Origin: an uncultured Bacilli bacterium
GTDB lineage: Bacteria; Bacillota_I; Bacilli_A; RF39; UBA660
Direction of reading: 5' to 3'
NCBI GenBank assembly: GCA_944372215.1
Contig: CALVYL010000003.1
Location: 1-47,277 of the forward strand
DNA length: 47,277 bases
Shown: positions 1 through 47,277 of the stretch, piece by piece
Position numbering within the stretch: position 1 is the first letter of the stretch
Layout: each line of letters opens with the position of its first letter
Translations under genes and position numbers: made by a program
Notes under the pieces: generated by a model
What the model was told of the DNA's origin: nothing
Databases searched by the model: none
What the model saw: only the letters and a program-made list of their open reading frames with translations

Positions 1-95
1 TATCTTACTTTTTCTAAATCAGTTAAATCATCAGGCATAGATGTAGCAATAAAGTTTATTGAAGGTATAATATTTTGACCAACTTTTAAGTTCAT
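1..95 (-). CDS. Partial hypothetical protein (N-terminus only; runs off the window edge)
   Basis: ATG at 95 preceded by GGATGTGA; reads MNLKVGQNIIPSINFIATSMPDDLTDLEKVR; shares its upstream 68-bp element with the next gene. Confidence 0.6.
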   Translation of the reverse strand, partial: MNLKVGQNIIPSINFIATSMPDDLTDLEKVR

Positions 96-114
96 AATTA
101 TCACATCCAATATA

Positions 115-182
115 ATTATACAATATAGTAAAATAAAAAGCTAATATTAGTTATAATTCACATGTGCATTTTTTGCACAAGT
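115..182. repeat. 68-bp direct repeat, copy A (promoter-like part plus TGTGCA-TTTTT-TGCACA palindrome)
   Basis: 57/68 identical to 1337-1404 by manual ungapped alignment. Confidence 0.85.
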
Positions 183-242
183 TCAATATTCTTTTGATTA
201 TAGAGAGCTTCATCAATTTTAATTCTGTGAAAATCCACGGAA

Positions 243-1316
243 TTATAATAATTTGTTAGTTTTACTATTTCTGTATTTGTTATATAAACTATATATATAG
301 TTATAGTAATCCTCTTTATGTGAATTATATGTCCTTAAAATTTTGTTTGCTATATTGTATGCATTTTCAAAATCTTCTTTTGTAATTAGCCCATGTTCAT
401 ATACTTTTTTTAATTCTTCCTCATCCATTATTGTGGGTTCATGACCATTAGGAATACAGACATCTAATTTCATATCAACAAAATATGGATTTTCTGGATT
501 ACTAAAATCATTAGTTCTTGTAATATCAAAATAACTTTCTATTAAATTGTCTTGATCATCAAACATAACAGTTAGCCACCAATTCTCTCCTTTAGGAGCA
601 AATATTAATTGTTTATAATTGTTATCTGCTATAGTAATATTACCAATTGGCGAATCAACTAATAAAGGAGATTCTACTAGTTGCATATTCAAATAACAAA
701 CTTTCCCTTCAAAAAATTCATTCTTTTCATCTTCAATTATAACTTCTTTTTTAATAATTCTTTTCCAGTCGTTTCTTCTTAAATCTCTAAATCCAAAAGT
801 AATACTATTATCTTTTAATTTTATTCTAGTAAGATATTCTTCATCTGTTTCTCCAACTATAAAAGCTTCACAGCTTAATTGAACTTTTAATGAAACAGGA
901 TTATTTTTATGAACAGATAAATATATTTCATCTTCTTTTATTATTTCTTTGCATTTTTCAATTGTTAAAAGAAGTCCTTGTTTAGCATAACCTTTACCTC
1001 TATACTCAGGCAATATTCCATATCCTATATGACCTGCTCCATTTCTTAAGAAGTCATTCAAATAATGTCTTATTTTAAATAATCCAACTATCTCATTATC
1101 ATCCCACAAAAAGAAATAAGTATCTGGAACATATCCATCAGGCAATTCTAAACCTTCTGAATTTTTTAACAATTTAGGAATTACTTGATTTACAAATTCG
1201 TCCTTTGTAACATTATGATATTTATTTTCAAATCCATTTTCTTGGGCTGGTATAGCCTTTATTGCTTTATATTCCTTTTCAAAATCTTCGAGGTTTATCT
1301 TTTTTAAATAAAGCAT
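243..1316 (-). CDS. GNAT acetyltransferase fused to a DUF402-like C-terminal domain
   Basis: N-half has GHIGYGILPEYRGKGYA (GNAT motif A); C-half has YFDI...FVDMKLDV...IMDEEEL typical of DUF402; start placed at ATG 1316 after GGAG. Confidence 0.75.
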   Translation of the reverse strand: MLYLKKINLEDFEKEYKAIKAIPAQENGFENKYHNVTKDEFVNQVIPKLLKNSEGLELPDGYVPDTYFFLWDDNEIVGLFKIRHYLNDFLRNGAGHIGYGILPEYRGKGYAKQGLLLTIEKCKEIIKEDEIYLSVHKNNPVSLKVQLSCEAFIVGETDEEYLTRIKLKDNSITFGFRDLRRNDWKRIIKKEVIIEDEKNEFFEGKVCYLNMQLVESPLLVDSPIGNITIADNNYKQLIFAPKGENWWLTVMFDDQDNLIESYFDITRTNDFSNPENPYFVDMKLDVCIPNGHEPTIMDEEELKKVYEHGLITKEDFENAYNIANKILRTYNSHKEDYYNYIYSLYNKYRNSKTNKLL

Positions 1317-1336
1317 AACTATCAACTCCTATACAC

Positions 1337-1404
1337 ATTATACAATATAGTATAATAAAATGCTAATATTAGTTACAACCCACATGTTCCATTTTGGAAC
1401 ATGT
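1337..1404. repeat. 68-bp direct repeat, copy B (TGTTCC-ATTTT-GGAACA palindrome)
   Basis: 57/68 identical to 115-182; includes extended -10 TGTATAAT on the minus strand. Confidence 0.85.
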
Positions 1405-1444
1405 GATATATGTTTCTGAACATGTTCACTGTTTTTCTTTCACA

Positions 1445-1478
1445 AAAAATATTGACAAATGCTAATGTCAATATTTTT
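1445..1478 (-). terminator. Putative intrinsic terminator downstream of secA
   Basis: AAAAATATTGACA / TGTCAATATTTTT inverted repeat. Confidence 0.55.
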
Positions 1479-1528
1479 AATTTTACTTAGTTTTAATTTG
1501 GTCGAATTCGACTAAATTAAAATTTTAA

Positions 1529-4024
1529 CTATACATTCTTTCCACAACAATTCTTGTATTTTTTTCCTGAGCCGCAGATGCAAGGGTCATTCCTGCCTAT
1601 TTTGGCAGCAACTCTTTTTGGTTGAGCTTTGACCTTTTCTTTACCGTCGTTTGCTTGACCTTGTAAAGTTTGTTTTCTTTCAGTATTTTGTCTTACTTCT
1701 GCTTTAAGTAAGAATGTTGCTATATCATTATCTATCTTATTAAGAAGATTTTCAAACATTTCGTAACCTTCCATAGTATATACTTGAACAGGATTACTTT
1801 GAGCATAACCTCTAAGGCCAACACCTTCTTTTAAGTGTTCCATAGCACTCATGTGTTCTACCCAATTTGAATCAATTACTCTTAAAGATATAGCTTTTTC
1901 AAATTCATTCATTAAAGGTGAAGATATCATTTTCTTTTCATAATCTTTAATTACTAAATCGAAAATATAATCAACTACTTCTTGCTCTTTTAAATTTTCA
2001 ATATCTTTAACATCTAAGTTTTGATTTTTTAAGAAATTTGTATTTACATATTCTACTATTTCTGATAAATCATGTTCTGTTAAATAATTTTCTGGTGGAA
2101 TATGTGATTCTACTAAATTTCTAATAGTATTTCTAAATGTTTCGATTATTTTATCATGAATAGATTCTTCATCTAATATTTCATTCCTTCTAGAATAAAT
2201 TATTTCTCTTTGTTCATTTAAAACATTGTCAAAATCAAGAAGACTTTTACGATAATCATAGTTATTTCCTTCAACTTTCTTTTGAGCAGATTCAATAGAT
2301 TTAGTCAAAGTTTTAGAACGGATTGCTTGAGTTTCTTCAAGGCCTAGACTAGTTAACATGTTTTGAATTCTTTCTGTTCCAAAACGACGCATTAAATCAT
2401 CATCAAATGAAACAAAGAATTGACTAGTTCCTGGATCTCCTTGACGACCTGCTCGACCTCTTAATTGGTTATCAATACGACGAGATTCATGTCTTTCAGT
2501 ACCAATTACATAAAGACCACCAAGTTCACGAACACCTTCACCCAATTTTATATCGGTTCCTCGACCTGCCATGTTAGTTGCTAGAGTAATAGCTCCTTTT
2601 TCCCCAGCATGAGCAATAATTTCCGCTTCGCGTTCGTGGTTTTTAGCATTTAATACCTCATGAGGTAATTTATTTTTAGTTAAAAGTTTACTTAATCTTT
2701 CATTTGATTCAACAGATATAGTACCAATAAGTATTGGTCTACCAATACTATGTATTTCTTTAACACAATTTATTATTGCTTCATATTTTCCTTTTTCAGT
2801 TGGATAAAGTAAATCCGCTAGATCTTCTCTGATTACTGGTTTATTTGTTGGAATTTCTATGACATACATATTATATATATTTCTAAATTCTTCTTCTTCA
2901 GTTTTAGCAGTACCAGTCATACCAGCAAGTTTATTATACATTCTAAATAAATTTTGATAAGTAATTGTGGCCATAGTTTTTGTTTCAGTATTAATTGTTA
3001 CGCCTTCTTTAGCTTCAATTGCTTGATGTAAGCCTTCAGAATATTGTTTTCCGTGCATAAGTCGACCTGTAAATTGATCAACTATTACAATCGTGCCATT
3101 TTCAACGACATAATCAACATCTTTTTTAAAACCATAATTAGCTTTTAGAGCTTGATTAATATGATGAACTAAAACGGTATTATCTAAATCATAAAGATTT
3201 TGGATATTTAGTAATTTTTCCACTTTTTTACTACCATCTTCAGTTAATGATACATTTTTAGTTTTTAGATCAACTGTATAATCAGCGTCTTCTTTAAGTT
3301 TTTTAGCAACTCGATCAGCATCAATATACAAATTATTTGTATTCATCCTGCCACCACTAATTATTAATGGGGTTCTAGCTTCATCAATTAAAATAGAGTC
3401 AACCTCATCGATAATACAAAAGTTTAAGCCTCTTTGAACTCGATTTTCTTTTTTTACAACCATATTATCTCGAAGATAATCAAATCCTATTTCACTATTA
3501 GTTGAATAAGTTATATCAGCATTATAAGCGGCTTGTTTTTCTTTAGTACTTATTGCTCGAAGATTTACACCAACAGAGATACCTAATAACTCATAAATTG
3601 GTCCCATCCATTCGGCATTTCTTTGCGACAAATATTCATTGGTTGTTACAACATGTACACCTTTTCCTTCAAGAGCATTTAGGTAAGCCGGCAAAACGGT
3701 GGTTAAGGTTTTTCCTTCACCGGTTTTCATTTCCGCAATATTACCATAATGAATAGCTAATCCCCCAAGGATTTGCACATGGAATGGCTTTTCCCCAATA
3801 GCTCTATAAGCCGCTTCTCGAGCTACTGCAAAAGCTGGAACTATTATATCTTCTAAAGTTTTTCCTGTTTCCAGTTCGGCCTTAAATTCAATAGTTTTTT
3901 CTTTAAGTTCAGCATCACTTAATTTTTGAATTTCTGGTTCCATTACTTCGATTTTCTCAGCAATTTTTTCAAAACGACTTAATTCTTTATATTCACTATC
4001 TAATAATTTCTTTAAAAATTTCAT
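1529..4024 (-). CDS. secA: Preprotein translocase ATPase SecA
   Basis: MKTGEGKT, DEVDSILIDEARTPLIIS, TNMAGRGTDI, C-terminal GRNDPCICGSGKKYKNCC. Confidence 0.98.
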   Translation of the reverse strand: MKFLKKLLDSEYKELSRFEKIAEKIEVMEPEIQKLSDAELKEKTIEFKAELETGKTLEDIIVPAFAVAREAAYRAIGEKPFHVQILGGLAIHYGNIAEMKTGEGKTLTTVLPAYLNALEGKGVHVVTTNEYLSQRNAEWMGPIYELLGISVGVNLRAISTKEKQAAYNADITYSTNSEIGFDYLRDNMVVKKENRVQRGLNFCIIDEVDSILIDEARTPLIISGGRMNTNNLYIDADRVAKKLKEDADYTVDLKTKNVSLTEDGSKKVEKLLNIQNLYDLDNTVLVHHINQALKANYGFKKDVDYVVENGTIVIVDQFTGRLMHGKQYSEGLHQAIEAKEGVTINTETKTMATITYQNLFRMYNKLAGMTGTAKTEEEEFRNIYNMYVIEIPTNKPVIREDLADLLYPTEKGKYEAIINCVKEIHSIGRPILIGTISVESNERLSKLLTKNKLPHEVLNAKNHEREAEIIAHAGEKGAITLATNMAGRGTDIKLGEGVRELGGLYVIGTERHESRRIDNQLRGRAGRQGDPGTSQFFVSFDDDLMRRFGTERIQNMLTSLGLEETQAIRSKTLTKSIESAQKKVEGNNYDYRKSLLDFDNVLNEQREIIYSRRNEILDEESIHDKIIETFRNTIRNLVESHIPPENYLTEHDLSEIVEYVNTNFLKNQNLDVKDIENLKEQEVVDYIFDLVIKDYEKKMISSPLMNEFEKAISLRVIDSNWVEHMSAMEHLKEGVGLRGYAQSNPVQVYTMEGYEMFENLLNKIDNDIATFLLKAEVRQNTERKQTLQGQANDGKEKVKAQPKRVAAKIGRNDPCICGSGKKYKNCCGKNV

Positions 4025-4110
4025 TTTCCACCTCAACTTAAATTATACCAAAAAAAATAAGAGTTTTAAACTCTTATTATTATTTTCGTTAATTTTTTAA
4101 TGAAATTTAA

Positions 4111-4641
4111 TTATTTTACATTAATTATACCGTAGCTACCATCTTTTCGCTTATATAAAACGGATACACAATCTTCATCAATATTTTTGAAGACAAAGAA
4201 ATCATGGTTTAAAAGTTCAATTTGTAATATTGCTTCTTCTTCATCCATTGGTTTCATATCAATATCTTTTCTTTTAACGATTTTATCTTCAGTTTCATTT
4301 TCGATTGCTTCATAATCAAAATTCATTTCAAATTTTGGTACATCACGGTATTTCTTTTCTAACTTAGCTTTGTTTTTTCTAATTTGACCTTCCAGTTTAT
4401 CAATAACTAAATCTGTTGCCGCATATAAGTCTTGATGTCTTTCTTCTGCTCTTAAAGTAAATTTGCTTGTTGGAACTGTAACCTCAATACTTTGATCTTG
4501 ATTCTTAACTTTTATAAGAACCTTACATTCAATTTCCTTTGGTTTTTCAAAATACTTATCAAGTCTACTTAATTTTTCTGTTATGTATTCTTTAATTGCT
4601 TTGGTAACTGTTATTTTATCACCACGAATACTTATTTTCAA
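4111..4641 (-). CDS. hpf: Long ribosome hibernation promoting factor (HPF/YvyD)
   Basis: DLYAATDLVIDKLEGQIRKNK and KPMDEEEAILQIELLNHDFFVF; upstream of secA as in Bacilli; TTG start. Confidence 0.95.
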   Translation of the reverse strand: MKISIRGDKITVTKAIKEYITEKLSRLDKYFEKPKEIECKVLIKVKNQDQSIEVTVPTSKFTLRAEERHQDLYAATDLVIDKLEGQIRKNKAKLEKKYRDVPKFEMNFDYEAIENETEDKIVKRKDIDMKPMDEEEAILQIELLNHDFFVFKNIDEDCVSVLYKRKDGSYGIINVK

Positions 4642-4833
4642 AATATATCACCTCTATTAATAATATACCATAAATTATGAAAAAAAACTACATATTAGTT
4701 AGAAAAACACATGTGTTATGTACATGTGTAGCCTTCTTCCATACCTCTTTTAACTCACTAAATATTCTTCGCTGTTATATAAAACAGCAAGAAAAAACCA
4801 GAAAACATTTTTTAATCTGGTTTTGGTAATTCA

Positions 4834-5049
4834 TCAACCTATTATGGCCTTTTCTTCTTCTACTACATCAATTGCTTGTAAACCCTTTGCTGTTTCAATA
4901 AGTTTAAAATTAACTAAAGAGCCTTCGGTTAATGTCTTATACCCATCTTTGACTATAGCAGAATAATGCACGAAAATGTCAGATAGTTGGTCATATTCGA
5001 TAAAGCCATAGCCTTTTTCGTTGTTGAACCATTTAACTTTGCCTTGCAT
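4834..5049 (-). CDS. Cold-shock domain protein
   Basis: MQGKVKWFNNEKGYGFI and DIFVHYSAI (RNP1/RNP2); ATG 5049 after AAGGAGTGA. Confidence 0.95.
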   Translation of the reverse strand: MQGKVKWFNNEKGYGFIEYDQLSDIFVHYSAIVKDGYKTLTEGSLVNFKLIETAKGLQAIDVVEEEKAIIG

Positions 5050-5118
5050 CACTTCAATCACTCCTTCCTTCTTTATCTTAACTTTACCACTAAAATAATT
5101 GTATTGCAAGAAAAACCA

Positions 5119-5135
5119 TTCGACAAAATTCGACA
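5119..5135 (-). promoter_or_regulatory. Tandem Spo0A boxes upstream of the csp promoter
   Basis: Minus strand TGTCGAA-TTT-TGTCGAA, then TTGCAA-17-TAAAGT with a TG extension. Confidence 0.6.
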
Positions 5136-5165
5136 AAAAAATTAGCACATTATAGGAATTTTATG

Positions 5166-5765
5166 CTAATTATTATCTATTAGATAGGTCTCAAAGTTAG
5201 TAAATATGTAGGTTTTATTATCATACTTATTTTCAAATTCTTGAAATACTGTTTCCAAAAATTCTCCATGTCCTAATAAAATTATTTCTTTATTTTGAAT
5301 TTTATCTTTAATACTGGAAAGTAATCTGTCAATATTAGAGAAATAATTATTATATATAATAAAAGAATTTATTTTTTTATATTCATCAATAAATGTCAAT
5401 GACATATAATTATCAAATATATTTAAGTAACAGTTGTTATTATTTAATTTATAGGTTTTTATTTCGTTTTCTATTATAATTTTACGATAATTAAATCTTT
5501 CCAATATTTTTTTTAATATTGTTATATCTGCTGGTGTATAGTTTGGAGATACAATTATTTTAATTGTATCTCCAAGTATATTATTATTTAAATTGTTATC
5601 TTTTAAAATTTTTTCATATACTTTAATAAATTTATCAATATTATATATTTTACCATACTCTATAATACTTTTATTTATTTTAAATCTTATTAAATTATCT
5701 CTTTTTTTATTTTTTAAATATATACAATCATCCGTTAAATATACTATATTGTTTATTTTTGTCAT
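5166..5765 (-). CDS. Hypothetical protein, probable degenerate actin-fold (Mbl/MreB-like)
   Basis: Directly downstream of spoIIID where mbl lies in B. subtilis; IEYGKIYN, IKIIVSPNYT and IILLGHG parallel MreB segments, but ATP motifs are lost. Confidence 0.5.
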   Translation of the reverse strand: MTKINNIVYLTDDCIYLKNKKRDNLIRFKINKSIIEYGKIYNIDKFIKVYEKILKDNNLNNNILGDTIKIIVSPNYTPADITILKKILERFNYRKIIIENEIKTYKLNNNNCYLNIFDNYMSLTFIDEYKKINSFIIYNNYFSNIDRLLSSIKDKIQNKEIILLGHGEFLETVFQEFENKYDNKTYIFTNFETYLIDNN

Positions 5766-5767
5766 AG

Positions 5768-6016
5768 TTAACCTTTCTTATATTTAGCTTTAGTACTTTC
5801 TCCTCCCCGTAAATGTTTTGTTCTCTCATGATTATCAAATATTTCATTAATTGATTTAGATAAATTTTCATCTATATGTTTTAATCTTCTCGATAAATCA
5901 TTATGAACTGTACTTTTACTGATATTAAATTTACTTGCTGTTTCTCTAATAGTTTCTTTCGTGTTTAAAATATGATTGGCCTCATCTAAAACACGTTTTT
6001 TTATATTTTCTTTCAT
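5768..6016 (-). CDS. spoIIID: Sporulation transcription regulator SpoIIID
   Basis: IKKRVLDEANHIL..KETIRETASKFNISKSTVHNDLSRRL and RTKHLRGGESTKAKY. Confidence 0.92.
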   Translation of the reverse strand: MKENIKKRVLDEANHILNTKETIRETASKFNISKSTVHNDLSRRLKHIDENLSKSINEIFDNHERTKHLRGGESTKAKYKKG

Positions 6017-6063
6017 AACCAAACAACCCCTTAATAAATTATATTAATTAAGGGATTATTTTA

Positions 6064-6714
6064 TTATTGTAAATCTTCAATATTCATGTTGTAAAAATCT
6101 TCAGGATCTATTGTATTACCATTATAATAGACCTCAATTAATAAGGAATTATCTTTTTCTCCTTCAAGAAGATTGTCGCCGCTCTTACCTATGATATCAC
6201 CACTTTTTACAATGTCATCTTTCTTAACGGTTACCTCACCTAAACTATAATAAACTGTTTTTAAATTAGGATTATGGGTTATTTCAACAACATTTCCTAA
6301 GATTTCATCCGTTGTTACATTAGTTATTGTTCCATCATAAGTACTTAATACATCAAATGTTTCATCTGATGAATATAATACACCACTATTTTGTAAATAT
6401 GTCTTTTCATAATAGACTAATGAATTTGCCTGAGTAGCTTCATCATCTGTCATATCATAATATGATTTAGAAATTCCTACTGAAGAAGCTGTAAATGGTT
6501 TTACAATTTTAGATTCAGTAGTTACATCAGTGGGATTTTCCTCCTCTTTAATTACGGGAGTTACATTATCATCTAGGGCATCGGTTGCTAAATCTTGATA
6601 TTGTAACTCTTTTTGCAATGCACTACCTAAAAATGAAACACTAACAAACAGCACTGCAATAACTAGAACATAAACAGTTGGTAAGACATAGCCTTTTAAT
6701 TTTCTTTTTTTCAT
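6064..6714 (-). CDS. SpoIIQ-like M23/LytM-domain membrane protein
   Basis: N-terminal TM after YVLPTVY, YYD...QANSLVYY...YLQNSGV, degenerate LytM motifs; between spoIID and spoIIID. Confidence 0.8.
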   Translation of the reverse strand: MKKRKLKGYVLPTVYVLVIAVLFVSVSFLGSALQKELQYQDLATDALDDNVTPVIKEEENPTDVTTESKIVKPFTASSVGISKSYYDMTDDEATQANSLVYYEKTYLQNSGVLYSSDETFDVLSTYDGTITNVTTDEILGNVVEITHNPNLKTVYYSLGEVTVKKDDIVKSGDIIGKSGDNLLEGEKDNSLLIEVYYNGNTIDPEDFYNMNIEDLQ

Positions 6715-6756
6715 AATTCACCATCCTAATAAAAGTATGGAAATTATTGTTAAAAT

Positions 6757-7668
6757 TTATACATTTATTTTTTCTAATTCAACATTTTTATAATAATATT
6801 TTAATATTTCTTCGTAATTATATCCCAATTTTGCCATTTCATTAGCCCCATATTGACTCATCCCTACCCCATGGCCATAACCATTTGTAGTAATATTTAT
6901 ATTATCAGAAATATCAATTGTAAAATCTGTTGAACGTAAACCTAAAAGTGTACGGAATTCAGTTCCTTTAAAACTTTTGTTATTAACTACAATATTATCA
7001 ACACGATTAGTAGCATTTCGAGTAATATCATTAATCATAATACTTGAACAATCAATATTTAATTTATTACAAAATTCTTCTTTAGTAAATGTTGTATTAA
7101 TTGTAAAATTTTTTACATCTTTATCCCATGGAGAATCTACACTTACTAAGTATTCTTTGGACTCACCAAAAACACTTGCAACATCTTCGGTATAACCATT
7201 ACTCATTGAAAAATAATAAGCACTTATAACCTCATCTTCATAAGTCATTACCATACCTTTAGTGTCATCTATAGCATCTTTTATTTTATCATAATAGTAT
7301 TCATAGTCTTCGCCCCATTTTTCCCTCATATCACTTTCAGTTATATAAACTTGATTAGTTATATCTGATAAAATATCATAATCAGCAGTTGTAGTATTCA
7401 TTTTATAAAGAGCATAAGAACGGGCTGCTACCGCTTGGGCCTTTAAGGCTTCTTCTTCAAACGATGCTGGCATTTCCCCAGCTAGAACACCAATTAAATA
7501 TTCTTCTAAATCAATGGCTTTTATTTCATTTGATTCACTATCCTTCAAAGTAATTTGAATATTTTTATCTTCATTTTCTTTTAAAAAAGTAGTTTCGGGA
7601 GTGAAACTACTAAAAATGGCTACAATACTTAAAATAATTATTGGTATAATTAAATATTTGTTTTTCAT
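6757..7668 (-). CDS. spoIID: Stage II sporulation protein D (lytic transglycosylase)
   Basis: LEEYLIGVLAGEMPASFEEEALKAQAVAARSY and GYGHGVGMSQYGA. Confidence 0.95.
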   Translation of the reverse strand: MKNKYLIIPIIILSIVAIFSSFTPETTFLKENEDKNIQITLKDSESNEIKAIDLEEYLIGVLAGEMPASFEEEALKAQAVAARSYALYKMNTTTADYDILSDITNQVYITESDMREKWGEDYEYYYDKIKDAIDDTKGMVMTYEDEVISAYYFSMSNGYTEDVASVFGESKEYLVSVDSPWDKDVKNFTINTTFTKEEFCNKLNIDCSSIMINDITRNATNRVDNIVVNNKSFKGTEFRTLLGLRSTDFTIDISDNINITTNGYGHGVGMSQYGANEMAKLGYNYEEILKYYYKNVELEKINV

Positions 7669-7691
7669 AATTAAATTATATTCCTAAAGCT

Positions 7692-7877
7692 CTAAAATAT
7701 GTTGGTAAAATCCATAATGAAATTAGCTAGCAAATAACCTAAAGCTAAACTGAGTGATACTACTAAAACTCTTGCTTCTATTACTTTATCTTTTTTAATA
7801 ACGCCATTAAAATTAATGCCCGATATTGCAAAAGCCGCAATAAAGGTACAAATGATATATAGAGCAATTTTAAACAT
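7692..7877 (-). CDS. Small membrane protein, YwzB/DUF1146 family
   Basis: 61 aa with two TM segments, EARVLVVSLSLALGYLLANF; upstream of spoIID. Confidence 0.75.
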   Translation of the reverse strand: MFKIALYIICTFIAAFAISGINFNGVIKKDKVIEARVLVVSLSLALGYLLANFIMDFTNIF

Positions 7878-8319
7878 GATAAGTACCTTCTTCTATTTCT
7901 TTTATTTTTTCGATTCTTCTTAAATGTCTTTCTTCACTTGGGGATTTAGTTGCTATAAAAGTATCAACTATTTTATAGATATCTTCTATTTTTAAATTAA
8001 TACCAATAGCTATGACATTTGCTCCATTATGATTCTTGGCAGTAAAAGCATCATTTTCATCAAATACCCTGGCACATCTTATGCCCTTTACCTTGTTGGC
8101 GGCGATACTCATACCAATACCTGAACCACAGACTAAAATACCTAAAGCATTATTTTCTAAAACCTTCTGGCAAGTAAGATAAGCAAAATCCGGGTAGTCA
8201 TCAGTTGGATTATTGGTTAAATCAACTGAATAAGCTGCAATACCATTACTTTTTAAATAATTAATTATATCATCTTTATACTTTGCTCCTTGGTGATCTA
8301 CACCTATAAATATTTTTAT
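7870..8319 (-). CDS. rpiB: Ribose-5-phosphate isomerase B (RpiB/LacA-B family), apparent ATA start
   Basis: Frame is open upstream of the track ORF: IKIFIGVDHQG...DDYPDFA...GILVCGSGIGMSIAANKVKGIRCA; AAGGAG lies 9 nt before ATA at 8319. Confidence 0.85.
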   Translation of the reverse strand: MKIFIGVDHQGAKYKDDIINYLKSNGIAAYSVDLTNNPTDDYPDFAYLTCQKVLENNALGILVCGSGIGMSIAANKVKGIRCARVFDENDAFTAKNHNGANVIAIGINLKIEDIYKIVDTFIATKSPSEERHLRRIEKIKEIEEGTYHV

Positions 8320-8377
8320 AATTATCAGCTCCTTATATTAATTATACATTAAATATAGAAAAAAAACAAAAATATTA

Positions 8378-8590
8378 CTACTTTTGTTCTTGATTTAAGC
8401 CAAATTTTCTATTAAATTGTTCAATCTTTCCAGTCTTCTTTACTTTACCTTGAGTACCTGTATAGAATGGATGACATTCACTACAAATTTCAACATCGAT
8501 TTTATCTTTTGTTGACATTGTTTTAAATGTTGCTCCACAAGCACATGTAACAGTAGCTTCTTTCATTTCTGGATGAATATTTGCTTTCAT
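8378..8590 (-). CDS. rpmE: 50S ribosomal protein L31 (Zn-binding type)
   Basis: [21 protein letters not shown]. Confidence 0.97.
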
Positions 8591-8778
8591 AATTCACTCC
8601 TTCCGCCATGTCAATTTTTTGACATAGTAATTCCTTTGACTTTATTATTATATCATACTTTTTTATTATAGCAAGTAAAATTAGAGTTTTTTATTACTCT
8701 TTCTAAGAATATTTTTTTAGAAAAAATGCCGCGTTTTTGTCTGTTTTATTTATTATACATTATTAGCATTTCTACTAT

Positions 8779-9813
8779 TTAATAAATTGTCATTTCATCA
8801 TTGTTTAAATCAACATTATAAGTCATCGTTGACTCTACCGAATTATTATCATAAATATCTATTGACAAAAAATTATCTTCCAATGTTACACTAAAATAAT
8901 TAGCAAAACGTTGTGCTTCTTCTTCACTAAATTCATCTATTAAAAGTTCCCCCCAACAACTAGCATCATTATTTGGATCAATATAATTTAAATAACACCT
9001 ACTGACATATAAATTATTATTTCTAATATATACTATATAATTAATGTTACCATATCTATCACTTTCTACTCGTTCTGAAATCCACAGATATTGAAAATCT
9101 TCATTAAATATTCTGTCTTTATATCCAATTTCATAAGATGTAGCATTATATAAGCCATTAGTGTTAGTTACAAAAATATCATTGTCTTCGCCGATTGTAT
9201 AAATGTCGGTATATTTTTCGGACATTAAATTGCCTTCGGTACTAAAAACTTTATATACATCATCATTTTCATTTTTAGCTTTTACATAACGACTTGTAAG
9301 TAATTCTAAAATATCATACTCAACAGGCACAGTCATTTTATTATCAACAAAATTATAATATCCTTTTTTCGATTCTTTATCTATTAAAATAGCTCCAAAT
9401 ATTACTTTAGTTTCATCATCAGTACCTAACCAATAGCGTTCAAATTCACCAGCAACTATTTTTCTTTCATAGGGATTATAAATATAATACCCACCATCAT
9501 TATTATAATTATTATCATACAATAACCACTCAGTAAAACTAGAGTCTACCCAATTACAATTATCAAATTGACAATCATAAGTATCTATAAGTGTTCGTTC
9601 ATTAAATGATGATTCATATTCGTAAGTTAAATTTTTTGTTCCATCATAACCTGTATACTCATATATTGGTAACTTTAAAGTAATTTTTTCAACCTCATCT
9701 TTATTTGCTACCCAGATTCCTAAAAAAAATGCTCCAATACACAAAGCTATACCAAATATTACTGCTACTACTACTATTATTGTTTTAGTTTTTCTAATAA
9801 ATTCTTTTTCCAT
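8779..9813 (-). CDS. Hypothetical membrane-anchored extracellular protein, possible WG-like repeats
   Basis: Single N-terminal TM; acidic Tyr/Asn-rich body with KKGYYNFVDNKMTVPVEYD-type units. Confidence 0.5.
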   Translation of the reverse strand: MEKEFIRKTKTIIVVVAVIFGIALCIGAFFLGIWVANKDEVEKITLKLPIYEYTGYDGTKNLTYEYESSFNERTLIDTYDCQFDNCNWVDSSFTEWLLYDNNYNNDGGYYIYNPYERKIVAGEFERYWLGTDDETKVIFGAILIDKESKKGYYNFVDNKMTVPVEYDILELLTSRYVKAKNENDDVYKVFSTEGNLMSEKYTDIYTIGEDNDIFVTNTNGLYNATSYEIGYKDRIFNEDFQYLWISERVESDRYGNINYIVYIRNNNLYVSRCYLNYIDPNNDASCWGELLIDEFSEEEAQRFANYFSVTLEDNFLSIDIYDNNSVESTMTYNVDLNNDEMTIY

Positions 9814-9899
9814 AAACTCTACTCCTTTTATCTTAACTACAGTTTATCATAAGTTAGAGTATTATAAAAGAAATTATATTTAATTTTTACAATTTGTTG

Positions 9900-10601
9900 T
9901 CACTCAAATAACATATTAATTATTTCACTAGCAATACGCTTATGGGCTAAATAGTTCATATAATAACTGGTTTTATCTAAGAAATATGATTCATTTAGGG
10001 AATAAGCAATTATATCTAAATATTTGGCATTATATTCTGCGGCAATTTTACTTAAAACCTGATTTATTTCTACGGCATCTTTTCTTTCAAAGTTATAGGC
10101 CGGATACAAGGAGATTATTACTATTTCTTTATCATAGAATTCGCGAATTGTCTTAAGAAGAGTTTCCATTTCTAATAAATAATCTTCAATTATTTTAGTT
10201 GATATTTCTTCATAAAGAGAAATATCGGCCAGTTCATCAATACCAATAGCTATTGTTATAACATCAGCTTTGGCTAATACTTGTTTAATGGGGAGTCTGG
10301 TAAATCTACCTAAAGTGTTATCTTCTAGATAATCATTTAATTCATGTATTCTTAAATGACTTTCTGAAAATTCATTATTAAAACTACCTAGTTTATTTTT
10401 CTTCTCTAAATATTCTTTGATATAATCATTAAAACTATTACCAGCGACATTATAAGGAGTCATACCTAGACTTAAGCCATCACCAATACTTACTAAATCA
10501 ATTTTTGATTTAACTGAGGTAGTATTTATTAGAAAAGTTATGGCTCCACCGATTAATATTATTAATAATAATTTATATCTTCTTTTTAATTTAATTTTCA
10601 T
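9900..10601 (-). CDS. SGNH/GDSL hydrolase-like membrane-anchored protein
   Basis: VSIGDGLSLG block I-like, ADVITIAIGIDEL block III-like; N-terminal TM; catalytic residues look degenerate. Confidence 0.7.
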   Translation of the reverse strand: MKIKLKRRYKLLLIILIGGAITFLINTTSVKSKIDLVSIGDGLSLGMTPYNVAGNSFNDYIKEYLEKKNKLGSFNNEFSESHLRIHELNDYLEDNTLGRFTRLPIKQVLAKADVITIAIGIDELADISLYEEISTKIIEDYLLEMETLLKTIREFYDKEIVIISLYPAYNFERKDAVEINQVLSKIAAEYNAKYLDIIAYSLNESYFLDKTSYYMNYLAHKRIASEIINMLFE

Positions 10602-10635
10602 ATTTGCCCCCATAAAAAAAGTATAATCTATTAAA

Positions 10636-11889
10636 TTATACTTCAACTATTTTTATCTTAGCACCAACAGCGGTAAGTTTTGCAATAATTCTTTCATAAC
10701 CGCGGAGAATATGTTCGGCATCATTGATAATAGTCGTGCCTTCAGCAATAAGACCGGCGGTAACTAGAGCTGCTCCAGCGCGAAGATCGGTTGCGGTAAT
10801 TTCTTCACCATGTAAAGGTGTTGGACCAGTAATTTCGGCATGTTGTCTTTCGGCTTTGATATTTGCTCCCATTTTGTTTAAATATTTGACATGTCCCATA
10901 CGGTTTTCCCAAATTGTTTCTTCAAATAGGGAAATGCCATGAGCTTGGGTAAGTAGGACTGCTATAGGTTGACCTAAGTCTGTTGGAAAACCAGGATATA
11001 CTACAGTTCTAACATTGGTTGGTTTTAAGTTATCGGTTTTATTTAAAATAATTTTATGGTTTTGTAATTTAAAATTAACTCCCATTTCTTGCAATTTATT
11101 AAGTAAAACAATATTATGTTCTGGTATCATACCTTCGATTGTGAGATTATCTCCTAGTAAGGCTCCCATAATAATGTAGGTGCCAGCTTCAATACGATCT
11201 GGTATAACTTTTATTTCTGCACCATGTAGTTCATCAACACCTTCAATAGTTATTTGTTCCGTACCAGCTCCTTTAATTTTAGCTCCCATATTATTTAATA
11301 GATCAGCAATATTACTTATTTCAGCTTCCCTAGCCGCATTCATAATGTGAGTTGTTCCTTTAGCCATCGATGCAGCAATCATTATGTTAACTGTTGCTCC
11401 AACTGATGCGAAATCAAGGAATATATCAGCTCCTTTTAATTCTTTAGCCTCAATTAAATATTTACTGTTCTTTTTAGTTATAGTTGCTCCCAAAGCTTCA
11501 AAACCTTTTAAATGCAAATCAATGGGACGAGAACCAATGTTACAACCGCCGGGAAAATACATCTCAACTTTTTTAAATCTGGCAAGTAAGGCTCCCATAA
11601 AATAATAAGATGCGCGGAGTTTATTACTTAATCTCTCAGGTATTACTTTATTTTCTAAGTTACTAGCATCAATTTCAATTGTTCCACTACCACGATGAAC
11701 TGATACATTTAATAATTTTAATATTTCAAGTAAGGCATCTTTATCAGAAATATTTGGAACATTTGATATTTTAACTGGGCCTTTAGCCATAATAGCTGCA
11801 GGAATAAGGGCAACTACACTATTTTTTGCACCTCCAATCTTAATTTTACCACTAAGTGGATGATTACCTTCAATAATGATTCTTTTCAT
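10636..11889 (-). CDS. murA: UDP-N-acetylglucosamine 1-carboxyvinyltransferase
   Basis: GAKNS, LRASYYFMGALL, PGGCNIGSRP, PGFPTD, DLRAGAAL. Confidence 0.97.
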   Translation of the reverse strand: MKRIIIEGNHPLSGKIKIGGAKNSVVALIPAAIMAKGPVKISNVPNISDKDALLEILKLLNVSVHRGSGTIEIDASNLENKVIPERLSNKLRASYYFMGALLARFKKVEMYFPGGCNIGSRPIDLHLKGFEALGATITKKNSKYLIEAKELKGADIFLDFASVGATVNIMIAASMAKGTTHIMNAAREAEISNIADLLNNMGAKIKGAGTEQITIEGVDELHGAEIKVIPDRIEAGTYIIMGALLGDNLTIEGMIPEHNIVLLNKLQEMGVNFKLQNHKIILNKTDNLKPTNVRTVVYPGFPTDLGQPIAVLLTQAHGISLFEETIWENRMGHVKYLNKMGANIKAERQHAEITGPTPLHGEEITATDLRAGAALVTAGLIAEGTTIINDAEHILRGYERIIAKLTAVGAKIKIVEV

Positions 11890-11934
11890 ACCTACCTCCT
11901 TAAAAGTTATTTATTAATTTCATTATATCACATT

Positions 11935-12468
11935 TTAATTAAAAAGGTGAAATATTCCCAAAATTAATAACAAAAATATGCCTAATATTATAGCATACTT
12001 ACCAATAAGTTTACTACTATATTTACCAATAATTATGCCTAAATAGGTAAATGCAGCACTACAAAGAGCAAAAATGATACTAGCTATATAATAATTGTTT
12101 GTTATATCATTTATACCAAGGCCAACTGAAAAAGAATCAATGCTTACACTTAAAGCAAATATAATTATTCCTATTATATTTAAATTGATTTTTGCTGTTT
12201 CATCTTTAAAATAATGAATAGCTAGATTGATACCAAGAACAATTAATACGGTACCTAAAATTATATTACTAGCTAAATCAAGTAAATTAATTAAAGTAAT
12301 ACCAATAAAATTACCTAAAAGAGGCATAAAAAAGTGAAATATTCCTACAAATAATGGCAATATTTTAATTAATTTATTTTCGGAGACTGTACCTAAAGTT
12401 AGAGACAAAGAAAAAGTATCCATTGATAAAGATATACCGATTAGTAAAATGGATACTATTTCTCTCAT
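11935..12468 (-). CDS. MntP/YtaF-family membrane protein
   Basis: Duplicated LSMDTFSL / SVSIDSFSVG motifs, about six TMs; ywlD-like position. Confidence 0.85.
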   Translation of the reverse strand: MREIVSILLIGISLSMDTFSLSLTLGTVSENKLIKILPLFVGIFHFFMPLLGNFIGITLINLLDLASNIILGTVLIVLGINLAIHYFKDETAKINLNIIGIIIFALSVSIDSFSVGLGINDITNNYYIASIIFALCSAAFTYLGIIIGKYSSKLIGKYAIILGIFLLLILGIFHLFN

Positions 12469-12496
12469 GATATCACCTAAAAAAATATATGCAAGA

Positions 12497-13003
12497 CTAG
12501 CTAAATTTATCTATGATTTCTTTAATATATGTTGTATAAGTTATTTCATCATAATTTGCCTCACTTGCTTCGAGCAAACAAAGCGGTGGAAACAATACAC
12601 ACCACCAGTTATCACCAATACCTTCCCCTAAAGTGATAACTAAAGATTCATAATTACCTTCCGCATAGTGAATTCCTTTGTAAGTCTTTTCAGGAAAATA
12701 ATTATTACCATAGTTGATATTATAAGGAATATTGTATTTGTCAATTATTGTCTCTAACTTATACATATTTTCATTAATTAATTCTTTAGTATCATCGTGA
12801 GTTTGAGAATTACTTAGAATACTGGCAAGCACTGGTTCTATTTCATTTTTTATCTCATATTTAATTTGTTGATCTTCTATATTGTTACTACTACCAATTA
12901 TTCTAAATCTAATGGCATCGCTTGGTATTAAAACCTCGCTTTCATTTTTACTTACACATACTACTAAAGTTATTAAAAATAAAATAACAATTAGTTTTTT
13001 CAA
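12497..13003 (-). CDS. spoIIR: Stage II sporulation protein R
   Basis: AIRFRIIGSSN..EDQ and YESLVITLGEGIGDNWWCVLFPPLC; follows prmC. Confidence 0.93.
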   Translation of the reverse strand: MKKLIVILFLITLVVCVSKNESEVLIPSDAIRFRIIGSSNNIEDQQIKYEIKNEIEPVLASILSNSQTHDDTKELINENMYKLETIIDKYNIPYNINYGNNYFPEKTYKGIHYAEGNYESLVITLGEGIGDNWWCVLFPPLCLLEASEANYDEITYTTYIKEIIDKFS

Positions 13004-13044
13004 TATAAATCACCTGATTAAATATTGTCTAATTGTTATTTAAT

Positions 13045-13791
13045 TTATTCATTAAAGATAAATAAATATCTAATTCTACCTGTTAAATCATATTCAAATT
13101 TAAACTGAGCAATACCCTCTTCTTTTAAAAATTTTTCTAATAACTTATCTTCATTATCCCCAATTTCAAAGGCCATAAAACCTTTTTTATTTAATTTATT
13201 TAGATTATTTTTGATTATTTTTTTATAGAAATAGATACCATCATCATCCGCAAATAAGGCAAGGTGGGGTTCATATTTTAAGACATTTTCAGCAACATAA
13301 CCATCCTTTGGAATATATGGTGGGTTAGAAATTATAACATCATACATATTTTGAAGAGGTTTAGTTATGTTACATTCATAAAAATTAATATCGACATTAT
13401 TTTTCCTAGCACTAAGTTTGGCTAAATTTAAAGCCTCTGGTGAAATATCTATAGCACTAACTACGGAATCTAATTCTTTTTTTAGAGCTATAGCAATACA
13501 ACCACTACCAGTTCCGAGATCAATAATATCTATTTTATGATTAAATCTTTTTTTGGCATAATCGATAGTTAATTTTACTAAATATTCCGTTTCGGGACGA
13601 GGTATTAGTACACTTTCGGAAACATTAATGATACTATTATAAAAATAAACATTGCCAATTAAATATTGTACTGGATAGCCAGTATTAATTTTAGCAAGAA
13701 TTTCTTCTATATTTTTAGGATACTTATTTTTTAAAAGTTCCCAATCCTTAAAACTTAAAAATTCTGGTTTATTCAAATTTTTCTCCCGCAA
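13045..13791 (-). CDS. prmC: Release factor glutamine methyltransferase
   Basis: VLIPRPETE, DLGTGSGCIA, SNPPY; follows prfA. Confidence 0.95.
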   Translation of the reverse strand: MREKNLNKPEFLSFKDWELLKNKYPKNIEEILAKINTGYPVQYLIGNVYFYNSIINVSESVLIPRPETEYLVKLTIDYAKKRFNHKIDIIDLGTGSGCIAIALKKELDSVVSAIDISPEALNLAKLSARKNNVDINFYECNITKPLQNMYDVIISNPPYIPKDGYVAENVLKYEPHLALFADDDGIYFYKKIIKNNLNKLNKKGFMAFEIGDNEDKLLEKFLKEEGIAQFKFEYDLTGRIRYLFIFNE

Positions 13792-14833
13792 GTTTAAGTT
13801 TTAAATCTTCAGTTTGTAATGCTTCAATTATTGGTTCTAAATCACCATCCATAACTTTATCCAGATTCATAACCGAAAAATTGATTCTATGGTCTGTTAC
13901 CCTATTTTGAGGATAATTATAGGTTCTTATTTTTTCAGAACGATCACCTGTACCAATTTTTGATTTTCTTTCCATACCCATTTCTTGTTCTTCTTTTTGG
14001 CGAATGGCATCGTTTATTTTAATTTTAAGTAAATTTAGAGCTCTTTCCCGATTTTGAAGTTGACTACGTTCTGTTTGACAAGTTACTACTACTCCCGTGG
14101 GAATATGAGTAAGTCTTACTGCTGAATTAGCAGTATTGACTGATTGCCCTCCCGCACCACTTGAGTGATAAACATCCATTTTAATATCGCTTTCTTTAAT
14201 ATCAATATTTGATGTTTCAACCTCTGGCATAACCAATACTGTTGCAGTTGATGTATGAATTCTACCACTGGCTTCAGTTGCTGGTACTCTTTGAACACGA
14301 TGTGATCCACTTTCATATTTAAGTTTAGAGTAGACATTATCTCCTTTAACCATAAATTCAATTTGCGAAAATCCGCCGCTGGTGCCTTCAACAGCATGGA
14401 TTACCTCGATTTTCCAACCATTGTCTTCGGCATAATAAGAATACATTCTAAAAAGGTCTCCTGCGAATATATTAGCTTCATCTCCGCCAGCTGCTCCTCT
14501 TATTTCCATGATAACATTTTTACCGTCATTTTCATCTTTTGGTACTAAAAGAATTTCAAGTTTGGCCTTTAATTCTTCTAATTCTTTGGATAATTCCGTT
14601 ATTTCACTTTGAGCCATATCTTTTAACTCAGGATCTTCCGCCATAGATTCGGCTTGTTTTAAATTATCCGCAACTTTTTGGTATTCGTGATAAGTCTTAA
14701 CTGTTTCTTCTAAATCACTTTGTTCCTTTGACAACGTCTTTAATTTATTAAAATCATTTAATATTTCAGGTTTTACCAATTCTTCACTTAATTCATTATA
14801 TCTTTTTTCTATTGCTTCTAATCTATTAAACAT
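13769..14833 (-). CDS. prfA: Peptide chain release factor 1
   Basis: HRVQRVPATE (PxT), GAGGQ, RSEKIRTYNYPQ. Confidence 0.97.
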   Translation of the reverse strand: MFNRLEAIEKRYNELSEELVKPEILNDFNKLKTLSKEQSDLEETVKTYHEYQKVADNLKQAESMAEDPELKDMAQSEITELSKELEELKAKLEILLVPKDENDGKNVIMEIRGAAGGDEANIFAGDLFRMYSYYAEDNGWKIEVIHAVEGTSGGFSQIEFMVKGDNVYSKLKYESGSHRVQRVPATEASGRIHTSTATVLVMPEVETSNIDIKESDIKMDVYHSSGAGGQSVNTANSAVRLTHIPTGVVVTCQTERSQLQNRERALNLLKIKINDAIRQKEEQEMGMERKSKIGTGDRSEKIRTYNYPQNRVTDHRINFSVMNLDKVMDGDLEPIIEALQTEDLKLKLAGEKFE

Positions 14834-14876
14834 AATTTCCTCCTTCTGTTTTTGTTAATAAACTATGGAAATTACG

Positions 14877-15329
14877 CTATAAATTACTTTCATCTTCGGC
14901 ATCATCAATTACAACAAAGTCTGATAAGTCATCATCATCTACTACATCATCAGTTTCATCGTCTTTATCGTAGAAAATATCTTCATCTTCGGCTTCGGCT
15001 TCGATTTCATTTTCTTCGGCAATTTCATCTTCAATTAAATCTTCATCATCATCTTCTTCATCTTCAATGACAATATCTAGTTTGTGTTTAGATTGTAAAT
15101 CCCAATAACCATTTTTAAGCATAATAAATTTTTTATTAATACTCATAAGTTCAAAGAAATCTACTAATCTTTCATCGACGATTTCTTCTGGTAATTCTAA
15201 AACCTCACATACTTTTTTAAATATGTCGCGTAATTTCATTTTTTTACCAGTTTCTTGTAAAACTAAGGCTGCGATATCGTCATAACCCATTAATTCTAAT
15301 TCTTCTTTTGGTATCTCACTTAATTTCAT
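14877..15329 (-). CDS. rpoE: RNA polymerase delta subunit
   Basis: HARE-HTH-like N-domain ending NGYWDL plus a long acidic tail; next to argS. Confidence 0.85.
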   Translation of the reverse strand: MKLSEIPKEELELMGYDDIAALVLQETGKKMKLRDIFKKVCEVLELPEEIVDERLVDFFELMSINKKFIMLKNGYWDLQSKHKLDIVIEDEEDDDEDLIEDEIAEENEIEAEAEDEDIFYDKDDETDDVVDDDDLSDFVVIDDAEDESNL

Positions 15330-15340
15330 AAACACTCTCC

Positions 15341-16948
15341 TTACATCTTTTCTGGTGGTATAACTCCAATTAAATCAAGAGCATTTTTAATTGTTTGCCT
15401 TACTGATTTAATTAGTAATATTCTTTCTTTAGTAACTAATTCGTCATCGGTAATTATCCTAATACGTGAATAATAATTGTGAAAAGCATTTGCTAAATCA
15501 TAAACGTAGTTAGTAATTAAATGCGGCAACTCTTTTAAAGCAGCATTTTTTACCACATCTGGAAATGCATATACTTTTTCTAAAACATTATATGAATCTT
15601 CATCATTTAATGTATCAAAATTTTGAGGTATTTCATCATAATCTTTTTCTTTTAAGATTGATGATATTCTAGCATAAGCATAACACACATAATAAACGGG
15701 ATTTTCATTTGATTTAGATTTAGCTAGATTGAGATCAAAATCCATTTGCGTATCTAAACTACTTTTAACAAAATAGTATCTGGCAGCATTAATACCAACC
15801 TCATCAATTACCTCTTTTAGAGTTACTGACTTTCCTGTTCTTTTACTCATTCTAACTACCTCGCCATTTTCAATTAAACGCACAAGTTGTAAAAGTTTTA
15901 TTTCTAACTTATCAGGATCATTACCTAAAGCTTTAATACTACTTTTAAGTCTTGCAACATAACCGTGATGATCAGTTCCAAAGATATCAATCATCTTATC
16001 AAATCCCCGATTATATTTATCTAAGTGATAGGCAATGTCTGGAACTAGATAAGTAAGTGTTTTATCCTCCTTAACTAATACATGATCAACCTCATCAAAT
16101 AGAGCGCTACATTTAAACCATAATGCTCCATCTCGTTCATAAGTATAACCATTTTTAGTCAATATGTCTATAATATTTTGCAAATTATATTTATTTCTTA
16201 TTTCTTTTTCGGATGTATAAACATCATAGTTGATACGATATTCCTTTAAAACTGCAATTATTTTAGCTAGTAATTCTTTAGTTGCGTATTCTTTATAAAA
16301 TTCAATATCTTTATCTAAAAGAGAATCTAGATATTTTGCATATAAATCATTAGCCATTGCAATTATTTCTTTGCCATGATATCCTTCTTCCGGCAATGGA
16401 TAAGTTTTACCACAAATTTCATAATATCTTGATTTTAAGGATTCACCTAAATTATTTATTTGATTACCGGCATCATTTATATAATATTCTTCCGTTACAT
16501 CAAAACCCGAAAATCGCATTATACGAGCTAAGGAATCACCATAAGCTCCACCACGAGCATTACCGGTATGAAGAATTCCGGTAGGATTGGCACTAACAAA
16601 TTCAATATTTATTTTCTTACCATTACCTATATTTGATGAACCATATTGATCTTTTTCCGTAAGAACTTTTTTAATATTTTCTATTAAATAATCTTTTTTA
16701 ACAAAAAAGTTAATAAATCCCGGAGCTTTTATTTCTATTTTTTCAATATTGGCATTAGAAATATTTTCAACTATAAGACTGGCTATTTCCAGCGGATTTT
16801 TATGTAATATCTTAGTTAATTTCATAGCAATATTTGTAGAGTAATCACCAAAATCTTTTTGTTTAGGAACATCTATTTCTACACTTATATCATCGATATC
16901 TAATTTTTTTAAACTATCATTTATGGCTTCTATAAGTATCTCTTTCAT
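15341..16948 (-). CDS. argS: Arginine--tRNA ligase
   Basis: FGDYSTN, EFVSANPTGILHTG, MSKRTG, NPVYYVCYAYARI. Confidence 0.97.
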   Translation of the reverse strand: MKEILIEAINDSLKKLDIDDISVEIDVPKQKDFGDYSTNIAMKLTKILHKNPLEIASLIVENISNANIEKIEIKAPGFINFFVKKDYLIENIKKVLTEKDQYGSSNIGNGKKINIEFVSANPTGILHTGNARGGAYGDSLARIMRFSGFDVTEEYYINDAGNQINNLGESLKSRYYEICGKTYPLPEEGYHGKEIIAMANDLYAKYLDSLLDKDIEFYKEYATKELLAKIIAVLKEYRINYDVYTSEKEIRNKYNLQNIIDILTKNGYTYERDGALWFKCSALFDEVDHVLVKEDKTLTYLVPDIAYHLDKYNRGFDKMIDIFGTDHHGYVARLKSSIKALGNDPDKLEIKLLQLVRLIENGEVVRMSKRTGKSVTLKEVIDEVGINAARYYFVKSSLDTQMDFDLNLAKSKSNENPVYYVCYAYARISSILKEKDYDEIPQNFDTLNDEDSYNVLEKVYAFPDVVKNAALKELPHLITNYVYDLANAFHNYYSRIRIITDDELVTKERILLIKSVRQTIKNALDLIGVIPPEKM

Positions 16949-16950
16949 AA

Positions 16951-17283
16951 TTATCCTTTCAATACAATTTTAATTATTTTTTCATCATCATCTAGTTTAT
17001 ATCTTAATTTAATTAACTTGGGAGTTATTGCCAATTCAGATTCAATATCCAAACTACAATGTTCTCCAGTATCGAATGTAAATGAACAAATATTTTTATT
17101 AAAATCTATTTCCATATTATAATCTTTCGCATTTCTTTTATACATTTTGTTTTTAAAATCTATAAGATTTACTACACCATCTTCTAAGAATTTTAAATAC
17201 TCATTCTCAGCATATTCACAAAAAGCATTTTCTAAATTAATTATTTCTTTATCGTTGCTTGTTAATGTCCAATCTATTTTCAA
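16951..17283 (-). CDS. Hypothetical protein, possible YwiB/DUF1934-like
   Basis: 110-aa beta-rich ORF with TTG start and GAGGTG SD, immediately upstream of argS (ywiB position). Confidence 0.5.
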   Translation of the reverse strand: MKIDWTLTSNDKEIINLENAFCEYAENEYLKFLEDGVVNLIDFKNKMYKRNAKDYNMEIDFNKNICSFTFDTGEHCSLDIESELAITPKLIKLRYKLDDDEKIIKIVLKG

Positions 17284-17400
17284 TAATAAGCACCTCGCTT
17301 TTTTTCTAAAACATTATAGCATATGCTGTTATTATCCGCAATAAAAAGTTATAAAAGTTCAATAAAAATTTAACTAAAAATAAAAATCATTTAAAACTTT

Positions 17401-17449
17401 TGTCGAACCATGTCGAACCTATTGCAAATAAAAAGATAACAGTTATAAT
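17401..17449 (+). promoter_or_regulatory. Tandem Spo0A boxes plus sigmaA-like promoter, copy 1
   Basis: TGTCGAA (17401) CCA TGTCGAA (17411); TTGCAA 17422, 16-bp spacer, TATAAT 17444. Confidence 0.7.
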
Positions 17450-17550
17450 ATATAAACGTTACCTGGATTGGTGCAACGTCGACAATTTTCTTTTCCTCCT
17501 CAAGGGGGTCAATCGATTCTTAAGAGAGTTCTTGGACTAGGAGGTTGCTT

Positions 17551-17640
17551 ATGAGTGAAAATTTATTTTTTCAACTCGTGATAATCATCGTTATTATCAT
17601 TTTTGGTAGTAACAATGACAAAGACGCCACTAGAAAGTAG
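17551..17640 (+). CDS. 29-aa hydrophobic peptide, candidate type I toxin (copy 1)
   Basis: AGGAGGT SD; MSENLFFQLVIIIVIIIFGSNNDKDATRK*. Confidence 0.75.
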   Translation: MSENLFFQLVIIIVIIIFGSNNDKDATRK

Positions 17641-17684
17641 CGTCATCCAAACAATGGCGTTACCCAATACAGGTAACACTTACA
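17612..17684 (-). ncRNA. Putative antisense (antitoxin) RNA, copy 1; ends approximate
   Basis: Minus-strand TTGTAA (17718-13), 17-bp spacer, TGcTATATT; hairpin GACGCTACT-TTCT-AGTGGCGTC followed by TTTGT. Confidence 0.5.
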
Positions 17685-17765
17685 TTTATAATATAGCAAA
17701 TTTTACATTTTATTACAACATAAAACTAGTGTTTTGCTTATAATTTAACAAATTTTTAAAACTTT

Positions 17766-17814
17766 TGTCGAACCTTGTCGAAACTATTGCCAATAAAAAG
17801 ATAACGGTTATAAT
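17766..17814 (+). promoter_or_regulatory. Tandem Spo0A boxes plus sigmaA-like promoter, copy 2
   Basis: TGTCGAA (17766) CCT TGTCGAA (17776); TTGCCA 17787, 16-bp spacer, TATAAT 17809. Confidence 0.7.
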
Positions 17815-17917
17815 AGATAAACGTTACCTATATTGGTGCAGCGCCGACAGCTTTTTAGCCAAAGGCTCGAAGGGGGTCTGATGATTCTTAAGAGAGTTCT
17901 AGGTTAAGGAGGTGCTT

Positions 17918-18007
17918 ATGAGTGAAAAATTATTTTTTCAACTCGTGATAATCATTGTTATTATCATTTTTGGTAGTAACAATGACAAAGACGCCACTAG
18001 AAAGTAG
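17918..18007 (+). CDS. 29-aa hydrophobic peptide, candidate type I toxin (copy 2)
   Basis: TAAGGAGGTG SD; MSEKLFFQLVIIIVIIIFGSNNDKDATRK*. Confidence 0.75.
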   Translation: MSEKLFFQLVIIIVIIIFGSNNDKDATRK

Positions 18008-18051
18008 CGCCTAAAAAAACCAGGCGTTACCCAATACGGGTAACACTTACA
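17979..18051 (-). ncRNA. Putative antisense (antitoxin) RNA, copy 2; ends approximate
   Basis: Minus-strand TTGTAA (18085-80), 17-bp spacer, TGgTATATT; boxes conserved while the spacer diverges from copy 1. Confidence 0.5.
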
Positions 18052-18140
18052 TTTATAATATACCAAAAACTAAAATAAATTACAACTATTTATCTATATT
18101 TTCTAAAAAGTAGGACATAATAACCTTTAGGTGATATAAA

Positions 18141-20105
18141 TTGAAAAAGGTTCGTTTTCTATTTAAATTAATGCTTTTTGGATTTATATCTTTTATGGTA
18201 ATAATTATTGGATTATATACTTATGCTTATTTAAGTCCAAAATTAGATATTAAAACTAGTGGCAGTTTATATTTGTATGATAATAATAATGAACTTGTGT
18301 ATCAGGGTTCAAGAAATAATGAATGGGCAAATTTAGAAGATATAAGTGATTATTTAATAGATGCAACAATTGCTGTTGAAGATAAAAATTTTTATAAGCA
18401 TAATGGTTTTGATTATTTAAGAATTATTAAAGCTATGTATTTAAATATTAAAAGCGGGACAATAGTACAGGGAGCATCAACTATTTCTCAACAATATATT
18501 AAAAATTTATATTTAGATTTTGATCAAACTTGGGAAAGAAAAATTGAGGAAGCTTTTTTAACTTTAGAACTAGAGGTACATTATGAAAAAGATGAAATAC
18601 TTGAAGGTTATCTTAATACCATAAATTATGGGCAAGGAAATATGGGTATTGTTAGTGCTGCAGAATATTATTTTAATAAAAAGCCTAGTGAACTTACACT
18701 TGAAGAATCTATAATACTTGCAGGTATTTCTAAAAATCCAGCGAGATATAATCCTGTAAGTGATTATGATGCTTGTATAGCTAGAGCTAAAGTTGTTGCT
18801 AAGTCTATGCTAAATAATGAATACATTAATGAAGAAACTTATAATAGTTTATTTCAAAAGAAAATAGAAATTTATGGACAAAATAAAAGTAATAATTTAC
18901 AAATGCTTATGTATTTTCAGGATGCAGTTATGGATGAACTATCTAGCATTTCCGAAATACCAGAATCTTTAGTCAATGCCGGAGGCTTAAAAATTTATAC
19001 AACATTAGATATGGATATGCAAACTAATTTAGAAGAAAATATTTTGGAAAATCGTCCAGATAATGAAATTCAAGTGGCTAGTGTCGTGGTTGATCCAAAC
19101 ACTGGAGCAATTAGAGCCTTAACTGGTGGTATGGATTATGCAAAAAGTCAGTATAATAGGGCTACTGAAAGTAAAAGACAAGTTGGTTCCACAATGAAAC
19201 CTTTCCTTTATTATGCAGCCTTAGAAAATAATATGACTATGTCATCAACATTTTCCAGTGAACCAACAACATTTACTTTAGCAAACGGTCAAACCTATTC
19301 CCCACAAAATGCTGATGAATTATATGCTAACAAAGAAATTACTATGGCTGCGGCATTAGCTTTATCTGATAATGTTTATGCTGTAAAAACCAACTTATTT
19401 TTGGGAGTTGATAAAATGATTGAAATAGCTCATAGAACGGGAATAGAAGCTAATTTAGATGAGGTAACCTCTCTACCTTTAGGAACAAGCGAAATCAATT
19501 TACTAGACTTTGCTACCGGTTATACAACTTTTGCTACTGGTGGATATAAAAAAGACTTATATTTCATCGAAAAAGTTGAAGATTTGGAAGGTAATGTATT
19601 ATATGAACATAAACAAGAAAAAAAATTGGTGTTAAATCCCAATTATACTTACATATTAAATGAAATGATGAATACAACTAGTAATGATGCTTTCGTCGAT
19701 TATACAACACCAACAGCGTTAACTATAGCATCACAATTTACCAATAAATATGCTATTAAAACCGGTTCAACCAATACTGATTTTTGGATTGTTGGTTATA
19801 ATAAAGATGCTTTAGTTATGACTTGGATGGGATATGATGACAATCAAAATATTACCTCAAAAGTGCGCACTAATTCTAAAAAAGCTTGGGTTAAAACGAT
19901 TGAATATGCTTTAAAAGATATCGATACATCTTGGTATGAAACCCCAGAAAATGTTGTAGCTATTCCTCTTGATGCTATAACTGGAACAGTTACAACTGAT
20001 AACAATAAAGTTGCTTTATATTATTATGTTAAAGGTAGTGAACCAAGCATATTAAACGAACAATATGTTTCAAGTGAAAGCGGCAACGAAAAAAATACCG
20101 AATAG
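18141..20105 (+). CDS. Class A penicillin-binding protein (PbpG/PBP2d-like)
   Basis: GT51 motifs EDKNFYKHNG, GASTISQQ, RKIEE; transpeptidase motifs STMK, SDN, KTG. Confidence 0.93.
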   Translation: MKKVRFLFKLMLFGFISFMVIIIGLYTYAYLSPKLDIKTSGSLYLYDNNNELVYQGSRNNEWANLEDISDYLIDATIAVEDKNFYKHNGFDYLRIIKAMYLNIKSGTIVQGASTISQQYIKNLYLDFDQTWERKIEEAFLTLELEVHYEKDEILEGYLNTINYGQGNMGIVSAAEYYFNKKPSELTLEESIILAGISKNPARYNPVSDYDACIARAKVVAKSMLNNEYINEETYNSLFQKKIEIYGQNKSNNLQMLMYFQDAVMDELSSISEIPESLVNAGGLKIYTTLDMDMQTNLEENILENRPDNEIQVASVVVDPNTGAIRALTGGMDYAKSQYNRATESKRQVGSTMKPFLYYAALENNMTMSSTFSSEPTTFTLANGQTYSPQNADELYANKEITMAAALALSDNVYAVKTNLFLGVDKMIEIAHRTGIEANLDEVTSLPLGTSEINLLDFATGYTTFATGGYKKDLYFIEKVEDLEGNVLYEHKQEKKLVLNPNYTYILNEMMNTTSNDAFVDYTTPTALTIASQFTNKYAIKTGSTNTDFWIVGYNKDALVMTWMGYDDNQNITSKVRTNSKKAWVKTIEYALKDIDTSWYETPENVVAIPLDAITGTVTTDNNKVALYYYVKGSEPSILNEQYVSSESGNEKNTE

Positions 20106-20113
20106 GTATTTTT

Positions 20114-21409
20114 TTAAATTTTATCTTTTTTAATTTTAATGGTTATATGATATTCTGTTGGTAAGTTTATTTCTTCGATTGTTACTTTATCACTATCAAA
20201 ATTAAGTCCCCGGATTGTTTTAATTACACTATCTAAATACTCATTATTCATAATTGTTGTATCCGGTTTAGTTTCTACTGGTATTACAAAATCATCAAGC
20301 ATTTCAATATTGTCTGTTTGATTTAATGGATCTTGGACTGATGCAACAGGCATTGGTGTTGCTTCATGGGTTGGTTCAGGACTATCGAAATCTAAATTAG
20401 CTGCAGTAGCTTCTAAAAAATTAAAAAATTTATTAGGAGCCTTGTCTGGTTGACTATTAAATAAATTTGTTGTATTGGTTGCTTCTTTAATATTCATTTC
20501 ATTACCTCTCTGATCTACATTGCTATTAATATCCATAGCATTTTTTATTATATCTTCGATATTTGGAACGCTTTTAACCAAAGGTATATCATCATCGTCA
20601 GCTCCTTTGATATCAGAAGGGGCTTGTTCTTCTTGTGATGGTTGATTATTAGTTATATTGTTTTGATGCGTATTTTCAACTGAATTTACCGAAGGGGCAA
20701 CGTTTTCTTGAGAAACCTCATTAACAGGAGTTGGTGGTTTCATGTGCATTGGATCAGGAATGTCACTAACAGTTGGAACTTTTTCTGGTTGTTGTGGTTC
20801 CGCTAGTACCTTTTTAATTTCTTCTTCTAAATCTCTAACAGTAAGCCTTTCATTAATAATCTTATCTAATAATATTTTTTGAATATTTTTATCTTTAACT
20901 TTCAATAAACTACGGGCATGTCTTTCCGAAATTTGATTCTTTAAAACAGCATTTTGAACGGATTCATCTAAAGTTAAAAGTCTTAATTTATTAGAAATAG
21001 CTGATTGAGATAAACCCATTTTTTTGGCTAATTCTTCTTGAGTCATATATCCTTTATCTAAAATCGCTTGATAAGATTTAGCTTCTTCTATTGCCGATAA
21101 ATCTTTTCTTTGAACATTTTCGACAATAGCGACCTCAGCTGATGCAGAATCACTTAAATTAGATATAATCGCCGGAACAGATACTAAGCCCGCCATCCTA
21201 GCCGCTTTATATCTTCTTTCTCCAGCAATAATTTCATATTTATCATTTTTTCTTCTTAATATCAATGGTTGAATTATGCCATGTTGTTTAATAGATGCCG
21301 CTAGGTCTTGAAGAGAATCATCATCAAAAGCCAATCGTGGTTGGAAACGATTGGGTAATATATCTTCAATAGGCACTTGTAATATTTGTTCTTCCATTTG
21401 TGTATTCAC
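20114..21409 (-). CDS. noc: Noc-type ParB-family protein with a long acidic insertion
   Basis: PNRFQPR, GERR; HTH SQSAISNKLRLL and SERHAR (Noc-type Q/K/R residues); Noc-like C-end EYHITIKIKK; directly after rsmG. Confidence 0.8.
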   Translation of the reverse strand: MNTQMEEQILQVPIEDILPNRFQPRLAFDDDSLQDLAASIKQHGIIQPLILRRKNDKYEIIAGERRYKAARMAGLVSVPAIISNLSDSASAEVAIVENVQRKDLSAIEEAKSYQAILDKGYMTQEELAKKMGLSQSAISNKLRLLTLDESVQNAVLKNQISERHARSLLKVKDKNIQKILLDKIINERLTVRDLEEEIKKVLAEPQQPEKVPTVSDIPDPMHMKPPTPVNEVSQENVAPSVNSVENTHQNNITNNQPSQEEQAPSDIKGADDDDIPLVKSVPNIEDIIKNAMDINSNVDQRGNEMNIKEATNTTNLFNSQPDKAPNKFFNFLEATAANLDFDSPEPTHEATPMPVASVQDPLNQTDNIEMLDDFVIPVETKPDTTIMNNEYLDSVIKTIRGLNFDSDKVTIEEINLPTEYHITIKIKKDKI

Positions 21410-21445
21410 ATAAATCAACCCTTTATTATCACTTATAATTTTATA

Positions 21446-22165
21446 CTATTTAATTCTTTTTTGCAATGGCTTTTTAATAATTTTATCATAAGAACGAAGA
21501 TTTTTTATATCTGTTGCTTGATTTTTTTTGATACTAATCAAAGTTCTAATACCGGAATTTTTATATAAATCAAAGGTAATAATTTTATCAATACTACAAT
21601 TTAAATAATTTATAGCGTATAAACTATTATCTAATTCTTCTTCGGCATTTCCTTTCATGGCAATAAAGTGTTTATTTACAGCAACTAAAGGTATTGCCAG
21701 TTCACTTAAGACTACTAAATTAGTAACAGCCCTAGCTGTAACAACATCAATTTTATTTAAAAATTCTGGAGTTATATTTTCAATTCTGTTGTTAATAATT
21801 TCTATGTTATCAACATTTATTTCATCTTTTAAGATATTTAAAAATTTAGTTTTTTTATTATTAGAATCAACTAAATATACTTTTAAATGAGGAAAAAATA
21901 TTTTCAAAACCATACCAGGAAATCCTGCACCAGAGCCAATATCCAGTAATGTATTCTCTTGATTTAAATCGATAATTTTCGTTAAAGTAAGAGAATCATA
22001 AAAATGTTTTAAATATATATCTTCAGTAACTTTTATAGCTGTTAAATTGGTATGTGAATTGTATTCCAATAAAAAATGACAATATTTATCTAATTTTTCT
22101 AGCATATCCTCGGTAAAATTAATATTTAATTTTTTTATTTCTTTGATAAGTTCTTCTTTATTCAT
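21446..22165 (-). CDS. rsmG: 16S rRNA m7G527 methyltransferase
   Basis: NLTAI, KHFYDSL, DIGSGAGFPG, TARAV. Confidence 0.97.
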   Translation of the reverse strand: MNKEELIKEIKKLNINFTEDMLEKLDKYCHFLLEYNSHTNLTAIKVTEDIYLKHFYDSLTLTKIIDLNQENTLLDIGSGAGFPGMVLKIFFPHLKVYLVDSNNKKTKFLNILKDEINVDNIEIINNRIENITPEFLNKIDVVTARAVTNLVVLSELAIPLVAVNKHFIAMKGNAEEELDNSLYAINYLNCSIDKIITFDLYKNSGIRTLISIKKNQATDIKNLRSYDKIIKKPLQKRIK

Positions 22166-24026
22166 TATTATATTCCTTCTTTAAATAAATTGATAAAACT
22201 GATATATCTACTGGATTAACTCCACTAATTCGGGATGCTTGAGCTATTGTTTTTGGTCTTACAATACTCAATTTTTGTCTTGCTTCACTAGCTAAATTAT
22301 GCACTTTATTATAATCAATATCTTCGGGAATCTCTTTTTCTTCTAATTTTTCTAATTTTTCAACCTCTTTATAAGCTTTATTAATATACCCTTCATATTT
22401 AACCATAATTTCTACTTGTTCTTTTATTTCTTCACTATAATCTAATGGTATTAATTGAGAAATAAATTCTAAAGTAATTTCTGGTCTTTTTAACAAATCA
22501 TAATAACTTATATTAGCCGTAGGAATATTTTTATTAAATTTAGTAAATATTTTTATTGTTTCATTATTTTTACTAATATGATTTTCTTTTAAATACTTAA
22601 TTAATCCGTTTATTTTTTGTTTTTTATTAATTAACTTTTGATATTGTGATTCATTTATTGCACCTATTTTATAAGCATATTCTCTAAGTCTTAAATCAGC
22701 ATTATCATGTCTTAAAATAAGGCGAAATTCTGCTCTACTTGTTAGCATTCGATATGGTTCAATTGTTCCTTTAGTTACTAAGTCGTCGATTAAGACACCG
22801 ATATAGGCATCACTTCTTTTTAAAATTAAAGGATCTTTACCATCTATTTTTAAAACAGCATTAATACCAGCGATAATTCCTTGGCCAGCCGCTTCCTCAT
22901 AGCCGGAGGTACCATTTATTTGGCCAGCCGTAAATAGATTTTCTAAGACTTTATTTTCTAGTGATGGTTTAATTTGCAAAGGATCAATAGCATCATATTC
23001 AATAGCATAGGCATATTTAGTAATTACAGCATTTTCTAATCCATGTAAACTATGAACCATCTTCTCTTGAACATCTCTTGGCATGCTAGTCGAAAAACCT
23101 TGAAGATAGTAATCATCATAATATAAAGATTCTGGTTCTAAAAATAATTGATGACGTGGTTTATCAGCAAATCTTACTATTTTATCTTCAATTGATGGGC
23201 AATATCTTGGACCTACACCAGTTGCAAACCCGCCATACATTGCTGATTTTTCTAAATTATCCCGAATTATTTGATGAGTATTTTCATTAGTATAAACTAA
23301 ATAACATGGTACTTGATCTTCAATTTTATAACTAGGCTCATAATCAAAACTAAAAGTCCAATAATGATTATCACCATCTTCTCTTTGTAAAACACTAAAA
23401 TCGATAGAATCTTTTTTTATTCTTTGCGGAGTTCCAGTTTTCAAACGAATTATTTTTAAACCATATTCTTTTAATTTATCCGATAAATAATTGCTTCTTG
23501 CCTCACCATGAGGTCCACTTGGAGTATTTTCACTACCTATTAAAATATTACCTTTAAGGTAAGTTCCTGTTGTTAAAATAACAGTTTTACTATATATTTT
23601 TTCACCAGTACTAGTGATAACTCCGCGAGTCTTGTTATCTTCAACAATTAAATCTTCAATCATGGTTTCTTTTATTGTTAAATTTTTAGTTTCTTTTAGT
23701 GTTTCTTGCATCATTTTAGGATAAGTTATTTTATCCGCTTGGGCTCTTAACGATCTTACAGCTGGACCTTTAGAATTATTGAGCATTTTTATTTGAATTT
23801 GGCTAATATCGGCGATATGGCCCATAAGGCCTCCAAGAGCATCTATTTCGCGAACAATTATCCCTTTAGCAGTACCTCCGATAGATGGATTACAAGGCAT
23901 ATCACCAACATTTTTAAAATTGGCAGTTACTAAAAGCGTATTTTTCCCCATCTTGGCGGCGATATGACACGCTTCAATTCCAGCATGACCTCCACCTACT
24001 ACAATACAATCATACATATTTTTCAC
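22158..24026 (-). CDS. mnmG: tRNA uridine-5-carboxymethylaminomethyl modification enzyme GidA
   Basis: VVGGGHAGIEA, CNPSIGG, GPRYCPSIEDK, GQINGTSGYEEAA. Confidence 0.98.
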   Translation of the reverse strand: MKNMYDCIVVGGGHAGIEACHIAAKMGKNTLLVTANFKNVGDMPCNPSIGGTAKGIIVREIDALGGLMGHIADISQIQIKMLNNSKGPAVRSLRAQADKITYPKMMQETLKETKNLTIKETMIEDLIVEDNKTRGVITSTGEKIYSKTVILTTGTYLKGNILIGSENTPSGPHGEARSNYLSDKLKEYGLKIIRLKTGTPQRIKKDSIDFSVLQREDGDNHYWTFSFDYEPSYKIEDQVPCYLVYTNENTHQIIRDNLEKSAMYGGFATGVGPRYCPSIEDKIVRFADKPRHQLFLEPESLYYDDYYLQGFSTSMPRDVQEKMVHSLHGLENAVITKYAYAIEYDAIDPLQIKPSLENKVLENLFTAGQINGTSGYEEAAGQGIIAGINAVLKIDGKDPLILKRSDAYIGVLIDDLVTKGTIEPYRMLTSRAEFRLILRHDNADLRLREYAYKIGAINESQYQKLINKKQKINGLIKYLKENHISKNNETIKIFTKFNKNIPTANISYYDLLKRPEITLEFISQLIPLDYSEEIKEQVEIMVKYEGYINKAYKEVEKLEKLEEKEIPEDIDYNKVHNLASEARQKLSIVRPKTIAQASRISGVNPVDISVLSIYLKKEYNNE

Positions 24027-25376
24027 CTACTTTCCTAAACAAAAATTACTAAATATATTATCAACTAATTCATCTTCATAGGAATCTCCAATTATTTCAC
24101 CAAGATATTCCCAAGCACTTTTTAAATCTATTTCAATTACATCAACTGGCATATTATTTTTTAAACTATTATAAGCATTTTTTAAAGCTTCATTTGCTTT
24201 ATTTACTAAGGTTATGCCTCGAACATTAGATAAATAAGACATATCTTTATTAACAATACTATCTAATTTTAACTTATCTTTAATAGCTATTAATAACTTA
24301 TCTAAACCATTATCAGTTACTGTATTTCCCAAAATTATTTCCCGGGAAATATTTCCCAAGTTTATTTTTTGTTCTAAATCGGATTTATTTACAAAAACAA
24401 TTAATTTTTCAGAATCTAAATTTCCCATAATTTCTAGCTCTTCAGGGCTAATTTCTTCATTATTATTTAATACATAAATAATAATATCAGCAGAATTTGC
24501 TACACTCTTACTTTTATCTACACCTATTTTTTCAACAATATCATCAGTTGCTCTTATCCCTGCCGTATCGATAAAATTTAGGGCCACACCATTTAGAGTA
24601 ATTGTACCTTCAACTATATCTCTAGTTGTACCAGGTATATTAGTAACTATTGCTTTTTCTTCATCTAACAAATGATTTAAAATACTACTCTTACCAACGT
24701 TTGGTTTACCAATTATAGCAACATTTACTCCATTTTTTATTATTCGACCATTTTTAGCACCACTAACTAAATTATCTAATTCTTTACTTATATCCACCAA
24801 GTATTTATCTAATAATTCATGAGTAACCTCAAGTTCATCAGTATATTCTGGATAGTCAATGTTTACCTCAATATTTGATAAAATCTTAACTATTTTTTCG
24901 CGGATATTTCTTATTTTATTAGTCAATATGCCATCAACATTATTTATAGCCAATGTTCTAGCAGCATCAGTTTTAGCAATAATTAAATCATTTACCGATT
25001 CCGCTTCTAAAAGGTTGATTCGTCCATTTAGAAATGCTCTTTTGGTAAATTCACCAGGTTCAGCAAGTCTAGCACCATTATTAATCAATAATTCCAGAAT
25101 TTTTTCTGTAGTACTAATTCCCCCATGACAATTTATTTCAACTGTATCTTCAGTTGTATATGTTTTAGGTTTTCGCATTAACATTACTAAACATTCATCA
25201 ATAACTTGATCATTATCAACAATATGACCATAATGAATGGTATGAGTTTCTTTATCACTAAGTTTGCCACTAAATATTTTTTCAACTATTTCTATTGCTT
25301 CTGGTCCAGTTATTCTAACAATAGATATAGCACCAATACCAATAGATGTTGAAATAGCACATATAGTATCATTCAT
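24027..25376 (-). CDS. mnmE: tRNA modification GTPase
   Basis: GEFTKRAFLNG, GKPNVGKSS, GTTRD, DTAG, FCLGK. Confidence 0.98.
   Translation of the reverse strand: MNDTICAISTSIGIGAISIVRITGPEAIEIVEKIFSGKLSDKETHTIHYGHIVDNDQVIDECLVMLMRKPKTYTTEDTVEINCHGGISTTEKILELLINNGARLAEPGEFTKRAFLNGRINLLEAESVNDLIIAKTDAARTLAINNVDGILTNKIRNIREKIVKILSNIEVNIDYPEYTDELEVTHELLDKYLVDISKELDNLVSGAKNGRIIKNGVNVAIIGKPNVGKSSILNHLLDEEKAIVTNIPGTTRDIVEGTITLNGVALNFIDTAGIRATDDIVEKIGVDKSKSVANSADIIIYVLNNNEEISPEELEIMGNLDSEKLIVFVNKSDLEQKINLGNISREIILGNTVTDNGLDKLLIAIKDKLKLDSIVNKDMSYLSNVRGITLVNKANEALKNAYNSLKNNMPVDVIEIDLKSAWEYLGEIIGDSYEDELVDNIFSNFCLGK
24336..24351. promoter_or_regulatory. Noc-binding site (NBS) inside mnmE
   Basis: TATTTCCCGGGAAATA palindrome containing the B. 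subtilis NBS consensus ATTTCCCGGGAAAT. Confidence 0.75.
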
Positions 25377-25415
25377 ATAAAAATACTCCCTTCAACGGGA
25401 GTATTATATCACAAA

Positions 25416-26930
25416 TTACGCAATTCTAAAAGGGTCAGATTCTGTACCAGTACCAGAGCTATATAAAACATCTGATGTCAGATAAAAGACTGGACGTACC
25501 GCAAGCATAATGCCGCTCACGCTGGCATTGACATTGACAACGCCAGTGCTGATCACATTGAACGCAAAGTAAATGTCACTTGAACTAGGGGAAATTGTCC
25601 ATTCAAAAAGTCCCATATGCATCCAATTATTACTAGTTATTGATGAACTATCGTATGAACTCATATTTGATGTCCAAGCACTCGGACTTGCTGCAAAACC
25701 GTAGTCACTTACATACATTAAGCCGATTTTTCCTCTCCATGTTGTTCCTGTACTTTCGGAATCTTGAAATACTGCTGGCGTTGCATTAATATTTATGTAT
25801 CCGTTGACATACCATGTTGCATTGTCAATCTTTCCTTGCCATGTTGAACTTATACTGTTCAAAAATGTTGAATTTAAATTTGTTGTTGTTAAACTACTGC
25901 TACTCCATGTATTTGTTCCACTTGGATTCCAGTAATATACTCCTATTGATGATATACTTTGATTTCCTTTATAATAGCTCTCATCCCATCCCGCACCAGA
26001 ATAAGTGTTATAATATGCTCCGCCTGTGCCTGTTTGGCTGGTTGTTGGATAATCCGCCATGATTAGTTTTACTTGGTTGCCAAAAACTCCGATTATTCGG
26101 TATAAGTTATCATTTGGACAAGTCTCTTCAACAGTACCGAAACAAACATAGTTGTTTGGATTAGCTCCACTATATCTGTAGGAATTATCTCCAGCTTCTT
26201 GATCTGCATTTGTATATGTACCTTCTCCATCATGATAATATAAACCATTGACTCCGTCTTCTGTATATACATTTTCAATTATATAACTAGCCAAAGTATA
26301 TCTTGGTTCTTTGGATAAAATTATCTCTCCTTCTAAAGTTTTACCGCCATTTTCATATTGATTTGTATCTAAATTGATAAACGATACTGTAAATGTCCAA
26401 TCTTGGACTGTATCAGTTGTACTTGAATTAGATGTTATTAAATATTCTTCTGCTATAGTATATAACCCACTTTTAGTTGTAATATCAAATCCTCCGAGTG
26501 ATTCAACATAAGTTAAACCATTAACAGATGTAACTGGACTACCGGTTGGATCTGTTATTGTAAGGATTATTTCTGGTTTTTGATCAGTAGTCGTATAAAT
26601 ATAGTTATTAGAGTTTATTTGAAAATAAACATAGTAATTGTAAGTTGCTATATCATTTGTGGAATTGGCTATTAAACTTGCAGTTCCTACCGCCGTATCA
26701 GTTAAATTATTTCCACCTTCTACTACATTAAATTGATTTGGATTTAAAACTATTTCTTTATCAACATTAAATTGTAAGTTATCCACAGTATCGCTTGACA
26801 AATTAACATTTTCACTTGCTCCAGTAGATAATTGAGCTATTATGTAAGCTAGTGTTGTGCCAACACATAGTAGTAATACCGCAATAATTATTAATACTAT
26901 TCTTTTTTTAGCATCTAAGTTTTGTTCCAT
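25416..26930 (-). CDS. Exported surface protein with a C-terminal CLec-like (DUF6273-like) domain; probable DGR target
   Basis: N-terminal signal ending GTTLAY; IGLMYVSDYGFA; WTISP...AFNV...G.V...AVRPVFYL C-terminus. Confidence 0.65.
   Translation of the reverse strand: MEQNLDAKKRIVLIIIAVLLLCVGTTLAYIIAQLSTGASENVNLSSDTVDNLQFNVDKEIVLNPNQFNVVEGGNNLTDTAVGTASLIANSTNDIATYNYYVYFQINSNNYIYTTTDQKPEIILTITDPTGSPVTSVNGLTYVESLGGFDITTKSGLYTIAEEYLITSNSSTTDTVQDWTFTVSFINLDTNQYENGGKTLEGEIILSKEPRYTLASYIIENVYTEDGVNGLYYHDGEGTYTNADQEAGDNSYRYSGANPNNYVCFGTVEETCPNDNLYRIIGVFGNQVKLIMADYPTTSQTGTGGAYYNTYSGAGWDESYYKGNQSISSIGVYYWNPSGTNTWSSSSLTTTNLNSTFLNSISSTWQGKIDNATWYVNGYININATPAVFQDSESTGTTWRGKIGLMYVSDYGFAASPSAWTSNMSSYDSSSITSNNWMHMGLFEWTISPSSSDIYFAFNVISTGVVNVNASVSGIMLAVRPVFYLTSDVLYSSGTGTESDPFRIA
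25488..25601 (-). other. Putative DGR variable region (VR)
   Basis: NNC/NNT codons between fixed GCG TTC AAT GTG, GGC, GTC, GTG and GCG GTA CGT CCA; 31/60 G+C at 25501-25560 in an AT-rich genome. Confidence 0.6.
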
Positions 26931-27045
26931 AATTTTCCTCCTATTATTAAGATATCATACTTTTAAGAATTGTGCAACATATGTATTACTTTTGTGTTTC
27001 TTGTTTTACATGCATTTTGTATTATGATATTTATGGAGGTATCTT

Positions 27046-27255
27046 ATGACTGGTTTTAGATTAAAAGAAGATAAGTATGAAACAGAAAATAAAAGTATTA
27101 GATTTCCAGTTCCATTAATTGAAAGAATAGAAAAAAACATAGAAAGTAAAGCAACTAATTTTTCTAGTTTTGTTATTCAAGCATGTGAGTATGCTTTAGA
27201 TAATATGGAAGATATTGATAATGATAATAAATATAACAAAAGTGAAAAAATATAG
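27046..27255 (+). CDS. Small ribbon-helix-helix DNA-binding protein
   Basis: ENKSIRFPVPLIERIE...FSSFVIQACEYAL pattern; GGAGGT SD. Confidence 0.75.
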   Translation: MTGFRLKEDKYETENKSIRFPVPLIERIEKNIESKATNFSSFVIQACEYALDNMEDIDNDNKYNKSEKI

Positions 27256-27261
27256 ATAAAT

Positions 27262-27336
27262 AATGCACAGTCATTGTGCAAAAATTAACTTTTTTTATTA
27301 AAAATGCACATTATTTTCAAAATATTGTGCATTTTT
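27262..27336. repeat. 75-bp direct repeat, left of the Fic gene
   Basis: 72/75 identical to 28474-28548; contains TGCACA-N5-TGTGCA and TGCACA-N15-TGTGCA. Confidence 0.93.
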
Positions 27337-27384
27337 ACTTTATATTTTGGTTTTAGTATGTTAAAATTAGTTGAGGTGGATTAA

Positions 27385-28464
27385 ATGGAACCAATAAAAG
27401 TTAAAAAATTACCTATCGATTATACTTTGGATAAAGAATTAATAAAGTTAATTTCTGAAGCTAATTTAAAGTATGGAGAATATAAGTCAAATTTAAAAAA
27501 TAGTAAATTTGATTCGCGGTTTTTCTTAGATTCTATAATTCTTAGCGAAAGTTTAAAATCAACTCAAATTGAAGGTACACAAATTTCTCAAGATGATATG
27601 TATTATTTAAAATATATGCCAAAAACTGATGATAATTTAGAAATTCAAAATTTAAAAAAAGTAATAGAATATTCAAAAGAATATTTAAGTGAAAAGAATA
27701 AGATTAATATATCTTTTGTTAATAATATCCATAAAATACTTTTAAATAGTGTACGAGGAAATGAAAAAGAACCTGGAAAAATTAGGGACAATCAAAATTG
27801 GATAGGACCTAAGGGATGTAGTATCAAAGAAGCTATTTTTATTCCTCCAGTTCCTGAAGAGGTTCCAATTTTATTGGATAATTTATTTATATATATGAAT
27901 AATGCTTTTATTGATCCAATCTTTATAAACTTAGCAATTTCTCATTCGCAATTTGAAACAATTCATCCATATCGTGATGGCAATGGTCGATTAGGAAGAG
28001 CTTTAATCCCTATTCAATTAGCTTTACTTACTGAAGATGAACCTCTATTATTTCTATCAGAAATAATAGAATTATATAAACCAACATATTATAAACTTTT
28101 AAATGAAAGTAGAAAAGGTAATATTGCTGGTTTTATAAAATTCTTCTTACAATGTATAATTGATCAATGTAATAACTATATTGCTAAAATAAATAGGATT
28201 ACACAAATATATAACGAAGATATGAAAAAGATAGAAACATTAAATAGCAAAGCAATATATAAAATAATGCCTATAATAATACGGCAGATAGTTTTTACTA
28301 AAAAGGAAATTGAAAAAGAATCTGGAGTTTCCAGAAATACACTTACAAAATTATTAAAAAAATTAGTTGAATTAAATATCCTAGTTCCCGATAGTAATTA
28401 TACAAAATTAGGATATAGGTATAATGAAATATATAATGTTTTCGTTGGTAAAGGAATTTTTTAA
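27385..28464 (+). CDS. Fic-domain protein (class II) with a C-terminal wHTH
   Basis: HPYRDGNGRLGR catalytic motif; STQIEG inhibitory motif; KEIEKESGVSRNTLTKLLKKL HTH. Confidence 0.92.
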   Translation: MEPIKVKKLPIDYTLDKELIKLISEANLKYGEYKSNLKNSKFDSRFFLDSIILSESLKSTQIEGTQISQDDMYYLKYMPKTDDNLEIQNLKKVIEYSKEYLSEKNKINISFVNNIHKILLNSVRGNEKEPGKIRDNQNWIGPKGCSIKEAIFIPPVPEEVPILLDNLFIYMNNAFIDPIFINLAISHSQFETIHPYRDGNGRLGRALIPIQLALLTEDEPLLFLSEIIELYKPTYYKLLNESRKGNIAGFIKFFLQCIIDQCNNYIAKINRITQIYNEDMKKIETLNSKAIYKIMPIIIRQIVFTKKEIEKESGVSRNTLTKLLKKLVELNILVPDSNYTKLGYRYNEIYNVFVGKGIF

Positions 28465-28473
28465 ACATTAAAA

Positions 28474-28548
28474 AATGCACAGTCATTGTGCAAAATTTAA
28501 CTTTTTTTATTAAAAATGCACAATATTTTGAAAATATTGTGCATTTTT
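28474..28548. repeat. 75-bp direct repeat, right of the Fic gene (also a likely bidirectional terminator for fic and jag)
   Basis: 72/75 identical to 27262-27336; AAAAATGCACAATATTTT-G-AAAATATTGTGCATTTTT hairpin. Confidence 0.93.
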
Positions 28549-28555
28549 TTGTTTA

Positions 28556-29161
28556 TTATTCTGGTTTTATCACTATATGTCTGTTAGGTTCTTCCCCTTC
28601 ACTTTCAGTTTTAATACCTTTAAAATCTGTAAGTTTATTGTGAATAATTCTTCTTTCATAACTGGTCATATTATCAAGAGCTACAGGTATTTTAGTTTTA
28701 ACTACCTCTTTTGCAGTATTGATTGCTAGTCTTTCCAAATTTCTTTTGATCTTATCTTTATAATTAGATACATCTAAATTTATTTTATAATAAATTCCTG
28801 TTTCATTTTGAATTTTTTGTTTAGCTAAAGTTTCTAAAGCCTTTAAGGTTTGACCATTTTTACCTATTAATATAGGATTATTATTAGAATACATTTTAAT
28901 TGTTGTTCTATCATCTTTGGTATTTATTTCAAAAGTTACCTCTAATCCCATATTTTCAATGATTTCTTGCAAATAATTTTTTATTTCATTAATAATTGTT
29001 TCTTTTTTATAAACAGTTACCTCTTTTAAATTTCCTTGAAATAATTTTCCTTTTTTATCACAAGTGGTAAAAACAATTTCATCTTTTGTTAAATTATTTT
29101 CATTAAGAATATCTTCTAGTATTACATCTATTTCTTTACCCTCTTTAATTATTTTTTCCAT
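28556..29161 (-). CDS. jag: Jag/EloR/KhpB RNA-binding protein
   Basis: LIGKNGQTL (KH), ERRIIH (R3H), SEGEEPNR; follows yidC. Confidence 0.93.
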   Translation of the reverse strand: MEKIIKEGKEIDVILEDILNENNLTKDEIVFTTCDKKGKLFQGNLKEVTVYKKETIINEIKNYLQEIIENMGLEVTFEINTKDDRTTIKMYSNNNPILIGKNGQTLKALETLAKQKIQNETGIYYKINLDVSNYKDKIKRNLERLAINTAKEVVKTKIPVALDNMTSYERRIIHNKLTDFKGIKTESEGEEPNRHIVIKPE

Positions 29162-30203
29162 ATTTCATACCTTCTTTCTTAACTAATTTCTCTTTTATTT
29201 TTTCTCTATCTTTTTTCTTTTCTTCTTTATTTTTTTTATGTTTATTAGTTAAGGATCTATTATTTATCATATTAATAATAATATTTTGAATAGCAATAAA
29301 TGCATAAGTTACTATCCAGTAGAATGCTAAGGCTGTTGGTAAAGTAAGTGATGCATATACAACAATTACTAACATAACATATAACATTATTTTCATTTGT
29401 TTGCCAGCTTCTGGTGTTGGACTGGCAGATTGATTCATTGTTTGTCTAAATGAGAAGAATGTTGATACGGCGATTAATATTAATAAAATTATATATAAGT
29501 AATTTCCTTGTTGTAACCCTGTAATTGGAGTCATACCTAAGTCAAAGCCAAATAATGTTTCTGTATAAATTGCTGGTGTTCTATAAATCGCTTGGAGGAA
29601 GGCAAAGAACAAAGGTATTTGAATAAATGCCATTAAACATCCCATCATAGGACTTACTTTATATTTTTTATAAATAAGCATCATTTCTTGACTTTTAGCC
29701 ATTAAAGCATCATTATCTGTTCTACCACGATATTTTCTCTCTAATTTTTCTATTTCTGGTTGGGCTTTTTTCATATTTAGAGTTTGTTTAGAACTTTTAA
29801 TTGTAAATGGTAATAAAATAAGTCTAATAGCTAACCCTATTAATATTAATGATACCCCTAAATTACCAATGAGATTACCTAATTTTAATATTAAAAACGC
29901 TAGTGGTTTGACAAATAAGAATTCCCAAAGTCCACTACTTTCTGTTGCGGACATACTATAATCAGAACAACTTGGTAATTCTTCAAAATCATTAGTTAAT
30001 TGATCTTGATTTTCTTCATAAAATTTATATAAGTCACTATTTTCATCTGGTAAGCACAAAATATTTTTTTGAAGCATTTGACCTGTTGCTTCATATTCAA
30101 TAATATTTCCATCTTCATCAGTAATGTAATTTGATGTACCACAACCAGATGTTAATAATAGTAAACAAATTATTGTTAATATTTTAAATTTATTTTTTTT
30201 CAT
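29145..30203 (-). CDS. yidC: Membrane protein insertase YidC/SpoIIIJ (lipoprotein)
   Basis: Lipobox LTSGC, IRLILLP, GCLMAFIQIP, LAFYW; follows rnpA. Confidence 0.92.
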   Translation of the reverse strand: MKKNKFKILTIICLLLLTSGCGTSNYITDEDGNIIEYEATGQMLQKNILCLPDENSDLYKFYEENQDQLTNDFEELPSCSDYSMSATESSGLWEFLFVKPLAFLILKLGNLIGNLGVSLILIGLAIRLILLPFTIKSSKQTLNMKKAQPEIEKLERKYRGRTDNDALMAKSQEMMLIYKKYKVSPMMGCLMAFIQIPLFFAFLQAIYRTPAIYTETLFGFDLGMTPITGLQQGNYLYIILLILIAVSTFFSFRQTMNQSASPTPEAGKQMKIMLYVMLVIVVYASLTLPTALAFYWIVTYAFIAIQNIIINMINNRSLTNKHKKNKEEKKKDREKIKEKLVKKEGMKYGKNN

Positions 30204-30528
30204 TTTTATCCTTTCTCAAAATGTGTATTAAATCTTGTTCTAATTCTTGAAATGAGGCAAATTTTGATTCCCCTTTAATCATTATAATATAATTTTGATT
30301 ATTTTTAAATAGCAAACGATTATTATCAATAATATTTCTTAATCTTCTTTTTAGTTTATTCCGCACTACAGCATTGCCAGTTTTCTTACTAATAGCAATG
30401 CCAAAATTGGGTTTTGGATATTCTTTAGATTTGGAAAATATTATTAAATATCTACCTTTAAATTTTTGGCCTTTATTCATTATTTCATTAAAATCTTCAT
30501 GTTTTTTAACCATTTCATATCTTTTCAT
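30190..30528 (-). CDS. rnpA: Ribonuclease P protein component
   Basis: FGIAISKKTGNAVVRNKLKRRLR. Confidence 0.96.
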   Translation of the reverse strand: MKRYEMVKKHEDFNEIMNKGQKFKGRYLIIFSKSKEYPKPNFGIAISKKTGNAVVRNKLKRRLRNIIDNNRLLFKNNQNYIIMIKGESKFASFQELEQDLIHILRKDKNEKK

Positions 30529-30569
30529 AAATTCATCCCTTTAGGAAAAAAACCACATTAAAGTGGTTT

Positions 30570-30692
30570 TTACTTACATAAAACTTTACGGCCTTTTCTA
30601 CGACGATTATTTAATATTTTAGAATCTTTTCTTGCAAAAAAACCATGTTTTTTAGCTTGTTTTCTTTTATTTGGTTGATAAGTTCTTTTCAT
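30570..30692 (-). CDS. rpmH: 50S ribosomal protein L34 (40 aa; not in the ORF track)
   Basis: [40 protein letters not shown]; AAGGAG SD. Confidence 0.95.
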
Positions 30693-30904
30693 AATATAAT
30701 TTCTCCTTTTCTTTAAGCGTATTTATTATAATATTAAATATAAGGATAAGTCAAGAAAAAACGTACTAAAAAATACAATTAGTTCTTAAAATTTCCTAAC
30801 AATATATTAACATAAATAATAAAAAACTGCAAATATGATTGACTAAACAAACATACGTTTGTTATAATAATTTTATAAGAAAGGAGGCCTGTTTTATTAA
30901 ATAA

Positions 30905-31135
30905 CAGCAGTTATCAACAAAATTTTGTGGATTTGTGGATAAAATGTTAATAACTTAGATAATTTATCCACATAATTAACAACAAATAATCAACAATGGG
31001 TGTTGATAATATGTTAATAAGTTACTGTTAATTATTTGTTTATGGGGATTTTGTGGATAAGTGCAAATTTTGTCGATTTTTGTCGATAAAAATCACTTTA
31101 ATATTTTGTGGATAATTAATAAGTTATCAAAAGTT
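30905..31135. other. oriC, upstream DnaA-box cluster
   Basis: Perfect TTATCCACA/TGTGGATAA at 30934, 30964, 31052, 31107; TTATCAACA variants at 30911 and 31001; gene orientation flips here. Confidence 0.92.
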
Positions 31136-31226
31136 TTAAAAATTAGTAAATTTACTCTTTTATTTTTTTGAAAAATGGGTTAAAATTGTTGTTAGGAGAT
31201 AAGTGTGTTATAAGTGGGGTGAGGTT

Positions 31227-32576
31227 TTGAAGACAAATGAACTTTTTACTCAATTTTTAAATGATATTCAAGAACAAGTTACACAGAATGCTTTTACAAT
31301 CTGGTTTTCAAAACTTGAACTTTTGTCAATTGTTAATAATGTTGTAACAATTAAAGTGCCCATGGAGATACATAAACAAATGTTAAGTGAAACTTATAAA
31401 GATATTATTGATGCGACATTCTTTTCCTTAACAGGAGTTAATTATACTTTTAAATATATTACGGAAGATGAGGTAGAAACATTTACTCAACCGGCGCTGG
31501 ATGAAGCGGTTGAGAGCAAAGAAATAGAGTGGAATACTAATTTAAATCCCAAATTTACCTTTGATAATTTTATAGTAGGAAACTCCAACCGTTTGGCGTT
31601 TGTAGCAGCACGAGCTGTTGCAGAAGCTCCGGGGACAATTCATAATCCCTTATTTATTTATGGTCGGAGTGGACTAGGGAAGACGCATTTAATGCAAGCC
31701 ATAGGTAATTATATTCATGAACATAGTGATTTAAAAGTTTTATATACTACTAGTAATGAATTTATGACGGAATTTACAGGAATTGCTTCCCAAAATAAGG
31801 GTAATAATTTAAATTATGCTAATGAATTTAAGAATAAATATCGTAATGTCGATGTCCTCATTATTGATGATATTCAATTTTTAGTGGGGGCAGAGCGAAC
31901 TCAACAAGAATTTTTCCACACCTTTAATGCTTTACATCAAGATAATAAACAAATAATAATTAGTAGTGATAAAAGTCCTGATGATCTAAAAAAGATTGAA
32001 GAACGGCTTAGAAGCAGATTTATGTGGGGACTACCTGTTGATATTTATCCACCAGATTTTAATTTAAGATGTGAAATAATAAAAGCTAAAGTAAAAAATA
32101 CGAGTATTGAAAATAAATTAACACCAGATGCAATTGATTATATTGCTAATTCTTGTGTTAATGATGTTAGGCATATTGAAGGAACAATTAATCGGTTGCT
32201 CGCTTATTCAGCAATGATGGTTCCTGACAAAATAACCCTCGATTTTGCTAATGAAGCATTAAAAGATTATGTTAATACAAATATATATATAAACAATTCT
32301 ATTGCTTCAATTCAAAATGTAGTTGCCGAATATTTCAATATATCAGTAGAAGATTTAAAAAGTAAGAAAAGAACTAATAGTGTTGTTAGACCAAGACATA
32401 TTGCAATGTATTTGTGTCGCGAAGAAACAGATGAGAATTTGCAAAAAATAGGTTTAGAATTTGGAGGAAGAGATCATTCAACAGTATCGACAGCAATTGA
32501 TAAGATTAAAGAAGAATTAGAAACCAATGATAATCTTAATAATATGTTGAAAGAAATTAAAACAAAGTTGCAATAA
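31227..32576 (+). CDS. dnaA: Chromosomal replication initiator DnaA
   Basis: NPLFIYGRSGLGKTHL, IDDIQF, RLRSRF, GGRDHSTV; TTG start after GGGGTGAGG. Confidence 0.98.
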   Translation: MKTNELFTQFLNDIQEQVTQNAFTIWFSKLELLSIVNNVVTIKVPMEIHKQMLSETYKDIIDATFFSLTGVNYTFKYITEDEVETFTQPALDEAVESKEIEWNTNLNPKFTFDNFIVGNSNRLAFVAARAVAEAPGTIHNPLFIYGRSGLGKTHLMQAIGNYIHEHSDLKVLYTTSNEFMTEFTGIASQNKGNNLNYANEFKNKYRNVDVLIIDDIQFLVGAERTQQEFFHTFNALHQDNKQIIISSDKSPDDLKKIEERLRSRFMWGLPVDIYPPDFNLRCEIIKAKVKNTSIENKLTPDAIDYIANSCVNDVRHIEGTINRLLAYSAMMVPDKITLDFANEALKDYVNTNIYINNSIASIQNVVAEYFNISVEDLKSKKRTNSVVRPRHIAMYLCREETDENLQKIGLEFGGRDHSTVSTAIDKIKEELETNDNLNNMLKEIKTKLQ

Positions 32577-32700
32577 TGTGGATAATTTTAATTAAAAAAA
32601 TACGGTAAAATAAAGGAAAAAGTTGATAAAATTAAAGTTATCAACATTAATAACACTATTATTAATATAAATAAAAAATAATAAAAGAAAGAAGGAAAGA
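32577..32700. other. oriC, dnaA-dnaN intergenic part (DnaA boxes plus AT-rich unwinding region)
   Basis: TGTGGATAA 32577, TTATCAACA 32638, then an almost pure A/T tract. Confidence 0.75.
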
Positions 32701-32704
32701 AAAT

Positions 32705-33823
32705 ATGAAATGGAGTATTGAAAAAGGAGTTATCTTAGAAGCATTAAGTAATGTTACTAAGGCATTATCCCAAAGAACAACTATACCAGTTTTAAATGGC
32801 ATAGTATTTGATGTTACAGAAAAGGGTATTGAACTAATGGCAAGTGATACAGAACTTACTATTAAAGTAATGATAAATGAAAAGGATATTAAACATTTGG
32901 AAGGTAAAGGCAAAATAATTATCCAAAGTAAATATTTTATCGATATGATTAGAAAGATGCCTGCAGATGTTATTGATTTTGAAATTGAAGATAATTTGAA
33001 AATAAAAATATCTACACCAAATAATCAATATCGTTTAAATTGTTATAATCCAGCTGATTATCCAAATATTAATATGGAAAAAAGTAGTGATGCAATTCAT
33101 ATACCTGCTAATACTTTGAGAGAAATAATTAATCAAACCTCATATGCTTTATCAACTCAAGAGGTTAGACCACTTTTAACGGGTATTAATTTAAAAATAA
33201 ACGGGGATATTTTAGAATGTATTGCTACCGATTCTTATCGTTTATCAAAGAAAAATATTAAATTAGAAAATCCAGTGGAAAAACTAGTAAATATTGTTAT
33301 TCCTGGTAGGAGTATTACTGAACTTGAAAAAATAATTAGTGATGATGAAAATGTGGAAATCCATGTATTTACTAACAAAATATTATTTATTTATAAAAAT
33401 ATTAGTATTCAAAGTAATTTACTTAGTGGAACATATCCAGAAACTAGCCATTTTATCCCTAATGATTTTGCGTATATGATTAATTTAAATTTAAAAGAAT
33501 TTTATGATGCTGTTGATAGAGCAAGTATTCTTGCCCAAAATAAAGAAAGAAATATTGTAAAGATGCATATTGAAGATAAAGATATGATTATTACATCATC
33601 TTCAAGTGAATTAGGAATTGCCGAAGAAAAATTACATATTGATTGTAATAATAAAGAAAAGATTGAGATATCATTTAGTTCAAAATATATGATGGATGCC
33701 TTAAAAGTTATTAAAGAAGATAACATATTATTATTAATTAATACAGATGATAAACCAATTTTAATTAAACCAATTACTGATGAAACATTATTAGAATTAA
33801 TTCTACCAGTAAAAACATATTAA
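32705..33823 (+). CDS. dnaN: DNA polymerase III beta clamp
   Basis: IPVLNG, RPLLTGI, ATDSYRL, LILPVKTY; follows dnaA. Confidence 0.97.
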   Translation: MKWSIEKGVILEALSNVTKALSQRTTIPVLNGIVFDVTEKGIELMASDTELTIKVMINEKDIKHLEGKGKIIIQSKYFIDMIRKMPADVIDFEIEDNLKIKISTPNNQYRLNCYNPADYPNINMEKSSDAIHIPANTLREIINQTSYALSTQEVRPLLTGINLKINGDILECIATDSYRLSKKNIKLENPVEKLVNIVIPGRSITELEKIISDDENVEIHVFTNKILFIYKNISIQSNLLSGTYPETSHFIPNDFAYMINLNLKEFYDAVDRASILAQNKERNIVKMHIEDKDMIITSSSSELGIAEEKLHIDCNNKEKIEISFSSKYMMDALKVIKEDNILLLINTDDKPILIKPITDETLLELILPVKTY

Positions 33824-33913
33824 TAAGAAAAAAAGAATAAAAATTAACATTTTATTCTTTTTTTCGACATTTTTTTTAACTTTTTTATTGTACAATAGAT
33901 AACTTAAAGAGGG

Positions 33914-34348
33914 ATGTTTATGGAATACATTATAAATAATGATACTATGTTTATTAAATATGATGGAGAAAATACTGTTGTATATGAAAAGAATAATAAA
34001 TATATATACAAGGAAGATCAAATTAAAGATATTTTAAATAATAGTTGTATATATTATGGTAGTACTTTAAAGGGGCGAATTATTAGTTGTAAACAATATA
34101 TTAATAGTAATTATAAAATTCCGGTGTTAATTAGTGAAAAAAATAATATTATGTTTTTTTATATTAAAGAAAATAATAATATATATTGGTTTAATTATTT
34201 ATATATTAAAAATTATCAAAAATTAAATAATAAATTGTTAATTGTTTTTAATAATGATCAAAGTTTAATATTAAATGTTAGTTATACTATTTTTCATAAT
34301 CAAATATTAAAATGTAGTAGATTAATGATAGTTTATAGTACTAGATAG
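33914..34348 (+). CDS. ComK-family protein
   Basis: ILNNSCIYYGSTLKGRI...YKIPVLISE...FF...IYWFN matches the ComK family pattern. Confidence 0.75.
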   Translation: MFMEYIINNDTMFIKYDGENTVVYEKNNKYIYKEDQIKDILNNSCIYYGSTLKGRIISCKQYINSNYKIPVLISEKNNIMFFYIKENNNIYWFNYLYIKNYQKLNNKLLIVFNNDQSLILNVSYTIFHNQILKCSRLMIVYSTR

Positions 34349-34471
34349 TTTTTTGGCTAAAATTCTCTTATTTTACTTTTAAAAGGCTTTATTTTGTGAT
34401 ATAATTGATATGTATATAGGTATACATATCTACATTAAATTTTTTGTAGCAATCTTTAAAGGGGGCTTATA

Positions 34472-35572
34472 GTGAAAATTGATAATATTAATTTAGTTAA
34501 TTTTAGAAATTATGAAAATTTAGATATTAGTTTTGGAAATTTTTTAAATATTTTTTATGGAAAGAATGGTAGTGGTAAAACAAATTTAATTGAAGCAATC
34601 TATATTCTAGCTCTTACTAAATCATTTAGAATAAGTAATGATAAGTTATTAATTAGAAAAGGAAATATTAAAAGTAAAGTTAGGGGAGAAATTACTAAAA
34701 ATAATGAAACCTCTAAATATAGTGTAATAATTAGTGATGAAGGTAAGACTGTTGAAATAAATGATACAAAAGTAGATAAAATTAGTAATTATGTTTCAAG
34801 AATTAATATAATACTATTTAATCCTGTAGATACTAGATTAATAGATGTTACACCAAGTGAAAGAAGAAAAATGCTTAATATAGAAATTAGTCAGTTAAAT
34901 AAAGAATATTTAATTATTTTAGCTAATTATCAAAGAATTTTAAAACAAAGAAATTTTTACTTAAGAAGCCTTTATGTTAATGGTAATAATGATACAAATT
35001 ATTTAAATATTTTAACTAATAAATTAATTGAGTATGGGTTATTGATTAATAAATATCGTAAGGATTTTATTGAAAATATTAATAAATTTATAACAGAAAT
35101 ATATAATGATATTTTTAAAAGTGGTGAATTAAAAATAAAATATGTTTCTAGTTATAATAATAAAAATATGAGTAAATTATTAAAAAGTTATCAACAAAAT
35201 TATAAAAAAGAAATGGAAATTGGTAAGACTTTAATTGGAATTCATCATGACGATATTGAGTTTATACTTGATAATAATAATTTAAAAGAATGGGGTAGTG
35301 AAGGGCAAAGAAAAAATGCTATTATATCCTTTAAATTAGCGGAAATTAAAGTAATAAATGAAATTAAGAAAATAAATCCCATTTTAATATTAGATGATTT
35401 GTTTAGTGAATTAGATAAAGAAAAAATAGGTAATATATTAAAATTATTAGATGAAAATGTGCAAACATTTATAACTACTACTGAGATTAATAAAGTAGAT
35501 AAGAAAATATTAAAGAAAGCCAAAGTATTTAAAGTAGATAATGGTACAATTAAGGAGGAAAAACATGAATAA
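34472..35572 (+). CDS. recF: DNA replication/repair protein RecF
   Basis: [32 protein letters not shown]. Confidence 0.96.
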
Positions 35573-37481
35573 AAAAACACATTATACTGATGCGGATATC
35601 CAGGTTTTAGAAGGTCTTGAAGCCGTTAGAAAAAGACCTGGTATGTATATTGGATCAACTGGTGAAAAAGGTTTACATCATTTAGTTTGGGAAATTGTCG
35701 ATAATGCGGTAGATGAAGCTCTAGCAGGATTTTGTGATGATATTGAGGTAATTGTTGATAAAGGAGATGTTATTGAGGTTCGTGATGATGGTCGGGGTAT
35801 CCCAACCGGAATTAATGAAAAGACAGGTTTATCAACTGTGGAAACTATATTTACAGTTTTACATGCTGGAGGTAAATTTGGTGGTGAAGGATATAAAGTA
35901 AGTGGAGGTCTTCATGGTGTTGGAGCATCGGTTGTTAATGCTTTATCGAAGTGGTTAGAGGTTAAAATTTACCGTGATGGTAATGTATATTATCAAAGAT
36001 TTGAAAAAGGTGGACATCCTGTTGAACCATTAAAAATAATTGATACTTGTGATGTTGAAAGAACAGGTAGTACAATTAGATTTGAACCAGATGAAGAAAT
36101 ATTTAAAGAAACTACGCATTTTGATTATGATACATTATATAAAAGATTACAAGAAATAGCCTTTTTAAATAAAGGTCTTAGAATTAATTTATATGATTTA
36201 AGAGAAGATGATAAACATGATACTTTCCTTTATAATGGGGGTATTATTGAATATGTTCAGATGCTTAATAAAAATAAAACTGTCTTACATGATGATGTTA
36301 TTTATTTAAGTGGTGAAGAAGATGGCGTGTTTTTTGAGGTAGCCTGTCAATATAACGACGGTTATAACTCTAATATTTATTCTTTTACTAATAATATTAA
36401 TACTTATGAAGGCGGTACTCATGAAGATGGGGTAAAACTTGCTTTAACAAGGGTTATTAATAAGTACGCTAGAAATACAAAATTACTAAAAGATAAAGAT
36501 GAGGCTTTAACTGGCGATGATGTTAGAGAAGGTCTTACTATGATTATTTCTTGTAAGCATCCAGATCCACAATTTGAAGGCCAAACAAAAACAAAATTAG
36601 GCAATAGTGAGGTTAAAAAGATTGCTAGTGATGTTTTTGGTAATGGATTTGAGAGATATTTAATGGAAAATCCTAATGTGGCCAGGATTATTATTGAAAA
36701 AGCCTTGTCAGCTTCCCGGGCTAGAATTGCCGCCAAGAAGGCTAGAGAAACAGTTAGAAGAAAAGGCGATTTGGAATTTACTGCTACTTTTGGAAAATTA
36801 ACTGATTGTAAGAGTAAAGATCCAAGTGTTTCAGAAATTTTCTTAGTCGAAGGGGATTCAGCTGGTGGTTCTGCTAAAAGTGGTAGAGATTATATGACTC
36901 AAGCAATCCTACCTTTAAGAGGTAAGATTTTAAATGTTGAAAAAGCTAGATTAGATAGAGCTTTAAGTAATGAAGAAATTAAAACAATAATTACAGCATT
37001 TGGTACAGGTATTGGTGATGAATTTGATTTATCAAAACTAAGATATGACAAAATTATTATTATGACCGATGCCGATGTCGATGGTTCTCATATTAGAGTG
37101 TTATTACTTACGCTTTTCTATCGTTTCTTTAGACCAATTGTTGAAGCTGGGCATGTATATGCGGCCATGCCACCATTATTTAAAATTACGCATGGAAAAA
37201 CGATTAAATATGTAATTGATGAAAAAGAAAAAGATGAATATTTAGCAAGTTTACCAGCTAATGTCAAGGTAGAAATTGCCCGTAATAAGGGGCTTGGCGA
37301 AATGGATCCTGATGAACTTAGAGATACTACAATGTCTAAGACTACTAGAACTTTAAAACAAATAACAGTTGATGACTTACAAGCTGCTGATGCGGCATTT
37401 GAAAAATTAATGGGTGAAGCGGTAGAACCAAGAAGAGAATTCATTGAACAAAAAGCTGGTTTAGCAACACTTGATTTATAG
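35565..37481 (+). CDS. gyrB: DNA gyrase subunit B
   Basis: [40 protein letters not shown]. Confidence 0.97.
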
Positions 37482-37491
37482 GGAGGTTAAA

Positions 37492-39969
37492 ATGGATAGG
37501 ATAGTACAAAATAATATAGTTGATGAAATTGAAAAGTCATTTATTGACTATTCCATGAGTGTTATAGTATCAAGAGCGATACCAGATTTACGAGATGGCT
37601 TAAAACCAGTTCATAGAAGAATACTTTATTCAATGTATGAATCTGGATATTTACCAAGTGCTCAATATAAAAAATGTGCTAGAGTAGTTGGGGATGTAAT
37701 GGGTAAATATCATCCTCATGGTGATAGTTCAATTTATGATGCTTTAGTTAGAATGGCTCAAGATTTTAGTTATCGATATATGTTGATCGACGGTCATGGT
37801 AACTTTGGTAACATGGATGGCGATGGTGCAGCAGCATATCGTTATACTGAATCAAGACTTTCGAAAATTTCTTTGGAATTATTACGAGATATTAATAAAA
37901 ATACAGTAAATTTCATACCAAATTTTGATGAATCTTTGGAAGAACCAGAGGTTTTACCTAGTAGATTTCCTAATATTTTAGTCAATGGCACTATGGGTAT
38001 TGCAGTTGGTATGGCAACAAATATTCCTCCCCACAATTTAGGTGAGGTAATTGATGGCTGTATTGCTTATATTGATAATCCCGATATAGATGTCGATGGT
38101 TTAATGCAATATATTAAAGGGCCAGATTTTCCAACAGGAGCAATTATTTTAGGTAATTCCGGAATAAAAAAAGCTTATGAAACCGGAAAAGGTACAATAA
38201 CTATACGTTGCAAAGCTGAAATTGAAGAAGAAGGAAATAAACATCGAATAGTTATTACCCAAATTCCTTATGGTTTAAATACTTTGGAATTGAAAAAACG
38301 GATTGGAGAATTAGTTCGTGATAAAGTTTTAGATGGTATTGCTGATTATCATGAAGAAACTAACTTAGAAAATGGTATAAAAATAGTTATTACCCTTAAA
38401 AAGGAAGCTAATGGTAGTGTAGTTTTAAATAATTTATATAAACATACGCAATTACAAACATCTTTTGGGATAAATCTACTTATGATTGATAATGGAACAC
38501 CAAGAACATTAGGCTTAAAAGATATCATATCTAAGTATATAGATTTTCAACGTGAGGTTATTATTCGTCGTACTCAATTTGAATTAGATAAAGCTGAAAA
38601 AAGAGTCCATATTTTGGAAGGATATAAAATTGCTTTAGATAACATTGATGAGGTAATAAAAATTATTAAAGAATCTAATGCTGATAGTGAAGCTAAAGAA
38701 AAATTGATGGCTAAATTTGGTTTTAGCGAAATTCAAACAGATAATATCTTAGAATTGAAATTACGTCGTTTAACAGGTTTAGAACGTGAAAAAATTGAAG
38801 AAGAATTAAATGCTTTACATATCGAAATAGATCGTCTACGAGGTATTTTAGCTGATAATAATAAAGTATTAGCAATTATCAAAGAAGAAATGTTAGATAT
38901 TAAGTCACGATTTGGTGATGAAAGAAGAACTAAGATTGATATGACAGCAATAGATTATATCGAAGATGAATCATTAATTCCAGTTGAAGATGTTTTGGTT
39001 GTACTTACTCATAATGGTTATATTAAAAGAACAACAGCTGATACATTTAAATCACAAAATCGTGGTGGTGTAGGTATAAAAGGTATGACCACTAATGATG
39101 AAGACTTTGTTGAACAAATGATTAATATATCAACTCATGATTCAACATTATTCTTTACTAATAAGGGTAAAGTTTACAGAATCAAAGGTTATGAAATACC
39201 AGAATATGGTCGTCAATCAAAAGGAATACCAATTGTAAACTTATTACCAATTGAAAAAGACGAAAAAGTAAATGCTGTTGTTAATATTAATGATGATAAT
39301 GTCGGAAAATATTTGTTATTTGCAACAAAGAATGGTATTGTAAAGAAAACATTAATATCTGAATTTGTTAATATACGTAATAATGGAAAAATTTGCATAA
39401 CTTTGCGAGATGACGATGAATTAATTGATGTTAAAATGACAGATGGAAATAGTTTAGTTTTACTAGGTAGTAACGCTGGTAGAATGGTTAAATTTAACGA
39501 AGATGAAATAAGAGTTATGGGTAGAACAGCCAGTGGTGTTAGAGGTATTAACTTAGAAAACAACAAATGTATTTGTTGCGAAATAGTTAATGAAGATGAT
39601 CTAATACTGTTAGTAACCGAAAAGGGTTATGGTAAACAAACCTACGTTCGTGATTTTAGACAAACTAAACGCGGAAGCAAAGGTGTTAAAGCTTTAAATA
39701 TAACTGAAAAGAACGGAAACTTGATTGCAGTTAAAATTGTTAAACCAGATAAAGAATTAGTAATAATGACAGATTCTGGTATGACAATGAGAATGCCAAT
39801 CGATCAAATATCTGTTTTAGGACGGGTAACTCAAGGATTAAGACTTATTCATTTAAGAGAAAATCAAAAAGTATCAACAATAAGTTTGGTAGATAAGAGC
39901 GATGAAGAATTAACCGAGGAATCTTTTGATGATACAACTAATGATAAAACACAGGAAACCGAACAATAA
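37492..39969 (+). CDS. gyrA: DNA gyrase subunit A
   Basis: [17 protein letters not shown], GyrA-box QNRGGVG. Confidence 0.97.
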
Positions 39970-39974
39970 TTTAG

Positions 39975-40000
39975 GACAATGCTTAAAAGCATTGTCTTTT
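39975..40000 (+). terminator. Intrinsic terminator after gyrA
   Basis: GACAATGCTT-AA-AAGCATTGTC followed by a T-run. Confidence 0.8.
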
Positions 40001-40160
40001 TATATTAAAAAAATGCGGAAAATATGCCAAAAAATAAACATATTTTCAATTTTATCAAATAAACAATAAAGTTATCAACATTTTTTGTATTAAAACAACA
40101 TGTGTTGGTTTAATTATCAACTTATTGATTTACAAAATAATGTTCGTGTGTTACTCACGA

Positions 40161-40796
40161 TGTTTCACGTGAAACATGGTTGTAATAAATTTTATTAATT
40201 AAAAATTTTTTATAATAAAAGTACAACATTTATAAATATATTATGCATTTTAAATTATTAAAAAATATCGTATTAATTATAAATCTAATGTTTCACGTGA
40301 AACATTAGATTTATAATATTTTTTATATAAATTAGATCATAGAAAACTAATACTGTATTATATTTATATAAGTTTTAACACAATGTTTCACGTGAAACAT
40401 TGTGTTGGTATTTTTTATATAAAAATAAATAGTAATATTAATGTTTATATAAAGACATTAATTACAATATTTTAAATTTTAATATAAAATGTATGTAATG
40501 TTTCACGTGAAACATTACGCGAAAAGTTTTATTTATTCTATAACGCCATTAAATTATATAATATATGCAATCTTTTATAATTAATGGATATAAATTTTAA
40601 AAGAAATTCAAATGTTTCACGTGAAACATTAGGTTATTTATAAAATGTGTATTTTTAAAATAAATGTTAAAATTCTTAATTATAATTTTTTTTATAAAAA
40701 TAAATTTTAACAATGTTTCACGTGAAACATTGTGTTAATAAGTTATTAATATTAAAAAAATATAATTGTCTAAAACATTATGTTTCACGTGAAACA
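40161..40796. repeat. parS: Array of seven perfect parS sites
   Basis: TGTTTCACGTGAAACA at 40161, 40289, 40384, 40499, 40613, 40714, 40781. Confidence 0.95.
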
Positions 40797-40900
40797 TAAC
40801 GAACAATTGTTTTGTTTGTTGTTTGGGAAATATTTAGTTAACATATTCTGTAAACTTTTGGGAAAAAATTGGTTAACATAATGTGTAAATTCTTGGGAAA

Positions 40901-40916
40901 TATTTCCCGGGAAATA
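40901..40916. promoter_or_regulatory. Noc-binding site (NBS) beside the parS array
   Basis: TATTTCCCGGGAAATA, with TTGGGAAA half-sites just upstream. Confidence 0.8.
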
Positions 40917-41100
40917 AAATAAATTGTTTAAAAATATAATTGATATTTAAATTTTTTTAGAAATATAAATTTCTTTAAATATTATAATTTGCCTAAAAAT
41001 GGGAGTATTTTTGATATATTTTTAAATTATAATTTGTTAACTTTTAAGTTATCAACATATAAATCAAAATATTATAATTTTTTTAATAAAAATTTAATTG

Positions 41101-41129
41101 TTGACAGTTATTAAATGATTTGATATTAT
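41101..41129 (+). promoter_or_regulatory. sigmaA promoter of the SRP RNA
   Basis: TTGACA, 17-bp spacer, TGaTATTAT. Confidence 0.75.
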
Positions 41130-41135
41130 TTATTT

Positions 41136-41206
41136 GTGCAACAAATATGCTGTAACCTGGTCAGGATTGGAAAATAGCAGCCACATCAGCCTCTGTTTGT
41201 GTGCAC
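41136..41206 (+). ncRNA. ffs: Small bacterial SRP RNA (4.5S-type)
   Basis: Domain IV TGGTCAGG-ATT-GGAA-AAT-AGCAGCCA, closed by GTGCA...TGCAC plus a T-run; near tadA and dnaX. Confidence 0.88.
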
Positions 41207-41227
41207 TTTTTATTTATGGAGAAAGTT

Positions 41228-41650
41228 ATGAATAAATATTTTGAAGAAACTATAAAATTGGCTAAAAAATCTCTAAAAAGTAAGGATGTTCCTATCGGTG
41301 CAATAGTTGTTAAAGATAATGTTATTGTTGGTAAAGGTTACAATACCCGTGAAAAAAAACAAAATATTATGGGACATGCTGAGATAAATGCAATAATAAG
41401 AGCCAGTAAAGTACTTAATAATTGGAATTTAAGTAATTGTGAGTTATATGTTACTTTGAAACCTTGTAATATGTGTATGGAAATAATAAAACAATCGCGA
41501 ATTAAAAAAGTATATTATTTATTGGAAAAATTACCAAATAAACGCGAATATGATCAAACAATTATAGAAAAATCAGAAGATGGTCATTTAACTGAAGATT
41601 ATTTAAGTATTTTACAAAGTTTTTTTAAGAATTTACGAGAAAAAAAGTAA
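41228..41650 (+). CDS. tadA: tRNA adenosine deaminase
   Basis: DVPIGA, HAE, LYVTLKPCNMC. Confidence 0.88.
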   Translation: MNKYFEETIKLAKKSLKSKDVPIGAIVVKDNVIVGKGYNTREKKQNIMGHAEINAIIRASKVLNNWNLSNCELYVTLKPCNMCMEIIKQSRIKKVYYLLEKLPNKREYDQTIIEKSEDGHLTEDYLSILQSFFKNLREKK

Positions 41651-41686
41651 TATTTGTGGTATAATTTTTATATATGGAGGCACCTA

Positions 41687-43285
41687 ATGAGTTATAGAGT
41701 TTTATACAGAAAATATCGTCCGGATAGCTTTGATGCTTTAATTGGCCAAAAACCAATAGTAGATATTTTGAAAAATTCAATTATTGACAACAAAATTGCT
41801 CACGCCTATTTATTTTCGGGCCCTAGAGGAACGGGAAAAACCTCAACCGCTAGAATATTAGCTAAGGCAATAAATTGTTTAAATAATAAAGACGGTTTGG
41901 CTTGTGGTCAGTGTGAAAATTGTTTGGCTTTTAATGACAATCCCGATATTATTGAAATCGATGCGGCTTCTAATAACGGGGTTGAGGAAATTAGAGAATT
42001 AATTAATAATGTCAAGATAATGCCCACCTCATTAAAATATAAAGTGTATATTATTGATGAGGTTCATATGCTTAGTCAAAACGCTTTTAATGCTTTACTT
42101 TTAACCCTTGAAGAACCTCCAGCTCATGTAGTCTTTATTTTGGCAACTACCAATATTGAAAGTGTTCCTATAACTATTTTATCGCGTTGTCAAAGATTTG
42201 ATTTTAAAAAAATTAGTGAAGAAGATATTTTAAAACAATTAGAAGATATCTGCCAAAAAGAGAATATCGCTTATGAAATAGATGGATTAAAAGAAATAGC
42301 AATACTTTCTGAAGGTGGTCTGCGTGATGCCCTTAGCGTTTTAGATCAAGTTTCTAAAAATGCTACAACCATTACAGCTGATTTAGTTATTAAAGAAATA
42401 GGTAGTATATCTAATAAAAATATTGAAGAATTAGTTAAAGCATTAGATGATAATAATTACCAATTAATCGATAAAATAATAACTAATTTTCAAGAAAGTA
42501 ATTTAAATTATAAAGTAGTTATAAAAAAATTAGTTATGGAATTAGCTAAAAAAGCAATAGATATCTTAAATAATGGTGGTAGTGGTAATTTAAAATATGA
42601 TGATTGTAAAAAAATAGTTTTAGAATTAAATGATTTGATGAATAAGATAAATATTAATATTGAACCATACTTATTAATAAAAATATTATTGTTAGAATAT
42701 GTTTCAGTGGATAATACTAAAGTTATTAACAAAGAAATTAATAAAATAGAAGAGACACAACCTGTTGTAAATCATGACGAAAAAACAAATAAAACTGAAG
42801 AAAAAATTACTGAAAAGAAACAAACAGAACAAAGTAGTTTTGATAAACTTGTTGATATAAGAATTAATAATTGTTTTGTTGAAGCATCTAAAACGTATTT
42901 GGCAACAATTCAGGAAAAATGGAATAATTTTATTCTCAGTTTGAGTTCAGCATTACTTAAAGGATTAGTAAGTGATACCAAAGTAGTTACAGCATCTAAT
43001 AAATATGCCATCATTATGACGACGATTAGACATAAAGATAAAGAAATAAATGATAAACTTGATGATATACGAAATTTATTTAATGAATTTATAAATGATA
43101 ATTATACTTTGATATTTTTAGATGAAGATAAATGGAATTTAGAAAAAGAAAAGTATATAAAAAATTTGAAAAATAAACATAAATATGAATATATTGAAGA
43201 AAATATTGAAAATACCTCTACTAATGAAGATATTAATGCTATAATAGGAGATGTATTTGATATAGAAAAAGTAGAAATAGAATAG
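41687..43285 (+). CDS. dnaX: DNA polymerase III gamma/tau
   Basis: LYRKYRP, GPRGTGKT, IDEVHML, SRC. Confidence 0.97.
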   Translation: MSYRVLYRKYRPDSFDALIGQKPIVDILKNSIIDNKIAHAYLFSGPRGTGKTSTARILAKAINCLNNKDGLACGQCENCLAFNDNPDIIEIDAASNNGVEEIRELINNVKIMPTSLKYKVYIIDEVHMLSQNAFNALLLTLEEPPAHVVFILATTNIESVPITILSRCQRFDFKKISEEDILKQLEDICQKENIAYEIDGLKEIAILSEGGLRDALSVLDQVSKNATTITADLVIKEIGSISNKNIEELVKALDDNNYQLIDKIITNFQESNLNYKVVIKKLVMELAKKAIDILNNGGSGNLKYDDCKKIVLELNDLMNKININIEPYLLIKILLLEYVSVDNTKVINKEINKIEETQPVVNHDEKTNKTEEKITEKKQTEQSSFDKLVDIRINNCFVEASKTYLATIQEKWNNFILSLSSALLKGLVSDTKVVTASNKYAIIMTTIRHKDKEINDKLDDIRNLFNEFINDNYTLIFLDEDKWNLEKEKYIKNLKNKHKYEYIEENIENTSTNEDINAIIGDVFDIEKVEIE

Positions 43286-43296
43286 GAGTGATTTTT

Positions 43297-43593
43297 ATGA
43301 ATATGCAACAAATTATGCAACAAGCTCAAAAAATGCAAAGAGAAATTACCAAGAAAAAAGAAGCTATTGATGCTATGGAATTTAGTGGTAAGAGCGAATG
43401 GGTAGAAATAAGTTTTAATGGCAAAAGAGAAATTAAATCTTTTAAAATTTTAAAAGGAGGTGTCATTGATAATGATGATAAAGAAATGTTAGAAGATATG
43501 ATTATGATTGCTATTAAAGATGCCTTTAGTAAAATTGATAAAGAAACAGAAAAAGAATTGGGTAGTTATGCTAGTCTTGGTGGATTGATGTAG
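43297..43593 (+). CDS. YbaB/EbfC nucleoid-associated protein
   Basis: MQQIMQQAQKMQ...DKEMLEDMI; between dnaX and recR. Confidence 0.92.
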   Translation: MNMQQIMQQAQKMQREITKKKEAIDAMEFSGKSEWVEISFNGKREIKSFKILKGGVIDNDDKEMLEDMIMIAIKDAFSKIDKETEKELGSYASLGGLM

Positions 43594-43594
43594 C

Positions 43595-44197
43595 ATGGTA
43601 TATCCAAAATCGTTAGAAAATTTAATTAATTATTATAAAAAACTACCAGGAATCGGCGAAAAAAATGCTGAGAGACTGGCTTTAGCAACTCTTAATTTTA
43701 AAGAAGAAGACATCGATAATTTTGCGGCTTCTTTGGAAGATGTTAAAAATAAAATTCACAAATGTAAAATTTGTGGTCATTTAACCGAATGGGAAATTTG
43801 TGATATTTGTAAGGATGAAAGTAGAGATCATAACTTAATCTGTGTGATTGAAGATTATAAAAGTGTTTTTTCATTTGAAAAAGCTGGAAATTACCGCGGA
43901 GTTTATCACGTATTAAACGGATTGATTTCTCCTGCCGATAATATTGGCCCAGATAATATTAATTTAGCATCTTTAGTTAAAAGAGTGGAACAAGCCGAAA
44001 AACCAGAGCTTATTTTAGCTTTAAAATCAACTGTTGAAGGAGAAACAACAACGTTATATATTAAGAAAATATTTGAAAATAAAGATGTAGTAATATCAAG
44101 ACTTTCTTATGGTATACCAATGGGAGCAGAAATAGATTATTTAGATATTATCACATTAGATAAAGCATTAGAAGATAGGAAAAAAATATCAGAATAA
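43595..44197 (+). CDS. recR: Recombination mediator RecR
   Basis: LPGIGEKNAERLA, CKIC...CDIC, YHVLNG, EGETT. Confidence 0.97.
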   Translation: MVYPKSLENLINYYKKLPGIGEKNAERLALATLNFKEEDIDNFAASLEDVKNKIHKCKICGHLTEWEICDICKDESRDHNLICVIEDYKSVFSFEKAGNYRGVYHVLNGLISPADNIGPDNINLASLVKRVEQAEKPELILALKSTVEGETTTLYIKKIFENKDVVISRLSYGIPMGAEIDYLDIITLDKALEDRKKISE

Positions 44198-44224
44198 TAA
44201 AAAAAATAAGACATATATTATAGT

Positions 44225-44413
44225 ATGAAAAAGGTAATTATAACTGTAATAAAAAAAATAATCTTAGCTATATGCTTAGTTTATGCATTTAATTTATTAG
44301 TTTCCGGATTAAAAATATTTATTCCCATAAATATTATCACAATTGGGGTAGTGTCGGCGCTGGGAATGTGTGGATTGTTGGCTTTGATTGCTATATATTT
44401 TGTCTTATTATAG
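44225..44413 (+). CDS. bofA: Pro-sigmaK processing inhibitor BofA-family protein
   Basis: Small two-TM protein with IPINIIT...LG..G; after recR as in Bacillus and Clostridium. Confidence 0.75.
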   Translation: MKKVIITVIKKIILAICLVYAFNLLVSGLKIFIPINIITIGVVSALGMCGLLALIAIYFVLL

Positions 44414-44422
44414 GGAGTAAAT

Positions 44423-45283
44423 ATGGCAATAGAACAATTTGAAAAATTAGTTAACTTATATCATGAGAATAAATTATCTCATGCTTATTTGCTTGTTACA
44501 AACAATATTGATTATTGCTTTAGAGATTTAAAATTAGCTATTAAACAAATAGATTGTAATGAAGAATATAAAGAAAATTGTACAAAATGCAATATTTGTA
44601 ATTTAATAGATCAAAATTATTTACCATCACTTATTGTTATTGAATCTGATGGAAAAAATATTAAAAAAGAACAAATATTAGAGTTAAAAAGAAAATTTAG
44701 TACTAAACCTATTTATACTAAAGAAAATATATATGTAATTAAGAATGCTGAGGCCCTAAATTCATCTTCAGCAAATACTATGTTAAAATTTTTAGAAGAA
44801 CCTGAGGATAATATTATAGGATTTTTTATTACTAATAATGTTAATAATGTGATAAATACTATTAAAAGTAGATGTGAAATAATTAATATATTTTATGATG
44901 TTCATGAATTAAATATTGATAGTATAGATAATGATATTAATAAATCTTATTTAGATGTTGCTAAAAATTATCTTAAAAAAATAGAGGTAGAAAAAAACCT
45001 GAGAATAATGTATAATAAGAGTGAATTACTAAATTTTTATACCGAAAGGGAAGATATAAAAAAGATTTTTCAAATTTTGGTAATAATTTATGAAGAATTA
45101 TTAAAAAATAAATTAAATTTAAGTAATTCTTTTAGTAAATTAAATATTGATTATTTAAGTTTTTTAAGTTATAAAGATGTATTAAATAGAATAAATCTAT
45201 TAAATAAGTTTTTAGATGATTTAAATAGTAATGCTAGTATCGAGTTATTATTAGATAAATTTGTGATAGAAATGGAGATATAA
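44423..45283 (+). CDS. holB: DNA polymerase III delta-prime subunit (divergent)
   Basis: LSHAYL, CTKCNIC, SANTMLKFLEEP, TIKSRC; precedes ricT. Confidence 0.85.
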   Translation: MAIEQFEKLVNLYHENKLSHAYLLVTNNIDYCFRDLKLAIKQIDCNEEYKENCTKCNICNLIDQNYLPSLIVIESDGKNIKKEQILELKRKFSTKPIYTKENIYVIKNAEALNSSSANTMLKFLEEPEDNIIGFFITNNVNNVINTIKSRCEIINIFYDVHELNIDSIDNDINKSYLDVAKNYLKKIEVEKNLRIMYNKSELLNFYTEREDIKKIFQILVIIYEELLKNKLNLSNSFSKLNIDYLSFLSYKDVLNRINLLNKFLDDLNSNASIELLLDKFVIEMEI

Positions 45284-45284
45284 A

Positions 45285-46064
45285 ATGAAGGTTTATGGGG
45301 TAATATTTAAAGATGGACACAAAACATATAGTTTTCAGGGAAATGATGAATTTAAAAAAGATGATTATGTAATTGTAGAAACAGATAAAGGATTACAATA
45401 TGCCAAAATTAATGCCGTTTATGATGATAAAGAGAATAGTGAAAATTTAAAAAATATAATTAGAAAAGCTACAGAAGAAGATACAAATCAATATTTGAAT
45501 AATTTAAAAGATGCTGAATTTGCTTTGAAAAAATGTCGCAGATTTGTTGAAGAATTAGGCTTAAAAATGAAGGTTTTAAATGCTCAATTTACTTTTGAAA
45601 GAACTCAGTTATTATTTAATTTTATCGCTGATGAAAGAGTAGATTTTAGAGAACTTGCTCGTAAACTTGCTGGAGTATATCATACTAGAATTGAATTAAG
45701 ACAAATTGGGGCTCGTGATAAAGCCCGCGAAATTGGGGGTATAGGCATTTGTGGTGGAGAACTTTGTTGTCGGAGATTTTTAAATCAAATGGAAACAATA
45801 TCAATATCTATGGCTAAAGATCAAAATTTAGCTTTAAATCCCAGTAAAATTAATGGCGCTTGTGGGAGACTTTTATGTTGTCTAGCCTATGAAAATAGTA
45901 ATTATGTCGATAACCTTAAAGATTTACCACAGGTTGGTGATATTATCAAAACACCGATGGGCGAAGGTGAGGTTGTAAGTATCGATATATTAAATCGCAA
46001 GTGTCAAGTAATGATAGAAAATTCAATTGAGGATTATTATATTGATGATGATAGTAAAAAATGA
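45285..46064 (+). CDS. ricT: PSP1-domain protein RicT/YaaT
   Basis: RVDFRELA, RIELRQIGARD, CGGELCC, GACGRLLCCL. Confidence 0.93.
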   Translation: MKVYGVIFKDGHKTYSFQGNDEFKKDDYVIVETDKGLQYAKINAVYDDKENSENLKNIIRKATEEDTNQYLNNLKDAEFALKKCRRFVEELGLKMKVLNAQFTFERTQLLFNFIADERVDFRELARKLAGVYHTRIELRQIGARDKAREIGGIGICGGELCCRRFLNQMETISISMAKDQNLALNPSKINGACGRLLCCLAYENSNYVDNLKDLPQVGDIIKTPMGEGEVVSIDILNRKCQVMIENSIEDYYIDDDSKK

Positions 46065-46746
46065 TTTATTTGATTATAAAAACCGCTACATTTATCAAGC
46101 GACCGATGGTTTCAAATTTTCGTTAGATTCAATATTGCTAGCAGAATATACGCAAGTTAAAGATAATTTAAATATCCTTGATATGTGTAGTGGGAATGCA
46201 GCAGTTCCCTTAATAATATCAACAAAGACTAAAAGTAGGATTGTGGCATTTGAAATTCAACAAGAAATTGCTAATTTAGCAAACCAATCGGTTGAGTTAA
46301 ATAAATTAGAAAAGCAAATAAAAGTAATAAATGATGATGTTAATAATATTGCTAAATATTTTAATAAAGAATATTTTGATATAATTGTATGTAATCCTCC
46401 TTATTTTAAAAAGAATAGCAGTTTACATAATAAAGAGGAAATAAAAGCTATTGCGAGACATGAAATAAAAATAAATTTAGAACAAATATTTAAAATTAGT
46501 TTTGATTATTTAAAAAATAATGGTATATTATATATGTCGCACCGGGCAGAAAGATTAGATGAAATAATTACTTTAGCTGTAAAATATAATATAAATGTTA
46601 AAGAACTTATATTAGTTCAAACTAAAAGTAGTGATATTTCGATGATTCTGGTTAAATGTATTAAAAATAGTAAAAAAGGAATGAAGATAAAAGTAATAGA
46701 TGTTAGTAAGTATAGTACTTATCAACATATTTTTGAGAGGGTATAA
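46045..46746 (+). CDS. tRNA1(Val) A37 N6-methyltransferase (YabB/TrmN6)
   Basis: FSLDSILLA, LDMCSGNA, CNPPYF, IARHE. Confidence 0.88.
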   Translation: MMIVKNDLFDYKNRYIYQATDGFKFSLDSILLAEYTQVKDNLNILDMCSGNAAVPLIISTKTKSRIVAFEIQQEIANLANQSVELNKLEKQIKVINDDVNNIAKYFNKEYFDIIVCNPPYFKKNSSLHNKEEIKAIARHEIKINLEQIFKISFDYLKNNGILYMSHRAERLDEIITLAVKYNINVKELILVQTKSSDISMILVKCIKNSKKGMKIKVIDVSKYSTYQHIFERV

Positions 46747-47277
46747 TGAAATTAATTGTAGGTATTGGTAATTTTGGTCGGGAATACGATAATACAAGAC
46801 ATAACGTCGGTTTTATGATAATCGACAATTTTTTGGGTAAAATAAAATATCAAGAAAAGTTTGAAGCCCTTTATAAAAAGATGGAAATTAATGGAGAAAC
46901 TGTATATTTTATAAAGCCTTTGACTTATGTGAATAATTCCGGAATTGCCGTAAGAAAGTATGTTGATTATTTTAATATAGATATTGATGATATCTTAGTT
47001 ATTCAAGATGATTTAGATGAACCAGTTGGAAAATATAAATTAAAAAAACATAGTAGTAGTGGTGGACATAATGGCATAAAATCAATTATTAAAGCTTTAA
47101 ATAGTGAAGATTTTCTAAGGCTTAAAGTAGGCATTAGAAATGAACATGTGGGAGATACTATAGATTTTGTTTTAGGAAAATTTAGCAAAAAAGAATTAAG
47201 TATAATGGATGAAAATATGGAAACATTTAAAGAAATTATTAATTCTTTTATAAATGATGGAGCTGATAAAACAATGA
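46746..47277 (+). CDS. pth: Peptidyl-tRNA hydrolase (partial; runs off the window edge)
   Basis: MKLIVGIGN..REYDNTRHNVGF, KPLTYVNNSG, GGHNGIKSI. Confidence 0.95.
   Translation, partial: MKLIVGIGNFGREYDNTRHNVGFMIIDNFLGKIKYQEKFEALYKKMEINGETVYFIKPLTYVNNSGIAVRKYVDYFNIDIDDILVIQDDLDEPVGKYKLKKHSSSGGHNGIKSIIKALNSEDFLRLKVGIRNEHVGDTIDFVLGKFSKKELSIMDENMETFKEIINSFINDGADKTM

Follow-up and report, generated by a model that had tools for sequence, protein, structure and literature searches.

The two similar elements that precede consecutive genes downstream of secA are probably copies of a duplicated intergenic module rather than recombinase sites, and they lie in a hypervariable accessory-gene locus whose genes appear to have been swapped by homologous recombination. 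The window (the whole 47,277-nt stretch of DNA analysed here) begins at a contig end of its own assembly, G000 (1.01 Mb, 73.5% complete), and its features at this locus are listed below with coordinates, strand and the evidence used.

1..95, minus strand: 5' end (31 codons) of a gene for a 311-aa protein, cut by the contig end (translation; start codon 95-93)
96..200, minus strand: module copy A, upstream of the 311-aa gene and made up of a hairpin of rhuM type, the core, a -10 and a ribosome-binding site (covariance model, 111.7 bits; repeat D1; alignment)
115..153, minus strand: core A, with -10 (115-120) and CTAATATTAG (141-150) (37/39 identical to core B)
163..179, no strand: palindrome A, TGTGCA-5-TGCACA, a weak hairpin (read in the sequence)
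243..1316, minus strand: GNAT-DUF402 fusion gene, 357 aa (PF00583 and PF04167, Pfam)
243..1360, minus strand: unit common to other lineages, i.e., the gene and about 43 nt upstream with -10 and ribosome-binding site (blastn versus L170)
1317..1422, minus strand: module copy B, before GNAT-DUF402 (covariance model, 127.3 bits; repeat D1)
1381..1405, no strand: palindrome B, 10-bp arms CACATGTTCC-5-GGAACATGTG, relic of the secA-adjoining rhuM (35/39 to the rhuM segment of G057)
1428..1494, minus strand: relic of the GNAT-DUF402 terminator region of other lineages, with a palindrome of 13-bp arms at 1445-1478 (local alignment)
1484..1523, minus strand: stretch with a palindrome at 1491-1522, homologous to a piece of the KilA-N gene downstream of secA in G022 (95% over 40 nt)
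1529..4036, minus strand: secA, its 3' part an apparent recombination anchor (open reading frame; mosaic identity)
4643..4745, minus strand: third, diverged relative of the module, comprising the terminator hairpin after a cold-shock protein gene and the hpf promoter (TAACTAATATGTAG) (covariance model, 38.6 bits)

The repeated module and its copies

A repeat search found a single direct repeat in the window (115-197 versus 1337-1419; 83 nt, 80% identity, spacing 1222), which reaches about 105 nt when the alignment is extended to both start codons. Its inner core is identical at 37 of 39 positions (115-153 versus 1337-1375), and all 39 agree between copy B of G000 and copy A of another genome of the genus, G052. 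An earlier, sequence-only reading of this DNA had described the same 68-bp upstream element for two consecutive, unrelated minus-strand genes, and this description holds (115-182 versus 1337-1404, 57/68 identical). So does the compensatory change in its palindrome, which on the forward strand reads TGTGCA-TTTTT-TGCACA at 163-179 and TGTTCC-ATTTT-GGAACA at 1385-1401, with two positions per arm differing and both compensated. The second palindrome of that reading, CTAATATTAG, is present in both copies (141-150 and 1363-1372) but is not invariant, one base being missing in copy B of G052 and in run X9; the hpf promoter, which is related to the module, has CTAATATGTAG in its place. An extended -10 had also been claimed, but TGTATAAT lacks the spacer base of the canonical TGnTATAAT, and the promoter scan returned TTAGCA-18-TATAAT (10/12) for GNAT-DUF402, with no TG before the second hexamer.

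Only these two copies occur in the whole 1.01-Mb assembly (blastn-short; 39 nt, 94.9%, E 2e-11). The next-best match is a 22-nt promoter stretch on contig C4 of G000 (E 0.001), and the equivalent region of G019 (L013) lies upstream of lexA. It should be noted that, given the completeness of 73.5% and the start of the window at a contig end, further copies may be present in unassembled G000 sequence. More copies had been expected elsewhere, and the expectation failed: covariance model R1 gave six matches of 111-133 bits in 4 of the 56 genomes of the genus (two each in G000 and G052, one each in G019 and G021), and neither blastn-short nor the covariance model detected dispersed copies of the hairpin repeat beyond the locus. 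A core-pattern search of species-representative genomes returned G019, G052, G021 and one archaeal match (L118), which was rejected as a chance occurrence inside a gene. The same pattern had 0 matches in metagenome contigs, and R1 had no match at the 39 metagenome loci holding GNAT-DUF402 homologues. Genome-wide counts of the short motifs show no enrichment (CTAATATTAG, 12 versus 11.4 expected; AACTAATAT, 92 versus 82), and the extended context around motifs of this type occurs only three times in the genome. A regulon was rejected as well, the motifs not being enriched and the weak covariance-model matches in G052:C7 being the lexA promoter and another ordinary promoter.

The third of the related elements lies upstream of hpf, whose upstream region is the best of 811 when compared with cores A and B, although its lead over a generic promoter is narrow (score 58, the next scoring 52). 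This promoter, 3.3 kb away, is the sole relative in the genome of the core piece that consists of CTAATATTAG and the T-run. The element has been kept upstream of hpf in G052, G019, G021 and G023, and the version in G024 is without the hairpin.

Genes flanking the repeats

The gene behind copy A is complete in G052 (L047:9079-10014), follows an intact rhuM directly in G057, and is found at other loci in G009 and G024; its 311-aa product has no match in Pfam, PADLOC, NCBIfam or PHROG and no solved relative. The weak solved relatives of the GNAT-DUF402 protein are diamine/spermidine N-acetyltransferases and the C-terminal domain of FAU-1. Among the 56 genomes of the genus, full-length matches to this protein are confined to G000 and G052, and homologues with 54-92% identity are present at 39 metagenome loci. 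When genomes of the class were searched for a possible donor of the fusion gene, 12 of 400 matched at E<=1e-25, G000 included, and each of the other 11 matched just one half, either GNAT or DUF402. A 346-aa ORF of G381 was rejected as donor; it has no match to the DUF402 half, and its C-terminal part looks isochorismatase-like by eye.

The sequence-only reading had placed the window at the edge of an integron-like array continuing to the left. The contig of G052 runs 10 kb further in this direction and does not continue the array: it holds the same two copies only, with no further module copy within 16 kb, and the genes of this stretch encode proteins of 311, 90, 102 (HRDC) and 545 aa, followed by the ordinary genes for desulfoferrodoxin, prfB, tilS, ftsH and secG. 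Searches of PADLOC, NCBIfam, PHROGs and solved structures gave nothing above cut-off for the 311-, 90- and 545-aa neighbours, the AraC-type NCBIfam match of the last being far below threshold (18.8 bits, cut-off 208); the 102-aa neighbour has a DpdF-like HRDC match.

Presence and absence of the GNAT-DUF402 segment

The description of GNAT-DUF402 as a discrete, repeat-bounded unit is borne out by two close relatives, G019 and G021, which lack exactly the 1,222-bp segment and have one hybrid copy of the module. In both genomes, the matches to positions 1-182 and 1314-1600 of the query overlap on one 90-nt element that joins the hairpin of copy B, through the core, to the ribosome-binding site of copy A. 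A hybrid single repeat at the place of the missing segment is the expected trace of repeat-mediated deletion or duplication by homologous recombination, and it is what these genomes contain; the crossover yielding the hybrid must fall in the core, within the CTAATATTAG-holding stretch upstream of the first core polymorphism. Assembled contigs from four runs, aligned to positions 1-3000 of the window, break at the core and include neither a joint skipping the 1222 nt nor a back-joint; one low-depth joint from 104 to 1468, with a shorter side of 21 nt, was not trusted. This outcome is compatible with both the presence and the absence of circles or mixed alleles. In the tree of the flanking secA-hpf region, which is itself mosaic, support is weak (42-60%) and G000 and G052 do not form a pair.

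A probable gene-swapping locus behind secA

The locus is situated directly downstream of secA, as had been stated. Between G000 and the G052 group, the identity of secA is 95-99.7% in its 3' 1.2 kb and 86-91% in its 5' part. The GNAT-DUF402 gene is shared with other lineages as a shorter unit than the repeat-bounded segment: L170 matches the window at 243-1360 only (blastn, 92.6% over 1118 nt), and a contig of run X6 departs from the window beyond 1361. In three contexts, the gene is accompanied by a -10 and ribosome-binding site of its own, in agreement with its description as promoter-carrying. At 27 of 28 inspected metagenome loci, GNAT-DUF402 starts 171-172 nt after a secA 3' end. Eleven of these ends are contiguous with a secA frame; the other 16 are orphans of 14-57 codons.

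Pieces of genes known from this position in other genomes lie between secA and hairpin B. The resemblance of 1428-1494 to the GNAT-DUF402 terminator region scored 61, against a mean of 23.9 (sd 5.1, maximum 50) in 3000 null windows, and the same stretch is present in G019 and G021, both of which are without the gene. The adjoining stretch 1484-1523 aligns with G022:C1:49075-49114 (95% over 40 nt), at the start of an ORF (L055:588-1133) with a KilA-N domain (PF04383). The two palindromes in these stretches fold well (z -5.51). A partial GNAT-DUF402 terminator to the left of hairpin A was considered and rejected, 85% of null windows reaching its score of 20.

Origin of the hairpins in rhuM genes

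The sequence-only reading had linked the palindromes to rhuM-family genes, and the same palindromes were indeed found inside rhuM coding sequences. Hairpin B with its flank matches the rhuM gene of G057 at 35 of 39 positions (score 62; 4000 null windows, mean 15.5, sd 2.9, maximum 46), and hairpin A with its left flank matches a rhuM segment of G063 at 30 of 36 (score 48, same null and maximum) and that of L172 at approximately 30 of 34. In the sister genome G057, an intact rhuM (PF13310) stands between secA and the 311-aa gene. Of the 47 genomes of the genus having a secA match, 8 have a rhuM gene less than 2.5 kb downstream of it.

Comparison of 35 distinct rhuM segments (41-100% amino acid identity) revealed a covarying palindrome at one codon position. 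In 25 of the 35 segments, no perfect stem within the rhuM match (about 550 nt) is longer than the one at this position; stems of at least 8 bp occur at the site in 25/35 and elsewhere in 3/35. In the fixed register, 301 of 490 cells pair, and sliding the partner lowers this to 92-138 of 490. The rhuM genes of the genus include both the TGTGCA and the TGTTCC arms and both the AAAAT and the ATTTT loops. According to a study of template-switch mutation (PMC8794818), such an event can produce multiple compensatory changes together with a loop inversion in a single step. The rhuM palindromes resemble template-switch hairpins in their compensatory changes and inverted loop (AAAAT versus ATTTT); the study concerns RNA genes, whereas the palindrome described here is protein-coding. 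Among the literature matches listed for rhuM and palindrome, no title concerns a covarying palindrome at a fixed position.

The rhuM portion that survives in each hairpin amounts to 36-39 nt only. Derivation of the whole module from rhuM was rejected (the 66 nt after the hairpin score 28-32, values reached by 5-21% of null windows), and no significant likeness to rhuM was seen in the 60 nt that precede it (null fractions 0.14-0.63). The CTAATATTAG part of the core is absent upstream of the 311-aa gene in G057 and from the travelling GNAT-DUF402 unit. A rhuM gene of the matching type that could have served as donor was not found in G000, G052, G019 or G021. The occurrence of two rhuM palindrome variants at equal distance from the same core requires either two captures or later conversion. 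The GTTCC...GGAAC arms were also considered as a LexA box and rejected, the half-sites being in the wrong order (by eye, versus the lexA upstream region in L013).

Proposed history of the locus

We propose that each copy of the module is a mosaic of a rhuM relic of 36-39 nt, a short core (CTAATATTAG and a T-run) and a sigma-70-type -10 with a ribosome-binding site, in which the promoter core would have an origin separate from that of the rhuM hairpin. The two compensatory substitutions would then represent two pre-existing variants of the rhuM palindrome. Crossover between the near-identical 39-nt cores would add or remove the 1,222-bp GNAT-DUF402 segment, removal leaving one hybrid copy as in G019 and G021. 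More broadly, lineages may exchange genes at the locus through homologous recombination anchored in the conserved secA 3' end, with relics of past residents (the KilA-N piece, the GNAT-DUF402 terminator and the rhuM hairpins) staying behind. From these patterns we infer that the recombination has been homologous rather than site-specific and that events followed this general order. Conservation of the core above that of its flanks may be due to gene conversion or recent recombination, and it should be emphasized that a recognised site would look alike.

Alternative explanations

The reading that started from the covarying palindrome treats the hairpin and/or CTAATATTAG as the site of a recombinase, encoded elsewhere, that inserts circles of promoter-carrying genes behind secA and excises them again. 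This is consistent with a segment bounded by repeats, with a crossover that maps to the CTAATATTAG-holding stretch, with a core far better conserved than its flanks, and with the finding of GNAT-DUF402 in three or more contexts whose break points are near the gene ends. We nevertheless regard such a site-specific cassette system as very improbable. Genomes contain one or two copies and no array, and the module is missing from all 39 other GNAT-DUF402 loci. No tyrosine recombinase is encoded nearby, contrary to what a cassette array would suggest: none is present on the window contig, the two PF00589 genes of G000 being on contigs C10 and C1. PF00589 is likewise absent from G052:C23, and Pfam showed no recombinase in the 10 proteins encoded to the left of the G052 locus. 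Exchange tracts extend into secA, and orphan ends of this gene remain behind, the signature of homologous recombination; CTAATATTAG itself is one base short in copy B of G052. The palindrome had been taken for a recombinase core or structure-recognised site; because its covariation is inherited from the rhuM family, of whose coding-sequence palindrome the hairpins are relics, the covariation does not point to such a core, and the hairpin is absent from the travelling gene unit. Two copies combined with a fixed gene order in relatives had been named as the pattern that would speak against cassettes. The copy number is two genome-wide, but the gene order varies among relatives.

Functions that do not involve recombination can be assigned to the same elements. 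The hairpins may have been kept as working terminators or insulators against read-through from secA, GNAT-DUF402 and the cold-shock protein gene, which would explain their survival after gene decay. Each hairpin does lie after a stop codon and before a promoter, that on the hpf side is terminator-like with a T-run after it, hairpin B has a fold z-score of -3.68, and the two other relic palindromes between secA and hairpin B also fold well (z -5.51). We consider this explanation unlikely, since no T-run follows hairpins A and B on the gene strand (the terminator scan flagged B on the opposite strand only), shuffled sequence folds as well as hairpin A does (z -0.68, 89-nt fold), and two hairpins are already present between secA and hairpin B. 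In a shared operator, the hairpin and/or TAACTAATAT(T/G)TAG would bind a regulator that controls the 311-aa gene together with hpf and GNAT-DUF402; selection on regulation would maintain the similarity, and the palindrome variants would show what that regulator tolerates. This seems distinctly unlikely to us. In its favour, three upstream regions within 5 kb have the same layout as far as the start codon, five genomes retain the hpf version and a sixth has it without its hairpin, and the block, about 20-35 nt before the -10, covers the -35 region and its immediate upstream side, a position typical of the binding sites of repressors and some activators. On the other side, the motif is unenriched and not found upstream of other genes; the 311-aa gene is without the block in G057, G009 and G024, as is GNAT-DUF402 at 39 other loci; hairpin A is imperfect, and the copy in G021 carries an uncompensated change; and no candidate regulator was found.

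We hold it highly doubtful that the rhuM-type palindrome is a working DNA site that has outlived its gene, either as an operator for DNA-binding domains of the RhuM/Bro-N type or as a preferred break-and-join point. If this were the case, the presence of two palindrome variants at equal distance from the core would be explained, and modules of hairpin and core would constitute portable junctions steering the gain, loss and expression of accessory genes in islands.

Duplication of an intergenic module with exchange of genes by homologous recombination, which we favour, has consequences beyond this locus. When an intergenic repeat exists in two or three copies, covariation among them supports a structure-recognised site only weakly as long as it is not known where the palindrome came from, since the covariation here was inherited from the palindrome of a protein-coding family. 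The locus would also be a well-documented example, from small-genome gut Bacilli, of a hot spot of gene swapping whose anchor is the 3' end of the essential gene secA. In the rhuM genes of one genus, moreover, a palindrome with deep covariation occurs at a constant codon position.

Comparison with known systems

The locus recalls the attC cassettes of integrons in that a unit the size of a gene occurs in some genomes and not in others, has on its 3' side a palindrome whose symmetry is conserved while its sequence varies, and is bordered by repeats at either end. The attC sites consist of R''-L''...L'-R' boxes with a GTTRRRY junction; integron cassettes form runs in which each ends in an attC-like site, are promoterless, being expressed from a common promoter, and have the gene for an IntI-type tyrosine recombinase beside the array. 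Here, in contrast, intI, attI and an array are absent and the unit has its own promoter. The palindrome, unlike attC, is 17-25 nt long and derives from coding sequence, and the repeat of 83-105 nt includes a promoter and ribosome-binding site. By eye, these are simple palindromes with arms of 6-10 bp and no R or L boxes, and the adjoining GTTATAA and GTTACAA are unlike GTTRRRY. Short intergenic palindromes near promoters and terminators are also typical of REP, MITE and Correia-type repeats, but these have many dispersed copies, whereas two copies and one distant relative, all within 5 kb, were found here.

Arrays of Rhs and contact-dependent-inhibition orphans provide another comparison, as orphan 3'-end fragments are left there after displacement at a conserved anchor gene. 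The conserved secA end similarly serves as the apparent anchor, and orphan secA ends precede GNAT-DUF402 at 16 of the 28 loci. The window differs from these arrays in that it has no orphan secA end, its scars consisting instead of pieces of displaced accessory genes and a duplicated promoter module.

Gene order and the repeated module

The source assembly (1.01 Mb in 68 contigs, 27% G+C, 73.5% complete) has uncultured gut Bacilli as its relatives, and most public runs containing the sequence are labelled as chicken gut. The window takes in bases 1-47,277 of contig C3, which starts inside the left-hand, 311-aa gene, and the minus-strand order is hpf, secA, the GNAT-DUF402 gene and the start of the 311-aa gene.

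Genes surrounding the repeat
4111-4641, minus strand, hpf
1529-4036, minus strand, secA
243-1316, minus strand, GNAT-DUF402 fusion gene
left edge of the window, minus strand, first 31 codons of the 311-aa gene, cut by the contig end

A single direct repeat pairs 115-197 (copy A, before the 311-aa gene) with 1337-1419 (copy B, before GNAT-DUF402) over 83 nt at 80% identity and a spacing of 1222, and similarity spans a module of ~105 nt when the alignment is carried to both start codons. The sequence-only reading had described a 68-bp repeat upstream of two genes with a compensatory change in its palindrome, and both descriptions hold: 57/68 positions are identical, and two positions per arm differ between TGTGCA-TTTTT-TGCACA (hairpin A) and TGTTCC-ATTTT-GGAACA (hairpin B), both compensated. 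Together with 37/39 identity in the inner core, these measurements indicate that the repeat is real and not a chance resemblance. Two finer points call for qualification: the second palindrome, CTAATATTAG, said to be invariant, lacks one base in one relative's copy, and the supposed extended -10, TGTATAAT, is not canonical.

It had also been proposed that an integron-like cassette array continues to the left. A whole-assembly search returned no copies beyond these two, and none appears in the 10 kb of additional left flank on the contig of the relative G052, where the 311-aa gene is followed by genes of 90, 102 (HRDC) and 545 aa and then by desulfoferrodoxin, prfB, tilS, ftsH and secG. A covariance model of the module, including its 10-bp stem, gave six strong matches (111-133 bits) across all 56 genus genomes, confined to four of them, which is not an array of many copies. 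Among species representatives, a 24-nt core pattern was found in three of those four genomes (G019, G052 and G021) and at one chance archaeal site. Nor is a tyrosine recombinase nearby, as both such genes of the source assembly lie on other contigs.

Presence and absence of the GNAT-DUF402 segment

In G019 and G021, whose secA-hpf region is 92-93% identical to that of the source assembly (G000), both flanks of GNAT-DUF402 overlap on one single element consisting of the B hairpin, the core and the copy-A ribosome-binding site. G052 has the two-copy structure of G000 and a GNAT-DUF402 protein 99% identical to it. Judged from these alignments, the 1,222-bp segment is thus a presence/absence difference with its ends inside the repeat. 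The crossover is placed upstream of the sole core polymorphism separating A from B in G000, within 14 nt holding CTAATATTAG; this placement is weak evidence, since the A core of G052 shows the B state. Reads entered the comparison as assembled contigs, and contigs break at the core.

The secA gene of G000 is itself a mosaic. Identity to G052 is 98-100% over window 1-2400 and only 86-91% over 3000-4600. G019, G021 and G023 are as close to G000 as G052 is in the 3' part of secA (95-99.7% over 1.2 kb for all four), as against 86-91% in the 5' part and most of hpf. A secA-hpf tree, in which support values are low, does not pair the gene-bearing G000 and G052. The step in identity and this topology point to recombination tracts ending inside secA, compatible with either gain or loss of GNAT-DUF402.

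Relatives of the hairpins, the core and the secA flank

Below the six strong hits, the covariance model's next matches (36-48 bits) were without exception located inside RhuM-family genes, where the palindrome codes for T-C-[S/A]-K-[M/I]-[E/A]-H. This bears out the suggested link to rhuM: hairpin B with ~12 nt of left flank is 35/39 identical to a rhuM of G057, and hairpin A is 30/36 identical to one of G063, both far exceeding the null from 4000 genome windows. No rhuM homology was found on either side of these 36-39 nt. In G057 an intact rhuM separates secA from the 311-aa gene, and hairpin B is hence, on sequence grounds, what remains of that rhuM, once beside secA. Of the 47 genus genomes with a secA match, 8 have a rhuM no more than 2.5 kb downstream of secA. 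RhuM-family genes abound in this genus, whose genomes are ~1 Mb in size: 48 of 56 genomes have matches, as many as 7 apiece, with tandem arrangements in some cases and internal stop codons in many.

Neither CTAATATTAG nor AACTAATAT is enriched in the genome. The extended core context recurs only upstream of hpf (4643-4745), the best of 811 upstream regions compared with the cores by a narrow lead (score 58 versus 52 for the next). This region is conserved before hpf in G052, G019, G021 and G023, and G024 has a version without the hairpin. Given this match and its conservation, the core could plausibly have arisen as a locally copied hpf promoter region. The 311-aa gene also occurs at two other loci, L005 (G009:C32, 648-1589) and L006 (G024:C42); in G009 it is preceded by an ORF that by eye is a putative agmatine deiminase, with GACTAATCATTAGTC-TTTTTATTTTAC upstream, resembling CTAATATTAGC-TTTTTATTTTAC of the core.

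Further relics lie between hairpin B and secA. Window 1428-1494, upstream of hairpin B and present also in G019 and G021, which are without GNAT-DUF402, shares homology with the terminator found after this gene elsewhere (score 61; the highest of 3000 null windows scored 50); an earlier GNAT-DUF402 copy may have stood there. The terminator relic sits upstream of the gene here, not downstream as in other lineages. Just past the secA stop, a palindrome at 1491-1522 (16-bp arms) has the appearance of a terminator. Because the 40 nt of window 1484-1523 match the start of a truncated KilA-N ORF behind secA in G022 at 95% identity, it probably represents a further relic palindrome of coding origin. 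In G023, an IS605-type TnpB (OrfB) gene (L161, G023:C12, 455-1606) lies directly downstream of secA, and a truncated rhuM comes next. The hpf-secA gap holds ~1.2-1.4 kb more DNA than in G000 at L163, L164 and L165 (G057, G023 and G001).

GNAT-DUF402 in other lineages

Homologues of GNAT-DUF402 were found in 39 metagenome loci, and the module in none of the 39. Homology to the closest locus (92.6% identity) is limited to window 243-1360, that is, the gene and ~43 nt with the -10 and ribosome-binding site, in agreement with the proposed promoter-carrying unit. The gene starts 171-172 nt past a secA end in 27 of 28 inspected loci. This end is contiguous with a secA frame in 11 loci; the other 16 have an orphan end of 14-57 codons, and the real secA lies beyond intervening genes. 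At one locus the gene is found in a third context, where an orphan secA end lies downstream.

Downstream of the metagenome genes follow a terminator and then a disrupted tyrosine integrase, for example at L174, 3656-4887, where the putative integrase by eye comprises two separate ORFs of 170 and 206 aa. The split gene points to an integrated element, now decayed, next to GNAT-DUF402 in that lineage; most of the metagenome loci have an equivalent stretch. At L172, GNAT-DUF402 is followed 1.4 kb further on by a rhuM carrying the hairpin-A variant. At L190 (2854-4757), the orphan secA end is followed by two further acetyltransferase-like ORFs, one of which (488 aa) by eye fuses an acetyltransferase to an aminoglycoside-phosphotransferase-type kinase domain and is possibly a resistance gene. 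A contig from run X6, a bird-gut sample, matches the 5' end and -10 of GNAT-DUF402 and continues past window 1361 into >250 nt of unrelated sequence, hinting at yet another context.

Evolutionary scenario

We consider it fairly probable that the secA end anchors a hot spot of homologous recombination. Accessory genes would be swapped behind secA, each swap leaving pieces of earlier residents, and the repeat would be a duplicated scar-plus-promoter module whose two copies recombine to add or remove GNAT-DUF402. A site-specific or operator role for the module keeps a small probability, because this scenario does not explain the very high core identity, the equal spacing of two different palindrome variants from the core, or the origin of the CTAATATTAG piece.

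The palindrome had been read as a structure-recognised site or recombinase core. Both of its variants and both loop orientations are present in rhuM genes of the genus, so that the compensatory change merely separates two alternative forms of a coding palindrome. Among 35 distinct rhuM segments from the genus (41-100% protein identity), perfect stems of 5-14 bp recur at one codon position, and their arms vary widely. In 25 of the 35, the longest stem of the ~550-nt match lies there, and stems of at least 8 bp occur at this site in 25/35 segments versus 3/35 anywhere else. Pairing keeps a fixed register (301/490 cells versus 92-138/490 with the partner slid), with two to four pair types at most positions. 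Template-switch mutation can produce several compensatory changes, or a loop inversion, in one step (PMC8794818); as the reason for the upkeep of the rhuM palindrome, this process and a function at the DNA level are equally possible.

Follow-up and report, generated by a model that had tools for sequence, protein, structure and literature searches.

Tandem candidate type I toxin-antitoxin modules with predicted Spo0A boxes in an uncultured gut Bacilli lineage

Introduction

The locus reported here lies in a 47,277-nt stretch of DNA from an uncultured Bacilli bacterium (contig CALVYL010000003.1, positions 1 to 47,277; hereafter the window). The closest described systems are the 3'-overlapping type I toxin-antitoxin pairs of Bacillus subtilis, bsrG/SR4, txpA/RatA, bsrE/SR5 and yonT/SR6, in which, as is predicted here, a gene for a small hydrophobic peptide faces a convergent antitoxin gene, the two RNAs pair at their 3' ends and the Shine-Dalgarno sequence (SD) of the toxin mRNA is partly sequestered. 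Toxins and antitoxins of the B. subtilis systems are longer and reside on prophage-like elements. PMC6562991 describes 3'-end pairing with RNase III cleavage for B. subtilis systems; in bsrG, loops of the antitoxin touch a loop of the mRNA and also its main helix, and RNase III cuts the duplex. The module described here has no sequence or model similarity to the B. subtilis systems, and it differs from them in its peptide of 23-29 aa, its antisense RNA of just ~65-85 nt, its location between core genes, its number of up to ~12 per genome and the Spo0A boxes at its toxin promoter.

An mRNA made inert by a 5'-3' interaction together with SD sequestration, as we predict for the module, is also a property of hok and aapA1, the toxin genes of hok/Sok (plasmid R1) and aapA1/IsoA1 (Helicobacter pylori). 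In these two systems the antisense RNA is directed at the 5' or leader region (or, in hok/Sok-type regulation, at a coupled reading frame), and the mRNA becomes active once its 3' end is trimmed; in the module the antisense RNA overlaps the 3' end, and the bases that it targets are also those with which the mRNA 5' end pairs. Neither Hok nor Sok matched the module in Rfam, Pfam or NCBIfam. Among the key determinants of type I toxin mRNAs, the T1TAdb paper (PMC8594479) lists SD/anti-SD pairs, terminal stem-loops and 5'-3' long-distance interactions.

The fst/RNAII system (par, Enterococcus pAD1) resembles the module in coming from Firmicutes, in encoding a peptide of ~30 aa with a hydrophobic core and a charged C-terminal tail, and in convergent transcription across a shared hairpin. 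In par, direct repeats let RNA I and RNA II pair through their 5' ends; the repeats of the module are instead inverted and pair intramolecularly. The sole Rfam hint in our searches was fstAT (RF01797) on the minus strand at 17947-18034, with 19.8 bits (E = 1.1) against a gathering score of 72, and no Fst model matched the peptides, so membership in Fst/RNAII was ruled out. Several diverged copies per chromosome, some of them in tandem, are also found for ldr/rdl and ibs/sib of Escherichia coli, which belong to another phylum, have no homology to the module and place their antisense RNA differently. PMC8594479 cites tandem repeats and hydrophobicity as search criteria. Finally, a global-regulator operator that is present at the toxin promoter and absent from the antitoxin promoter is shared with tisB, dinQ and symE, which PMC6562991 places under SOS control; the operator there is a LexA box and here a Spo0A box.

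Results

Two modules in tandem

Positions 17381-18110 of the window consist of two modules of ~366 bp (Table 1). Three pairs of repeats connect them, 17381-17489/17746-17854 (86% identity), 17502-17545/17870-17913 (82%) and 17546-17719/17913-18086 (89%), with a spacing of 365-368 nt, and the pairwise alignment of the two modules has a mean column identity of 89%. Each copy contains a sigmaA-type promoter, a leader of ~95 nt and an SD ahead of a 29-aa hydrophobic ORF whose tail is charged, and faces a convergent promoter on the minus strand. The original prediction, made from the sequence alone, had described this gap as two tandem copies of ~365 bp with sigmaA-like plus-strand promoters, ~95-nt leaders, strong SDs, 29-aa peptides, convergent minus-strand promoters with kept boxes and a diverged spacer, and an antisense hairpin over the stop codon, and we recovered every one of these elements. 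Our scan returned 17 promoter-like sites (shuffles, 6.3 +/- 2.8) and 9 terminator-like sites (shuffles, 0.4 +/- 0.7). The module recurs far above chance, being present at least 11 times in this 1.0-Mb genome and also in relatives.

Table 1. Features of the two module copies, in window coordinates; promoters, transcripts, folds and boxes are predictions.
Copy	Feature	Position	Strand	Remarks
1	Two perfect Spo0A-type boxes, TGTCGAA	17401-17407 and 17411-17417	+	End 4 nt upstream of the -35; positions conserved in the family
1	Sense promoter, TTGCAA-16-TATAAT	17422..17449	+	10/12 matches; conserved over 70 distinct copies
1	Predicted start of sense transcript	about 17455-17457	+	
1	Leader, ~95 nt	17456..17550	+	Between the -10 (ends 17449) and the ATG (17551)
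1	Long-range helix, 5' strand	17458-17480	+	Fold and covariation
1	U-rich anti-SD	about 17483-17491	+	Pairs with SD AGGAGG, 17539-17544
1	Peptide ORF, 29 aa	17551..17640	+	Acidic/polar N-terminus, ~15-residue hydrophobic core, basic tail
1	Predicted antisense RNA, ~73 nt	17612..17684	-	Fold; consensus structure; R1 match 17596-17687, 82.7 bits
1	Antisense 5' hairpin	17679-17657	-	Followed by spacer
1	Antisense terminator-like hairpin, 9 pairs, over the stop codon	17644-17623	-	Followed by TTTGTCATT
1	Sense-RNA long-range helix, 3' strand	17656..17677	+	Same bases are the target of the antisense 5' hairpin
1	Antisense promoter, TTGTAA-17-TGnTATATT	17690..17718	-	Best-conserved block of the module
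2	Two perfect Spo0A-type boxes	17766-17772 and 17776-17782	+	
2	Sense promoter, TTGCCA-16-TATAAT	17787..17814	+	11/12 matches
2	Leader with 5' strand of long-range helix; paired SD AAGGAGG, 17906-17912	17821..17917	+	Predicted fold
2	Peptide ORF, 29 aa	17918..18007	+	N4K relative to copy 1
2	Predicted antisense RNA region	17963..18054	-	R1 match, 87 bits
2	Antisense 5' hairpin	18046-18024	-	
2	Antisense terminator-like hairpin, 10 pairs, over the stop codon	18012-17989	-	
2	Antisense promoter, TTGTAA-17-TGnTATATT	18057..18085	-	

The peptide ORF

AGGAGG or AAGGAGG stands 6 nt upstream of both 29-aa ORFs, and the two peptides differ by a single residue. Among 70 distinct near-full copies, 55 carry an SD followed by an ORF of 18-50 aa (lengths found, 22-39 aa) and 46 encode an uninterrupted hydrophobic run of at least nine residues; a polar or acidic head, a hydrophobic core and a basic tail are common to all peptide variants. 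Across 71 pairs from 40 ORFs, pN/pS is 0.41 in frame, and the two other frames give 0.71 and 1.11; by codon position, the differences number 254/147/378. Judged by these substitution patterns, the predicted ORF is under purifying selection across diverged copies. The remaining 15 of the 70 copies have no ORF, and 8 of these 15 keep the exact antisense -10/start motif.

No toxin family scored over its cut-off when 11 peptide variants were searched against Pfam and NCBIfam, and none of six variants was present by exact look-up in a collection of 15 billion proteins. With ~15 residues the hydrophobic core is short for a membrane span.

A convergent antisense RNA gene

Conservation and folding support a predicted convergent gene for an antisense RNA of ~65-85 nt, typically ~75 nt. 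Its promoter is near-invariant, the -10 and start region being the best-conserved block of the module over 70 distinct copies, and between copies 1 and 2 the promoter boxes are kept and the spacer has diverged. In 22 diverse copies the first 16 aligned columns of the RNA hardly differ, and 14 of these columns are invariant, with columns 2 and 17 as the exceptions. In copy 1 the predicted RNA (17684-17612) extends across the 3' UTR of the sense RNA and the stop codon into the final ~9 codons, and folds with a minimum free energy (MFE) of -26.8 (z -4.2).

The terminator hairpins vary in sequence between subfamilies and keep their T-run and, by compensatory changes, their pairing. In the antisense hairpins 96.4% of cells are paired, compared with 91.3% in shuffled controls (0 of 500 shuffles reach the observed value) and 31-55% in slid ones, and reading the hairpin on the antisense strand gives 53 G-U versus 4 A-C pairs. 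The window's own subfamily has a weak T-run (TTTGTCATT) at the terminator, and the antisense 3' end is therefore uncertain in this subfamily. One contig of 151 nt assembled from an RNA library (depth 2) covers 17540-17677; it carries neither strand nor end information, and DNA carry-over is possible. Public RNA runs gave small word shares (0.04-0.13), and four of them yielded no more than some short contigs from relatives (depth 2-5), from which start, end and strand could not be read and which speak neither for nor against transcription.

A predicted self-locked sense mRNA

The sense RNAs are predicted to be strongly folded, with an MFE of -78.4 kcal/mol (z -7.8) in copy 1 and -87.3 kcal/mol (z -8.0) in copy 2. 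The SD has a pairing probability of 0.99 in copy 1 and a mean of 0.74 over 23 representatives, versus 0.61 for all bases. A long-range helix between the 5' and 3' ends, which covers the antisense target, was recovered from the alignment by RNAalifold and is present in the MFE fold of 22 of the 23 representatives. This helix comprises 17 pairs (columns 5-28 with 268-290), 9 of which show compensatory changes, with 91-97% of cells paired. For the sense structure as a whole, 93.5% of cells are paired versus 83.9% in shuffled (0 of 500) and 32-48% in slid controls, and 16 of 25 pairs show a compensatory change. Mismatches in the helix are mostly G-U on the transcribed strand (43 versus 9 A-C), and in a copy from another genus both strands have changed together (GTTATC with GGATAAC).

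Blocking the antisense target in silico hardly altered SD pairing (0.74 to 0.77), so no translational effect of the antisense RNA is predicted; SD-tightening of the SR4 kind was accordingly dropped in favour of degradation. We found no good terminator for the sense RNA. The leader was also considered as a riboswitch, and this was rejected when Rfam gave no match to it with E values up to 10.

Spo0A boxes at the sense promoter

The Spo0A core motif is TGTCGAA (PMC3485338). At least one such box (at most one mismatch) occurs in all 65 distinct regions upstream of the sense promoter, and 50 of the 65 have two boxes at fixed offsets; the 65 regions hold 115 boxes in total, versus 2.8 in shuffles. 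Beyond the antisense -35, just 16 of 56 regions have any box. The genome encodes Spo0A, SpoIVA and SpoIIGA as well as RNase III, and the upstream region of spo0A itself also carries Spo0A boxes. From these predicted sites, the module family is probably wired to sporulation. Our literature search returned no type I system described with a Spo0A box at the toxin promoter.

Distribution and genomic setting

Our model of the antisense part, R1, matches in 38 of 56 genomes of the genus and in 3 of 67 genera sampled in the order, with up to 12 matches per ~1.2-Mb genome. The family comprises diverged subfamilies and tandem arrays, and at one and the same locus the module is present or absent depending on the species. 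As traced by these model matches, the distribution is multicopy and lineage-restricted. The copies sit between ordinary core genes, and none is on a recognisable mobile element. No match to the module came up in viral contigs (searched by exact pattern) or among phage and plasmid records, and with core genes as neighbours this led us to reject a mobile-element origin. Rfam gave no match over the gathering score for the window region and 10 loci with diverse copies; together with the Pfam and NCBIfam searches, this agrees with the original prediction of an unrecognised family, as no curated toxin or antitoxin family was matched.

Discussion

We think it likely that the ~366-bp units are type I toxin-antitoxin-like modules, with a predicted toxin and predicted transcripts, and that their family has not been described before. 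Comparison of the copies shows conservation of the putative ORF, both promoters, the antisense terminator, both RNA structures and the boxes. The type I architecture proposed in the original prediction is supported by selection on the ORF, conservation of the antisense promoter and terminator, and the structured sense mRNA. Counting against the reading are the short hydrophobic core of the peptide, the weak T-run in the window's own subfamily, the absence of a predicted translational effect of the antisense RNA and of a good terminator for the sense RNA, and the setting of the copies between core genes.

From these features we infer the following course of events. A sigmaA promoter behind two Spo0A boxes would produce an mRNA of ~230 nt for a membrane-type peptide of 26-29 aa, presumably toxic. 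This mRNA would be locked, with SD and AUG base-paired and a helix formed between the first ~25 nt and the 3' untranslated end of the same molecule. A convergent promoter devoid of boxes would produce an antisense RNA of ~65-85 nt, with a 5' hairpin and an intrinsic terminator, complementary over its whole length to the mRNA from the last codons across the stop codon into the 3' end. In the cell the two RNAs may pair at the mRNA 3' region, starting from complementary loops and a single-stranded spacer, and pairing would displace the mRNA 5' end from the long-range helix. RNase III would then cut the duplex, leaving little or no peptide. At the onset of sporulation, phosphorylated Spo0A, acting as activator or repressor, would shift the ratio of sense to antisense RNA.

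A small membrane protein of sporulation or stationary phase, controlled by Spo0A, non-toxic at native levels and fine-tuned or silenced during growth by a cis-antisense RNA rather than forming an addiction or toxin module, is an explanation that we regard as unlikely but take seriously. Spo0A control would suit such a peptide equally well, and the conserved double boxes at the sense promoter only, the core sporulation genes of the organism, the core chromosomal intergenic positions and the dissimilarity to curated toxin families are all in its favour. Up to 12 antisense-model matches per ~1.2-Mb genome, diverged subfamilies, tandem arrays and frequent ORF decay are however typical of type I loci and unusual for a developmental protein; presence at the same locus varies between species, and three layers of silencing (SD pairing, 5'-3' helix and antisense RNA) suggest a harmful product. 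The original prediction had named a sporulation peptide as its alternative; the sporulation link, now with conserved Spo0A boxes at the sense promoter, has been merged into our preferred reading, and the non-toxic peptide is kept as its rival.

Selection specific to the reading frame, with conserved SD and start, makes it improbable that the minus-strand RNA is the main product, one of several multicopy sibling sRNAs acting in trans, with the sense transcript mainly a sponge or regulator and the ORF secondary. It is true that conservation peaks at the antisense promoter and 5' hairpin, which 8 of the 15 ORF-less copies still retain, and that the RNA begins with near-identical columns in the 22 diverse copies, but the promoter and the pairing with the sense 5' end account for much of this invariance. 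Least probable of all, and very unlikely, is a non-coding dispersed repeat resembling a MITE, with incidental inverted repeats and promoter-like boxes. Its multicopy, dispersed occurrence, its size of ~330-370 bp, its internal inverted repeats and a site filled in some species and empty in others would fit such an element; yet the inverted repeats are internal rather than terminal with both promoters outside them, no target-site duplication is evident at the one filled/empty site compared, copies are found in tandem arrays, the ORF has a coding signal, and the G-U excess among repeat mismatches on the transcribed strand points to selection at the RNA level.

The type I-like reading, if confirmed, would link RNA-controlled toxins to sporulation decisions, with a battery of toxin-like peptides predicted to be controlled by Spo0A in uncultured gut Bacilli that have small genomes. 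A bolder version, which we put forward as a speculation with rather little chance of being right, is that phosphorylated Spo0A turns on up to a dozen type I toxin genes. Their mRNAs would be self-locked because the 5' end of each imitates the 5' end of the antitoxin RNA and occupies the antitoxin target, and the peptides would act at sporulation onset. If this were true, the peptides could, for example, lyse the mother cell or siblings that do not sporulate, or make them permeable, or enforce commitment; among type I toxin families, this one would be the first with a direct connection to the master regulator of sporulation, and that in an uncultured gut lineage with a reduced genome.

The dozens of diverged natural copies with compensatory changes constitute an internally controlled data set on the silencing of toxin mRNAs. 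Type I systems are hard to find, their genes being tiny and unannotated; the conserved promoter together with R1 would, if confirmed, provide a handle for annotating such loci in metagenomes. In a profile search of 1.84 billion proteins, the 12 matches were all mis-called versions of the module's own peptide family.

Two tandem units between a small ORF and a penicillin-binding protein gene

Two head-to-tail units of ~366 bp lie in the 858-bp gap between a 110-aa ORF and a gene for a class A penicillin-binding protein (PBP). A repeat finder resolved them as three collinear blocks of 82-89% identity spaced 365-368 nt apart, and pairwise alignment of the two units gave a mean column identity of 89%. 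Each unit carries a near-consensus sigmaA-type promoter (10/12 and 11/12 matches), a leader of ~95 nt, a strong Shine-Dalgarno sequence (SD) 6 nt ahead of the ATG and a 29-aa ORF, with a single residue differing between copies 1 and 2. On the minus strand of each unit lie a convergent promoter with an extended -10 and a hairpin of 9-10 bp that spans the stop codon. The region is enriched in promoter-like sites (17 vs 6.3 +/- 2.8) and terminator-like sites (9 vs 0.4 +/- 0.7). Every element of the original prediction, which proposed two peptide/antisense-RNA modules of a candidate type I toxin-antitoxin family, was found: the repeats, both promoters, the leader, the SD, the 29-aa ORFs and the stop-codon hairpin.

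The 110-aa ORF adjoins argS. Neither it nor a 152-aa acidic-tailed ORF has a Pfam match at E <= 1e-5; position and composition suggest a likeness to DUF1934/YwiB for the former and to the RNA polymerase delta subunit for the latter. In public RNA libraries, small word shares of the region (0.04-0.13) appear in five runs only, all as contigs. One of these, a 151-nt contig of depth 2 from a metatranscriptomic library, matches copy 1 with 6 differences, its strand, ends and RNA origin being unreadable from the contig.

Coordinates of features in the window and in other contigs of its genome (G000)
Feature	Sequence	Position	Strand
Two perfect TGTCGAA boxes	window	5119-5135	minus
152-aa acidic-tailed ORF	window	14877-15335	minus
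110-aa ORF	window	16951-17283	minus
Module copies 1 and 2	window	17381-18110	
GGGGG(T) run in leader (columns 70-75 of A2, the module alignment)	window	~17504-17509	
Span of the 151-nt contig	window	17540-17677	
Class A PBP gene	window	18141-20105	
Double box TGTCGAT	window	31071-31087	
dnaA start	window	31203	
~145-aa HTH_3 protein beside a module copy (positions within locus L106)	C37	1311-1745	
~145-aa HTH_3 protein beside a module copy (positions within locus L109)	C4	1267-1695	
Peptide-free box-plus-promoter region	C6	~2019-2180	
Peptide-free box-plus-promoter region	C13	~15458	
Peptide-free box-plus-promoter region	C24	~7093	
Peptide-free box-plus-promoter region	C17	~8995	

The peptide ORF and the predicted antisense RNA gene are conserved

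The copy set was built from 111 nhmmer matches, of which 79 were near full length and 70 distinct. An SD followed by an ORF of 18-50 aa stands at the homologous place in 55 of the 70 distinct copies (observed lengths 22-39 aa), and 46 pass a stricter filter, which asks for 9 or more hydrophobic residues without a break. Identity falls to 23-57% among 22 peptide variants, all of which consist of Met, 3-4 polar or acidic residues, a hydrophobic core of ~15 residues and a Lys/Arg-rich tail. Substitutions were compared in 40 of 48 distinct ORF sequences, excluding lengths outside 23-29 aa and three aberrant-frame types. Pairing was restricted to sequences that matched in length and differed by no more than 35%; the resulting 71 pairs gave a pN/pS of 0.41 in frame versus 0.71 and 1.11 out of frame, to be read as a signal and not as a test statistic because the pairs are non-independent; differences by codon position numbered 254/147/378. 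Judged from this comparison, the 29-aa ORF is a gene.

The peptides reached no family in Pfam or NCBIfam, the best hits being weak transmembrane look-alikes far under the cut-offs, and the exact peptides are absent from a collection of 15 billion proteins. A profile of the 22 variants matched 12 of 1.84 billion proteins at E <= 0.001 (P0001-P0012), all of them longer, mis-called versions of the module ORF in which the leader was taken as coding or the stop was lost, with run-on through the antisense promoter region. Public gene calls of the family are all artefactual extensions of this kind, and the real 23-29-aa ORFs are unannotated.

Over the 70 copies, conservation is highest in the block that runs from the minus-strand -10 through the start region to the first hairpin. 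We aligned the antisense part of 22 of 27 representatives, excluding one without a locus and four with long terminator insertions. In these diverse copies the predicted antisense RNA has two hairpins, one at its 5' end and another that leads into a T-run; this T-run has 6-8 T in most subfamilies and complements the A-rich Lys codons at the ORF end. The sequence of the terminator stem varies between subfamilies while its pairing is kept, with double-sided changes in 4 of 6 pairs. The overall share of paired cells is 96.4%, compared with 91.3% in shuffles (0/500 reaching the observed value) and 31-55% with partners slid. The antisense-strand reading contains 53 G-U cells versus 4 A-C cells, so the local hairpins fit the minus-strand RNA better than the sense RNA; the earlier remark that a change in copy 2 gives a G-U pair only on the antisense strand therefore generalises. 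The window's antisense RNA has a predicted fold of -26.8 kcal/mol (z -4.2). Its subfamily has a weaker terminator tail, TTTGTCATT, which makes the 3' end of this RNA less certain. Comparison across copies thus supports the predicted antisense gene.

The module mRNA is predicted to be locked end to end

Folded from the predicted start to just beyond the 3' hairpin, the two window mRNAs reach -78.4 and -87.3 kcal/mol (z -7.8 and -8.0; 0/200 shuffles as stable). In both predicted folds the SD is paired with an upstream U-rich stretch, the AUG lies inside a hairpin and a helix joins nucleotides ~3-25 to the 3' untranslated end. The 3' bases of this long-range helix are the complement of the antisense RNA 5' hairpin; since the mRNA 5' end pairs with the very bases that the antisense RNA targets, the 5' ends of the two RNAs are near-identical in sequence.

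RNAalifold recovered the long-range helix and the stop-codon hairpin from an alignment of 20 of the 27 representatives (the other seven being one that lacked a locus and six in which the ORF is broken or long insertions occur). Paired cells amount to 93.5%, versus 83.9% in shuffles (0/500) and 32-48% when slid, and 16 of 25 pairs show compensatory changes. In the second genus, an otherwise invariant part of the helix is altered on both strands together. Read on the sense strand, the helix has 43 G-U versus 9 A-C cells, which argues for selection on the sense RNA rather than on a DNA inverted repeat. The single-sequence minimum free energy fold contains the helix in 22 of 23 ORF-bearing representatives, across which pairing probability averages 0.74 at the SD, 0.63 at the AUG and 0.61 over all bases. 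SD sequestration is thus predicted to be strong in the window's subfamily (0.98-0.99) and only moderate elsewhere. SD/anti-SD pairs, terminal stem-loops and 5'-3' long-distance interactions are listed among the key determinants of type I toxin mRNAs in the T1TAdb paper (PMC8594479). The GGGGG(T) run in the leader is kept in nearly all subfamilies, often beside a CCUCC-like stretch, and could belong to an alternative anti-SD/SD-mimic switch.

Spo0A boxes mark the sense promoter

Directly 5' of each sense -35 in the window copies are two perfect TGTCGAA sequences 10 bp apart. In Bacillus and Clostridioides, Spo0A binds sites that have this heptamer as their core (PMC3485338). When one mismatch is allowed, every one of the 65 distinct upstream regions contains a box, and 50 contain two; perfect boxes number two in 17 regions, one in 39 and none in 9. 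The offsets of the boxes are fixed at 11 and 21, or 16 and 26, nt ahead of the -35, and the total with one mismatch allowed, 115, compares with 2.8 in shuffles (maximum 7). Beyond the antisense -35, any box occurs in 16 of 56 regions only, and many of these belong to the next tandem unit. Spo0A, SpoIVA and SpoIIGA are encoded in the window's genome above Pfam cut-offs, and TGTCGAA-type boxes also precede spo0A itself and spoIIGA. From this sequence pattern we infer differential control, in which Spo0A~P would act, as activator or as repressor, on the sense promoter and not on the antisense promoter. The boxes are predicted to lie at about -39 to -55 of the sense promoter; such a position is more typical of activation, whereas the sense promoter itself is near-consensus. 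The available text of the literature searched, reviews included, contains no description of a type I system with Spo0A boxes.

Similar boxes occur elsewhere in the window. The double TGTCGAT box lies ~115 nt ahead of the dnaA start, beside the replication origin region, with dnaA, dnaN, gyrB and gyrA following; B. subtilis Spo0A binds near oriC. On the minus strand, two perfect boxes and a TTGCAA promoter stand upstream of a gene for a ~70-aa protein that is of cold-shock type, judging from its translation.

A candidate type I toxin-antitoxin family

By sequence, the two convergent genes have products complementary over ~70 nt, and in the predicted mRNA fold the SD and AUG are paired and both ends are paired together. 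Locked mRNAs have a precedent for activation by processing of one end. Initial contact by the antisense RNA would be at the complementary loop of the terminator and at the single-stranded spacer; the RNA would then invade the long-range helix, releasing the mRNA 5' end. The resulting duplex would be cleaved, as has been described for the B. subtilis 3'-overlapping systems txpA/RatA, bsrG/SR4, bsrE/SR5 and yonT/SR6 (PMC6562991); RNase III is encoded in the window's genome. Blocking the antisense target in silico lowered pairing of the first 12 mRNA nt from 0.69 to 0.52 and left SD pairing essentially constant (0.74 to 0.77). This constancy favours, within the model, antisense control through mRNA decay rather than through translation.

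We are highly confident that peptide and antisense RNA make up a functional module; a toxic peptide that is neutralised by the RNA seems to us probable, at a clearly lower level of confidence. Fifteen of the 70 distinct copies lack an ORF by the criteria used: one, on contig C7 of the window's genome, is stopped in frame at codon 5, and others are frameshifted. The exact antisense -10/start motif is retained in 8 of the 15. That the peptide is lost and the RNA gene kept is as expected of a toxin-antitoxin pair, and fits equally well with an RNA that is simply the more constrained partner.

The module appears to work in the manner of the Bacillus 3'-overlapping type I systems, and the predicted end-to-end lock on its mRNA is like that of hok and aapA1. 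Rfam gave only a hint of fstAT (19.8 bits against a cut-off of 72, below membership) and, on ten further module loci, nothing except one tRNA. By sequence, the module is a member of none of these systems, and we file it as a new, type I toxin-antitoxin-like family. If confirmed, the conserved Spo0A boxes on a candidate toxin promoter and an mRNA 5' end that mimics the 5' end of its antitoxin would be notable.

Distribution and locus dynamics

The window's genome assembly (1.01 Mb, 27.6% G+C, 68 contigs, 73.5% complete) holds nine copies beyond the window pair by BLAST and nhmmer, on contigs C37 (two), C7, C36, C17, C4, C18, C12 and C2, the last 5'-deleted. Searched as DNA, one copy found matches in 20 of 24 further genomes from the genus and, outside it, in 1 of 16, the latter a weak match of 38 nt. 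Of 56 genomes from the genus, 38 are matched by R1, a covariance model built on the antisense region, among them 25 of 34 of high quality; a genome has up to 12 such matches, and the window's genome has 11. In an even sample of the order, R1 reaches 7 genomes out of 101, and 3 genera out of 67. The full architecture is also present in a copy from a second genus. A genome collection of 185,579 species has 64 stretches that contain an exact 24-mer of the conserved block, all from MAGs labelled uncultured Bacilli/Tenericutes, uncultured bacterium or Candidatus Onthocola except for one uncultured Muribaculaceae. The 24-mer had no match in viral contigs, nor did BLAST of copy 1 find one in phage and plasmid records.

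Two close relatives carry the module 5' of the PBP gene (PBP N-terminus 95-97% identical). Three more distant species (PBP 76-78% identical) have no nhmmer match to it there, and in two of these the gap between the flanking reading frames is merely ~40-110 nt. Comparing filled and empty sites at this locus revealed no obvious target duplication. From these comparisons, the module locus is dynamic.

Copies in the window's genome sit among unrelated core genes, with neighbours including trigger factor, peptide-chain release factor, acetate kinase, ThiI, a P-type ATPase and ParB. At L106 and L109, two loci around module copies, the copy directly adjoins a gene for a ~145-aa protein with two HTH_3 (XRE-type) domains. 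The box-plus-promoter region also recurs without the peptide ahead of other genes of this genome. On C6, a gene for a 351-aa membrane protein has in its leader a hairpin made by the module 5' end together with a complementary GGGTAAC segment; this looks like a module remnant turned into the promoter and leader of that gene.

Follow-up and report, generated by a model that had tools for sequence, protein, structure and literature searches.

A candidate remote DGR target in a lectin-like protein family of an uncultured gut Bacilli bacterium, probably frozen

In Bordetella phage BPP-1, the adenines of a template (TR) are randomised into a variable region (VR) at the C-terminus of the CLec-fold protein Mtd, a design based on AAC/AAT codons that is phage-borne, has a single target in cis and lacks a MutS-like gene. 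The DGR of Treponema denticola, as described by Wu et al. (PMC5758913), is chromosomal and has seven non-adjacent targets, and the same account places a MutS-like (MSL) accessory gene together with avd in the DGR of Legionella pneumophila. Thiohalocapsa sp. PB-PSB1 is described as having nine DGR loci and 15 targets, with incomplete loci seemingly diversified in trans (PMC10907252). [quoted passage not shown] DGRs with remote targets are known, few are documented, and their discovery usually starts from the RT, so that a VR with a decayed or unassembled cassette escapes RT-first pipelines. No published description of a DGR was found for the Tenericutes/RF39/Mollicutes lineage, which the supplementary tables of DGR surveys could nevertheless list.

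The window analysed here is a stretch of 47,277 nt (contig CALVYL010000003.1) from an assembly of an uncultured Bacilli bacterium (G000) that comprises 1.01 Mb in 68 contigs and is 73.5% complete. Close to the 3' end of one of its genes lies a segment that is best read, with a probability of roughly 0.75, as the VR of a remote DGR target, a VR that is probably frozen in this genome (Table 1). As in the T. denticola system of TvpA (PMC5758913), the setting is chromosomal rather than phage, several non-adjacent surface-protein genes would be targeted, and the VR is placed at the C-terminus of a CLec fold; the present system differs in its number of VR-type paralogues (about 15 in about 1 Mb), in the MutS-like gene of its cassette and in the missing RT. 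With the L. pneumophila DGR of LdtA, whose CLec VR is of the DUF1566 type, it would share an MSL and Avd cassette and a surface-exposed target diversified at its C-terminus. However, the bacterium here is a gut inhabitant of Gram-positive descent with a reduced genome, the CTLD is double-sized and of the IgA peptidase N-terminal-domain type, and an N-terminal helix would serve as the anchor in place of the Legionella lipobox. Many targets per genome are also a feature of Thiohalocapsa sp. PB-PSB1, although the system described there has several intact RTs and intracellular sensors of the NACHT/STAND type (PMC10907252), in contrast to the surface CTLD proteins and the RT not found here. The randomisation of TR adenines and the AAC/AAT codon design would be common to this locus and BPP-1, and the two differ in the remaining features listed above.

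Table 1. Features of the target gene, its surroundings and the cassette remnant (positions are those of the window unless a contig is named)
Feature	Position	Strand	Basis or remark
Target gene, 504-aa protein of a large paralogous family	25416..26930	minus	ORF and tblastn paralogues
N-terminal hydrophobic stretch KRIVLIIIAVLLLCVGTTLAYIIAQ, residues about 10-34	26829..26903	minus	translation; N-termini of paralogues similar
C-type-lectin-like domain (predicted), residues 205-504	25419..26318	minus	AlphaFold2 model
Variable region (VR), putatively DGR-type	25488..25601	minus	W444 to P480 plus the V481 codon; read from the sequence
3' boundary of the VR: GCGGTACGTCCAG then TCTTTTATCT	25479..25502	minus	IMH-like position
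Presumed jag, yidC, rnpA	28556-30528	minus	translations
Presumed dnaA	31203-32576	plus	translation; presumed dnaN, recF and gyrB also on the plus strand
TR remnant, non-coding, AAC-rich, about 45-50 nt, 5'-truncated	C33:10999-10951		followed by MutS-like and Avd-like genes

The reverse complement of positions 25601-25491 consists of 37 in-frame codons (TGG ACA ATT TCC CCT AGT TCA AGT GAC ATT TAC TTT GCG TTC AAT GTG ATC AGC ACT GGC GTT GTC AAT GTC AAT GCC AGC GTG AGC GGC ATT ATG CTT GCG GTA CGT CCA), identical in every letter to the codon reading of an earlier note on this DNA, and the next codon, GTC, extends the VR from 25491 to 25488. The scaffold codons TCC, GCG TTC, GTG, GGC, GTC, GTG and GCG GTA CGT CCA alternate with NNC/NNT codons. 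C or T is the last base in 20 of the 21 ‘variable’ codons (background 0.516, P = 2e-5). Codons ending in G or C make up 19 of 37 in the VR, compared with 88 of 467 over the remainder of the gene (binomial P = 9e-6). The adenine fraction is 0.22 in the VR versus 0.38 elsewhere in the gene. G+C reaches 0.48 over the 37 codons and 0.45 in the 120-nt intervals 25440-25559 and 25500-25619, against 0.22-0.30 in most neighbouring intervals and 0.24-0.31 for the contigs of the assembly. The NNC/NNT pattern and the locally high G+C content that the earlier note had reported are therefore both present, and in an AT-rich genome they make a VR recognisable from sequence alone as an island of G/C-ending, NNC/NNT codons.

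The hydrophobic stretch near the N-terminus of the protein would form a signal anchor or transmembrane helix that leaves the remaining protein outside the cell, a topology judged from the translation. Residues 205-504 were modelled with AlphaFold2 at a mean pLDDT of 94.6 and a pTM of 0.93. The best VIA-align match of the model was the N-terminal CTLD of the T. ramosa IgA peptidase (Z 15.3, rmsd 3.0, 21% identity over 196 aligned residues), followed by the C-terminal domain of Legionella Lcl (8q4e; Z 6.5, rmsd 4.4, 122 aligned) and further by TvpA (2y3c; Z 6.0, rmsd 4.4, 154 aligned), Mtd (1yu0; Z 4.9, rmsd 5.4, 153 aligned) and about 30 canonical CTLDs; Z scores under 8 are individually weak, and the fold call is carried by the consistency of the list. 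The series is visible because the wide search of VIA-align was used, the Foldseek search against pdb alone being insufficient, with 9qa6 as its single significant match (E 5e-8) and all others at E>0.7. The model thus supports the proposed CLec fold by its resemblance to C-type-lectin-like domains that include the DGR targets TvpA and Mtd, and it places the VR at the predicted C-terminus of this fold. Profile scans of the target protein gave no Pfam match at E<=1 and, from NCBIfam, only MAG1140_fam (0.21). Database homologues numbered at least 7995 at E<=1e-10, and a few of them carry PF19789. No strain variant of the protein was present among these sequences when searched at full length (best non-self matches 59-62% identical) or with residues 385-504 (best 65%).

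Within the assembly, the C-terminal domain occurs in 30 copies, of which 14-16 contain a G+C-rich, NNC/NNT-patterned segment of 35-41 codons. About 15 paralogues with such a segment are spread over 13 contigs, in agreement with the dispersed system that had been proposed, and the family of at least 15 lectin-like surface proteins takes up ~3.5% of the roughly 1-Mb assembly. Among the VR-type paralogues, at least three types of scaffold and five classes of length can be told apart. When 26 paralogous segments were ordered by GC3, 14 lay at 0.42-0.67, two at 0.32-0.36 and ten at 0.10-0.22, the last being the range found outside the VR segment in these genes. The sister pair C1_367 and C40 shows 12/14/2 differences at codon positions 1/2/3 of the VR, compared with 3/1/7 over the 40 preceding codons. 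The window copy was also correctly described as near oriC, with genes that we take from their translations to be jag, yidC, rnpA, dnaA, dnaN, recF and gyrB located 2-5 kb away.

A large family of this kind, with indels between the variable segments of its copies and AT-rich versions of the segment in ten paralogues, could in principle arise without any DGR. The segment would then be a hypervariable binding loop diversified by positively selected point mutation and by gene conversion among the 30 copies, its G+C content following from its amino-acid content. This is very improbable, given that it explains neither why conserved residues are encoded by rare synonymous codons ending in G or C nor why the third bases of variable codons are conserved in the sister pair.

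Related genomes present the same difficulty for such an origin. Complete DGR cassettes consisting of a target with its VR, a TR, a MutS-like gene, Avd and RT are present in congeners, and mismatches between TR and VR fall at TR adenines in 12 of 13 cases in G010, 16 of 18 in G023 and 16 of 19 in G001, as well as 10 of 13 for a second VR on another contig of G010; point mutation and gene conversion leave these pairs unexplained. An alignment of 15 VRs from G000 with six congener TRs contained 26 adenine and 40 non-adenine columns, at which identity of the VRs to the TR consensus was 0.44 and 0.82, respectively (Mann-Whitney P = 2e-7). The VR in the window matches the consensus at 11 of the 26 adenine and 32 of the 40 non-adenine columns (Fisher P = 0.003), leaving 15 and eight differences, respectively, although the adenine columns coincide with codon positions 1-2 and selection for amino-acid diversity would shift the counts likewise. 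The segment is homologous to the VR/TR pairs of congeners, with its differences concentrated at TR adenines, as a DGR-type VR predicts. The earlier note had staked this claim on a TR and an RT existing in the genome or its relatives, and the relatives hold both. Searched at the DNA level with the VR as query, 55 congeners yielded no near-identical VR or TR (best non-self match 70% over 137 nt), and no TR cognate to the VR was detected in G000 or in these congeners.

The BPP-1, Legionella and Treponema systems have an IMH-type 3' boundary and a downstream hairpin or cruciform. The junction in the window, where CGTCCAG is followed by TCTTTTATCT, resembles the point at which the cis VRs of congeners cease to match their TR. 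For G001 and G023, the aligned TR and VR agree as far as CGGCCAG and then diverge, with TCTTTTA in the VR and ACCTTTA in the TR. No stable hairpin was predicted downstream (3') of the VR in the window (-4.8 kcal/mol, z 0.54).

No TR, Avd or RT lies within the 47-kb window and the only DGR parts of G000 are on contig C33, which is consistent with the remote (trans) position of the target put forward earlier. On C33, the MutS_I-like gene beside the TR remnant matches PF01624 (E 6.6e-5; 23.5 bits, above the cut-off of 20.6), and the Avd-like ORF matches NF033474 at E 0.005, below the cut-off of that model. This Avd is truncated, its match being limited to residues 1-84 of 114, compared with the full-length Avd of the congener G019, which aligns with the 104-position model from position 2 to 103 (E 2e-8). 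The VRs on contigs C22, C29 and C10 differ from the TR remnant at 8-9 of 18 adenines and at one of 27 other bases, and are longer than the remnant by 1-2 codons. Such a fit, to a non-coding AAC-rich template next to Avd and a MutS-like gene, is a further observation that selection and gene conversion do not explain. The VR in the window has mismatches to the remnant at eight of 16 adenines and five of 26 other bases, with two codon-sized gaps, and its 3' end shows synonymous drift (GTA CGT CCA versus GTG CGC CCG in the remnant).

The cassette on C33 runs without a break from the TR remnant to comEA and contains no RT; the contig terminates 120 nt upstream of the remnant, within a tyrosine-recombinase gene. 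With the G019 and G010 RTs as queries, tblastn found no DGR RT on the 68 contigs (best E 0.08), and neither a full-length TR nor a TR differing from the window VR at adenines only is present in the 73.5%-complete assembly. Genus-wide, an RT was found in 48 of the 55 other genomes and was absent from G000, itself an incomplete MAG. The VR is thus an ‘orphan’ in the literal sense, a cognate TR and a DGR RT being missing from the assembly and the one cassette found there having lost its RT; the genomic search for a TR beside an RT that the earlier note had suggested located a TR remnant beside MutS-like and Avd-like genes, and no RT.

The single RT returned by a PF00078 search of G000 is retron-type, 323 aa long, and encoded on C10 with pyrG and a ZIP transporter on either side. 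As the sole RT of the assembly, with a family fragment containing a G+C-rich VR (C10_17975) at a distance of about 10 kb on C10, it was considered as the enzyme serving the orphan TR and the VRs. It was rejected as driver because the retron St85 RT model matches it with 221 bits (E 1.6e-65), and the idea is barely credible: the protein reads LPQGTPTAAY where congener DGR RTs read LPIGNMTSQF, and no retron RT is known to carry out mutagenic homing.

Strain and population data were compared as assembled contigs from sequencing runs, in which minor variants are invisible. At 80% likeness most joints and differences between runs reflected paralogues or other species, and the comparison used only long near-identical pieces and the joint from 25503 to 25589. 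The VR is identical to that of the window in the X1 and X2 contigs, in each of the five database contigs that encode exactly this protein and in a further copy that carries a frameshift. Since it is identical in every contig where it can be read, no variation within the population was seen. One contig each from two other studies (X4 and X5) has flanks about 99% identical to those of the window, with a single difference across 320 nt and seven across 549 nt, and is unalignable across 25504-25588, the variable core, so that replacement of the core is read from the failure of the alignment and not from the letters that replaced it. Judging by record lengths, the X5 contig would have about 82 nt in place of the 85 nt of the window, one codon fewer. 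Gene conversion could also produce such a replacement. Scans of metagenome contigs gave no match to a 24-mer from the 3' end of the gene; a 24-mer from the start of mnmE matched three loci, all of them about 70% identical relatives and not this species.

Whether the VR is still being rewritten depends on what the missing part of the genome contains. An intact cassette, with an RT and a TR of matching length, might lie in the unassembled quarter (roughly 26%), for example beside the recombinase-trio element where C33 breaks, and diversify the gene in trans. This is unlikely, although several observations lend it some weight: the incompleteness and fragmentation of the assembly, the break of C33 in a recombinase gene so close to the TR remnant, the 2-6 RT matches in many congeners, which fall into identity bands of about 60-100% and about 45-50%, the apparent replacement of the VR core in otherwise near-identical strains, and the GC3 of the window VR, which at 0.51 is undecayed relative to the 0.10-0.22 of the AT-rich paralogues. 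Against it stand the lack of even a fragment of an RT on any of the 68 contigs, the unbroken run of the one cassette present from the TR remnant to comEA, the identity of the VR wherever it is readable and the synonymous drift at its 3' boundary.

The preferred reading is that the VR is frozen, which we hold with somewhat better than even confidence over its still being served. According to this reading, the 37-codon stretch would have been overwritten, in a past event of the lineage, by adenine-mutagenised cDNA copied from the TR of a cassette of the TR/MutS-like/Avd/RT type that is widespread in the genus. The scaffold codons would preserve the G+C-rich spelling of that TR, and codons templated by AAC/AAT would have kept their third base while positions 1-2 were randomised. 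The gene would be one of about 15 targets scattered over the chromosome, and the system in G000 would no longer write the window VR, leaving it as the frozen product of past diversification. This is suggested because both the TR (at its 5' end) and the Avd of the sole cassette seen are truncated and an RT is missing from it, and because the VR in the window has drifted at some non-adenine sites and is unlike the remnant TR in length. The case for ‘frozen’ is an argument from absence in a MAG that is 73.5% complete, and an intact cassette in the unassembled quarter would overturn it; otherwise the VR is probably frozen. Cassettes of this lineage would then be gained, interrupted and lost while the VRs they have written persist, and a small-genome gut lineage (uncultured Bacilli, formerly Tenericutes) would devote a large lectin-like surface family to DGR diversification. 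Such a history bears on surface variation in the animal gut and on the miscounting of ‘orphan’ VRs in DGR surveys.

In a wider and distinctly speculative scheme, these gut Bacilli with reduced genomes would, as a genus, operate a DGR network across the whole chromosome, with one or two MSL-Avd-RT cassettes rewriting at least 15 membrane-anchored lectin-like proteins in trans. The length classes of the VRs might then reflect AAC codons gained or lost by the TR, or slippage of the RT on AAC runs, as suggested by the VRs on C22, C29 and C10, which fit the remnant at 26 of 27 non-adenine bases yet exceed it in length. In such a network, the GC3 of a VR in an AT-rich genome would clock how recently it was written, and a three-recombinase element might act as a template-switching or template-truncating module. 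In G019, a three-recombinase element is flanked by two inverted, different short copies of a TR plus spacer.

The 37 codons read in the earlier note are matched exactly by the minus strand of the window, near the 3' end of a 504-aa ORF, and the outer end of the interval adds a GTC codon. Because dnaA, dnaN, recF, gyrB, jag, yidC and rnpA all lie within 2–5 kb, the placement of this gene near oriC was right. G+C over the segment is 0.45 (120-nt windows) against about 0.22–0.30 in the surroundings, and the assembly contigs range from 0.24 to 0.31. Codons ending in G or C make up 19/37 of the segment versus 88/467 of the gene's other codons (P = 9e-6), 20 of 21 'variable' codons end in C or T (background 0.516; P = 2e-5), and the adenine share is 0.22, compared with 0.38 elsewhere in the gene. 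The codon and G+C pattern is genuine and would hardly arise by chance. In the origin-proximal region, a 69-aa ORF and a Fic/DOC-family gene (PF02661, E 7e-16, Fic_N domain) are inserted between jag and the target gene; the pair could encode a Fic-type toxin and its small partner.

Coordinates of features in the window, elsewhere in the source assembly (G000) and in congener genomes
Feature	Sequence	Position	Strand	Remark
Variable segment	window	25601-25491	minus	GTC codon to 25488
Target ORF	window	25416-26930	minus	504 aa
mnmE	window	24027-25376		target ORF ends 40 nt upstream
69-aa ORF	window	27046-27255	+	precedes Fic/DOC gene
Fic/DOC-family gene	window	27385-28464	+
jag, yidC, rnpA	window	28556-30528
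dnaA	window	31203-32576		then dnaN, recF, gyrB
TR remnant	G000 C33	10999-10951	minus	non-coding
Contig end in three-recombinase element	G000 C33 (L010)	10814-11119
Retron-type RT	G000 C10 (L009)	1351-2322	+	323 aa
Tandem-domain ORF	G000 C12	17631-19634		783 aa
Tandem-domain ORF	G000 C13	10210-11964		735 aa
Member with in-frame TAA	G000 C23	76-402
Three-recombinase element	G019 C22 (L026)	8768-12601
Split DGR RT gene	G023 C3 (L024)	8733-11706
Split DGR RT gene	G030 C1	108110-111080

In congener genomes of the same genus, complete cassettes of diversity-generating retroelements (DGRs) consist of a target gene with its variable region (VR), a template repeat (TR) about 300 nt downstream, a MutS-like gene (MSL), Avd, a reverse transcriptase (RT) of 355–370 aa and a small ORF. 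The RT of congener G019 scores 64.5 bits on RVT_1, and its Avd aligns end to end with the DGR Avd model at E 2e-8, under that model's cut-off. Mismatches between TR and VR fall at TR adenines in 12/13 (G010), 16/18 (G023) and 16/19 (G001) cases. The G010 TR also fits a second VR on a separate contig, with 10/13 mismatches at adenines, so non-adjacent targets are indeed served by this DGR family. Of 55 further genomes in the genus, 48 yielded a DGR RT, in some interrupted or with stops, and the MutS-like protein occurs in 29/36 same-genus genomes and 0/24 outside it. In G023 and G030 the RT gene is split, with residues 1–240 and 224–358 about 1.8 kb apart; between the two halves in G023 lies a 431-aa ORF, the N-terminus of which resembles a group II intron RT by eye, and which would be an intron inserted in the DGR RT gene.

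The 15 G+C-rich segments of the source assembly were aligned with six full-length congener TRs, and columns in which at least five of the six TRs agree were scored. The window segment aligns along its entire length, and its VR ends in CGTCCAG followed by TCTTTTATCT, the same junction where, in the congeners, cis VRs and their TRs cease to match. Mean identity of the segments to the TR base was 0.44 at 26 adenine columns and 0.82 at the 40 others (P = 2e-7); the window segment itself carries the TR base at 11/26 and 32/40, respectively (P = 0.003). Adenine columns are also codon positions 1 and 2, and selection could therefore contribute to this contrast; it does not account for third bases that stay conserved or for the use of rare synonymous codons. 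The segment is very probably a DGR-made variable region, at a probability of about 0.9. The homology to congener TRs, the bias at adenine columns and the dispersed sister segments bear out the proposal of a remote (trans) DGR target, and the gene is one of about 15 such targets in the assembly.

[quoted passage not shown] The W-T-I-S...V-R-P motif was delimited in 26 copies, with the motif-less C16, C42_5409, C36 and C27 left out, and the W-to-RP segment spans 35–41 codons. The share of G/C-ending codons (GC3) is bimodal in these segments, at 0.42–0.67 in 14 copies, 0.32–0.36 in two and 0.10–0.22 in ten; the window segment (0.51) falls in the high group, and the N-terminal remainder of the family genes lies at 0.10–0.22. 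In G+C-rich copies the conserved residues are spelled with genome-rare codons (TCG, GCG, GTG, GGC, GTC, CGC) and the codons between them are NNC/NNT. The sister copies C1_367 and C40 differ at 12/14/2 sites in codon positions 1/2/3 of the segment and at 3/1/7 in the 40 codons upstream, so that the segment reverses the pattern of ordinary divergence. The C12 and C13 tandem ORFs each hold two lectin-like domains; in C12 the terminal VR is G+C-rich (GC3 0.42) and the internal one AT-rich (0.17). The C23 member, also with an AT-rich segment, has an in-frame TAA nine codons past V-R-P (FYLKS*VLYAGG) and is likely a pseudogene or truncated copy.

The target protein begins with a hydrophobic anchor, and a Pfam scan gave no match at E ≤ 1. 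Public protein collections contain at least 7995 homologues (E ≤ 1e-10); all are unnamed, and a few carry PF19789. Residues 205–504 were modelled using AlphaFold2 with 46 homologues (mean pLDDT 94.6, pTM 0.93). The top structural match was to the IgA peptidase of Thomasclavelia ramosa, in its N-terminal domain (9qa6; Foldseek E 5e-8; Z 15.3, rmsd 3.0, 196 residues aligned), a domain that its authors describe as an enlarged C-type-lectin-like domain (PMC12237041). It was followed by the Legionella Lcl C-terminal domain (Z 6.5), PvdO (Z 6.1) and the DGR targets TvpA (Z 6.0) and Mtd (Z 4.9), each weak alone at Z under 8, then by EgtB/FGE-type enzymes and about 30 canonical C-type lectin domains (Z 4–5). 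The model supports a CLec fold because this list is uniform, not because of any one Z under 8. The variable segment, residues 240–276 of the model, is placed in the last β-hairpins.

When the 15 G+C-rich segments were built into a profile and searched against the source genome, one non-coding match emerged, a TR remnant of only about 45–50 nt on contig C33 that reads AAT-GTC, four AAC codons, GTG, three AAC codons and AAT-GCG-GTG-CGC-CCG. It is followed by genes for a 124-aa MutS-domain-I protein (PF01624, E 6.6e-5, above cut-off) and a 102-aa Avd-like protein (NF033474, E 0.005, below cut-off) that reaches only residue 84 of 114, then by an N-terminally truncated Rpn/PD-(D/E)XK gene, comEA and comEC. 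A tblastn search of the assembly with two congener RTs gave no DGR RT (best E 0.08). The only RT present is retron-type (NF038233, St85 family; 221 bits, E 1.6e-65), encoded between pyrG and a ZIP-family transporter gene. The whole-genome check suggested in the earlier note recovered a TR, as a remnant, and no DGR RT in the 73.5%-complete assembly. The sole cassette seen is thus a 5'-truncated TR with a truncated Avd and without an RT, and it is dead as assembled; a live cassette in the unassembled part of the genome is improbable.

Three VRs (C22_43, C29_2034 and C10_17975) mismatch the C33 TR at 8–9 of 18 adenines and 1/27 other bases. They are 1–2 codons longer, the extra codons lying within stretches templated by AAC; AAC codons may have dropped out of the TR once these VRs had been copied, or cDNA synthesis may slip where AAC is repeated. 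Alignment of the window VR to the C33 TR leaves 8/16 adenines and 5/26 of the other bases mismatched and requires two gaps of a codon each, so its template was another TR version or an earlier one; the VR has drifted slightly since. The upstream flank of the C33 TR, with the last 12 codons of a contig-end tyrosine-recombinase gene, matches G019 at 90.6%; in that genome a TR just as short adjoins a three-recombinase element, and C33 breaks off within that same element. In G019 the three tyrosine-recombinase genes of the element lie between two copies of a short TR with its downstream spacer, inverted relative to each other (about 210 bp, 86% identical); the TR sequences of the two are not the same, and one copy is followed by a family target gene, not the MutS-like gene. 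The element could be a mobile trio inserting into TRs or a template-switching module.

This kind of system is already known; the host lineage (uncultured gut Bacilli/'Tenericutes') and the target density are new. Chromosomal DGRs with remote CLec targets are shared with Treponema, for which PMC5758913 gives at most seven known remote targets, and the MSL and Avd cassette with Legionella, the same paper stating that MSL genes always occur with avd. Many targets with incomplete loci liken the assembly to the Thiohalocapsa network of nine loci and 15 targets (PMC10907252). The literature searched contained no account of a DGR from this lineage.

Strains were compared using metagenome runs as contigs alone. 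Contigs of X1 and X2 (one study, which may include the source sample) equal the window throughout the VR, and contigs identical to the window come from two runs that bear the label chicken gut metagenome. The X4 and X5 runs belong to two further studies; there the flanks differ at 1 position in 320 nt and at 7 in 549 nt, and one contig each jumps from 25503 to 25589, the variable core; by record lengths, the X5 core would be about 82 nt against the window's 85. This shows the core replaced between strains and the flanks conserved; it shows neither adenine specificity nor within-population variation. The protein and metagenome collections searched yielded no strain variants of the gene; the exact protein is on five database contigs, and one frameshifted copy has the same VR. 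A family member lies upstream of mnmE at 6/11 related loci examined. That of L067 (Candidatus Onthocola stercorigallinarum) has a G+C-rich VR (GC3 0.57) and three have AT-rich VRs (0.17–0.28), a range that fits VRs decaying to the genomic A+T bias once no longer rewritten, as they may do.
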